From Octopus vulgaris (Eukaryota), in the NCBI GenBank assembly GCA_951406725.2, contig OX597815.1, positions 100,750,001-100,814,000 on the forward strand: 64,000 nt of DNA, written 5' to 3'. A program made the position numbers and the translations under genes. The notes beneath the pieces were generated by a model, which was not told where the DNA came from, did no database searches, and saw only the letters and a program-made list of their open reading frames with translations. Shown here piece by piece: positions 1 to 64,000 of this stretch. The stretch's first letter is position 1. Every line of letters starts with the position of its first letter.

Positions 1-339
1 CCCTGTCTCATTGTATCATTGCATCTGCCTAGCATTTTGCCACCATCTCTATCCTGCTGTTTCCTTCTCTCTCTCTCTCTCCTTCTCCTGTACTTCCCTC
101 AGGTTGGGTAACCACGTATCTCCTTTGTGGCAGTGTACCTGTTTCCACCTTCATTCCTGATTTCTCTCTCTCTCTCTCTCTTGCTTTCTCCCTCTCTCTG
201 GCCAGGTAACTTTGTACCTAATCTGCAGCAAGACGCCTGTTTCTGTCTCTCTGCCTCACTATAACCTTTTGTTATCCAGCACAAGATCACCTCCTCCATT
301 GCCCTCTTCCTTCTCAAAAGAGTTTTCTTTTGTCTTGCA

Positions 340-652
340 CTTGGTGACCCTGTCAGTGCAGGTGCCACTCAAAAGCACTTTGTCTACACTGTAAAGTGGT
401 TGGTGTTTGGAAAGGCATCCAGCTGTAAAATCCTTGCCAAAACTGACCTTACTTGTGCTTGTGCTACGTAAAAAGCACTAAATCCACTCCGCCAAGTGGT
501 TGGTGTTAGGAAGGGTACCCAGCTGTAAAAATCCTGCCAAAACAGTTACAGAAGTCTAGTGCAAAATTCTGTCTGGCCAGCTCTTATCAAACTGTTCCAT
601 CTAAGCTGGGAGGGAAGGTGGATGTTAAACGATGATGATGATGATGATGATA
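340..652 (+). mobile_element. RTE 3' terminal fragment with (GAT)n tail
   Basis: ggttggtgttaggaaggg..ccagctgtaaaa motif present twice, ending in ttaaacgatgatgatg. Confidence 0.75.
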
Positions 653-1074
653 TATGGTGTGTTTTTTTTTTCCTGTAGTACCAGTACTACAGAGGTATTC
701 TTGTCTTCAGCAAGACTAAAAAATCTTTTCAATCTTATACTGTCTCTGCTCAATTTGCTAAACCATTTTTCAACATGTACTGAATACTTTAATGTGGCAT
801 CTAAACCATTTTTCAACATGTACTGAATACTTTAATGTGGCATCAGTGCTGGTGAGATCACTTTATAACTTACAAATAAGAGAAAGTGATGACTTTACAA
901 GATGTTGAGAACGATTAGAAACACGATTTCAAGAAAAGAGATGATGGTAGTGGAGAGAGTAACAGAGTATAAGGTATTAGAGTGGGGAATAAAAGGAGAG
1001 AGAAGAAGAAAAGGATAGGGAAAGGCAAATCGTAATGTCAAGAGTTAGAGTGAAAGAGGAAGGGAGAGCAGCAC

Positions 1075-1982
1075 TATAATCAGCTGTTACAAAGTAAAAG
1101 AGAGGCCTTAGATGGAAGTAATTACAAAAGGATCAAGTTGCTGAACCAGAGCTTAAAAGTTACAGAGTTTAAAGCCCAATAAATTAGGAACAAAGTTACA
1201 CAAAATGAGATACAGTTTGGTTTCGTGCCATGAAGAAGTACTTTTGATATCATCTTAATAAAACAACTGCAGAAGTATTTAACTGAAAGTAAACCTTTGT
1301 ACTTGGTATACATTGGCTTGGAGAAAGCCTTTTCACAGAGTCCCTTGGTCTGTGTTCTGGTGGTCTATGAGAAAGCTTGGAGTAGATGAATGGCTTGTGA
1401 GAGTTATATAACTGTGTACAGGGATACCGTCAGTAAGGTGAAAGTCATTCATGAGTAAAGATAAGAGTTCACCAGGGTTCAATACTCAGTCCCCTTTAAT
1501 TCATTATAGATTCCCAGGTCATAACAGAAATTTAAGACCACTTATCCTTGGGAACTATTAAATGCTGATTAGAAAAGAAATTCCAGGTGTGGAATTAAAC
1601 TGGGAATCAAGGGGTCTTAAAGTTACCATGGCAAAACCAAAGTTCTAGTCAGTAGAGAAACAGGACTTTACTCTCTTCAAGGAAATGGTCCTGCTTAATA
1701 TTTAGCAAAAACGGAGATAGAAATTCCATATGGTGCTTTGGACACACAAAAGATGAAATGGAATCACAGGAAGATTATCAAAGAAAGTAGTCTTTATGTG
1801 GAAGATGTGCAGGAGCAATAAACACTAAGGACATACGGGAGGCTCTGCAGAAGTAGTAGACAGTTTCTGTTACCTATGTGACCTAACTAGCAGAGGAGGA
1901 GAATTTTCTGAAAGTATAGTTGGTAGAATAGAAATAGGATGGAGAAAGTTCAGAGAACTATTACCTCTGTAGGAAACAGAAG

Positions 1983-2034
<52 letters not shown>

Positions 2035-2420
2035 GTGATAGATTGTATGATGCTTGTGTATGAACAGCAATGCTACATGGTAGTAAGACCTGGGCCAAAA
2101 ATGCTGAGGACATGCAAAGACCAGAGGAATGAAGTTAGTATGCTGCATTGAATGTACAAAGAAATGTTAAGGTATTGAGAGAAAAATTAGGCATAAAAGG
2201 AATCAGATGCATGCAACAGGGATGACTGTGTTGGTTTGATCATGTGATGCATATGGATAAGGACAGCTGTATAGAGAAGTGTTGATCACCTAAAGAGAAT
2301 GGAACTTGTAGGAGAGGGAGGCCCAGTAAGACATGGGATGAGGTAGTGATGGCTGATCTCAATATGCTGAGCTTCATGGAGGAGATGACAAAGGGCCAAG
2401 TCTAAGTTTTGAAGAAAAGA
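1075..2420 (+). mobile_element. Old degraded RTE LINE fragment (RT to ORF end)
   Basis: Decayed QFGFVP, LEKAF, HQGSILSP, WRKFRELLPL and GRPSKTWDEV motifs with many frameshifts. Confidence 0.8.
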
Positions 2421-2683
2421 AATTTATTCCAAAGTGCTACTAAAAGTTTGAAAATGCAGTTGATGTGTAAAGGCAGTTTGGGGTGTGAAACAGATCTATC
2501 AATGTAACTTACCATCACTTGAACTTGAGATGAGTTTGAAACTGTTTAGAATGTCCACAAAAAACATTCTGGAAGACTGCAGGCATCAAGCATCAGAGAA
2601 CCCCACAAAGCAAGAAAGGGTACTAGAAACAGAAATAGGATGGAGAAAGTTCAGAGAACTATTACCTCTGTAGGAAACAAAAG

Positions 2684-2725
<42 letters not shown>

Positions 2726-2762
2726 CTGTGTGACAAGCAATCATGAAATAGAAATTCCAAAA

Positions 2763-3492
2763 TCACCCAGGGAGACCTGGGATGAGGTGCTGAAGCATGA
2801 CCTTCAAACATTGGGCCTCACCGAGGCAATGACTAGTGACCGGGACCTTTGAAGATATGCTGTGCTTGAGAAGATTCGGCAAGCTCAAGTGAGACCATAA
2901 CCTTGTGGCCTATGTCAGGGGTGTAACCAGCCCACTTATGCATACCTTTCCTTCATTGGACACTAAACTCTGCTTGCGAAGACCTGTTGAGGCAAGTGAA
3001 ATCAAATAAAAAAATTGAAACTGAAATCAAATTCGATGAGTGGCATTCGTGCTAGTGGAGTGCTAAGAGTACCATACGAGCATGATCATTGCCAGAGCAA
3101 CAAGCTGGCTGCCATGCCGGTGGCATGTAAAAATCACCATTTGTATGTGATCATTACCTGCGCGCCTTACTGGCACCTGTGCTGGTAGCACATGAAAAAA
3201 TATTCGAGCGAGGTCATTACCAGTGTCGCTGGACTGGCTCCTGTGCAGGTGGCACATAAAAAGCACCATTTGAGCATGGCTGTTGCCATTACCACTTGAT
3301 TGGCCCTCGTGCTGGTGGCACGTAAAAGCACCCACTACACTCTCAGAGTGGTTGGCGTTAGGAAGGGCATCCAGCTGTAGAAACTCTGCCAAATCAGATT
3401 GGAATCTGGTGCAGCCATCTGGTTCACCAGACCTCAGTCGAGTCGTCCAACCTATGCTAGCATGGAAAGCGGACGTTAAATGATGATGATGA
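2763..3492 (+). mobile_element. 5'-truncated RTE copy (ORF end, 3' UTR with divergent modules, (ATG)n tail)
   Basis: ETWDEVLKHDLQTLGL, then a UTR homologous to 27783-28826. Confidence 0.9.
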
Positions 3493-3519
3493 AATGTCCA
3501 TTGCATTTTGAAGCACTCA

Positions 3520-4285
3520 CATTGGGAAAGTTACATTCTAAAAGTAGTCCATTCTTTCAATGAAGATGATCTGAACTGAAGAATGGAATTTTGTGACTGG
3601 TACTTGGCAAGATGTGTAGAAGATGCACACACTCCAAAAAAAGATTGTTTGGAGTGATGAGGCTACATTTAAAGTAAATGATTCAATTAATTGCTGCTGT
3701 TGCCCCAACAGAGGATTTGAGAATCTGCATATTGCAGATGTTAGATTACCATGAGTTACAATGTGGTGAGATTTGTCATCAAAAGGATTAATTAGACAAT
3801 TCTTCTTTTTGACAGTACTGTGGCTGGCCTCATTTTCTTGAACCTGTTGTGACAATCTTTCATGCGAAGCATTCAAGAGGATTTTGAGGATGTGGAGTTT
3901 CTTTTCAGCAAGATGGGGTACACCTCTGTTCTACCATAGTAGTGATGAGATTTTGCCAAACATGTGGATTGGCCAAAATGTTTCAGTAGAATACCATTTT
4001 TTATGAGAATTAAAAAAAAATAAAGTTGATGGTTCCAAAACTGGTATCAGTCAATGAATAGAGGGTAGCCATTGAACAAGAGGGTGCACAGTTAATAAAT
4101 GAAATGTTTCTTGAAATTTCTAATTCCATTGCTTCATGTTATCAGCAGTACCTGGACCAGAATGGTTATCAGTTTCAAAACAGACATACATAGAAAAATT
4201 TAATTCTATTAACTTTTAAAAACAAAATATATTTGAACACAGGCTTTGTAATTGTTCAGCATGTGTATACATTTTCTAGGGACAT

Positions 4286-4290
<5 letters not shown>
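3520..4290 (+). mobile_element. Highly degraded Tc1/mariner-superfamily transposase remnant
   Basis: VWSDEATFKVN-like motif at ~3645-3680 and QQDG-like motif at ~3905; terminal-repeat-like end abutting (TA)n. Confidence 0.55.

Positions 4291-4376
<86 letters not shown>
4290..4376. repeat. (TA)n microsatellite; others include (TA)n 6205-6297, 20636-20676, 45243-45285, 49068-49114; (CA)n 50105-50165, 60859-60909; (ATT)n 55499-55594, 59814-59880
   Basis: Read directly. Confidence 0.95.
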
Positions 4377-4377
<1 letters not shown>

Positions 4378-4387
4378 CACATACATA

Positions 4388-6202
4388 CAAGGGTTGGACA
4401 AAATAATAGAAACACCTAGCATCATAGCATCATAATTTTGAAATATCTATAAAACCATCAAAATCTTGTTTATTTTTATGTTTTTTGATTTGTTATTAGT
4501 GTTGCTTTAATATGTTTTGCTAAAATTGCTGTTTCTTTTCAGATATCATCAGAAAAAGGTAATTAAAATTCATTAAAATTAAAATTCATTAAAATCTATC
4601 GGATTTTCAAAGAGGTCAAATTGTTGGTGCTCGTATGGCAGGTGCTAGCATAATGAAAACAGCTGAAATGTTTGGTGTATCAAGAAGTACTGTCTCGAAA
4701 GTAATGACAGCCTTTGAGAAAGAGGGTAAAACCTCCTCATTGAAACTAAACTTTGGAAAAAACCTAAAACTTTCAGATAGGGATTGTCAGACTCTTATGC
4801 AAATTGTTAGAAATGATCACAAAAGTACAGCTCCCAAAATTACTGCAGAGCATAATGACCACCCCAAGAACTCAGTTGCCACAAAAACTGTTTACTGGGA
4901 GCTGCACAAAGCTGGATTTCACAGGAGGGCTGCAATCAGAAAACCACTTCTTTCAAAAATAAACGTTGCAAAGCATTTAGAGTGAAGTAAAAACCTACAG
5001 AATTGGTCCTTAGAGCAGTAGAAGAATGTTATTTTCTTGGATGAGTCATCCTTTACCTTATTTCCAACCACCAGCCAAGTGGAGAGAGCCAAAAGAAGCA
5101 TTTGACCTAGACTGCCTTCTTCCAACTGTTAAACATGGAGGAGGATCTGTGATGATCGGAGGAGGGGGCTATATCTTGGAAATTCGCCAGCCCAATGGTT
5201 TCCCTTTATGGCAGAATTAATAGTCAAGACTATTTAAGCATTTTATCTGATCAAATTCATCCTATGGTTGCGGAACTGTTTCCGGAGGAAAAGGCAATTT
5301 TTCAGGATGATAATGCACCAATTCACACAGCTAAAGTTTTTACTGAATGGCACGAGGAACATTCTATTGAAGTTGAACATCTTATCTGGCCACCACAGAC
5401 CCCAGATCTCAATATTATTGAACATTTATGGTGGATTTTAGGAAAACAAGTTAGGAGTTGATATCCTCCAATCAGAAAACCACTTCTTTCAAAAATAAAC
5501 ATTGCAAAGCATTTAGAGTGGAGTAAAAACCTACAGAATTGGTCCTTAGAACAGTGGAAGAATGTTAGTTTCTTGGATGCGTCATCCTTTACCTTATTTC
5601 CAACCACCAGCCAAGTATCCATGTGGAGAGAGCCAAAAGATGCATTTGACCTAGACTGCCTTCTTCCAACTGTTAAACATGGAAGAGGATCTGTAATGAT
5701 CGGGGGGGGGCTATATCTTGGAAATCCGCCAGCCCAATGGCTTTCCTTCATGGCAGAATTAATAGTCAAGACTATTTAAGCATTTTATCAGATCAAATTC
5801 ATCCTATGGTTGCAGAAATGTTTCCGGAGGAAAAGGCAATCTTTCAGGATGATAATGCACCAATTCACACAGCTAAAGTTTTTACTGAATGGCACGAGGA
5901 GCATTCTATTGAAGTTGAACATCTTATCTGGCCACCACAGACCCCAGATCTCAATATTATTGAACATTTATGGTACATTTTAGGAAAACAAGTAAGGAGT
6001 CGATATCCTCCACCATCATCACTACAAGAACTGGGGACTGTTTTAGCTGAAGAATGGACAAAAATTCCTTTGGAAACAATTCAAACTTCGTACAGGTCCC
6101 TACCTCACAGAATTCAAGCTGCAATTATTACCAAAGGCGGTCCTACCCCATATTAAAATGTTTGAAATTTTAAGGTGTTTCCATTATTTTATCCAACCCC
6201 TG
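4388..6202 (+). mobile_element. Tc1-like DNA transposon, DD36E type, decayed, with ~535-bp internal tandem duplication
   Basis: ~30-bp TIRs (caagggttggacaaaataatagaaacacct / aggtgtttccattattttatccaacccctg) with TA on both sides. HTH region, FLDESSF, VKHGGGSVM, FQDDNAPIH, PDLNIIEHLW. Confidence 0.92.
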
Positions 6203-6236
6203 TATATAGTTTATATTATATATACATATATATACA

Positions 6237-6286
<50 letters not shown>

Positions 6287-6607
6287 TATGTATATATAAT
6301 TTTTAGAAAAAATAAATCCAGAGAAGAAGCACACTCAGAGAAGTAGAACAGTCTATATTTTTTCCCGATGAAGGCTGGTTTATGGGATTACCCTAGGTTT
6401 CCCATCCATAAAGGGTTTAACTTTATAGTGTATTGTCAAACCCCAAGACATGGCCTATGACCTCTTTAAAATATGGAGGGAAAAGTCTAGATTACCTCCC
6501 TTTACCAATGGCTATTGACTTCTAGCCTTACTGCCATTGTTCAGCTATGGGGGTAAACAACAGGGGATTATCTCCCTCTCATTTTAGCTAACAACTTCCA
6601 GTGGTTC

Positions 6608-7460
6608 TCAAAAGGCCAGCAAAAATCTCCTAAAGTGCAAACATGACCCGAAAATCTCCATTCTAGAGTTAAGTATAGCCCCTGCCTTGAGTGGGTCCCT
6701 TAGGGTTCTTGTACATTCATCTATGCATAGCTTGCAGCATTTCGTCCCATTGATGTAGGGGCCTGGGTTTTCGAGGATTTTCCATGAGATTGAATGTGGA
6801 ACGCTGTCATCTTTTAGTTGCCAAATGTAGCTGGCCAGCAATGTTACCTATCTCCTTTCCAGGACTGTGAAGGAGGATTGATGGTTGTAAAAACGTTTCT
6901 TGAATGAATTTCCAGTAGAACCAATATATTTTCATGGATGCACGATGTCAGTGCTGTACCTATTATTGTTGTTGTTGCCACTGTTGCTGCTGTTGATGTA
7001 GTTGTAGCTGCCGATGTCATTGCTGTCACCAATATTGTTGTTACTGCTGTTGTTGCTGTCGCCAATGATATTGTTGCTACTGTTGATGTTGATGCTGCTG
7101 CTGATGATGATGTTGGTGCTGGGGCTGCTGGTGTTGGTGGTTGTGCCTCTGGAGGTGGTGGTTGTGCTGGTAACCTTGCCGCCCCTGGGTGTGTTGGCGG
7201 TAAAGCACCTGTTTATGTTGTTACTAATGCTACCAATATTGTCAATGTTGTCACTGATGTTGTTGTTGCTGCTGCTGTTGTTGTTGATGGTGCTGTTGCC
7301 GGAGCTAGGGCTGTTGGTGTGGGTGTTGGCGAAGGTGGGGTTGGGGATGGTATTAGTAATACTAATGCCGTTGCCGGTTATGGAGGTGCTGCTACTGCTG
7401 CAAAAGATGTTGTTAGATGAGCTTATACTGGTGCTTTGGCTAGGGCCGACAAATCACAAA
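6608..7460 (-). mobile_element. Penelope-like element remnant (GIY-YIG endonuclease C-terminal part preceded by an Asn/Ser-rich tract)
   Basis: One frame reads *KYIGSTGNSFKKRFYNHQSSF...LASYIWQLK...WKILE...CKLC...LNSRMEIFGSCLH with two stops. Confidence 0.8.
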
Positions 7461-7469
7461 TTCCTTCCA

Positions 7470-9300
7470 GTAGATAGCCCTGCTTGGCCTGTAGAAAAGG
7501 TGTAGGTAGGAACTTCATAAGATGTACCTGGTGTAAGCTATGGACATATAAGAGGTGCAGCAATATTAGAGGAAGATTAACAGGAAAGATAGTTTTCATG
7601 TGTGGAAGGTGCACAGGTACAATAACCACCAAAAATGTACAGAAAATACATTCCGTCACATACCAGGGAGGAAAACTACAAGTAGTTGATAGCTACTGTT
7701 ACCTAGGTGACCAAGTTAGTAGCAGGGGTGGATGCTCTGAGAGTATAGCTACTAGAATAAGAACAGGCTGGGCAAAGTTCAGAGAGCTTCTACCTCTGTT
7801 GGTAACAAAAGGCTTCTTCCTCAGGGTGAAAGGCAAATTGTATGATGCCTGTGTGTGAACAGCCATGCTACACAGAAATGAAACTTGGGCTGCGACTGCT
7901 GAGAACATACGTAGTCTTGTAAGAAATGAAGCTAGTATGCTCCACTAGATGTGTAATGTCAGTGTGCATGCATGATAAAGTGTGAAGATCCTGATAGAAA
8001 AGTTCGACATAAAAAGTATCAGACGTGGTGTGTAAGGGAGATGACTGCACTGGTATGGCCATGTGATGCATATGGACGAGGACAGATGTGTGAAGAGGTG
8101 CCACACTCTAACAGTGGAGGGGACCTGTGGAAGAAGTAGACCCAGAAAGACCTGGGATGAGGTGGTGAAATACGATCTTTGAATGTTGGGTCACACAGAA
8201 GCAATGACAAGCAACCGAGACAGTTGTAAATATACTGTGGTTGAGAAGGCTTATCAAGCCAAATGAGATCATAGTCATGGCTGATGTCAGTGTTACCTGA
8301 CCAGCACGTATGCTAGTGGCACATAATAAAGCACCATTCGAGCATGGCCAATGCCAGGGCTGCCTAACTGGCAGAACTACTTAATGCTGATGATCTTGCT
8401 CTTATTGTAGAATCTGTTGTAGAATTGGAGAAGAAATTCTAGTTATGGAAGAAAAACATGAAATCAAATGGCTTTAAAGTTAACCTAGCAAAGAACAAAG
8501 TTGTTGTTAGCAAGAAAGAAGGTAAGACTCTCTTTCTGTCAGGTAAATGGCCCTGCTCAGTATGTAGGAAAGGTGTTGGAAGTAATACCATTCACTGTAC
8601 CCAGTGTAAGCTATGGACACATAAGAGGTGCAGTGGAATCACAGGTAGATTAACAGATAAAGTCGCCTTTGTATGTAGCAGATGTGCAGGAACTATAAGC
8701 ATTAAGGGTACACAGGACTTAGATTCTCTCAAATGCCCAGGATGCTCTCTTGAGGTTGTTGATAGTTTCTGTTACCGAGGTGACCAAATTAGCAATGGTG
8801 GAGGATGCTCTGAAAGTATTGTTTCTAGAATAAGAATAAGGTGGAGGAAGTTCAGGGAGCTGTTATCTCTGTTGGCAACAAAAGTACTCTCTCTCAGAGT
8901 GAAAGGCAGACTGCACGATGCTTGTGTATGAACTGCTATGCTCCATGGTAGCGAGATATGGGCTCTGAATGCTGAAGACATGCATTGGCTAGAAAGAAAT
9001 GAAGGCTGTATGTGCAGCATCAGTGTGTATGTATAACAAAGTGCAAATGTATTGACAAGAAAAGTTGGGCATAAGGTGTCAAATGCAGCATGCAAGAGAG
9101 AAGGCTATGTTGGTTTGGACATGTGATGTGTATGAATGAAGACAACTGTCTGATCATCCATGGAAGTGGGAGACCTAGGAAGACATGGGATGAAGTGGTA
9201 AGGGCTGATCTCAAGTTGTTGGGCCTCACAGAGGAATTGATAATGGACTGAGATGTCTGGCAATACAAAGTTCTTTAGAAGACCTGCCCACACCAGCAAA
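7470..9300 (+). mobile_element. Two adjacent truncated RTE copies (about 7470-8372 and 8373-9300), both retaining the PHD insert
   Basis: CTWCKLWTYKRC...FMCGRC and WPCSVCRKG...CTQCKLWTHKRC...FVCSRC, plus KFRELL and GRLHDACV. Confidence 0.9.
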
Positions 9301-11336
9301 ACTGAGTTCTAGAAGCACTGTGTGTTCCATCCACAGTAATTGAGGTTCATTAATTTGATCAATAAATAACAAAAATGATAAGTCAAAGGAAGATGTGCTG
9401 ATTTATGTATACAAAAACAAACTTTTGATTGAAATTTCTCTTTTGGAGAAAGAAAATGTAAACGTTAAAGGTCATTGATAGTGACTCACAAAGAAGAAGG
9501 GAGATAATTTAAAAACAAAAACAAAAAACGTCTTAATTTTTCTAAATTTACATGTTTTGGGGATGGGGGAAGTTGATCTTGATTTGTATGCAACAGAACA
9601 AACGCGAACATGTTTCAATCTTGTTGGATCTCACCAGCATAGTATAGTTTATTTAAACTGCATTAATCAGTTGACAATAAGTTTGCACACAGGAAGACTT
9701 ACAAAGGTCATACAAATTTGTTTAATTAAAACGAAACAGAAAGATAAACGAGCTAAGGGAAATAATCCAAGTGGACAATGGCATTAATCTAAATAAGTTA
9801 AAGGATAAGATACGGAATTACGTAAAAAAACAAAACAAACAAAATTAATTCTAATTGAAATTATTCTACGTAATAGAAAGTTTCTACTAAAATACATTTT
9901 TGTGTATCAGAAGAAAATCATATTATTTGACATGAGTTTTATTTGCATTTTTACAGGAAAGTCTAAGTAAAACTTCACAGCTATATTATTTCACGATTTT
10001 CAAACTTTCGTGGGCTTCAAAACACCTAAGTGAACCCCACATAAGTAATCCAGCAAGCCTGACGATATCAAAATTAGTGAACCCTGTCTGGTCACACCAA
10101 GCTGAATGTAATCACCGTTGAAATAAACTAGTAAGAATAACACCAAAAGTTATTCTCCATCGTCCCAGTCATTTAAAGAAAACCCACTTGGCAGGACTCT
10201 TCTGTCTAAGAATTTTATCTGTTGCCTGACATCGAGAACCATTGCTTTCCTTTAAAAAACACTCAATGACTGGGTGGGAAGATCTGCATTCTACTTCTAT
10301 GATTATATTATAACAATTATAACATCACTGCATAATTTCTCTCCATATTTCCAGAAATCTATCATTTGTGGTAATGGCTAATACCAGAAATGAGAAGTTT
10401 TGAAAAAAACATAGACATCGTTCATCTCTCAAAATCCCTTGTTTATCAAAAATCCAACGAGTGAAAGAAAGTTGTCGTAGCAGCGACTTCTACTGTGTGA
10501 TAACAGCACAGTCCATTGAATGAAATTAGTAAAAGAAAGTAAAATAATATTGTTTGTATATTATGACTGGTCACTTCAGTTGGAAGAAGCGAGCTGACCT
10601 AAGTTAGTGAAGTGGAATTGTAATTTACTCACAAATAGCTAAACACTAAAATGTTTAATCGACTTTGAACTTAGTCTTTAAAAAATTTCACTCGTGAAAT
10701 AAAGTATTTGTTAACTAAAAATTTGTTTTAATTTTCTCTTCATTGGGTACTTATTTAGTTTTAATTGTGGTGCACCTGAGCACTGTATACAATAATTTCA
10801 TTATTATTATTATATAATTTAAAATGTTCGTGAGCATATAAGACTTATCGTATATAACTCACCGTTGATCATAACTGATCAAGAAGATCTATGTTCAAAG
10901 ACATGGTGCATTCAATACTACTTTATCGAATGTGCTACTTTCACCCAACCCTAAAATATTACGGTGTGATTTGAGAACAATTTGGCTTCTGTTTCAAGGT
11001 GGTCGAGGAACTACATAGGAACTCCCTCGTAGGCTCGTAGATATAGACGTTATACGCACACTAGCTATACTGTGACACGTATTCACCTTTTCCCTAGAAA
11101 CGTTGCAACGCTTTGACCACATTGTAGTCTTTTTTTCTGATATTATTAATGGACGGGAACTAAACAAAAAAAAAAATGTCACTGTTTATAATAAAAAAGT
11201 TCGACAATTAAACATTGCTGTTAACCTAAAAGTTTGATAGCAAAATATTAAAATAATCCCGATATAAATAATTTACTTGTTGCAAAACCGAGGAAACTAA
11301 AGCTACAACCGGTTACAAATTATACAATTGGCAATA

Positions 11337-11702
11337 TCTTTATATATAAAAGTCAAGTTGTGTGTCTGTCTCCTACGATTTAGATTCCTAACTACTCCCA
11401 CATTTTGCGGTGCAGTTTAACCAAAACCGGGTATCTTATAGTCGTGATTCATATCGAGCCCTTCTGGGTATTAGCGCGCGTCTACGATGAGTCTACGATT
11501 AAAAAAAAAAAATTACCATAATTTTTTTCCATTTTTAATGCATTTTTTGCTATTATATAAGGGAAGTAACTCTCTAAAAATGTCTACGATGAGTCAACGA
11601 TTAAAAAAAAAATTTGCCATCATTTTTTTGCTATAACTCTCTAAAAATGCTTATATAGTTATTTCCCTTACAAACCCGAGCAACGCCGGGCGATACTGCT
11701 AG
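11337..11702 (+). mobile_element. Non-autonomous Helitron
   Basis: 5' TC start, 3' hairpin cccgagcaacgccggg (11675-11690), CTAG end, inserted between A and T with no TSD. Confidence 0.85.
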
Positions 11703-12439
11703 TAATGTATAAAAAGAAAATGGTTCTAAGCTTTCTTACAACAAAGTAGAAATATAAATGAGGATTAAAAAAATACTCGCTTCTCGAACTTAGTTGTGCC
11801 CCTTTAGTCTTATGACATGACTTCTGAAGTATTAAGATATTGTTAGGATAGAATTTCAGTCAGAATGGAAAATAATAATTTCTTTGGACAAGAAGTGTGC
11901 CACTGATATATTAAATATAAATATCTGTATTATTTTAATGGTATAAAACAGAGTTGCGAAAATTATTACATATATGTATTTAGATCAAAACATACTTTAC
12001 ATAAATATAATTGTATTCAGATGCTAAATTTTAGCTAAAAAGGGTGAAAGGAACTTTAAACTTACTATACTACCCTGTTTTGGGACCTCATTTATTCAAT
12101 GGAGTCGTAGGAGTGCCGTTGTAACATATGGCATGTCTTGGGCATTTTAAAATCTGGTGTAACCCATTGCACTCAATATCTGTGTACAACCAATTCCTTC
12201 TAGATGAGAGAAAACCAGACAGACAAAATGGGAGAATAAGCAAAAAAGAAGAAATGAATACAATATAGGACTGGTACTTCATTTATTGATTTTGAAACAG
12301 ATGAAAGGCAAATTAGGAAACTGACCATGGCAAGATATAACCTCAGAGCTCACAAATGATTACTGTATAATTGCATACAAAATTTCAGCTAGAAATTTGA
12401 GTCACATTTGAAAATAGTAATTTGATCTGATGGTCTAAC

Positions 12440-13275
12440 AATTCTGCTAAGGAGAGAATGCATGAAAAGTGTGATAGATAGAATAAAAGTAGGACAGGGG
12501 GAATTCAGACAGTTGTTACCTCTGCTGGCCACAAAAGGTTTCTCTCTCTGAGTGAAAGGAAGATTGTATGATGCATGTATTTGGACAGCAATTTGACATG
12601 GTAGTGAGACATGGCCCATGAATGCAGAGGACAAGTGAAGGTTAGAAAGGAATGAGGCTAGTATTTTCCACTGGATGTGTAATGTAAGTGTACATGTTTA
12701 AAAAAGTACAAGTGTTCTGGGAGAGAAGTTAGGCATAAGAAGAATTAGTTGCTGTGTGCAAGAGAGAAGACTGCACTGGTTTGGTCATGTGATACAGATG
12801 GATGACAACTGCTCCATGAAGAAGTGCTGATCTCTCAAAGTAGATGGAATATGTGGAAGTGGGAAACCCAGGTAAATATGGGACAAAGTACTGAAGAATG
12901 ATCTCAGGACACTAAACCTTTCAGGTGAGATGACAAAGGACATGCTTGGTGCCTTGCTGTACTCAAGAAGACCCATATTCTGCAGCAGAAGTGTTAAGGC
13001 CAGTTCCTCTGGTGGCAAGAAGCACTTGTGGAGGCATCACGTAAAAGTGCTTGTGTAGCATCATGTAAAAGCATCTGTGTGAGGCTGTGTAAAAGTGCCT
13101 GTGCAATGCCACATAAAAGCACCTAGCACACTCTGTAAAGAGGCCGGTGATAGGAAGGACATCCAGCTGTAGAAACCATGTCAAATCAGATTGAAGTCTG
13201 ATGCAGCTTTCCAGCTTGCCAGCTCTGGTCAAACTATGCCAACAGGGACAACAGATGTTAAATGATGATGATGAT
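12440..13275 (+). mobile_element. Truncated old RTE copy with 3' UTR and (ATG)n tail
   Basis: FRQLLPLL..KG and GRLYDAC motifs, followed by the family 3' UTR. Confidence 0.85.
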
Positions 13276-13343
13276 AAATGTATACCTCTTGTCTTTTACT
13301 TGTTCCAGTCATTGGACTGTGGCCATGCTGGGGCACCATCTTA

Positions 13344-13396
<53 letters not shown>

Positions 13397-13600
13397 AATT
13401 ATTGTATACAGTGCTCAGGTGCACCACAACTTGTCAAAAGTGCATATAAAGTATATACAGTAATGTACAAATGTCTGGAAAGTGAACAGTGTATGAGTCA
13501 GTTACATGCTTGCGTATGTATGGAGGGAAGAAAATCAGGTGTAGTGCTGGCGAATCTCAGGAAGCATGGAAGTTTTGAAGGATGCAGTGCTCCAACAACT
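13344..13600 (-). mobile_element. 3' end of a CR1/L2-like LINE with (ATT)n tail; shorter copy at 10766-10812 (+)
   Basis: Minus strand ends ..ASFKTSMLPEIRQHYT*, then a UTR ending gtggtgcacctgagcactgtatacaataatttc(att)n, shared with 10766-10812. Confidence 0.55.
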
Positions 13601-13761
13601 TGAAGGGTTTTAGTGAAATGAATTGATTCCAGTGCTTTTTTTCTAAGCCTGGTACTTATTCTATTGGTCTCTTTTGCTGAACTGCCAAGTTATAAAGATG
13701 TAAACAAATCAACACCACTTATCAAGCAGGTAGAGGTGAAAAACACAAGCACATATATATA

Positions 13762-13965
13762 CAAGGGGATGCTGAAAAGTTCTTGGTTTTTAGGGTATCG
13801 GGAAAGGCCTGGCTGAAAGCCCAACTTTCTGAGTTCTTTTACTAGGCTTAGAAAAACTGAAGTACCACTGCAACGGGTGGGTGGATGTGTTGAATAAAAT
13901 CATAATTAACTGATCTACCTGTATTTTTTTTTACCCAAATCCAGGAACTTTTCAGCACCTCCTTG
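13762..13965. mobile_element. Mariner-type MITE inserted into a SINE
   Basis: TIRs caaggggatgctgaaaagttcttgg / ccaggaacttttcagcacctccttg. Confidence 0.7.
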
Positions 13966-14822
13966 AACACACACACACACACATGATGGGCTACTTTCAG
14001 TTTCTTTCTACCAAATCCGCACACAAGGCTTTAGTTGGCCTGGGGCGATAGTAGAGAACACTTGCACTTGGTGCCATGTAGCTATGCAATTGGACTGAAC
14101 TCTGAATCACATAGTTGGGAAGCAAACTTCCTATCACACACCCATGCTGGCACCTACACACACACACACACATACATATTGGTTTGTATGGATGGATGAA
14201 TGTATGTATATGTGTTTACATATATACAAATATATGTGTGTTAACAAACAACCTTCTAAATATACTACTGCTCTAATGTTTTAGAGTGTGCTTCTCCTAT
14301 GACACTTTCCACCCTCCAGTTGTAGAGAGGTTATGTGTCTCCAGCCATTTGAATCTGATGACTTGCCAGCACTTTAAAGGTGTGAAACCAATGGTCACTC
14401 TCTGACCAGCCATAACAAATAAATAAATAAATATATAGGATGTTGCACTCACAATCTTGAGATTGTGGTTTCAATTCCTAGAAAGTGGTGCATTGTAATC
14501 TTGAGCGAAGTACTTCATCTTGCATTGCTCTGTGATTGCTTTGACACCTGATGCATAGTACACTGAACGTGTTCAGGCAACATCAATTTGATGGAGGGAG
14601 TGAACTAATGTATGGCATATACGTTTGATCATTATAAACAAATCATTTGTGCAGGTTGTTCAGCAACAGGGAGAGTCCACCAAACACACACAGACACACA
14701 AACATTTATATATCAATTCAGTTTATGTATGAGCTGCCATGCAGTGGGACTGAACCTGGAACCATGTGGTTGGGAAGCAAGCTTCTTACCACACAGTCAC
14801 TCCTGCACCTATATATACATAC

Positions 14823-15825
14823 AATCACGCACACAATTATTGAAACCACTTGTCAAAAATGGGTTTTCTTGCTAAAATTTGTGTCCGCATAAATAATTTT
14901 GTGTCAATATAGGAATAACTGCTTAAGGAACACCAAACAAAAGTTAAATTTCCAAAACAATTTATTTTAAACAAAACAAAATAATTAGATGGTTCAAAAT
15001 TATTGGCACCTTTACAACATTTGATGATTAATAATCAATAGTGTATTCTTTATGCTTAATAACTTCTTTCAATCTGTGAGGATAGTTTTCAAATAGCTTC
15101 AGGTACAGATCAGAAAGAATTTTAGCCCATTTTTCAATTGCATATTCTTCCAGCTACTTCAAATTTGATGGCCTTTTTACTTTCACTCTTTTTGCCATGA
15201 ATTTTCGATCAGGTTAAGTCAAGACTTTGAGCAAACCATGGAAGTACACTTATCTTGTTTTTATTCTACCAATTTTGAATTAAAAGTGAGGTACACTTGG
15301 GATCATTGTCCTGCATGAAGGTCCAGCAGTGTCCTAATCTCAGTTGCTTCACAGTTGACTTCAGATTTTCACTCCTTAAGTCAGAAATGTACCCCTATAC
15401 CTTTACCTTCACCTAATAGAACAGTTTGTTGACCAAAAGATGGTCACAAAAAGATTGTGCAAATGACATTATGTATCATTGCCATGCATTATTCTAAAAG
15501 TTTCTGTATTTTAGAACTTTCTCAGGATGACTTAACCTCTATTATTTGACATGTATTCTTATATTGCAGCCTAAATCAGTATTTTTTGCAATGCAATAAT
15601 CAAATTATTATGTAGGTGCCAATAATTTTGAACACTACTTGAAATTTTTATTGGCTGAGACTACCATATTAAACAGTGCTGTATGTCCTCTTTTGGCAAA
15701 ATTTATGCTTTAGTTGTTCACATTATTGTGACATAAGAGCATTTTCATAGACATCTAATTTTAGAGAGAGATTCAATAAAAACCCATTTTTGACAAAGGA
15801 TGCCAAATTATTGTGCACATGACTA
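14823..15825 (-). mobile_element. Internally deleted Tc1 element with long IR/DR-type terminal repeats
   Basis: Outer repeats (ttgtcaaaaatgggtttt / aaaacccatttttgacaa) and inner repeats (ttcaaaattattggcacct ~14993 / aggtgccaataattttgaa ~15614). WTFMQDNDPK on minus at ~15296-15325. Confidence 0.75.
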
Positions 15826-15849
15826 TGTGTGTGTATGTATGTACGTGTT

Positions 15850-16400
15850 ATAAGATCTGAGCTGACTGGGACTTTGAGTTTCACCTATCAGCTTATTCAA
15901 CTGTTGAGTGAGCCAATAGGGAAAACCAAAGTCCTACTCAATTTGAACCTTGAAATAAGTTCCACTTTCTCTTGATATTGAGCTGCTGCATCAGTAAATC
16001 TTCTGTTGTTATTCTTAAAGTAGCTTTAATGTAATAACATTAATTTAGTACTCATTTGTCGCAATTTTCTTACTTTACAATGTGGTACCAATTTTCAAAA
16101 AATTGAATGGTCAGTGGCTAGTTCTTCTGCAATCTCTTGAGATGTTTTAGGAAAGCTACTTCAGTAATGGCCACTAATTGACTGTCAATTGCAGAAGTTT
16201 CATCTGTGACCTTCATTTTCAAGGATCTCATGTTCACTATGAAATATCTGGAAGCAAAGCTGAGTTGTACATTCATTGGCAGTCCCAGGTCAAATTCTTG
16301 GTAAATAGTGTGAAAAGGTTCTGCTTCACTTTTTATTTCGAACTCATGAAATAAAATTGCTTGAATTTACCATTTTCGTTATTTCCACAATTGATTTGAC
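15850..16400 (-). mobile_element. Degraded mariner transposase N-terminal remnant
   Basis: Frameshift-corrected reading resembles mariner HTH1/HTH2 (..EFE..EAE..QEF..GTANECTTQL.F..F....LENEG). Confidence 0.45.
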
Positions 16401-17559
16401 TGCCTAGAATAAGCAAGAAGAAATAGTGAAGCAAAACTATTAGCTTATATCAACAGACTGAAAGTTTATTCCAGAATATGTATGAAAGTTAAATAAAAAA
16501 AATCTGTAATTACATTTGTACCAGTTGTTGTTATTGTTGGCATCAGCATTGTTGGTGTTGTTGTTTTAATATACACTTTTCCATTCTCACATGGATTCGA
16601 GGGAACTTGTCTAGGTGGAATTTCTACAACACACACATACACATACTTACATACATAAATACATACATATATGTATATATTCTTTTATTTGTTCCAGTCA
16701 TTTGACTGTAGCCATGCTGGAGCACCACCTTAAAGGGTCTTAAATGGTTTTAGCTGAAGAAATTGACCCTAGGACTTATTCTCTGTAAGTCAAACTGCTA
16801 AGTTACAGGTACACAAATACACCAACATTGATTGTCAAGTGATGGTGAGGGGGGGGGGTCAAAGACACACACACATAAATACACACACACACATACAATG
16901 GGCTTCTTTCAGTTTCTGTCTACCAAATCCACTCACACAGCTTTGGTCGGCCCGAGGCTATAGTAGAAGACACTTGCCCAAGGTGCCACACAGTGAAACT
17001 GAACCCAAAAACATTTGGTTGGGAAGCAAGCTTCTTACCACGCAGCCAAACCTTAAACAAAAATATTGTTGACAGTGACTTTGAAGTTTTGGCAGCTAAG
17101 CCATTGTCTGATGACAGCTGGTTGAAACCTTGAAGTCACTGTCAACAATACTCTTGTTTAAGAATGATATATCTAAGATCTATGTAAAATTGATTTTATT
17201 ATAACTAAACATAAACACAAACATTAACTATGTGTGTGTGTGTGTGTACAAGGGAAGGTCAAAAATTATCCACACTTACACCATAACATACCTTTATTAT
17301 TGTTTTACATCATGGCTGTCAGTTTAAGGGGTCTATCAGTTCATTCAGTAATAATATTAATCCACCTTCATTCTTTGGATGTTCACATAGTTATAGAATG
17401 GAGGTGCATTAGTGTCCACACCTGATGAACTGATGATAGTCAGTAAAGCTGTCAGTCATAATATAATTGATGGTGAATAAAGTTTGTGAGGGAAAGAGAA
17501 AATCCACTGACTACAGCAAGAACAAACAGTTTATTATAAAAGGTTCCATTATGGAATAT

Positions 17560-18060
17560 ATAAAGATAGATTTGGGATAATGACTGCACTTGCTCCAGGT
17601 CATTCAGTCAACTTTGAGGCCAGTTGTATTTTTGTGGTGGAAGCAAAGAAGATAATCTTGATTGAGCTTACAGTCTCATATGAAGAAAAGAGCAATTAAG
17701 CCTGTGAATAGAGGAGACCCAAGAGCTGGAAACTTGCAGGATTACTGGGAGAAGCAATGATAGGCATAGCAATTGCCACCTGATATTGACTGTAGAAGAT
17801 TTCCCATTCAGCATGGAGAATGCTTACAACCATTGGAATATAAGGAAGAGAGAAAGACAGCTGCATTCAGGATGGGTGATACAGCTGAAAGAGTCCCTCA
17901 TTGGTTATAGAACAAAAAAGAAGAGCTAAACTGAAAGACAGGAAGAGATGATGAGCAGTGATCTGGCTACCACTACAGACCCACCAGCAGGATGGTGTTA
18001 CAGTTCAGGGTCAAAATATCCAAAGATTGTTGACACCATCTGATGATGAATTCCTCCTAG
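17560..18060 (+). mobile_element. Remnant of a restriction-like-endonuclease LINE (HERO-like) 3' end
   Basis: LRP....KKIILIELTVSYEE, a DIDCRRF (EVGCRGF-like) motif and AERVPHWL. Confidence 0.55.
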
Positions 18061-18305
18061 TCAAGGCTATATTTATCAAAGGTGAACAAAGGAGAAGCAA
18101 CTTTTCTTAGGTTTAATCATTTTGATATTTACAACAAAACTTTTGGAAAATTTTGAAGCAGCACAAAATGTTTTCTCCTAAATATTCCAGCAAATAAACT
18201 AGCCTTTCAATGAGTTTACTAGAATAAAAGAAAACATATTCAGAGATTTAACTTCTTATATTCTACATTATTTCTCAATATTTCATGTCAATAGAAGTTC
18301 TAAAG

Positions 18306-18451
18306 CAGTCATCGGCAAACTGCAGCCCATAGGACTCCCTGAATGGCATACCTAACAAAAAATTACCTTGAAGTTTTTTAGTTGTGCAGTCCATCTGATA
18401 ATTAGTCATGTCTCATACAGCTTGCTTTTTGTAAAAGGTTGGCCATGCCTG
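18306..18451. mobile_element. hAT-type MITE
   Basis: CAG...CTG termini with perfect 8-bp TSD TTCTAAAG (18298-18305, 18452-18459). Confidence 0.8.
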
Positions 18452-18772
18452 TTCTAAAGCTTCCTTTCTTTGAAAAATCAATTGCATTCAAATAGGAAAC
18501 AATTCTATAAATTGAAATAAACTGTTATGCCATATTGATGGTTTATACACCTGTTGCTAGTGATTCAACAAAAGAGTCTCTATGTCATCTCCCAGCTTGT
18601 TAGAAATAACAGCCATATCTACTTCAAATCACAAACTATGGTTTTAAAAAGGGATATATTGGATACTGCAATCCTAGATATACAATATATCTATGTCAAA
18701 GAAAAATATTTATGGTCAGGAATAGAATGCTTCTTTCTTATCACTCTGCTTGATTAATGTCGACCTGTGGTT

Positions 18773-18822
18773 GAACAACAACAACAACGACAGCAGCAGC
18801 AGCAACAACAACAACAACAACA

Positions 18823-18854
<32 letters not shown>

Positions 18855-18910
18855 AGCAACAACAACAACAGCAGCAGCAGCAGCAAGAAGAAGAAGAAGA
18901 AGAAGAAGAG
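18773..18910. repeat. Compound (CAA/CAG)n(GAA)n microsatellite
   Basis: Read directly; it is the expanded tail of the interspersed repeat upstream. Confidence 0.95.
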
Positions 18911-19666
18911 TTACTTAGTCTTTGTTCCTTTTTACAAAGAAGTTTTTTTTTAAACTGCGCAATTACATTTGAGCTGAGATTGGATATCAAATTAAAAAAA
19001 GTAAATATAATCTTTTTCTTTATCATTATGTCTTAGATAAATAGATAAAGAAAAATATCTAGCTATGATAGTCTGTGAATAAATAAACTGATTGTTCTTC
19101 TGACTGGTGTGGGCTTTAACAAAATATGAAATTGAAAACTGAAAGCATCCAGAAAACGGTTAATGTGAAGAAAGGCACTGAGTTAAATGGCCTCTAGTTT
19201 AATGGCTAGCAAGAAAGCTAAAGAGCACTCAGTTAAAAGGTAGTGGTTAGAGAGAAGAAAGTTAAGAAGCTTGTTGTACCTCTAGTGAAGAGGGTGCCAA
19301 CATACTTCACGCAATGAGCTAATTAAATCAAAATTTACTCTTCAAGTGAAGAGAAAAGTCATCTGAACTGCTATTTCTGCTCAAGAAAGGTAAGGGAGAG
19401 AACCCAGAATTAAAGTAAATTTAAAAGGGAATAAATTAGTGAGCATGTCTGATCTGTGGCAGTACAGTGAAAACTCCTGACATGTTTCAGATTTATTAGA
19501 TCTCATTAGTAAAGCATAATTTACTGTTATTGCTAGATCTTTAATGATTTGAATGAATACAGGATTTTAATGAACATTAGGCACGTGTATAGCTGTGTGG
19601 TAAGAAGTTTGCTTCACTACCACATGGTATCAGGTTCAGTCCCACTGTATGGCACCTTGGACAAGA

Positions 19667-19708
<42 letters not shown>

Positions 19709-20634
19709 CATACATATACATACATCAGCATCATCATTTAACTTCTGATTCATGATGAAGTGTATAATATTAGTTTCGAGTTTTGGCACAAGGCCAGCAA
19801 TTTTGAGGAAGGGGTTAAGTCGATTACATTGAGCCCAGTGTTCAACTGGTACTTGTTTCATTGACCCTGAAGGATGAAAGGCAAATCAACCTTCGTAGAA
19901 ATTGAATGCAAAGACAGATGAAATACTGCTAAGCATTTTGTCCGGCGTGCTAACAATTCTGCCAGCTCACCGCCTTACATACACATATATTGGAAGTAAA
20001 ACTGCAGTATCTTGCTTACTAACAATGCATATATGTTAAGCAACACACATAAATGGCAATTTTAATTTAATACTGCTTCAATTGCACACACCAATGTTTT
20101 ATTCAGTCTGACACATATTGCAATATCAGTAAATGTATTATTCAGTGTTTCCCATATATTGGCTTCAAATTTTGGCACAAAGTCATTAATTTGAGGGGAA
20201 GGGTGTCATTTACATTGACACCAGTACTTAACTGGTACTTATTTTACCAACCCTGATAAAGATGAAGTTGACCTTGGTGGGATTTGAACTCAAAATGTAA
20301 GGATGGATAAATTACCACTATTCATTTTGCCCAGTGAGCTAACACTTCTGTCTGCTCGTCTTAGTGTTTCCTATATACTGGAGACAAATTTTGCATAAGC
20401 ATGTGGCTATGTGTCATTGATAGAAGGCTGAAATGCATCAGGTGTTCTTGCTGGCCACTGCTTGGACGATTTTCTGTCCTCTTCCAATATATATTGTTCT
20501 TAACATAACACACCTATAAGGCATTTTATCTTGGATGAAAGGCATAGTATCTTGTCTTTCAATGGCGTATGTTTATTAAGTTAAGTGTGAAACATAGTTA
20601 CACAGATGGTTGTACACATATACACACCTATATA

Positions 20635-20679
<45 letters not shown>

Positions 20680-21009
20680 GTTACAACTGGAATGCCTTTG
20701 ATCCTAAGTCTATTCAATCAGAATTGACTCAGGGTTAAATAACATCCACTTAATTACAAGAAATTTAGCAAACCAAAAAGAATTTAATATATGGTTAGCA
20801 AGAAAAAAGTACCAAGCTGAACCTGTGCGCAGTCATTAGGCCTGCGAGACATAGCAAGCAAATTTATTTAAAATTACTATCTTTCCTATAATCAAAAAGC
20901 AATAAATTGGATATTGTAATCTTTGGAACACTGTCCTTGAGAAAGAAATGTGACGTGATGGTGAAAGCTAGAACGTTTCAAGCAGGCTTGAGTTTTGGTT
21001 AACAGTTTC

Positions 21010-21683
21010 GGATCTTTTCAGTTTGAACGGCAGTTTTTTCTAGCAGTGTCATATGAAATTATCACCCATAATTATGAACCTAATACCGATCTATTGCATT
21101 TCAATCTGTTTTAGGGTTAGAGTTAGGGGTGGGGGGAAGGGCATATTTTTTTTCTTCATCATCATCATCATTTAGCGTCCGCTTTCCATGCTAGCATGGG
21201 TTGGACGGTTCAACTGGGGTCTGGGAAGCCAGAAGGCTGCACCAGGCCCAGTCTGATCTGGCAATGTTTCTACGGCTGGATGCCCTTCCTAATGCCAACC
21301 ACTCCGTGAGTGTAGTGGGTGCTTTTTATGTATCACCGGCACAGGTGCCAGACGGGGCTGGCAAACGGCCACGGTTGGATGGTACTTTTTACGTGCCACC
21401 GTCACGGGGGCCAGGCGAAGCAGGCAAACCCAATCTGTTTCTTAAACGAGGGACATATTCATACGGCACAGAATGTTTTTACCTCAATAGACTTCATTGA
21501 TTGGTTGAAATTGCAGAAATTGAAGAAACAAAACAATAAATATCTTACAAACTATAGAATTTTCTCAATAAAGCCAAGAGAAAAAGATGTTTTTTAAACA
21601 CATTCTACCAGTATACGAAGTTTAAAAGTGTTTAGTTACGTGAAAATTATTTTTAAAAACTGCCGTTCAAACCGAAAAGATCC
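21010..21683. mobile_element. Non-autonomous TIR element (Merlin-like) interrupted by an RTE 3' fragment (about 21157-21430, minus)
   Basis: 28-bp TIR ggatcttttcagtttgaacggcagtttt / aaaactgccgttcaaaccgaaaagatcc; perfect 8-bp TSD ACAGTTTC; GG..CC termini. Confidence 0.8.
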
Positions 21684-22094
21684 ACAGTTTCTCTTTGTTA
21701 TTACTTTAAAAAGCAGACTGTTACGTTTTTGTATCTGATTTGCGAGATTCCTTAAGTGAATTTGTATATTAAAACAAATTTTGTTGAGTCTGACGAGAGT
21801 CATAGTGCCTTAATATAACACACGCACCGGTTCAATTTCCACTCATTTATTGAACCGGTGTGTGTGTTATATTTAGGCACTCTGACTCTTCCCAGACACA
21901 GTAGACTGTTAACAAATTTGGTAAATAAGATGAAAAACAGTAAACTAAAATTCATCAAATTGATGGTTAACAAGAAAAAAATAAATCTAACGAAACTGAT
22001 GGAAAATGCACCAAGTTGATAGTTCAGAAGGACGCTACCATAAAATTAAATTTGTAAAGCATCCAGAGCGATTTCTAAATCACAAACAGCAGTA

Positions 22095-22400
22095 AGATCA
22101 TATGACGCATTGACGTCATCTTTCAAAACCTCATTTGATATTCAATATGGCGTTCTGCTTATATGTGGCTGGGAAGCAAGCGGTCATATATAATTCTTTA
22201 TTTTACTATTATTCACTTTAGGCCATAGTGCATAACATTTGTTTATTGATACTAATATCGAAAAAAAAAATCGAAATACAAAAAAAAAAAAAACAGAAGA
22301 AAGACAAATTTGAGAAAAAAAAAAAAATGACGGTGATGAATTGAACACACACACAAAGTAAGAAGAAAATAGAACAACGTGGCAGGGCGGAAGTGTGGTG
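22095..22400 (+). promoter_or_regulatory. Probable housekeeping-type promoter / transcription start region
   Basis: Palindromic CRE TGACGTCA at 22111-22118, half-CRE at 22103, YY1-like aatATGGCG at 22144-22152, GGGCGGAAGTG at 22385-22395. The region is free of interspersed repeats and retains CpG. Confidence 0.55.
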
Positions 22401-24891
22401 TTGCTGTGTGTAAAATCTCTTACCACTCGAGATTTTGTGTTGCCTTTATTGTTTTTCATTCTTTCTCTTTTGCTGGCATATTATTTTTAGAAAACCTCTC
22501 CCAAAGACAGAAAAATCAGACAAAGAATTAAACAAAAAAAAAAAAAAAATTACTGTTGTGTAATTTCTGGTAATGGTCGTCCTTGGTGAAAATATGTCGA
22601 AAAATAACGAAAAAAAAAAAATAATTAAACGAATTGTATATTTCTAAATATATATAATTTTAGAAGAGTTTTTACTTTGATAAAGTATAATTGGTTCTTA
22701 GAATTTCGAATATATTCACAATTTCAAGGAAATAATAATAATAATAATAATAATATAGGGAAATGCAAAAAAAAAAAAAAAAAATACAGTCACCTTAAAA
22801 AATATATAAAAAAAAAATTCGTTTAAGATCACAAAAGTCTGAAAATAAACGAACAGAAATATTAATAATTTTCAAACCTGTGACAATATTTTATTTAAAA
22901 TTATTTACTGGCTGTTTGAAATAAGTGATAAAAGAATCTCTTTATCTCTATAAAAGAGATAGAATGGTAAGTCAATTGTTGGCAGCTTGTATAATTACAC
23001 TGGATTTGAGGCAAAAAAAGTGTCTGTAAAAATTGCTTTTTGTTTCGCAAAAGGAACCTATTTAAATATCAGAAATAGAAATTGTAATTAAATATGCACC
23101 TTGCGTGACTCTATTTGCTGCAGTCATTGTTGAGATGACCAGTGTCAGACATAAATATCTTTCATATTGTTCGATTTAAAAGACTACTGGATTTTGTCTG
23201 TGAGTCAGGTAAAGCCTTTTCAACTTCTGGATTTGTTTAACTTTAATTCCATAATGGTAAGTATCTGAAAGGAAAGTCTTCTGACTTTGATTTCAAGAAG
23301 AAAAAAAATATTGTAAGACTTTTCTATATACAAGTATAAAGAATTAAAATGATATATTGAAAAAAAAAAATGGTTTATATCTAAAAAATTGTTTGTTTAT
23401 ATGTGAAAAAAATTTTGATGGAAGACATTATATACATCTTAAACACCCTGTAAGTTATTAGGCTATGGGCTAGTCCCTTTTGTTGAGTCAAAGAAAGTAA
23501 AAAGAATATCTGAAGTAGTAATGACTAATGGATGTAGGAAAATGAAGTAAAATCACCATTCTACTATTCTGAATGAAGAATGTTGAAAGTAAATGTAGTT
23601 TTTAAAAATAGTTCATAATTTGTTCAATAACTTGTTGGTACAAGGTTGTGGGAAGAGGCCCCACTCTAACTGCCATATCCAATTCTTCTCCAGAGCATCA
23701 AGCATCTGGAATCTTCCTGCCTATTTGTATCTTTTCTGTGTCAACTTGCAACAATTTAGATAGAACATTATTGGTACCAATCCCATTAGTTTCAAAGGGC
23801 ATGGTAAGGTCTTGGGCACCGCCTCTTCTTTCTGACCCAGCAAGTAAAAAAAAAAAATGTAAAGACCGCTGTAAAATTAAAACTGGCAAATCTCATAAGA
23901 AGTATAGAAACACTACAGATTTAAAAAATTTAAGATATGTAATTAAATGGTTTGTTTTAAATTACAATAATATCAAAACTACTATAATAATAATAATCAT
24001 AAATAGTTTCTGACATAGGCACATATTTGGGGGAATGGATTGATCATTTAAATTGTTCCCAGTACTTGATTGGTACTTTATTTTGTTGACCACCACCACC
24101 ACCAGAAAGAGGAAAAGTGAAGTTGACCCAGTATCAACTGAACTCAAAAAACTTAAAGGTCTGCTACTAAATACTACTGGACATTTTGCCTGACATGATA
24201 GCATTTTGGCAAATAATAATAATGTTTCTAGCTTAAGCACAAATCCTGAAACTTTTGAGTATGGAGTAGTTGATTTCATCAACCCCCATACTTGACTAGT
24301 GGGCCTCCAGCTGTAGAAACCATGCCACTACAGACAATTAGTTTCTGGACAGCTCACTGGCTGGCCATCTCTTGCCAAAACTGTCCAACACATGCTAGCT
24401 TGGAAAATGGACGTTAAACGATGATGATGATGAATTCCAAAGAGTTGAAAGGCAAACTTGACCAGTTTGGAATTTGAACTCAATTAAATGCCACAAGTGT
24501 CGCAATTCCACTGCTCTTTATAATATATATAACATAAGCTCAAGGCCACAAGTTGAGGAGGAGTTGATTATTTTAACCTCAGTACTTGACTGGGGTTTTG
24601 TTTTATTGAACCATGGAAGATGGAAGGCAACAATGACCTCAGCTGGACTCAAAAGTAAAGAACCAGATTATCTGATGTTCTAACTGTTCTGCTAGTACAC
24701 AATGATATTGATAATTTCTAACATTATAAAAGATATGATTTTTAACAAAGTATTTGAAAAAGGAGACTTAAAAGATTTCTTATATATAAATAATGTGAAC
24801 CTTTTGCTTTATTCCAGAAGTTGTGAAATCTATCCATGTATGACTCCTTACTGAATCATGTTCACATGCATGCTCGTGTGCATGCATGCAT

Positions 24892-24925
<34 letters not shown>

Positions 24926-25524
24926 ACAAATATACATATATAACTAGTATTCTGTTGAAGCACTTTGTGTACTCAGAGATTTCACAAACTGAATGGAATG
25001 ATATATGAAGGAGACAGAAATAAAAGGTGGAGTTCCTTGTGTATGTCATCATTATCATCATCATCTGTTTAATGTTAACTTTTCCATGCTTGCTTAGGTT
25101 AGACAGAATTTCTTGAGGCAAGTTTTTTTATGATTCGATGCCCTTCTTGTCAGCAACTGTCACCTGTTTCCAAGAAGGTAATATTTTTGAACATTTTCAT
25201 GGAAAATAGGAAATAAGGACACTGCTTGCATAATAATAACTATTACATGATGTCAAAATAAGCACACACACGCTTACACATACAGGCTTTTTTCAGTTTT
25301 TGTCTACCCAATTCATAAGCCTATAGTAGGAGACATCCCTCCCCAAGGTGCCATATAGTGTGACTGAACCTGAAACTATGTGGTTGGGTAGCAAGTTTTT
25401 TAACCACGCAACTACACCTGTGCCTATGGCCATACTTGTGCCTACATTATCCTTTATCATTTACTTGTTTCAGTTATTGGAGTGTGCCCATACTGGAGCA
25501 CAACCTTGAGTTTAGTCGAACAAA

Positions 25525-26045
25525 TCAACTGTGCTGGTATGGCCATGTAATGCATATGAATAAAGGCAGTTGCATCAAGAGGTGCTGATCTCTAATTTTA
25601 AAGGAAACATGTGGAAGGAGTAGACCCAGGAAGATGTGAGGTGAAATGGTGTGAAAGAATCTAAAGATGGGACTGATAGAGGGAATGTCAGGGACTGAGA
25701 TTCCTGGTGGTTTGCAGTGCTTAAAAAGACAATTCAAGCTAAGTAAAAGTATGGTTGTCCTTGCATATAGGCTATCCCCTGCATCCCTCTTCAGTTGAGC
25801 ATACCTAACCTTGCAGATTTGTGGGTGCTGGTGCCACGTAAAAAGCACTTGTACCAGTACCACATAAAGAAACCTATGCCGGTGCTGTGTAGAGTGGTTG
25901 GTGTTAGGAAGCACATTAAGCCATAGATACCATGCCAAAACAGACTTGGAGCCTGGGGAGATCTTCAGCTGGCCAGCTCCTGTTAAACAGTCCAACCCAT
26001 CCAAGCATGAAAAATGGATGTTTGATGGTGATGATGATGGTGATA
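25525..26045 (+). mobile_element. Old RTE 3' fragment
   Basis: LCWYGHV, GTCGRSRPRK and the family 3' UTR/tail. Confidence 0.75.
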
Positions 26046-26836
26046 TATGTTTTGGAATTGTGTTTTGGGTTCTTCACCTGTTACACAGACTCCTCCACCC
26101 ATCATGCATTATTCCTATCTCTTCCCTCTCTGCTCTGGCTCCACATACTACCCAACCATATCATTTCTCCCTTGTTCGTCCCTCCCCACCACCAAATGAC
26201 TGTATCATCTTTATTATACCTACTGCTTGCTGCCCCCACTCTTCTGCATCCCTCTATCTTCCCCAACTTATGGTCCTTGTTTCATCTACCCTTCAAATCT
26301 ACTCATTTTGGTGGTCTGCTTTCTCACCCCTCATTCACCTTCCCATACAATCTTGCAAACCACCCACTGATCTACTTGTGTGCCTTGAGGGGCCACCAGG
26401 GCACCTTATTGCCATTATTTATATCTTGCTGCTGTTGGTCATTCTCTTTCTCTCCTCTTCCTTTTCCCTATTAGTTGTGAGTAGCCGTGCAAATCCCTCT
26501 ACTAGAACTTGCTTTGCTCCCCACTCTTATAGTAATACTCTTGTCCCCTAGTATGAAGCTGGCCTTTCCTCACATCTCTCAGGGCTTATAGCTGTGTGAA
26601 CTGCATAGCAATCCCAATAGTGCAGGTGGTACAAAAAAAGCTGTCTATGTTGTATAATGGTTGGCATTAGAAATGGCATCAAGCCATAAGAACCATGCCG
26701 AAGCAGACATTGGAGCTTGATGCAGTCCTTGGATAAATCCAATCCCGTCAAACCATCCAACCCATGCCAGCATGGAACATGGATGTTAACTAATATTGGT
26801 GATATATTTACATGTGTGTGTATGTATATATGTGTA

Positions 26837-26969
26837 CGTCACTAAAGTGACAAAGGGCACTAATCAGCACCAGTATTGCTAGAAATAAGTCAAAAGAACT
26901 TAGTAGCCATTTGACTCTTATTTCTAGCAAGAATGGTGCTAATTAGTACCCTTTATCACTTTAGTGATG
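26837..26969. mobile_element. Palindromic MITE with TA flanks (Tc1/mariner-like)
   Basis: ~55-bp arms (tcactaaagtgacaaagggcactaatcagcacc / ggtgctaattagtaccctttatcactttagtga) with TA on each side. Confidence 0.7.
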
Positions 26970-27781
26970 TATATATTTCTACCTTTAGGTTGTAAAATTG
27001 CGAATAAGCCACCCATATTATTTATGTATATGTATGTACATACATATGTATGTATATGTGTGTGTGTGTATATATATTATCATCTTCATCATCAGTTTAA
27101 CATTCACTTTTTTCATGCTTGCATGGGTTGGATGGTGTTTATTGAAGCAGATTTTCTATGGCCAGATGTCCTTTTTTGTTGCCAACACCTGTTTCCAAAT
27201 AAAGTAATATTTCTGTGAGACATGTTCTCATAGAATATTGTAAATGAATAACACTGCTTGTATGACAGTGACAACCATTTTACAACCATTATGCAATATC
27301 AAGACAAGGAGACAACAAACAAACAAACACATGCACATGATGGGTTTCTTTCAGTATCTATCTGCCAAATCCACCCACAAGGCTTTGGTAGGCCTGGGGC
27401 TATAGGAGATGACATTTGCCCAAGGTTCCAGATAGTATGATTGTATCCAGAACCTTGTGACTGGGAAGCAGTACAAAATGCCATGTGATAAACATCTAGA
27501 GTTCTCTGTAAAATGGATGGCATTTGGAAGGGCATCCAACTGTAAAAAACCATGCCAGGTAGACCTTGCTGGTGTTAGTGCCATGTAAAAAGTACCCAGT
27601 CCACTCTGTAAAGTAGACAGCGAGGCTTGGTGCAGTCTTCTGGTTTACTAGCTCCTGTCAAACTATCGAACCCATGTTTGCATGGAAAATGGATGCTAAA
27701 TGATGATGATGATGATATGTGTGTGTGTGTATTTATATATACATATTTATATTATGTATGTATATATATATATATATATAT

Positions 27782-27813
<32 letters not shown>

Positions 27814-27967
27814 TTAACGTCCGCTTTCCATGCTAGCATGGGTTGGACGGTTCAACTGGTGTCTGGGGAGCCCGAAGGCTGCACCAGGCCAGTCAGATCT
27901 GGCAGTGTTTCTACAGCTGGATGCCCTTCCTAACGCCAACCACTCCGAGAGTGTAGTGGGTGATTTT

Positions 27968-28670
27968 ATGTGCCACCGACACAGGTGCCAGACGAGGCTG
28001 GCGAACGGCCACGCTCGGATGGTGTTTTTATGTGCCACCGACACAGGTGCCAGACAAGGCTGGCAGACGACCACGCTCGGATGGTGTTTTTATGTGCCAC
28101 CGACACAGGTGCCAGACGAGGCTGGCGAACGGCCACGCTCGGATGGTGTTTTATGTGCCACCGACACAGGTGCCAGACAAGGCTAGCAGACGACCACGCT
28201 CGGATGGTGTTTTTATGTGCCACCGACACAGGTGCCAGACGAGGCTGGCGAACGGCCACGCTCGGATGGTGTTTTTATGTGCCACCGACACAGGTGCCAG
28301 ACAAGGCTAGCAGACGACCACGCTCGGATGGTGTTTTTATGTGCCACCGACACAGGTGCCAGACAAGGCTAGCAGCCGACTACGCTCGGATGGTGTTTTT
28401 TATGTGCCACCGACACAGGTGCCAGACGAGGCTGGCGAGCGGCCACGCTCAGATGGTGTTTTTATGTGCCACCGACACAGGTGCCAGACAAGGCTAGCAG
28501 ACGACCACGCTCGGATGGTGTTTTTTATGTGCCACCGACACAGGAGCCAGATTAGGCTGGCGATCGGCCACGATTGGATGGTGATTGTTACGTGCCCACA
28601 GCATGGAGGCCAGTCGGTGCGGTACTGGCTACGGCCACGTTCGGATGGTATTCTTGTGTGCCACCGGCAC
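27968..28670 (-). repeat. Tandem array of ~62-bp units in the RTE 3' UTR (9 near-identical units of two alternating variants plus about 3 degenerate units)
   Basis: Unit starts (atgtgccaccgac) at 27968, 28030, 28092, 28153, 28215, 28277, 28339, 28402, 28464 and 28527; spacing 61-63 bp. Confidence 0.95.
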
Positions 28671-28826
28671 TGGTACCACAAAGATACAAATTCCATTGAT
28701 GTTCATCTATTTTGATTTTGTTTGATTTTCACTTGCCTCAACAGGTCTTCACAAGTGTCACAAGAAGGAAGGTATGCACAGGTGGACTGACTACGTCCTA
28801 GGTAGGGGCCACGGGTTATGGCCTGA

Positions 28827-31800
28827 CTAGTCTTGCCGGGTCTTCTCACACACAGCATACTTCCATAGGTCTCGGTCTCTAGTCATTTCCTTGGTGAGAC
28901 CTAAAGTTCGTAGGTCGTGCTTCACCACATCATCCCAGGTTTTCCTGGGTCTACCTCTTCCACAGGTTCCCTCAACTGCTAGGGTGTAGCACTTTTGCAC
29001 ACAACTATCTTCAGCCATTCTCGTCATATGACCATACCAGCGCAGCCGTCTCTCTTGCACACCACAACTGACGCTTCTTAGGTTCAACTTTTCTCTCAAG
29101 GTACTTACACTCTGACGATTATGAACACTGACATTACACATCCATCGGAGCATACTGGCTTCATTTCTTGCGAGCTTACGCATATCCTCAGCAGTCACGG
29201 CCCATGTTTCACTACCATGTAGCATGGCTGTACGTACACATGCATCATAAAGTCTGCCTTTTACTCTGAGCGAGAGGCCTTTTGTCACCAGCAGGGGTAA
29301 GAGCTCCCTAAACTTTGCCCAGGCTATTCTTACTCTAGCAGTTACACTTTCAGCACACCCACCCCCGCTACTAACTTGGTCTCCTAGGTAGCGGAAGCTA
29401 TCAACTACTTCTAGTTTGTCTCCCTGGAATGTGGTAGAAGTTGGTCTCTGCACATTTCCAGTGTTTATTTCTCCTGAGCATCTGCCACATACGAAAACTA
29501 TCTTCCCAGTTAGCCTACCTTTGACATTGCTGCACCTCTTATGTGTCCATAGCTTACACTTGGTGCACCTTATAGAGTTTCTACCTATACCTTTTCTACA
29601 GATCGAGCAGGGCCATCTACCTGAAGTTGTTTGTGGTTGGTCCACCTTCCTACTTATTAGGACTTTGGTTTTGGCTATGTTGATTCTAAGGCCCTTCGAT
29701 TCTAATCCTTGTTTCCACACCTGAAACTTCTCCTCCAGTTCTGATAGTGACTCAGCAATTAGAGCAAGGTCATCAGCATATAGGAGCTCCCAGGGGCATC
29801 CTGTCTTAAATTCTTCCGTTATTGCCTGGAGGACTATGATAAATAGGAGGGGGCTGAGGACTGAACCTTGGTGGACCCCAACCTCTACCCGGAATTCTTC
29901 ACTGTACTCGTTGCCAACCCTCACTTTACTAGCTGCGTCTCTGTACATGGCTCGCACAGCTCTCACTAACCATTCATCTATTCCTAGTTTCCTCATTGAC
30001 AACCAGATAAGGGATCGGGGGACCCTGTCAAAGGCTTTCTCTAAGTCAACAAAAGCCAGGTACAAGGGCTTACCTTTGGCTAGGTATTTCTCCTGCAGCT
30101 GTCTTACCAGGAATATAGCATCAGTAGTACTTTTCCCTGGCACGAACCCAAACTGCATATCATCTAAGCTAACTCACTCTCTAATTAACTGGGCTATAAC
30201 CCTCTCCGTAACCTTCATTACCTGATCCAACAGCTTGATGCCCCTGTAGTTATTTGTATCTAGGGCATCGCCTTTACCTTTGTAGCAGTTGACTATTATG
30301 CTGCTACACCAGTCATTGGGTATGACTCCTTCGTGTATCACCTGGTTAACTATACGGGTGACTATGCTATAGCCGACACTACCAGATATTTTGAGCATCT
30401 CTGCAGTAATTCCTGATGGGCCTGGGGCTTTCCCTGTCTTCATGCTTCTAATTGCCTTAGCTACCACGGAACTATCAACTCGGATAGCTGGTCCCTCTGT
30501 TGGGTCAACATTCGGCAGACTCTCTTTATCCCATTCATTTTCCTCATTCAGCAACCTTTCATAGTGGCGTCTCCAAGCTTCTCTCTTTGCATCCTCATTT
30601 AGCGCAAGTGAACCATCCTCCATGCGAACACATTTCTCTCCTACCACATCACGATTCTCTCTCACACACTGTCTTGCAACACGAAATACCTCAAGTCTTT
30701 CATCCTCACGGCGCAGGACATTGGCAAATTTTCTTTTATCTGCTTCCCCTCTGGCTAGATAGACCTGTCTCCTAGCTTCCCTTCTGGCAGTCTGATACAC
30801 TTCCCTGCTACCACCGTTCTTCCAGGCCTTCCAAGCCTGTTTCTTTTGTCTAATAGCCCTGTCAACAATATTGTTCCACCACCACGTTATTTTGGGTCTT
30901 AAGGGGACTTTGCACCAGCTGCAGATCTGGTCAGCGGCTTTCAGCAGGTTGTCCCTCAGAAACGTCCAGTTGTCTTCTACCCCATGTGCAGCTATACCCC
31001 CTTCCACTTCGTCAAAGGCTTCAAGTAACATATCTCTGAATCTCTGTCCATTCGCAGGGTCTTTAAGCTTCCAGACCCTTCTTCTCCATGTTGGTCGTCT
31101 ACTAGTCGCCCTCTTAGTCCTGATCCTAAAGTCACTAACTACCAGTCTATGTTGTGGGGTGCATTCTTCGCCTGGGAAGGTTTTGGCATTTATAAGCAGC
31201 CATCTTTCCCTTTTTCTGGCAAGGATGTAGTCGATTTGGCTAGTATGCCGGCCCGATCGGTAGGTGACCAGGTGGCTTGTTGGTTTCCTGAAGTTAGTGT
31301 TGCAGATCATAAGACTATTCGCATCACAGAACTCCAGCAGCCTGGTTCCCTCCTCGTTGCGGGAACCATAACCGTAGCCACCATGTACGCCATGGAAGCC
31401 CCCAGCATGTCGTCCAACATGCCCATTGAAATCACCGGCCACAAAGAGAAGGTCCCTGTCGTTCGTCAATGAGGTGGTCTGCAGTAGGGTGTCATAGAAA
31501 CTGTCTTTCTGTCCATCGGGTAGCCCTGGCTGAGGGGCATAGGCCGATATAATGGTTGCTAATCTATTATGAAGCACTAATCTAATCTTAAGTATTCTGT
31601 CACATACTCTGATTACCTCAATTACTCTATCTATCCATTTCTCAGCGATAAGTATACCCACGCCACCAACCCCGTCAGTGTTCCCTGCCCAGAAAATCTT
31701 GTACCTGTGTTCCTTGCCTGTGAGGAACCTAGCAGATCCTCCTCTCCACCTTATTTCTTGCATACAACATACATCAACACGTCTCCGTTCAAGCATCTCG

Positions 31801-31952
31801 ACTATCTCGCCAGACCTACCTTTCAGTGTGCCAGCGTTGAGGGTGCCCACCCTGAGGGGGTGGAAGGTATTGACCCGAGAGGCCCAGGGACGGGGAGCAG
31901 TGGCGTCATGTACCTGAAAAGAAGAAGAAAACTCGCATTTGGCAGAATTCAT
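28827..31952 (-). pseudogene. RTE ORF: apurinic-type endonuclease + reverse transcriptase with inserted PHD finger; one in-frame TGA at 30174-30176
   Basis: APE motifs GTLNAGTL, CMQEIRW, SAYAPQ, GDFNGHVG, SQIDYIL, QHRLV. RT motifs NYRGIKLL, QFGF, FVDLEKAFDRV, GVHQGSVLSP, LYADDL, FRYLG. The track ORFs 30174..31958 and 28827..30158 are in the same frame (RE*VSLDDMQFGF). Confidence 0.95.
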
Positions 31953-32039
31953 AAGCAAAGCAATGAACTTAAGTTCAACCTGTTACACTGCACTATCATG
32001 TTTTTGCGCCGTATGGTCACCACCATATATAGAAGGGGT

Positions 32040-32225
32040 GGTATTGGTTTAAGGCCTTTAAGTGTTCATGGAAGAAAAGCAAAGGAAGGCAAGGTGAGAT
32101 AAGGACTTCCGGTACTGGTGGTGAGATAAGGACTTCCGGTACTGGTGGTGGGGGCGGGAGGGCGGGCGCACTGCGCACTGGGAGAAGACGAGATTTAGGC
32201 GGCAGTAAGAAAGGCAAGATTTGAG
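32040..32225 (-). promoter_or_regulatory. Putative internal Pol II promoter of the RTE
   Basis: Element sense strand has tgcgcagtgcgc (NRF1-like), two CCCGCCC GC boxes, a duplicated 27-bp unit carrying ACCGGAAGT (ETS) and CTTATCT (GATA), and a CCAAT box. Confidence 0.55.
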
Positions 32226-32254
32226 ATATATATATATATATATATATATACCAG

Positions 32255-32515
32255 GTGCACAACGAATGTGGTCCTATTATCCTCACCAGTGAATATTCTG
32301 GTGGAGAAGGGTGTCAAGCAAGGAGACACCATCTCTCCTAAGCTTTTTATGGTGTGTCTCAAGGTGGTCATGCAAGACATGAGTTAGAATGGAAACACAA
32401 GGATAAATGGAGAGCTGCTCACTCAGCTAAGATTTGCTGATGATACAGTGCTGATAGCAGAGAGCACCGATCAGCTGCAGACCATACTGGACAAACTGGA
32501 TTTCAGCAACAGATC
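32255..32515 (+). mobile_element. RT fragment of a second RTE-type LINE family
   Basis: KGVKQGDTISPKLF ... INGELLTQLRFADDTVLIAES. Confidence 0.8.
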
Positions 32516-33199
32516 AATCATTATCCCTTACAGCTGTTTCAATTATACTCAAATATCAAAATCATGTTTCTGTGCATAATCTTTACAGAGGGGAAAAATA
32601 TACCCTTAGATATTTTGTGTTTGTTTGTAGACTCATCACAGCTGACTCAGGGATAATGATTGATTAACTTCAATACCTTCATTTTCTTCTTCTTCATTTA
32701 CATGAATATAAAGTATGGTTTATATACAAACCTATTATTTTATGGATATCAATTCCCCATAAAATATTAGGTATTGAACCAGTATTTCCTTGTATAACAC
32801 TATCCACCCCTTCATGAGTCTAACATAACCTCTATCTGAATTATATATGTGTACACACACACACACGCATGCATGCATGCACGCACAGAGAGAGAGAGAG
32901 AGAGTGAGAGTACAGCATTGGACAGAAGTCAAATACAAGTATTGCAATTCTTATATGAAGTTATGATTTGGTAAAAACTTTACTCCAGCCATAAAAACAT
33001 AATTTACAATCATATCTTACATTAATATATTAATATTTTATTTAATATCATATAAAATTTGATGAAATTTAAATATATGAATTTATCTAGTAACTAGGTA
33101 ATGATATGCAATGTAATTATTATAGGTAGAATTGTATTGTAAATAAACTTTATTAATAATAAGGTGTTAATTATTATCTGGAAATCATTAATGCCAAAA

Positions 33200-34260
33200 A
33201 CTAAGGATCTTGCAGAGGCACAGAGACCCCAGATATACTTCCTCCATAAAGAAGGATTATCATTGGTGAAAATTTGCAGAATAAAATGAAATGCTCATGA
33301 TTCACTGTGCAGATGACAATAAAAAGATTTAACAAGACTGGAAGCTTCCAATCAAGACCAAAACATGGAAGAAAATGAATTACCAAACTTCAAGAAAACT
33401 GATTACTGATTTAGACATCTCTCTGCAACTTCATCAAAAATATCACCAATAACAGCAAGAAGAAGACTTCAAGAACACAGTCTGAAAGATCTGTAAAGCA
33501 AGGAAAAAACCCTGGATTTCTGAGGTCAACAAATAGAAGCACCAAAAGCAATCAAAACTGGACACTTACACAATAATCAAATGTCATCTGGTCAGATGAA
33601 AGTAATTATCAGGTATATAAATTGCGTTATACTCTTGTTATTTTACATATATAAAATAATTTTATTTCTAATCTTGACTTGCAATAAATGATGTTTTAAA
33701 GGCCGTGTTTAAGCAATTTTTTCCAGATTTTCAATACACCTGGTGCAACTTATGTGAGGAGAAAAGTTGTTGGGGACCTATAATCCTGGTTGTGTGGTGT
33801 CAACAATGAAGCATGATGGTGGTTCCATCATGGAATGGGCATGCATATCCTCAGCAGGGACAGGAATTCATCAATTACTTCCAAATACACCTAGAAATTT
33901 GGCAGGAAGTATGACCGACCTGCTAAACGAAAAGTTCCAAAAAAAGGCTTTACTCGAATGGAGTAGCCACTCCAAGGCTGTGCCCTTAATCCTATTGAAC
34001 ATTTTTGTTGGATGTTTGGGAAAGGTATTGGGAGCAGTACAACTAAAAATAAAGCACAATTATTTCATACTTTACAAGCTGCACAAGAGAACATAATACC
34101 AGAAGAGTGTCACGACCTCATGGTATCCATGCCAAGATGAATTATGGCAGTCATTAAAGCCAGAGGAGTCCCATTAAGTATTAAATTACTTAAAACTAAG
34201 TTATTTTTGCATTGATATACTTTTATTGTCCTAATTTTCCACATACCTTAAAAGTAATTA
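33200..34260 (+). mobile_element. Decayed Tc1 transposase with a spliceosomal-type intron (33613-33726)
   Basis: VIWSDESNYQ|IFNTPGATYVRRK, TMKHDGGSIMEWACIS, LEWSSHS, SMPR*IMAVIKARG. Confidence 0.7.
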
Positions 34261-34788
34261 ATTTTGGCCAAGGCTAGTTCAAAAGATATGACAAAAAGTG
34301 TGACATGTTACCAATGCTTATGGGCATGATAGATCTACTTAATTCCTATCTCTGACATGGTTAGACCGTCTTCATAACTCCAGATAAGCTAGAATGCAGA
34401 GTACACAAGCTGTACATAGAAAAGGAACATAAGCAACTTAGTCACTATTAATGTTTATATAATGTAATTGTGTTTCATGAGATTAGCAGACATCAGTTAT
34501 GTGAGTGTAAAACCTAGTTATGTGAACAATGGAAGTAGGTGAATGTTGGTGAAAGGAATGGCATCCAGTCTTAGAAAATCTGTCTCCATGAATTTCATCC
34601 AACCCATACAAGGATTGAAAAGTGATGATGATATGTATATATATTTATGTTTATATACATATGATATGTATATACATATATGTTTGTGTACATATGTGAG
34701 TGCACAATGTTCTTAATGGTCAGTGATGGTCCTCCTTGGTCATGAGTGGACAGCCATCATACGTGTGTGCATGCTTATATATATATAT

Positions 34789-35046
34789 GCTGGTGGCACG
34801 TAAAAAGCACCATCTGATCGTGGCCATTTGCCAGCCTCGTCTGGCACCTGTGCCGGCGGCACGTAAAAAGCACCCACTACACTCATGGAGTGGTTGGCGT
34901 TAGGAAGGGCATCCAGCTGTAGAAACACTGCCAGATCAGACTGGGCCTGGTGCAGCCTTCTGGCTTCCCAGACCCCAGTTGAACCATCCAACCCATGCCA
35001 GCATGGAAAGCGGATGCTAAACGATGATGATGATGATGAGGATGAT
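34789..35046 (+). mobile_element. Short, well-preserved RTE 3' end flanked by TA-rich runs
   Basis: High similarity to the reverse complement of 27783-28030; contains about 1.5 modules and the (GAT)n tail. Confidence 0.9.
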
Positions 35047-35055
35047 ATATAATAT

Positions 35056-35505
35056 ACACAGCATGTGGTGAATAAACTGTTGTCTAAATTAAGTAAAAAT
35101 GAAAATAATATCGACATCTCATTTTAACATATATTTACCGAAATTACATAAAAATATCTTGAAATACTAAAGAGTAAATTTATTCAATAAAATCGCCATT
35201 GGCTTTAACCATGGCCTCCAGACGACTTTGGAATCTTTTGCAACTCTTTTGGACAATCTACTTGCTTAAGTTAGTGAATGCTGCCATAATCCTTGCCTTC
35301 AGTTCATCTTTGGTGTTACAAGGAGTTTTGTTGGTCTCTCATTCAACTGCACCCCACACATAATAATCAAGGGGGTTGCAGTCTGGGGAGTTAGGTGGCC
35401 TGATGTCACAGAAATTGTCCAACAACCATGACCGGGTTCTCCTTGTGTGGCATGGTGAAGAGTCCTGTTGCCAGACATAGGGTCTTCTCTATTTACCATT
35501 ACACC
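35056..35505 (-). mobile_element. maT/DD37D-like transposase C-terminal remnant
   Basis: WQQDSSPCH ... PPNSPDCNPLDYYVWGAVE...ELKARI. Confidence 0.7.
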
Positions 35506-36076
35506 TGACAATATCTACTTTGAATCAGATGATTCCACCCTTTATTCCTCCCTAACCTTCTGCACTCCATCACCATCCACATGCAACTTCATGCCAGATC
35601 TGAATTGACTGTGCAGAGACCTCAAAATATTCTCTAGCTGGATAATACCACTCTTGTCTCTTTCATCAGTAAAAAAGAGTCACTAAACATATCAAGAAAA
35701 CATTACCTGCCACCTCTACCAACATGAATAGCATGCAACTAGAAGCTTCACATCTGCTTTATATGTTAGGTCTAAACATCACTGAAGATTTTTCGACACT
35801 GATACAATAATGTTTGATAAGGTCATATTTAAAAAAAATTTTTTTACCTAATCTTTAGAGTGTATGTTTACACATTTCAATTGGATCACTCTGATCAAGT
35901 AGATTTATGATTAAAGGATTTCCAGTCATGACCATCCCTCTGCTTCAGACTTAAGAGCTTCATTTATCCACTGTGTTCTTCAATTTTTAGACAGTGGCTT
36001 GATGAAAATTTAGTTACTCTTCTGGCAGAGCAAATTATTGCATAGAATTTTCCTCATTGGCTTCAATTATCTTGGT

Positions 36077-36450
36077 TATTACGTCTGCCTTTGTGAAGGC
36101 AGAGGTATTGTTTTCAGTTGTGATTGTTTATTTGTTTGTCCGTGGACGAGATATCTCAAGAACCACTGGATGGATTCGGATGAAACTTTCAGGGATATTT
36201 GACCTTGTGACTGGCACAAATTGATTAGATTTTAGGATCAATCTAGTACTGGACAAGGATTTTGGATTATATTTTCTGTTTTGGTACTTAATTTTTGAGA
36301 GCAGTTGGGTTCATTTTTAGTATTCTCATTTGTGAGAGCAGTTGAGTTTATTTCAGATATTCTCATTTAAAAAAATCATCTCTGGCTAATTGTTGAGAGG
36401 ATGTTGGTGTTGCCTTGGCAGAGGTTTGTGCACATTGAGTGCTCGTTTAA
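36077..36450 (+). mobile_element. Helentron/DINE-1-like non-autonomous element
   Basis: Short 5' inverted repeat (tctgcctt..aaggcaga), gtttgtttgtccg tract, ggatggattcggatgaaactt core, and a 3' repeat of ggcagaggt plus a short hairpin. Confidence 0.55.
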
Positions 36451-38304
36451 TTTGATACCAATATTTTGTTAGAGAGGAAGGTGGTCAGCTGGCAGAATTG
36501 TTAGCATGGTTGGCAAAACACTTAGCGGCATTTCATACGTCTTAATGTTCTAAGTTCAAATTCTGCCGAGGTTGACTTTGCCTTTCATCTTTTTGGGTTT
36601 GATAAAATGAGTTCCAGTTGAATATTGGAGTTGATGTAATTGACTTACCTCCCTTCTGAAGTTGCTAGCCTTGTGCCAAAATTTGAAATCAATATTTTGT
36701 GAGAGATGTTATTTTTCTAAGCTCAAAACTAACACAAGATGTTTCTGTATCCATGGGAAATTTCATAAACTTTATCCAAACCTGCTTTTCTGTTTTTTTA
36801 AAAGCCTAATATACCTCTGAAGGACACCTGTTTGTGAGTGTTTCCTACACCCACTCCTCTTCTCTACTTAATTTTGCAAGTGTTCTGGATTGGTTGGTCA
36901 CAATGTTAGGATATATAGTTTAGGATGTGAACATAAATCTTGGTAATATGTCAAATTTAAAATACTGAGAAAAAAATAAACAAAAACCTTGAACATCTTT
37001 AAAGTAATTTCAATTTTCTTTACAATTTTATTCATTTTTCATTCACAGTACTATTTTCTTGTGGTAAAATTTATTAAGGAACAAATTTGGATTGGTTTTA
37101 TAAGTTAAGCTTTGTGGCAGCCAAAGTTTCAGTTCAACATGTTGAAAATCCTTACATTTCTATATTACTTAATTATCTCTTGACAAAAATAACTTCTAAA
37201 TATGTTAAATTTCTGCTAAAAAATGCAAACTCTAAGCAAAAAAATACAAGTGCTGCGACTGTTGGGAAAAGCTCTGTAAAACTTATTCCAAAGATCATGT
37301 TATGTGAATTAAGTCTGTTTTTGAATTGTTGAATTGTAATTGGATAATTATTAACTGTGACATATAATTTATGTCAGTCCAAAAGATAATGAAACACTTG
37401 ATCTTAATATTGTCCTGAAAAGATAAAGCTTAATCTTTACTAAATATAACTCTTTTTTAGAGTATGCTGACACTTTTTCATTAAGCACAGTTCATAAAGC
37501 AAAACAAAACAAAATAAAAAAGAAACACGCTTAAAACCCATTCAGATAGCTGAATTTTTATTATGGTATTCGACTTACAAAATAATTATTTATTTAGACT
37601 ATCTTTCTTTGTTTTGAGTTTAAAACAGGATTTTCAGTGGAAATTTATGAAGACTTAGATTGTTTTGACAAACGTAGAAACCACACTGAAATCCCTAGAT
37701 GATAACTCAGAAGAGTATTTTTTTTTAATAGGGAATATAATAACTTCCTATTAATTACAAGCAATAGATATGTGGTTCTGGTCCTATCAGTAGAGAATGT
37801 TTTTTTTTTTTTTGTTTCATATTTGTCCATTTAATATCTAATATCACTCATAAATGATGTTATTAAATGCAATAGTAAAAACTACAATTTTTCAAATTCC
37901 TTAGTCAAGTGGTATTTACGGATAGTAATTATTGGATCTGGTGAGAAAAGACTGTAAAGGGAGACAACTCAACCACGCCTAAATACTGCTAAGTAATTTT
38001 GTTTGCTATACCAGTTTTGTTTTATCTCACGCTGATATAAACACACTCACATACAAACATACACACACATTTTTAGACACACACACACAACCACTAAACT
38101 GGTTGTTAACTGCATTCTCCAAAAAGTCCCATCAAGAATCACAACAAGATATTGTAACAGCTTAGATTTCAAAGGCCTCCAGCTTTTCAATATCTCTCAA
38201 AAGAATTTGAAAAATATGCATGGAATGGATGTAAATATATTCAATAAACACATGGATATTCTACTACCTATGATCAATATCTACTGAAAGTAGTAGTACT
38301 AACC

Positions 38305-39047
38305 TTCATCATCATCATCATGCTGGCATGGGTTGGACGGTTTGACTGAGGGCTGCACCAGGCTCCAATCTGATCTGGCAAAGTTTCTACAGCTGGATGT
38401 CCTTCCTAACACCAACCACTTTGAGAGTGTAGTAGGTACTTTAACATGCCACTGGCACGATGGCCAGTCAGGCGGTACTGGATTCGACAACGCTCAAATG
38501 GTGCTTTTTACATGCTATTGGCGATGCATGTGTGCGAACAGCTATGCTACATGGCAGTGAAACATGGGCTGTGACTTCTGAGGACATGCGTAAGCTTGCA
38601 AGGAAGTTGAACATAAGAAGCATCAAATGTGGTGTGCAAGAGAGACAACTGTGCTGGTACGGTCATGTGTTGCGAATGGATAAGGATAGCTGTGTGAAAA
38701 AGTGTCACACCCTAGCAGTTGAGGGAACCTGTGGAAGAGGTAGACACAGGAAGAGTTGGGACGAGGTGGTGAAGCATGACCTTTGAACATTGGGCCTCTC
38801 CGAGGCAATGACAAGTAACCGAGACCTTTGGAGATATGCTGTGCTTGAGAAGACCTAGCAAGCCAAGTGAGACCATAACCGTGGCCTATGTCAGTGCTGC
38901 TTAACCAGCCCATTTAAGAGTGCCCTTCAAATATTGGGCAGTAATCTCTGCTTGCGAAGACCTATTGAAGCAAGTAAAATCGTTGTTGTGGCTGATGACA
39001 GTACCACCTGACTGGCACCCATGCCAGTGGAACGTTAAAAGCACATT
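38305..39047. mobile_element. RTE 3' portion in two opposite orientations (tail on minus 38305-38515; ORF end/UTR on plus 38523-39047)
   Basis: (CAT)n tail and UTR joined directly to DACVRTAMLHGSETW...KSWDEVVKHDL. Confidence 0.85.
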
Positions 39048-40173
39048 AACCTTATTCGTTAAAAATCAGCTCCAGAAAGAAGGCTGTATTTAGAGTAGCT
39101 ATAATATTAAGTATTGCCCTAACATAACTGCATCTTTCAGGCTGGCACTAGTAAAAGCATGCATATATGCTTGTATGTATGCATGTTTGAATGTATGGAT
39201 GTATGTGCATGTGCACATCCACATATGCCCACACACATACCTCAGTTTTTGTCAACCAGATTTCATAAACAAGGTATTTTTTAACCCAAGAACAGCCAAA
39301 TTTCTGTGTAGTATGATTAAAGCTGAAATCATGTGGTTACAAAATGAATTTCTTAAGCATCAGTATCAACTGTATTTATCAACCTTTTACTGCTCTTTGT
39401 TCACCTCTCATCTCACCATCAGATTTTGCTTATTTCATTCATTTCTGCCAGCTTTTAAGATGTATTTTCCATTTCTATCTGATTGTTAAATAAGTATTTC
39501 TAAAGTAGTTAAAAGCATAATCTCTTAAAACTCTAATTTCTTATTCATGCTTCATGTTATACTCATTACTGTCTAGATCATTGTTGTATATGTGTTACAT
39601 TTGTATATGTGTCTACTTTACAAATAACTCAGCCATTACTTGCAAATAAATCTGGTAGCTTGTACCATTCTTTCTCTATTTGTTTTTAAGCTCCTGTGCA
39701 GTTATGAGCAGATAGACACCCTCTTGGCCTAGCAGAATATTGAGAATATAACAGTAGGAGGGAGAGAGGACTGCACTTGTAGCTGGGTGGTATTCTTTTC
39801 CAGCTGAATAGACTGGAACAACATGAAATAAAGTGCTTTGATAAGGGACACAGCATACTGAAAACACTCTCTAGAAATGCTTATGCTTAATGTCCACTTT
39901 CCATGCTGACATGGGTTGGATGGTTTGATGGGAGCTGGGAAGTCGGAGCACTGCACCTGGCTCCAGTCATCTGTTTTGGTATGGTTTCTATGGCTGGATG
40001 TCCTTCCTAATGCCAACCACTTTACAGAGAGTACTGGGTGCTTTTTTTGTGGCACCAGCATGAGTGCTATTTACATGACACTGGCATGGATGCTTTCTTT
40101 ATGTGGTGCCAGTACAGGTATTCTTTATAGGATGCCAGCATGGGTGTTTTTATGTGGCACCAGTACCTATAGA

Positions 40174-40735
40174 CAGGGCCAGATTATGACCCATAGAAGC
40201 CCGAAGCACTTAAAAGGTTTTAATGTCCCCGCATATATGTAATCCGAAATATAAACAATAATAAGCCATAAAATAAATTTCTATCTTTCAAAATGTAACA
40301 AAACTAACAGTAAGATGGAAAATAATGTTTATTTTTGTATACTTTTACTTTATCTATATTTGAAAAGTTTTTTCCTACTTTCTTTAATTGCAATGTTTTT
40401 GAGCAGATCTTCAAAATTAATCTTACATAATGCATCTGCTTCTCTTTTTAGTAAAAACAAAGCATCCAGCCTGCCTTGATGCATAGTTGTCTTGATGAGA
40501 TTTTTTTTAATATACTTCAACTGAGAAAATGGATGCTTAGCTGAGCAATTTGTGACCATTAATGATAAAAATATACAAACGGTAATGTCTACACTTGGAA
40601 AGCACACTCAGTAATGTTTATTTTAGCAAGTTTAAAATGATTCCTAATGTGCTGTAAACTATTTACAGTTTCTGTGGTGCCCGCTCTTCCCACAATGCCC
40701 TAAGCACATGCTTATTAAGGGTTAATCCAGTGTTG
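40174..40735 (-). mobile_element. Internally deleted hAT element retaining the C-terminal dimerization domain
   Basis: IFLSLMVTNCSAKHPFSQLKYIK...TTMHQGRLDAL; near-perfect 8-bp TSD cctataga/cttataga; cagggccagatta / taatccagtgttg termini. Confidence 0.8.
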
Positions 40736-42249
40736 CTTATAGAAACAACAAGCAAAAGAGATAACTAAAGTAAAATCACTGGAAATTTTGGAAAATATAG
40801 AAAATGCAATATTGAAGAGGATCTGGTTTTTAAACCTAATGAAATCAACTGATATGTTTCTGTCTTTTAAGACTTCAGTGAAACATTCTATTCAGTTTAC
40901 AAACCTAATAGTGATATATATATATATATCATCATCATCATCATCATCATCATCATTTAGCGTCCGCTTTCCATGCTAGCATGGGTTGGATGGTTCAACT
41001 GGGGTCTGGGAAGCCAGAAGGCTGCACCAGGCCCAGTCTGATCTGGCAATGTTTCTACAGCTGGATGCCCTTCCTAACGCCAAACAGATTATGAAGATCA
41101 ACAATATGACTGAGGGAAAATAGCAATGGAGAGCATACAAAATATGAATATGGTATTGTCTCGTATATGTAACAGGATGAATTGAAAAACAAAGTAAACT
41201 GTGATTATGTATGAAAGTAGACAAACATTACTTCTTTGTATCTGAAAAATATAGCACTTATTCATTTAGAGTGCTGTCAGTTGGCTATAGATCCTGCACT
41301 GTGCTGGGCCCAGGCTATCAACTGTATTATCATTCACCTAACCTTCCTATGTGCATTGGGACTGAATCCCTCTCTCACTTGGGAAACATCCACTCCTCTA
41401 AAAAAAAATAAGAATCCCTGTAACCATTTTGTTAGACATTCCTTTGCTCCTATCTACTCCCAACAAAGCACTTTCAAGTTCATTTGCTGCAACAATCTAT
41501 GGCCCACAGATCCCTCTAACAAACCACCCAAAACATCAGTTGCTTACCTGCCAATATCAAACAATGAATCATATAAACTTTGAGCAGTCCTCCATGTTGG
41601 TCAAATAGGGTGTTGTCTGGGTGATTGGTTACACAGTCTCACTTACAACATTCTTCAATGTACTCAAAGCATATCTACTGCTTACCATGTCATAACACTT
41701 GATCTCTCCATTCACTCTTGGTATTTGGTGTTTCCACTCACAATGGGGCATCATTCCCCAGGAACCACACACACACACACACTTAACCACACAAATTTCC
41801 CTTGAAACATCTGCTCTCTTAGATATGCATGAACATTTTACCTTCTGTTCTACCACCATCTCTGTTTTTATGTATTTGTTTTACATAGAATACTTCTATC
41901 TTTATTTTAAATTTATTTCTGCAATTTTTAGTGTTATTCTGCTGCTTTAAGTAATGAAACCAGAATCAGATATTTCATACCATATTACCATTTCTGTACT
42001 AACAGTTACCATTCTCTTTCTTCTGAGCTACTCCTAACCGACATCTGTCCAGCATTCTTATTGTACTTTCCCCTCCCACCCAGACATATGAAATGGGTGG
42101 GTGGAGATGACTGGGGGATGGGGGGGCAATAAACTTGTCCCTCCTATCATACCTTAACCTCTCAACACCTTGCATAAAGTAACTACCCTATCTCCTATTT
42201 TCTTTCTCAATCAAGTACTAGTTACAGCAACCTGACTAGTACAAGTGTA

Positions 42250-43515
42250 ACGAAAAAAGCACCCAGTACATTTCTGTAAAGTAGTTGGCATTAGAAAGAG
42301 TATCCAGCCATAGAAACCATGCCAAAGCTAATACACTGGAGCAAGACAAAGTCCTTCGACCTGTTGGATCCTCTCAAAGCTCCAACCCATACCAGCATGG
42401 AAAGCGGATGGCCTCTCGCTCAGAATAAAAGGTAGACTGTATGATGCATGTGTATGAACAGCCATACTACACGGCAGTGAAACATGGGCTGTGACTGCTG
42501 AGGACATGCATAAGCTCACAAGGAATGAAGCCAGTATGATCTGATGGATGTGTAATGTCAGTGTGCATACTCGACAGAGTGTAAGTACCTTGAGAGAAAA
42601 GTTGGACTTAAGAAGCATTAGATGTAGTGTGCAAGAGAAACAAGTGTGCTGGTATGGTCATGTGGTGAGAATGGATGAGGATAGCTGTGTGAAAAAGTGC
42701 CACACCCTAGCGGTTGAGGGAACCTGTGAAAGAGGTAGACCTAGGAAGACCTGGGATGAAGTGGTGAAGCACGACCTTCGAACATTAGGCCTCACCAAGG
42801 AAATGACTAGCGACCGAGACTTTTGGAAATATGCTGTGCATGAGAAGACCCGGCAAGCCAAATGAGACCATAACTTGTGGCCTATGCCAGGAGCGTAATC
42901 AGCCCGCTTATGCGTACCTTTTCCTTCTTTGGTCACTAAACTCTGCTTGCGAAGACCTGTTGAGGTAAGTGAAATCAAAATCAAAATCAATTCGATGACT
43001 GGCATCCGTGCTAGTGGGGTGCAAAGAGCACCATACAAGTGTGATTGTTGACAGAGTGGCTAAACAGCTTCCGTGCCAGTAGCACATAAAAGGGCACCAT
43101 TTGAGTATGATCGTTACCAGTGTCGCCTTACTGGCACTTGTGCCTGTGCTAGTAGGGTGCCAAGAGCACCATCTGAGCGTGATTGTTGCCAGAGCAGCCA
43201 ACTGGCTTCTGTACCTGTGGCATGTAAAAGGGCACCATTCGAGTGTGATCGTTACCAACGTTGCTTCACTGGCACATGTAAAAAGATTTGAGCGAGGTCA
43301 TTGCCAGTACCGCCTGACTGGCCCTCGTGCCGGTGCCATGTAAAAAGCACTCACTACACTTTCGGAGTGGTTGGCGTTAGGAAGGGCATCCAGCTGTAGA
43401 AACTCTGCCAGATCAAAATTGGAGCCTGGTGCAGCCATCTGGTTCGCCAGCCCTCAGTCAAAATCGTCCAACCCATGCTAGCATGGAAAGCGAACGTTAA
43501 ACGATGATGATGATG
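42250..43515 (+). mobile_element. RTE tail fragment followed by a 5'-truncated RTE copy with about 5 divergent UTR modules
   Basis: MCNVSVHTRQSVSTLREKL...RGRPRKTWDEVVKHDL, the family UTR and the (GAT)n tail. Confidence 0.9.
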
Positions 43516-44285
43516 TGTGTGCCTTGATGTTGTGAATGATTTTTTTTTTGTATCTTCGATAAGACAGAAAACACATTTGTATTCTGCCCAAGGTGCTATG
43601 TAGTGGGATCGGAGCAAGGAGCTCGTGGTTGCAAAGTAAACTTAACTCTCCGGTAATACTGATCTATTGTTTTCAATATGTTAAAGAAAAAGCTATTTCC
43701 CAGCGCGCGCGCGCACACACACGTTACTACCACCATTACATGGAGAATGAATAGTAAAACAAGCCTGGTTATTTAAAGTCTTTCACTGTCAAGGTGGCAG
43801 TATTAGTGTATTAGTACTTTTAAAAAGGTGAAGTATAATGACGATAGTAGTGGTGGCAGTATTGTTCATTGTTAATGTCGTGGTGGTAGTTGTAATTGTT
43901 AAAATGGTAGTGGCGGTAGCAGAAGTTATTATTACAGTCGTGGTGGTCGTGGTGGAATAGTTAGCCCTGGCAGAATTGTTAGCACGCCGGACGAAATGTT
44001 TAGTAGCATTTCTGCTGTCTTTGTGTTCTGAGTTCAAACTCCTTTCGGTAAAATAAGTACCACTTACACATCAGGGTTCGATATAATCGACTCGCCCCTC
44101 CCCCAAAAGTTCAGGCCAAAATTGTGCCTATAGTAGAAAATAACAAAAACAAAATACCCCACCAAACTATTGTTTAGCCCCAGGTCGACCCTAATCGAGT
44201 CGACATATGTTCAAAAGCTTTCCAGTCGTTGCTTTTTTTTTTATCAGTTTTCTAGCTTCCTTTTCCGTTTTCAAAAACTTTAAGG

Positions 44286-44568
44286 CAGTGGTTCTCATCC
44301 ATTTTTTTTTTGTTACCCATGGACCCCCTTTAATTCCCATTTTACTCGGGTAGAACCTCCCAGCCATTCAATGATTGAAAGAAACCTTATTGTATTTTTA
44401 TAATATTATTAGAAATAGTATAACAAATCTTGCACAACAAATATATAACAAATTGTTAAAAACATTTAGTGTATTGTAGAAGTATAACCAGTTTTTTGCA
44501 CATCAGTTTTAAGAACAAAACTTATACAGATCCCTAAGGGTCATATACACCCCGGTTGAGAACCACTG
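44286..44568. mobile_element. hAT (Charlie-like) MITE
   Basis: cagtggttctca / tgagaaccactg TIRs; imperfect 8-bp TSD ctttaagg/cttcaagt. Confidence 0.75.
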
Positions 44569-45239
44569 CTTCAAGTTATGATTTGAGAGATTTGACTACT
44601 TTCTATAGCCAGGTAGATAACCACATATAAGCTTCCTGGTTATTGTTAGGCTACTCTCTACTAGACCCTTATTTTGAAGAGTTACGATTAAAAGTTAAAA
44701 GCCTTCTAGCTATGACCATTCCAACCCTTTCTTTTTTCTTTATGGGTATGATTTGATAAACATATGGCTTCTATTTCTAGCAAATCTATTGACCTCGTCT
44801 CGGTTTTCTCGCTGGTTTATTAGGTTGTTGTTTGCTTCCGACCAGCTCTGATAGAGTAGACCTATAATTTGTATATCTAGGACACCGTGTGCAAGACACA
44901 AATGTGTACGATTTTGATAGTTTGAGCAGACCGCGTCCTTTTGTTGGCTTGTTAGCAAATAATTTTGAGTTTTAACCCATTTCTTGCAGGTATTACTAAT
45001 TATTCTGTTGGAAATAGGTTAAAACTAAAAATGAATTGCTAACAAGCCAACAAAAGGACACGGTCTGCTCGACCTATCAAAATCGTATATATATATAGAG
45101 ATGCAGCACGAGGTTTTGTCAGTGAATAGGTCGCGGTTTCAAAGCGACGAAAATATTTTGACAAATTAAATTAAAATGTTGAACTGAATCTAATGGTTTT
45201 TGTGTTTCTTAAATGGCTTACAAACACCTTCCACGCTGC

Positions 45240-45289
<50 letters not shown>

Positions 45290-45487
45290 ACTGAGACGAG
45301 GTCAATAGATTTGCTAGAAATAGAAGCCATATGTTTATCAAATCATACCCATAAAGAAAAAAGAAAGGGTTGGAATGGTCATAGCTAGAAGGCTTTTAAC
45401 TTTTAATCGCAACTCTTCAAAATAAGGGTCTAGTAGAGAGTAGCCTAACAACAACCAGGAAGCTTATATATATATATCTGTTTGTTG

Positions 45488-45742
45488 TGGAGGCGCAATG
45501 GCCCAGTGGTCGGAAGATCGCGGTTTCGATTCCCAGACCGGGCGTTGTATGTGTTTATGGAGCGAAAACACCTAAAAGCTCCACGAGGCTTATAGGCGAC
45601 CCCCCTGTTGTACTCTTTCTCTCACTCTTTCTTCCAGTTTCTTGAGTAACGCTGCGTCCAGCTGGGGGGAACACATACGCCATAGAAACCGGGAAACCGG
45701 GCCCATGAGCCTGGCTAGGCTTGAAAAGGGTGCATAAAAAAA
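45488..45742 (+). mobile_element. tRNA-derived SINE
   Basis: A box tggcccagtgg, B-box-like ggtttcgattcc, A-rich end. Confidence 0.7.
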
Positions 45743-46058
45743 TATTTGTTTGTATCGAGTATATCTTGTCGGTATTGCACTCGACTGCTGCTATCCCTCC
45801 TACTCCTTTTGTAAACAATCGCCATTGTAATCATTGGATGATTATTTTCATTGTATGTACCTAGTAACTAGTAACTATTATTACTCTTACCGCCACCACC
45901 TCTGATATCAATGTCACTGAAGGACCATTTATTTTCTACCACTACGACGACGACGACGACCACCACCACCACTACCTCCTTCTCTACTACTATCTCCACC
46001 AACACTATCTCTACTACTATTCAATATGCTACGTGATTGTCGTCACGGTTTTTTTTAA

Positions 46059-46292
46059 GGCGGAGAGCTGGCAGAAACGTTAGCACACCGGGCGAAATGC
46101 TTAGCGGTATTTCGTCTGTCGTTACGTTGTGAGTTCAAATTCCGCCGAGGTCGACTTTGCCTTTCATCCTTTCGGGGTCGATAAATTAAGTACCAGTTAC
46201 GCACTGGGGTCGATATAATCGACTTAATACCTATGTCTGTCCTTGTTTGTCCCCTTTATGTTTAGCCCCTTGTGGGTAATAAAGAAATAGAT
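46059..46292 (+). mobile_element. tRNA-derived SINE family with conserved central domain; other copies ~19770-19978(-), 20160-20360(-), 36478-36692(+), 43965-44140(+), 55596-55795(+)
   Basis: A-box-like tggcagaaacgttag, B box gttcaaattcc, central gtcgactttgcctttcatcctttcggggtcgataaattaagtaccag shared among copies. Confidence 0.85.
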
Positions 46293-47290
46293 ATTCAATA
46301 AAATATGTCGTAAGCCTTTACTACTCTCACAACCACCACTTAACCATCATCGTTAACTACTAGCTAAAATTAACATCTCGTGCTAACCGAATGAGCTTGT
46401 GCTTGCTCGATCACCTAGTAGTTGTCAAGTTTCTTTCAAATTTATATCTCAGTGTTTCGAAAATTAAATTGAAAAAAAAAACATTTTAGGTATTGTCACC
46501 CTGGATAATAAAACCCAATCTGAAGTAAAAAAAATAAAAATAAAACAAAGGTAAATAAACGAGATAAGTCTTTGTTCATAGGTTGCCTGGGACAAAAACC
46601 GACCTATGCACACACAATTACACTATTATCATCTAGTTAGTTTTCTCGGAAAACTGACTGCACCCCCAAAACGTTTGCTTTAACGCTTCTACTTCATGTC
46701 AAACTTTATAAACAAGTTTCATTTTTGCCGTTGCTGAACATCAGCATTTACTTCAGACTCCTGCGAATTATAAAAAAAATTATTTTACTTTGCTGCTCTA
46801 TTCAAAGCGATCGAGAGAACTTCTACTTGATCACTCGACCTGCTAGAAATAGCAGTCAAATCGACCTTAAATCATACCTACACTATAGAGAAAGGAAAGC
46901 ATCCATTTAAATAATGTAGTCTTGGATAGTCTTAAAAACAACAGGATGGTCCTGGTGGAAACACTTTTAGTCCTAAAGTTGCTTGATCAAGGCTGACTTA
47001 CATATCACACGTTGTCACTCGACTGCTTGAAAGAGCTGTCAAATCTCCCTTAAATCACACCCTACATTTTTAAATAAAGGACATTGAGCGTTGAGTTTAG
47101 GATATCACTCACATTTATCAATCAGCTGTTAGTATAATTTTGTCTGAGGGTTTTTATGGGAAAAGATTTATCTTATTTTAATATATTTTTTTCAGAAGTC
47201 GCGAGCTGTATTGGCTGGGAAAAAAACCCAGAATCGCTTGTAGCATAAATTTGAACTTTTATTCGTCTGTTAAGCGTCTATGAAATACTA

Positions 47291-48720
47291 TCTATATATA
47301 TATATATAAAGATGAGAATGTGTGTGTGTGTGTGTGTGTGTGTGTCTGTGTGAATCCCTAAAACTCAAGAACTATTCAACCGATTTCATTCAAATTTTAC
47401 ACGTCATGGACCAACAAAGTTTTCAACTTCCTGCCTAATGCGAGCCCAGAGCAATCTCTTATCTCGTCCACTATTTCAGTATTACGTGTCAAAAGTGAAA
47501 CGATAATATCTCTAGTGTAATGTCAGCTGCTTTCACTTTAATAGTTTCACTTTTACTCTTTTACTTGTTTCAGTCATTTGACTGCGGCCATGCTGGAGCA
47601 TTGCCTTTTGTCGAGTAAATCGACCTCAGGACTTATTCTTTGTAAGCCTCGTACTTATTCTATCGGGCTGTTTTTGTCGAACCGCTAGATTACGGGGACG
47701 TAAACACACCACCATCAGTTGTCAAGCGATGTTGGGGGGATAAACACAGACGAACAAACATATACACATACATACGTACATACATACATACGTACATACA
47801 TACATACATACATACATACATACATACATACATACGAGGGGCTTCTTTCAGTTTCCGTCTACCAAATCCACTCACAAGGTTTTTTGCCAAACTACTAAGT
47901 TACAGGGACGTAACTCGGCCCGAGGCTATAGTAGAAGACACTTGCCCACGGTGCCACTCAGTGGGACTGAACCCGGACCCATGTGGTTGGTAAGCAAGCT
48001 ACTTACCACACATCCACATTGAAGTGAAACTATTATTTCACATACATACATATATACATACATACATACATGCGTACATACATACATACATACATACATA
48101 CATACATACATACATACATACATACATAATCTGTCAGTCTGCCTGTCTGTCTGAATCCCTAAAATATGAGAACTACACAACCGATTTCATTCAAATTTTA
48201 CACATGTCTTATTTAGGGTCATGTAGAGTAATGGGCTAAACATTTTTTCAACTTCCTGCCTAACGCAATCTCTTGTCTCGTCCACTATTTCAATATTACG
48301 TGTCAAAAGTGATACAATAGCATCTCTCTATTGTAATATCAGATAATTTCACTTCAATAGTTTCACAATTTATACTGAAACTATTAAAGTGAAACTATTA
48401 TTTCACACATGCATGCATGCATGCAAGCATACATACATACATACATACATACATACATACATACATACATACATCCATACACACATACATATATTATGTA
48501 TGTATATATATATATGTATATGTGCATATTTATATCTATTATATGAAAGTCAATGTCTTTATGTCTGTTCGTGTGTGTTACTTATAGATTCGAAAACTAC
48601 TGCACTGATCCTAATGAAATTTGGAACACAAAATCCAAGCCTAGGGAGTAGAGTAATGCTGTGTGTTTCATACAATTTTATGGACCAAAATTACTGAATG
48701 GATCCTTATGATATTTGGAA
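47291..48720 (+). mobile_element. Cluster of Helitron-like 5' fragments (duplicated segment ~47345-47555 / ~48145-48400) with an embedded SINE and (CATA)n
   Basis: tctatatatata..aaag starts; gaatccctaaaa..gaacta..caaccgatttcattcaaattttacac occurs twice. Confidence 0.5.
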
Positions 48721-48970
48721 CTTAGATTCAATGCATAAGGGCGGGTATAGTGCAGTATGTTTGATTTGAATTTGAGGTGGCTTAAAGACTCTTCTCAAGC
48801 ACAGCAAATCACCAGAAGTCTCCATCACTTGCCATTGTTTCCATGAGACTCAACAACAAAGAGACTCAGCAACCAAAGATCATACTTCATCTACTTGTCC
48901 CACGTCTTCTGGGTCTACCTCTTCTATAGATCCCCTCTATAGCTAGAGATTACATGCATACATATATACA

Positions 48971-49003
<33 letters not shown>

Positions 49004-49062
49004 CAAATGAAAGAGACGGAAGATGGAAGACACAAGAATGTGTGTGTGTGTGTGTCTCTCTC

Positions 49063-49118
<56 letters not shown>

Positions 49119-50101
49119 TATATATATTTAAAGTAGATGTTAAAATGATGAATATCTGTATGTATGTGTTGGCAAAGGCAGAGCTGTGTGGTTAGGAAGT
49201 TTGCTTCACAATCATGCACTTTTGGGTTCAGTCTCATTGTGTAATACCTTAGGTAAATGTTTTCTACTATAGCCCCAGGTCAACTCATGTCCATTATTTT
49301 TGCTGTCCACCCTTCCTCTCCAGTCTGGCAAATTTGTCTGGTTACAATATTTTACATACTCTTGGCATTCTGATTGGATACTCCTTTGTTTTTGTCTTAC
49401 ATCAATCCTAGTTCAGTCCTTGTGTTCTGTACAGCTCTGATCATTTCTTTCATTTCCAGGTTAAACTCTTGCATCTCAACAGTTTTTCTTTTCTGTTTTA
49501 AAAAAAAAATTTTTCTTGTCAATATTGCTCTCTCTGCTTCATGAACAATGCAACTATAGGAGTCCCATGAAATCGTATGCACATTATATTAAAGGCAGCA
49601 GGAGTTTTGCAGTAGTAATATACTGTCCAGTTCCCATGATGCAAGAACACCTGATTGAGCAGATCATCATCATCATCATCATCCTCGTTTAACGTCCACT
49701 TTCCATGCTAGCATGGGTTGGACGGTTTGACTGTGGGCAGTCTTGATCTGGCAGAGTTTCTACAGCTGGATGCCCTTCCTAATGCCAACCAGTCTGAGTG
49801 TGTAGTGGGTGCTTTTATGTGCCACCGGCACGGGGGCCAGTCAGGCGGTACTGGCAACGACCTCGTTTGAATTTTTTACACATGCCAATGGCACAGGTGC
49901 CAGTAAGGCAATGCTGGTAATAATCCTGCTCGAATGGTGCCTTCTACATGCCATCAGCGCGGAAGTCAGTTAGCCGCTCTGGCAACGATATATGTAATAA
50001 ATAGTTTTCCAACATTAACCTTCTGCCTTTTATTAAATTTAAAGTATAACCAGCACTCCTACGACCACGAGTTCGCTGCCTTAATCACTGGGCCATTGTG
50101 C

Positions 50102-50170
<69 letters not shown>

Positions 50171-51715
50171 TTTCAAGCACTATAAAACCAAGTCAACTTT
50201 GTAGGGATTTTCTAGTACACTTTTCCATCTATTTTTCTTTGTATGTTTGCTCTGTTATATATTCTAATATATTTTCTGTTGCGATAGTGTTTTGTGATTG
50301 TATTACATTTTTTATGCAGAAATTTTTTTTTTTATGTGTATATACATATGACATGTTTTAACTAAGAAATATTTTGTATGGATGTATGATATACTTTGCA
50401 TGGAGATATTTTGTATATTTCCTGTAGAGATACTTTTGTTTGCATGAATGTCTAACAACTTGTAGGTATGTATAACTTGCTCCTATATTATGCACAAACA
50501 TTAGTTTTGCTTTTAGTTTGGTGGTGACTTCATTTGCCCATAGTTTTAGCAGCCAAAGAACAAAATGTCTCTCAATCTTCTTTCTTTGCCTGTCTTTAAA
50601 TCAACTCTAGAACCATCATGAAAAGGAGTAGCAAAATGTTACCTTACACCATAATGCCTCTTTGTGAGTTGGTCACGAATTTCTAGGTCTTACATTAAAA
50701 GTCCTTTTACACATTTTTCTTTTGCTGCTGCCTTTGGTTCCACTAATGATGTCATCCATAAAAACTTACTTCAATAGCATAATAGGTGTCTTCAAATATT
50801 CATTCCTAATGAATGATTTCTTGTATATCTCAGTTTCAAATCCATATCCATGAATACAGCATTCATAGCCAAGAAGTTCTGTAAAATTAGGTAGTATATT
50901 ACAATATATGCTGTCATTTGATAGTAGGCAACTATAGCAATAGCTAACTCTTTTCCTAATATACTTTCAGTTTTTATGAATTGTTTCAGCTGCCAAGAAT
51001 AGTCTATTATAACTATTCTTGGCAGAAAATTCGCTTCAGAAACCAAAGATAATTTAAAATATAGAATTAAAAGACACTGTTTATAATATATAAATATTAA
51101 CTAAAGGAAGATGTTTAGAGAAGATATCTCCATTGTCAAATAGCTTGCATAAAAATTACAAATATTGCTGCTTTATAAACAATTACCAGAGCACAGATTT
51201 CTTTTCCTTTTAATATTACAAATATTACAGTATTACTGGAGTTTTCTGAAAATGCGCCCATCCATTAGCTTGCCCATGGGCGTTTATTTGGATGGGCTGT
51301 TATTTGTGGTTAAAAATTGAAACAGAGTTAGTGATCTTGTTTGTATTCTGTTTAGACGTTCATTTGCTCTACGTCTGTAGATAAATTCAAAAGATTTTTA
51401 TTCCCAATAATGAAGTTGAAAGAAAATATATCAAAACGTATTCAACGATCATATACCATAATTGCTAAATCATGATTTCACTTCCTAGACCAGGTGGTGC
51501 GTTGTGGCCTTGAGTAAAACACTTCATCTCATGTTGCTCTGTGATCACTTCAACACCTGATGCATGGTACACTGTGCACCTGTTCAGACAATGTTGATTT
51601 GATGGAGAGTGTGAGCTTATGTATTGCATGAACATTTGATCTCTATAAACAAATCATTTGTGCAGGTCGTTTAGTAAAAGTTGAACACTCATATGTCATC
51701 TTCGGTGGGAAAGCC

Positions 51716-51748
<33 letters not shown>

Positions 51749-51749
<1 letters not shown>

Positions 51750-52291
51750 GAGTGAGAAAGCAGTGCATGCCATCAAAGTGACACTGGGGTAAAATATACG
51801 AAGCCCAGTATACCCATCATGACTACCCGTCTGATAAGGGTACACCAGGCACATGTATCACAACCATATGTGCGCAACATGGTGATCTCATATCAAGATA
51901 AACAGCGCATGACCTTGCAGGTGGAGCCCAGTTTGAATTTTCTTCTAGTCGAGTAGCCCATCCCGCTCAAAAGGGTCCCTGAATAAGAATTGTTTAAGGA
52001 TGTTGAACGTAACACCCATGTTTCCAAAGGTGAATTATCCAAACCTCCAAGAATTCCTTTCAACACATGGCTATGATGCTCCCCTACTACTTCTGCTTGT
52101 GATCAGAGATGCACATATCATCAGCCACTAAGAGACATGCTCAACTGGTAAACTTCAAACAACTGACAAGCAAATCTGTGGTATTGAGCAGAATATTTGC
52201 TGTAGCCATGACAATACAATGTGCGTGATAACACTTCCAATAAGTTAAGATCAGGAGCTATGAGAGCCATTGTCTGGTACTGCATCAGGGC
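51749..52291. repeat. Unclassified element bounded by (ATT)n on both sides
   Basis: Sharp boundaries at (ATT)n 51717-51748 and 52292-52309; higher GC; no ORF. Confidence 0.5.
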
Positions 52292-52309
52292 ATTATTATT
52301 ATTATTATT

Positions 52310-54901
52310 CAGTAGTTTTATTTTTATAGTGTGCTTTCACTTCACTACCGAGCGCAGCTCTGTGTGCCTTGGGTATGTGCTGTGATTTGTTGTGATGCTC
52401 TGATGGTTATTGTATGGAAAGTGTTCTGCGTAGGATGTGTGCAGTGCCTAGTAGTGCAATTTTCTGTATGTTATATGTGTTTGTAAGTCCTGGTGTTTTT
52501 GTTATGTATTTGTCTGAATATTTTTTTATCATGCCTAATGCACCTACTATGATAGGAATTGTTTCTGTTTTTAGATTCCACATTCTGGTTACCTCTATTT
52601 CCAGGTCTTTGTATTTTGAAAGTTTCTCCATTTCTTTTAGAGACACGTTGTCATCTGCCGGTATTGATACATCAATTAGAAAGCATTTTTTTCTTCATGA
52701 TCCCTGACAACTATATCTGGTCTGTTGGCCTTAATTTCTCTATCTGTGTGTATCGGCATATCCCAGAGTATGGTTGCTTTCTCGTTTTCTGTGACCTTTT
52801 CTGGTGTGTGCCTATACCATCTTTTTTCTGTTGTTATTCCATAATGTTGGCATAGCTTCCAGTGTATGTAGGTTCCAACTCTGTCATGTCTGTGAATATA
52901 ATCCTTCTTAGCCAGGACTGGGCAGCCAGAGATAATATGATTTATTGTTTCTTGTCCATCTCCACATATTCTGCAGTTACTAGTTATATTTCTTTTCATT
53001 ACATGTTTTTGGTAATTTCTGGTGGGGAGGCTTTGATCTTGTGCTGCAATTAAAAATCCCTCTGTCTCTGCTTTGAGTCCTGAGCTTCTCAACCATTGCT
53101 GGGATTTTTCTTTGTCTATTTCTTTTGCGTTTATTTTAGTCCAGTATTTACCATGAAGGGGCTTTTCTTGCCATCGTTTTATCATGGTTCGTTGCTGTTC
53201 TATTTTTAGTTTGGATTTCATTTGTTTTATAGTTTTTGTTGTTTCTTCATCTTCTTCTTCTTTTTCATATTTATTAGGTGGTATGATTTCTTGTTTGTAT
53301 TTGTCAGCTTCCTTAAATACTGAGAACAGTTTTTTGTTTTGCTCGTGTTTTGCCGCTATTTGTATCAGTTTTCCTTCCTTCTGAAGTAGATATTTTTGCA
53401 ATCCTATGGTGGTTATTTTATAGTAGTTTTCCAGCTGTATAAGGCCTCTACCACCTTCTATACGTTGTATATATAGTCTTTCTATGTCAGATTTTGGGTG
53501 ATGCATCTTAGATCCTGTCATTATTTTTCTTGTTTTCCTATCTATTTTGGTCAGTTCATTTAGTGTCCAGTTAAGGATATTGTAGCTGTAACTTATAACT
53601 GGGACAGCTAAAGTGTTAATACCTATTATCTTGTTTTTAGCATTGAGCTCTGTTTTTAGTATTGATCTAACTCGTCTATAATATTATCTTTTTATTTTCT
53701 CTTTCATTTGTGTGTGTTGTGTCTTATCTAGTTCATGGATTCCTAAGTATTTGTAAGTTTGGCTTTGGTCTAATTCTTTTATTTCATTGGTTTTTATCTA
53801 GTGTGATGTTACTACTCTTAACTAGTTTTCCTCTTTTCAGGGTTACTTTGGCACATTTTTCTAATCCAAATTTCATATCTATTTCTTTGGTAAATCCATG
53901 AACTGTCTTTAATAGTGTTTCCAGCTGTTTGTCATTTGCAGCGTATAGTTTTAGGTCATCCTAAAAAGGTGGCTGATCGTTTTGCCATAACATTTATATC
54001 CGCATCCAGTTCTATTTAGCATATCAGATAGAGGTGACAGTGCCAAGCAGAAAAGGAGTGGAGAGAGCGTGTCTCCCTGGAATATTCCTCTTCTAATGGG
54101 GATGGCTTTGGTTTTCATGAGTCCCTCTTTTGTTTGGAGCTGTAGCACTGTTTGCCATTTATTCATAGAGTGCCCTATAAATTTTATAATTGTTGGTGCT
54201 ACTTTGTTAATGGCTAGTGTTTCGAGGATCCATGTGTGGGGGATGCTATCTAACGCCTTTTTGTAGTCGATCCAGGCCATACTGAGACCTTTCTTCTTTC
54301 TGTGGCTGTCTTCAGTTATGGCTTTATTAATCATTAGTTGATCTTTACAGCCATATGAGCCTTTGCGGCATCCTTTCTGCTCTTCTGGAAACAGGTTGTT
54401 TACGTCCAGGTGCTTGTTCAACCTTTGCGATATCACTGCAGTAAATGCCTTGTACATTGTAGGGAGGCAGGTTATTGGTCTGTAGTTTTCTGGTTTTGCT
54501 GTCTCATTTGATTTGGGAATTAAGATGGTTTTCCCCTTCGTGAGCCATTCAGGCATTGTCTCTGGCTCTGTCTTCAGCCAGCTTTTCGTGCATTCCTGAT
54601 AGATATTTCAACCAGAAGTTGGGGATCTTGTCATGCCCAGGTGCCTTCCAGTTGCTTAGTCTTTGCAGTGCCTGGGTGACCTCTTCAGTTGTTATGGGGG
54701 TCCAAAGTTGCTCAGATGCTGAGTTTGTTGTTTTGATACTCCTTTTTTTTGGTTGTTCGTTCGCTGACCATATTTCTCTCCAGAATTCTTCCACTTCTGC
54801 TGTTGGTGCTGCAGTGATTTCTATTTTATTTTTGCCAAGTTCTTGGTAGAACTTTTTGGGGTTGGAGTTGAACTTTTTGTTTTGTTCAAAGAAGCGCTGG
54901 C

Positions 54902-54902
<1 letters not shown>
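52310..54902 (-). mobile_element. 5'-truncated R4/Dong-clade non-LTR retrotransposon (RT + CCHC + restriction-like endonuclease) inserted in (TAA)n
   Basis: NWKAPGHD, NYRPITCLPTMYK, EQKGC, AWIDYKKA.DS, RGIFQGDTLSPLLF, CRICGDGQETINHIISGC, RHD, RPDIVV, KYKDL, IIVGALG; several frameshifts; (ATT)n on both sides. Confidence 0.92.
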
Positions 54903-54942
<40 letters not shown>

Positions 54943-54943
<1 letters not shown>

Positions 54944-55497
54944 GTGAGGATTGCCCCGCCGACCTCCTTTAACCGGGAGGGCAAGGCAATTTTCCTTTGC
55001 CTAGTTGCTGTAGCGAAAGAGGTGATATGGTGGACCCATTTGAAAGGGCTAAGGTCAGACACTTTCCTCTTTGGCCAAGGCCTCATCAACTTTTTCAAGT
55101 TTTACTTGAAAAGGAAGATGAGAGTAGAGAGGGAAGTGCTGTCTCGTAGTAAGTTTATTGAAAGGTGGGTGAATGTCGCAAGAATGGCCAGTATGAACGG
55201 ATCAATTCTGAGGATTCACCTGTAAAAAAAAAAAAGGTATTACAAAAGGAGAAAGTGGCTCTCTACCCCCCCCCCTCGATCAGGCTCCCATGGCTTTTAT
55301 GGGTTTTTCTACGAGTAACCTTTCGAAGCGCCTCCCCCTATTGGGAGTTCTATTTGTTACATATTTTCGTTGTTATCCTGCTTTTGTACACGGACTTTTT
55401 TTAAAACGGACAAAACCCTTTGTAACTTTCATCTTGTGTTTTGTTCCTACATGTTATAATTGGTTTTTGTTAGCCCTTGTGGCCAATAAACGAATTA

Positions 55498-55498
<1 letters not shown>
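54943..55498 (+). mobile_element. 3' end of an L1/Tx1-like LINE (ORF2 C-terminus + 3' UTR + (ATT)n tail)
   Basis: FLCLVAVAKEVIWW...KFIERW ending at 55225, then a UTR with AATAAA and a long (ATT)n. Confidence 0.6.
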
Positions 55499-55595
<97 letters not shown>

Positions 55596-56903
55596 GGCGG
55601 CGAACTGGCAGAATCGTAAGCATGCCGGGCAAAATGCTTAGCGACATTTCGTTCTACGTTCAAGTTCCGTCGAGGTCGACTTTGCCTTTCATCTTTCGGG
55701 GTCGGTAAATTAAGTACCAGTTGAGTACTGGAGTCGATGTAATCGACTTGCCCCTTCTCCCAAAATTTCAGGCCTTGTACCTATAGTAGAAAGTATTATT
55801 ATTATCATTATTATTTGCGGGAAAGTTAAAGGACATTGATATTGTCAATTGGCTTGAGAAGTCAAAGGTCTAAAGTTTCGGACTGTTTCTCTTGCATAGA
55901 AAACAGAAAAAACCTGCAATGTCAGTCTTTTCCCTCTTCATAGCAATTGTATCAATATTCTGAATATTCTTCTTTGAATTAATTGTTGCCAGGAAAGGCC
56001 TTCACCAACATCACTGGGTGCCAGATTTATATCTTGATATATTTATGATTAGTGAGTGCTGTAGTTTAATTTTTTTGTCTAGTAAAGACATTAAGCCTGT
56101 TTTGATTCTTGATTGCAATGAATATACACACACCCATGTTCTCGCACATGCATGTATGTATGAGTTGATTTATCAAATACGTCCTAGACTGGTAAACTTG
56201 AAGTTGTAAAAACAAACTTCTGCTGCTGCTGCCGCCGTTGCAGCTGTATTCCTACGTCAATTAACTCAAATGGCTTCCAGATATTCATGTCTATCGTTCA
56301 TACTCACAGACATGTCAACAAAGTTCATATCCTCGGTATCATTCTGTATTGTTCTCAACGATGTAAACTTGGACTGGTATTTTTATTTATCAATCTTGTA
56401 GGTTATGATCTCAGGACATAAAGGTCTCTAACCACAAGTATTTTTAACGATTCTGCTAATCAGCAGTTATTTTGGTATCTCTTACAGTATGAACTTTCTA
56501 AATATTTGGATATCTATAACATATTTAATGCACAGGACATTAAAAATCACACTAGAAATAACTATAGGGGTTAGGGAAAACAAAACAACATCAGTCAATG
56601 TCTAATATTTTCATTTTTCAGTAATTCCAGGAGACAATTCCAGGTATGTTTTTTTGGTATTATATTGACTTCGTCATGAAGGACAGTTTTGACCTTGTAA
56701 TTGTGTTTAGTTAGCTTTTTAATACTCCTTGCATTTTAAATGTTAACACAAACCTAACTATTAAATAAATAAAACATTTAAACAAATGCAGCCTTAGTTG
56801 TGAGACATGTGGTAAAGGTTTTCTTTGAATATGACTACTGAGTAACAAATATCCATAATTTAAAGAACACTGCAACAACATATGCATCTTACAGAATCCT
56901 TGA

Positions 56904-57155
56904 GAGAGCCTCTATGTGGTCGTTCGATCCATTAGAAAACCTAGCCAAATGTTCCTCAAATTACACCTTGCATTCTTAAGAAAAGTAAAAAGAAAGAAAG
57001 AAAGAAATGACACATTGGATGAAGTATTCTTAGATGCAATCTGGAAAAATAAAAAAAAAACAAAACAAAACCTGGAATGGTTACAGTTGAAATGTCTTCA
57101 GTCATAGGTCTGCTTGATAAGGCCGATTTTGGGCTAAACAATAACAACAATAGCA
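56904..57155 (+). repeat. Old interspersed repeat ending in (CAA)n; related copies ~18575-18910, 46815-47000, 58808-58985(-), 44170-44260(-), 10850-11030(-)
   Basis: Shared tagaaatagcagccaaat / ggtctgcttgat..gggctaaacaacaac motifs. Confidence 0.55.
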
Positions 57156-57396
57156 ATATCATAAAAGTCTTACAACTGTTTTTATTGATGCAGTAAATAT
57201 AAAGCTGTAAAGGCTTTTTGAAGAATGAATTGTTAATGGAAAACTTCACTGCCTTTTAGTAAATATAAGGGGATCTATTTGATTCAGTAGTTTTTAAGAC
57301 GGTATTCAGAATAAAGTCAGCACATCTTTTATGAAACATGCATCTCGGTCATTCAAAAGGTAGGTGCAACGAAAATATTTTACGAAGGTTTTGTTT

Positions 57397-57984
57397 TTAT
57401 CGCTCTGAGTCATTTGGGGCTGAGCTTTTCTCTTTAGTCTTTTTCACTCCATCGATAGTATCAAATTCCTCTGCTTTCTCCTTAATTTCTCTACGCTCTT
57501 TATATTCAACATGTTTTTCCCTGTTGGTTTCAGAATGAAACCATTTATTTAACAGAATGTCATGCACCGATGGTCGGCTCATATAGGCGTATGTGAATAA
57601 ACGCTTGAGCAGGTGTCGACAATCCCGGCTGATCTTATGGGTCTTACCCCATGACAAATTAAGCCGTTTTTGGTCTTCAATTATTCGTTTTATTCCTCTA
57701 CTTTCATCAAACGGCATCCGGCTGGTACCCATTATATAAAGTATTACGCCGATTGCCCATGTATCCGCTTTACGTGGATCATATGGTTCGCCGCGAAGTA
57801 TCTCTGGCGAAGCATAGGATTTAGTCCCGCAGTATGTTTGACTTAATTCACATTTTTTATTACTTGTTACGAAACCGAAATCAGTGATTTTGATGTTGTA
57901 GTTTTGATCTAAAAGTAGGTTCTCAAGCTTCAAATCACGGTGAGTAATATTTTGGCTGTGTAAGTAATCAACAGCTTTACACAC
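57397..57984 (-). CDS. Terminal exon of a testis-specific Ser/Thr kinase-like (TSSK family, CAMK group) gene; N-lobe exon(s) not found in window
   Basis: HRDLKLENLLL, DFG, LSQTYCGTKSYASPEILRGEPYDP, DTWAIGVILYIM, MPFD. Preceded by acceptor ttatttttctattatacatag (AG at 57986-57985, phase 0). AATAAA on minus at 57181-57186. Confidence 0.88.
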   Translation of the reverse strand: MCKAVDYLHSQNITHRDLKLENLLLDQNYNIKITDFGFVTSNKKCELSQTYCGTKSYASPEILRGEPYDPRKADTWAIGVILYIMGTSRMPFDESRGIKRIIEDQKRLNLSWGKTHKISRDCRHLLKRLFTYAYMSRPSVHDILLNKWFHSETNREKHVEYKERREIKEKAEEFDTIDGVKKTKEKSSAPNDSER

Positions 57985-58559
57985 CTATGTATAATAGAAA
58001 AATAATACAGTCAAAAATTGTTAAGGAAAATTCTAGAATTCTAGATAACTTACCGATGGTCTACAAGGGTACAAGAAAAAGACAAACCTAAAACAAAGAA
58101 ACAAAAAGCTCCCAAATATTTGATAAAATTTGTAAAATAAGTTTAGTTTGTGTACCAAAAGAAGAGGTAAGTTCTGACGTTCAAGAAATTAGGAAGAGCC
58201 CTGTCTAAAACTGTTTTCATTCAAGGTATACAAACTCATCTATCTCAGAAATAAAACTTTCTTCCGTTGATTTTTCTCAGAATCAGATAAAAGCAGCTTC
58301 TTTGATTTTGGTAGGAGAAATCTAAGAGGAAAAAAGCATGTGCTTTATATTAACACTACTCTTTATATTAAGAAATCATCGATGTCTGCGGTGAATAGAT
58401 ATGTAAAGTGGTACATATAGAAATAACAAGTATTTCACAAATTGTAGATAAACTGCAAATAAACAACTTAGCGTTTTGTGTTCGATTTTTTTTTTGCATA
58501 TAGCACCCAACAAGAATTATGAATTGCAACTACCGTAGAAATAAACCATTGGTTTAAAC

Positions 58560-58783
58560 CAGTGGTTCTCAATCATTTTTTTTTATCTATGGATCTCTTT
58601 GATCACTATTTTACTTTGGTGGACCCTCATAGCCTCTCTATGTTTATAAGCTAGTTCTATAGATACCTCCTTCAACACTCCTATTTTGTTTGTAACACAT
58701 CAACTTGTATAGTATGAACTACGTAACATTTTAGAGAAAGAAACCTAGCCGTTTCTTATATGGACCCTGATTGAGAACTACTA
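58560..58783. mobile_element. hAT (Charlie-like) MITE related to 44286-44568
   Basis: cagtggttctcaatc / gattgagaactacta termini; TSD gtttaaac/gtttaaat. Confidence 0.75.
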
Positions 58784-58987
58784 GTTTAAATTAACTATCG
58801 GTACCTATTGTTGTTGCTGCTTAGGCCAAGAACACCTGATTAAGCAGACATATGTAGTGAATAGTTTTCTAATCATAACCTTCCGCCTTTTACTAAAGTT
58901 AAAATATAACTAGTGCTGATAGTTATATTGTGTCCTTCCTCTTTTAAGATAGTAAAGGAGTAATATAAGGGAGATTTGGCTGCTAGT

Positions 58988-59813
58988 TGTAGTATGTTGG
59001 AGGACTGCATCGAGACTCATTCATCCTGTTACATATCCTAGTAAAACTAATCTTTCTCTCTCTTTCTCTCATATATAACATCTCTTTTGAGCTGATCAAA
59101 CTAATTGTATAGTTTTGTAGTGGACTCTCTCTCGCCGTTTGGACCATATTGTGTCCACTACTCTGATTGGTTGGTATTGGCGCACATTTCTCTCTTGCTC
59201 TGTTACGCGCCAATGTGCAACCCAACCAGTCGCAATCTTCTGATAAGGTCATGTGAGAAGTCTCTTCTGGACCTCCGTTTGCGCCGACAGTTCACTATAA
59301 AATGCTAGCTTCAACACCGAGTCGAGGTCTTTGGTTCTAGACCTTCTAAGGTCTAACTATTGACCACAGAGCATACAGCCAGTTCCAGCGACAACAGGCA
59401 CATGGAGACGAATCAACACTCGACCAGCAGCATACGGCAATCTCCGTCTCCGTCGCCAACAACATCTCTCTACGTACACAGCAACCCCCAACCGTCGCAC
59501 ATGGTTCTGTTTCCTCACTGTTCGTGAATCATTTCACCATGGTTAACAGAAAATACAACCTTCGAGAACTTCCTGTATCAAGTGACCGGCAGCAGCATAG
59601 TAGCCATAACTTCTTACACGACATGTATCTCAACCGGCTCTACTTCTTCGCCTCAACTTCTTGTTATAGAACTTCATCTATTGTGTACCTTACTACGAAC
59701 TGGTATTTATCTTCCTTGTGTCTGAACATTCTTCTAGCGCCCTATTATTGACTCTTTCTATGCTCTGTATTTAATGCACACACATACACATTATGTATAC
59801 ATGACGGCCTGCC

Positions 59814-59878
<65 letters not shown>

Positions 59879-60078
59879 TTAGTAGTAGTAGTATTCTTAT
59901 ATGACGCACACACAGACACACATATTAACACAAATAAAATCTTCTCTTAACATTATATCGGTTGTGTTTTCCCTCTAGCACTTGTACTCATTTATTCTTT
60001 TTGTATTCATTGTATCGACCGTGTGATGTACTAAAGGAGCCATTCATCGTTACCTCTCCTTCGCACGGTCGTTCTACA
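58988..60078 (+). mobile_element. Candidate solo LTR
   Basis: TGTAG...CTACA termini with a short imperfect inverted repeat, clustered CCAAT/ATTGG boxes (~59165-59215), TATAAAA ~59296, AATAAA ~59933. No canonical TSD. Confidence 0.5.
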
Positions 60079-60856
60079 GTTTTCTATCCGCGAGGAAAGG
60101 ATCGACGCACGATGTGTCGGAACGCTCGTTGAGAGCAATAAAGTTTCCCATGTATTATATTTCCCGTCTCTATCGTTATATATTCTTTTTATTTTTATTT
60201 GTTTCAGTCATTTGGCCGCTGGAGCACCGCGTTTAGTCGAGCAAATCGATCCCAGGACTTATTCTTTGTAAGCCTAGCACTTATTCTATCGGTCTCTCTT
60301 GCCGAACCACTAAGTGACGGGGACGTAAACACTCCAGCATCGGTTGTCAAGCGATGGTGGGGGGACAAACACAGACACACAAACACACACACATACATAT
60401 ATATACATATATATGACGGGCTTCTTTCAGTTTCCGTCTACCAAATCCACTCACAAGGCTTTGGTCGATCCGAGGCTATAGTAGAGGACACTTGCCCAAG
60501 GTGCCACGCATGGGACTGAAACCGGACCCATGTGGTTGGTAAGCAAACTATTTACCACACAGCCACTCTTGCGCCTATGTATATATATATACTTTATTAA
60601 AAGCTGCAAAAACATCACAAAATATCACGAAAAACTGCTCTATCAAATATATATATATACTCACACATATGTGTGCGTGTGTGTGTATCAAAACTGTCCG
60701 ACGAACGAGAACGTGAAGCTCTGTGTAGTAGTTTTTTGTGATATTTTTGTGATGTTTTTTCAGCTATAATAATAAAGCATCTTACTCTACGTCCGGTGTT
60801 TGAGTACTATTTTCCCACCTTGTTTCTCATTCATCTGCTTACTCTGGTATATATAT

Positions 60857-60911
<55 letters not shown>

Positions 60912-62099
60912 GTGCAGGCGTACCTGTGTGGTAGGAAGCTTGCTTTCCAACCACATGGTTCCGGGTTCAGAGTCACTGCGTGGTACCTTGGGTAAGTGTC
61001 TCCTACTATATTCTCAGGTGGGCCAAAACCTTGTAAGTGAATTTGGTAGATGGAAACTGAAAAAACCCTCCGTGCAACATCTATATTCCTTCCTGTGCCT
61101 GTCAAATCTTATTCCACACACGCCAGCTTAATTTAATTTGTCCTTAGTCGAAAGACAACTTTTGTTGTGTCATGTTATTTGTATTTGTGTAACATTCTCC
61201 GTTTTTTTTTCGTCCTTGTTTTCGTATACATTCGCTGCTTTCTTCCAAGGAATCTAATGCTCTTAGCTTAGTTTTTCCGTGGGGCTGGCCAGATTGGAGC
61301 AATCTCGAGTATAACCAGCCGAAATTGCAAAGATAATCTTGAACTTGACTGAGGAAAGAAAACTCCGAATGCCCCGTCCTTGTTTTCTTTGTATCGTCTA
61401 TTTGGACGTTTTGTTGTCCCTTTTTTTTGTATCACCTAACTGTCTGGATGTTTTGCGTTCTTGTCTCAATTTTATATATGTATATCTGTGTGTATGTATT
61501 TGTGTTTGCCTCCCCACCACCGCTTGATGCTGGTGTGTACAAACACACACACACACACACACACACATTGTCCGTATTTCATACGTCTAAAAGCACTATA
61601 GAATACATCCATTGAATTTAAGAGCTTAATTATTAATATATGGTTAAACTTCAATATAGTGTTATAATGAAATAGTCATAAGCAGAATGAATTTTCCCGC
61701 GCAGGCGTGACTATGTGGTAAGAGGTTTGCTTGCCAACCACATGTTTCTGGGTTAAGTCACGATGCATGGCATATTGGGCAAGTGTCTTCTGTTATATCC
61801 TCAAGCCAATCAAAACCTTGTAAGTGGATATGGAAGACGTTAACTGAAAGAAGCCCGTCACCGCTATGTGTGCGTGCGCGTGTGTGTGTGTATGCGTCAT
61901 TATTCAGTTATATTTCAAGTTTTCTTGCCAATAAAGAAAGAGTCGGTTTCTAACCTAGATTCAAGGCTCCTTCATTGGAATTTCAACTTTCACTGCAGGG
62001 TATTTTTGTATGTATGTATGTATACGTGTAGATTTGTATGTTTTGTTTTATGTATATCTTCTCAGGCATATACTTGTATATCTATACATGCTCAAATAT

Positions 62100-63045
62100 A
62101 CTTAAATGATAAACTTCTGGAAAGTTTTACAGATATTTACAGTTTCAGTAATGGCTTGGATCTGTAGTCTTCGAATCAGCTTCCTCCTTGGTTTTGAGAA
62201 GCCTAATATCTCAAGATTAGTATTTAGGCAGTGTGTTGCATATCCTAGTACCCCAATAATTACACGTATAAACCTGAACTTGTAATCTGGATAGAATAAC
62301 TGTAGATTTCTCAATAGTCCAGCGTAGGTATTCTCTTTTACACTGATCTTCAGTTTTATTTTAACATCCGCTGGGCAGCTGATCTCTACAACTGTACACG
62401 GTTTTTCTTCTCTATTCCAAATCGTTATATCAGGTTCATTGTGTTTTCATTTTACTGAGGTTTTCACTGGGACATTCCATCAGTACACTTTTTCATTATG
62501 AGTGGCTCTGGCTTCTACCATACTGTGGGCTCTTATTTCTTTGTCCTCGGAGTTATCCTTTCGACAGATCTTGTTATACAGTGTCCTAGCCACAACATCA
62601 TGTCCCATTAGTAAATAAAACTGTGATGACATTTTAAGACAACTGCATTTGATGTGTGTGATATCTTCGGTGTTAAATCTATAAAGTCTGCATCAGTTGT
62701 CACACTTTACTGCTTTTCCTGCATCTCTGCCCCTTTTGTGCAACAGGTATTTGGTTGATATTCCCTGTTTCAAAGTGGGAAGTAGTAATCCGGTCGTTGG
62801 TCCATGATAGACTGCTTTGATGATCAATGTTATCATCATCTCGGAACTTTCTACTAACATATCCATGCATGGTCTTCTGCTCATATACGCCCATCCTTTC
62901 ATCTGATGATATGTTGTAGTAGAGTCGTGCAACTTCTCTGGGCATGTATTTAAGGTTATAAGACAAGGAATGCTGCTCAAGTAGTTGCCTTCCAAGTCTT
63001 GATGTATGTATTGGTTGAAGCCTTTTCCCTACACGCATGTGAATC
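62100..63045 (-). mobile_element. Decayed restriction-like-endonuclease LINE 3' part (second family)
   Basis: CRL..EDITHI..SC, HDVVA, PDITIWN..VEISCPAD, IIGVLG, ICKTFQKF motifs across frameshifts. Confidence 0.75.
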
Positions 63046-63049
63046 ACTA

Positions 63050-64000
63050 TTCGTAATATACCAAGAATGCAACATCAATCACAAACTCGTAGAGAATGTG
63101 ACATCTCAAAATTCCAGAACCCTGACACCGCAACCACCTTTGAAGCCAAAATAAGTCAGGAACTTAGTTCTAATCCAGTAAACGACCAATCTAATGATTC
63201 GCGATATAGTCACAGAAACAGCAAATACTATCGTCAGCTTCACCAAGACCAAATAGCAGGTCTGGTTTGATGAAAACAATATTGAAATCAACAACCTGAC
63301 TGAAGCAAAAACAGAATGCTCGACTGTCTCATGAACAAGACCGAAGATCCAGACTAAAAAAAGAAAAAAAAACATAAGTGCAGGAGTGGCTGTGTGGTAA
63401 GTAACTTGCTTACGAACCACATGGTCCCGGGTTCAGTCCCACTGCGTAGCACCTTGGGCAAGTGTCTTCTATTATAGCCTCGGGCCAACCAAATCCTTGA
63501 GAGTGGATTTGGTAGACGGGAAGTGAAAGAAGCTCGTCATATATGTATATTTATGTATATTTATGCGTGTGTATATGTTTGTGTGTATGTTTGTTCCCCC
63601 AACATCGTTTGACGACCGATGCCAGTGTGTTTACGTTCCCTTAACGTAGCGGTTCTACAAACGAGACCGATAGAATAAGTACTAGGGTTACAAAGAATAA
63701 GCTCTGGGCTCGACTAAAGGCGGTGCTCCTGCATGGCCGTAGTCAAATGACTGAAACAAGTAATAGAGTAAACGGTTTCCAGAAGCTAAAATTGAAGTGT
63801 CAAACAAAAACCAAAAGAACTACAGAACATCTGGTGGAAAGAAAAAGCAGCCGAACTTCAGGGCTATGCAGATGCAGATGACCTCATAGATTTCTATGTC
63901 GAACACCAATTAGATCCTTTCTAGCATCTGACAATACAAACATCCTGGACGATGCATAAGACATACTCCTATGGTGGAAGGAAACATTTCCCACCCTCCT
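63050..64000 (+). mobile_element. BovB-like RTE fragment (APE-RT linker) interrupted by the SINE at 63379-63772
   Basis: WFDENNIEINNL before the SINE and ELQNIWWKEKAAELQGYAD after it. Confidence 0.65.
63379..63772 (+). mobile_element. tRNA-derived SINE with internal microsatellite; other copies ~13290-14150(-), 16681-17050(-), 47555-48015(-), 60185-60575(-), 60913-61075(+), 61700-61860(+)
   Basis: tggctgtgtggtaag ... gggttcagtccc ... ccttgggcaagtgtcttct head and aatgactgaaacaagtaa tail repeated across the window. Confidence 0.85.

Follow-up and report, generated by a model that had tools for sequence, protein, structure and literature searches.

A tandem array with a conserved 26-nt core in the 3' UTR of an Octopus vulgaris LINE

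The window analysed herein, a 64-kb stretch of Octopus vulgaris DNA, contains a LINE copy whose 3' UTR carries a tandem array of variable copy number, built around a 26-nt core that stays constant in seven LINE lineages. The feature is real, but its support as a structured array is weaker than a sequence-only reading of the same DNA had held. In the explanation that we favour, and to which we give slightly less than an even chance, the array is a minisatellite amplified by slippage, its conserved core likely forms a pseudoknot acting on the LINE mRNA, and the extra copies are redundant.

The array belongs to a single LINE copy, the main parts of which are:

27782..32225, minus strand: full-length young LINE copy, RTE-like, with (TA)n flanks at both ends
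28827..31952, minus strand: single EN-RT ORF with one in-frame stop (30174-30176)
28727..28755, minus strand: decayed duplicate of the ORF end within the 3' UTR, lacking the core (identified by eye)
27782..27813, minus strand: (ATG)n tail, from a tandem-repeat call

The ORF spans ~1041 codons and is followed by a 3' UTR of 1046 nt. Pfam searches of the ORF recovered an APE endonuclease (PF03372, E 1.5e-8) and a reverse transcriptase (RT; PF00078, E 1.9e-27), as well as a weak PHD-like finger downstream of the RT (PF00628) that fell below the cut-off. Endonuclease and RT thus share one ORF, the 3' end is a short tandem repeat, (ATG)n, and 5'-truncated copies occur, as in the RTE clade, to which the element presumably belongs, judging by its motifs. 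Judging by its sequences the family of the window copy is young; among the best 40 matches to the last 146 nt, 35 are identical. Neither AATAAA nor ATTAAA occurs in the 1046-nt 3' UTR, and LINE RNA without a poly(A) signal of its own may still be polyadenylated from flanking DNA. The window copy and many of its sisters are hosted by (TA)n or (TG)n microsatellites (here 27728-27783 and 32226-32250). The LINE 5' UTR contains a perfect 27-bp tandem duplication at 32093-32150, and its comparison against Rfam with E up to 10 returned no ribozyme match, only low-complexity hits.

The array itself begins ~155 nt past the LINE stop codon, lies ~145 nt away from the LINE 3' end, and was resolved as follows:

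27959..28671, minus strand: tandem array of 12 cores, consisting of nine near-identical 62-bp units (types a, b and c) and three diverged 5' units
28647..28671, minus strand: first core, bare, with the outer pair of stem 1 broken
28580..28605, minus strand: second core, with GTGG in place of GGTG and one mismatch in stem 1
27987..28002, minus strand: hairpin 1 of the last unit, GCCAG-loop-CTGGC, which competes with an upstream UGGY/RCCA pairing
27959..27983, minus strand: last core, with a stem 1 of 5 bp, a loop 1 of 1 nt, a stem 2 of 4 bp and an A-rich loop 3; candidate H-type pseudoknot

The regular part (27959-28596) was called with a period of 62, 10.3 copies, 89% matches and a score of 990, and two degenerate 5' units were added to this call to give the 12 cores. 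The sequence-only reading had placed a tandem array in the 3' UTR of a LINE and laid out its units on the sense strand of the element, here the minus strand, and both points hold as described. It had also seen that hairpin 1 keeps its stem and frees its loop, and this agrees with our comparison of lineages, between which loops of 6-11 nt differ and GCCAG/CTGGC stays. The complementarity of GGUG to CACC is likewise as it had noted.

Across copies, the array is hypervariable. The number of cores ranged from 5 to 25 in 32 complete young sister copies, a range that is not unbiased, as many of these were found via similarity to the window copy. In young copies the order of the units is polar, with the diverged units in front and types b and c nearer the 5' and the 3' end, respectively, and the A-runs within the units vary in length from 4 to 12. 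Private variants recur in two or three units in 11 of 46 young copies, a block of five units is duplicated at one locus (L019), and many upstream cores are broken. Given the polar unit order, the variable number, the A-run length variation and the private variants that recur in several units, the array behaves like a minisatellite. Of 1036 junctions, 12 have lost stem 1 cleanly between two TGGCAC repeats; 10 of these deletions affect the last unit, and they come from several lineages. This means either that the RT skips a folded hairpin or that the last core is dispensable while others remain. The repeat is also common: 120 core-bearing LINE tails were found in the 1.06 Mb of the genome that was sampled, a sample that favours dense regions. 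Tail and last unit were present in contigs from four sequencing runs of four organisms, in which the contigs mix all copies. A metagenome scan for the core gave 0 matches.

From 390 loci we resolved seven lineages, namely the young A, the old D and E, and B, C, F and G, together with one SINE. In every one of the seven the 26-nt core lies directly 5' of the terminal domain, and what differs by lineage is the segment that is repeated, i.e., ~26 nt of bare core in D (55 units in 20 copies), 62-66 nt in A, B, C, F and G, and ~100 nt in E, where the repeat takes in the terminal block and the ORF end was found upstream in 4 of 20 copies. The window contains further copies that illustrate this:

335..640, plus strand: lineage E copy with a ~100-bp duplication of core and conserved block; A-U replaces C-G in the first core
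3045..3332, plus strand: lineage B copy, 5 cores
13020..13125, plus strand: old-lineage copy with core-only units of 24-26 bp
40040..40166, minus strand: lineage D copy with core-only units of 26 bp
43008..43350, plus strand: lineage C copy

The variation in unit number that had been described therefore stands, with 12 cores here, 5 in the lineage B copy and 6 in the lineage C copy. The reduced versions reported near 13020 and 40045 are present as the bare core of an older lineage, with periods of 24 and 26 instead of 21. Units are thus lineage-specific and their number variable, and the varying core number, along with core-bearing segments that were re-amplified across lineages, supports the earlier description of the element as amplifiable. 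Pieces of the UTR without a core also duplicate, namely the decayed ORF end and, as a 19-20-bp array, the terminal hairpin in locus L322 (~8180-8550). In locus L199 (~1250-1500) we observed a 24-bp array derived from the core.

Elsewhere in the window, fragments of a different LINE with an RT and a C-terminal zinc-finger region lie at 52676-54607 (minus strand), and a protein-kinase-like open frame with HRDLK and DFG motifs, which may be a retrocopy or an exon of a host gene, at 57397-57984 (minus strand). A long (CAA/CAG)n followed by (AAG)n at 18774-18909 is a possible polyglutamine exon, and the plus strand at 5677-6156 carries what we take, judging by its motifs, to be a Tc1/mariner-like transposase fragment.

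The core is constrained at the level of its sequence. Among 21 unit types, each in at least three copies and exclusive of units too degenerate for the profile, the 28 paired positions had 8 non-CpG changes and the 22 loop or linker positions had 25 (P = 2e-4), so that stems show ~4 times fewer changes than loops; the 13 positions before hairpin 1 (17 changes) were kept out of both classes. This upholds the earlier claim of selection insofar as it concerns the sequence of the 26-nt core and of the hairpin-1 arms, and does not extend it to copy number. On a seven-lineage tree of the last 180 nt, non-CpG changes per site were fewest in the GGAAGGGCATCC block (0.05), followed by the terminal stem-loop (0.20), the core stems (0.22) and the core loops (0.25), and most numerous in the spacer (0.53). 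By these figures the core is constrained relative to the spacer (P = 0.04), but less so than the block that follows it, and in these last cores loop conservation equals that of the stems (0.25 vs 0.22). In favour of a pseudoknot, all nine pairs are intact in the last cores of 6 of 7 lineages versus 7 of 16 other cores, a hand-corrected count from which two false pattern rows and duplicates caused by A-runs were removed, in which two over-restored CpGs were undone, and to which the last core of lineage C was added from a separate alignment.

Whether the core folds is a separate matter. Its layout satisfies the geometry of an H-type pseudoknot, with two interleaved stems and feasible loops (loop 1 of 1-2 nt, loop 3 of 5-8 nt). 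The stems are of 5 + 4 bp in the young lineages and 4 + 5 bp in the old D and E, a single C/G difference placing one pair in stem 2 of the old lineages and in stem 1 of the young ones, with nine pairs in either case. The loop-1 base varies freely (C, U or A), which is easier to reconcile with a pseudoknot than with a 6-bp hairpin. In lineage E the outer stem-1 pair has become A-U in place of C-G, a fixed double transversion (all 20 copies carry A on one side and all 20 carry T on the other), although this compensation is a single event and the copies were found by a query carrying the change; in A and F, first cores have the same outer A without compensation. At stem 2, a co-change of G-C to U.U and the register shift are the nearest to compensation among the lineages.

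Covariation, in contrast, is scarce. The second stem of the unit had been read as covarying (catgc/gcatg, tgtgc/gcaca, cgtgc/gcacg, tgtgt/gcaca), yet all of these differ at a CpG facing a CpG, and in 221 single genomic units the arms of the stem decayed independently (Fisher P 0.37 and 0.72). The GGUG/CACC stem had no compensatory change among 22 units (0 of 4 pairs). On these 22 aligned units the covariation score of the structure was equalled by 41 of 500 shuffles, with both double-change pairs being CpG, while that of a rival fold (UGGY/RCCA plus a 6-bp hairpin) was equalled by 10 of 500, which makes it as good as or better than the pseudoknot; the RNAalifold covariation term was -0.06. Nor did we find the wobble pairs to work on the sense RNA only, as had been proposed, since by eye three non-CpG changes give G.U on the sense strand and three give A.C, the latter being G.U on the antisense strand. 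Beyond CpG decay, then, the 62-66-nt units contain no covariation, an outcome that the sequence-only reading had itself named as refuting it, and one true compensation and the register shift are confined to older lineages. The H-type pseudoknot of the sequence-only reading is plausible, can be drawn and gains from these two changes, but not from the units in which it was proposed.

Energetics and chance expectations were similarly equivocal. The pseudoknot layout arises in 8-9% of 3000 shuffled units and a perfect 5-bp hairpin in 41-44%. Requiring an A-rich loop 3, a condition added post hoc, lowers the former to 0.2% of 3000 shuffles, and with this loop the layout is confined to the sense strand. 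The folding of single units is not better than that of shuffles (z -1.17 and +0.81), and nested models of the whole UTR, which cannot represent pseudoknots or co-transcriptional folding, gave mean probabilities of 0.41 for hairpin 1 and 0.02 for stem 1. The estimated energy of the pseudoknot (-5.7 to -9.5) is barely ahead of that of a plain hairpin (-5.3). From the sequences, the chances that the core is knotted appear about even, and those that its stem 1 forms somewhat higher.

These observations bear directly on a reading without any functional fold, in which the array is a minisatellite, the linear motifs GGCAC, the A-run and CACC are conserved because a protein binds them on RNA or DNA or are slow-changing sequence beside the recognition domain, and the complementarity is incidental. 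It would account for the lack of covariation and the frequency of the layout among shuffles, as well as for the imbalance of changes between the arms, of which the 3' arms are nearly invariant (1 change) and the 5' arms carry 7, most of them uncompensated (P = 0.035). The comparison of lineages A and C cuts both ways, as 3 of the 18 paired sites of the core differ between them, compared with 22 of 97 fourfold sites, and yet all three of these stem changes preserve pairing. Linear motifs do less well with the free loop-1 base, the varying loop lengths, the register shift and the double transversion, and we regard this reading as unlikely, albeit a serious contender.

The strongest conservation in the tail lies downstream of the array, in two features:

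27901..27943, minus strand: most conserved block of the tail, with the GGAAGGGCATCC hairpin, an A-rich linker and TGCC; second candidate pseudoknot, common to LINE and SINE
27818..27849, minus strand: 3'-terminal stem-loop, likely the RT recognition signal from its fold z and conservation

The last 89 nt of the LINE fold with a z of -2.92 and are the sole part that beats shuffles. Within the block, a GGA/UCC hairpin with the loop AGGGCA is followed by an A-rich linker of 9 nt, whose last bases vary, and by an invariant UGCC; this UGCC is complementary to GGCA, as seen in all seven lineages and the SINE, and the block shows no covariation, both sides being invariant. As a candidate for the RT signal, the block would be preferable to the array. 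An assignment of the block to the Vhc domain of V-SINEs was rejected, as its core occurs 0 times in four supplement files of PMC4758252 that hold Vhc consensuses.

Block, 3' stem-loop and (ATG)n tail are common to LINE and SINE, but the core is absent from the latter: only 1 of 50 SINE-type tails has a core-like motif and 49 have none. By the logic with which SINEs borrow LINE tails, as far as it is set out in the available text of PMC3747384, the core is therefore not the signal that the RT needs, and the earlier proposal of RT recruitment is weakened. That proposal can be put more specifically, with each core docking the element's own protein and more copies giving more cis-preference, comparable to the single pseudoknot-hinge-stem of A-clade R2. 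The R2 precedent (PMC11601368, consulted in part) speaks for it, as do the re-amplification of core-bearing segments in every lineage and the fact that the longest arrays are found in the youngest family. However, the R2 element sits within the last 65 nt whereas the array starts ~145 nt from the end, and among first-look candidates the lineages with short arrays had at least 2007 and at least 2729 members, against at least 369 for the lineage with long arrays. Together with the SINE tails, this leaves docking by the cores quite unlikely.

The 5' ends of truncated copies provide a further line of evidence. We kept 181 ends from 355 copies; 113 were excluded because the query demanded upstream sequence, and the remainder because the flank was still element-like or lay beyond the locus edge. 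The 85 ends within arrays are spread over the unit, with at most 7 of 85 at any single position. This distribution, with the existence of full-length copies and a lack of Rfam matches (none in the 64-kb window at gathering score, and low-complexity hits only for the array at E up to 10), speaks against the catalysis that had been proposed. RTE elements are known to bear ribozymes, although at their 5' ends (PMC5786205, in the portion available), and a cut in each unit would sever the 3' end from the ORF, but copies long enough to span the whole array are common; we thus find it scarcely credible that the unit is a self-cleaving ribozyme. Hammerhead or HDV-like and tRNA-like readings were also rejected by eye, as the motifs they need are absent.

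Stalling of a 5'-to-3' exonuclease at each core, in the manner of an xrRNA, would shield 3' fragments that are later retroposed, and could explain why stem 1 receives 12 of the 85 ends on its first three bases, where 4.1 would be expected (P = 0.04 after correction for the scan), and why ends also gather near the 5' edge of the terminal block. The excess, however, derives from the discovery set (10 of 66 ends) and was not reproduced in the held-out ends (2 of 19, P = 0.23). The site at the stem-1 edge starts with TGTG and the targets are (TA)n/(TG)n, so microhomology could also produce it, and Rfam offers no match; we consider exonuclease stalling decidedly improbable. In unselected copies, 1 of 95 5' ends lay 45-94 nt from the 3' end and 14 lay at 95-146 nt, several of the latter at the first base of the block's stem, and the gap may mark a protein footprint or a minimal template.

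In the slippage-amplified minisatellite that we favour, a UTR prone to duplication would have had the segment bearing the core locally duplicated again and again, yielding an array. RT slippage is known for RTE tails (PMC2887409, as far as the consulted part of that paper describes it). New units could stem from such slippage or arise at the DNA level, and the repeated CpG-type variants suggest that DNA events occur at least sometimes. The core, likely folded as a compact H-type pseudoknot, would not be the signal required by the RT and would act instead on the LINE's own mRNA, which has no poly(A) signal of its own, probably by affecting its stability or its translation. We infer such an mRNA-level job from a module that is LINE-specific and lies upstream of the recognition domain, in a UTR without a poly(A) signal. 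Extra cores would be redundant, decaying from the 5' side, and the copy number would presumably drift.

Few studies, to our knowledge, have addressed how RTE elements with a single ORF and no poly(A) tail protect and translate their RNA, and how they select it. The present family offers a natural series for this, in which one 26-nt core recurs 2 to 25 times, in both broken and intact form, next to a core-free SINE, so that fold, function and dose can be put to the test. If the array is a minisatellite only, it still accounts for a very common repeat of the genome and a source of new satellites. Our literature search, with Repbase and most subscription papers outside its scope, came across neither this array nor any row of pseudoknots in the UTR of a LINE; the portions consulted of PMC4758252, PMC5786205 and PMC6887750 gave no match. 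The 2026 repeat annotation of O. vulgaris lists 13 recently active RTE families, and no UTR structure is mentioned in the available part of it (PMC13282606).

Several known systems resemble parts of what we describe. One of these is RTE-2_OV of O. vulgaris, for which Petrosino et al. noted, without further description, a repeat that takes up most of the 3' UTR (PMC9115989, consulted in part). Like the window LINE it combines a single-ORF EN-RT, a zinc finger and a repeat in the 3' UTR, but it is described with 1109 aa, a 3' UTR of ~600 nt and a “microsatellite” from the ORF end, as opposed to the ~155 nt that precede the array here. Tandem repeats are known in the 3' UTRs of other retrotransposons, with Ogre LTR elements and PisTR-A as examples, and the 3' regions of HeT-A, CR1 and L1 are sources of satellites (PMC9659126, from the excerpts available). 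The array shares with the Ogre/PisTR-A repeats its place in a 3' UTR, lineage-specific units and variable number, and differs in belonging to a non-LTR element and in having one conserved core per unit with stem-like conservation, no RNA structure being given for those repeats in the same excerpts. The A-clade R2 3' UTR pseudoknot matters for mobility and was rescued by compensatory mutation (PMC11601368, in part); unlike the array, it is single-copy, confined to the last 65 nt and divergent in sequence with a common fold, and the terminal block at 27901-27943 corresponds to it more closely than the array does.

The geometry of the core recalls the compact luteoviral pseudoknots of BWYV and ScYLV, which have a 5-bp stem 1, a very short loop 1, a stem 2 of 3-4 bp and an A-rich loop 3. 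The viral knots are named as frameshift pseudoknots in PMC5382211 (consulted in part), and the position of the core after the stop codon implies no frameshift role for it. A bolder conjecture is that an expandable row of pseudoknots takes the place of a poly(A) tail or recruits multiple molecules of the element's own protein, with the unit number tuning activity, in convergence with the upstream pseudoknot domain (UPD) of tobamoviruses, and with the second, more conserved pseudoknot downstream serving as the RT signal common to the SINE; we hold this combination to be rather doubtful. The tobamovirus UPD is a row of pseudoknots. It is reported to stimulate translation in a manner for which a poly(A) tail can substitute (PMC5382211, in the part consulted), and the likeness lies in a 3' UTR region of (here candidate) pseudoknots that precedes the terminal structure recognised by the replicase, in an RNA lacking a poly(A) signal, as the array precedes the terminal structure of the LINE. 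The UPD is plant-viral, its fold and function are proven there, and the comparison implies no homology.
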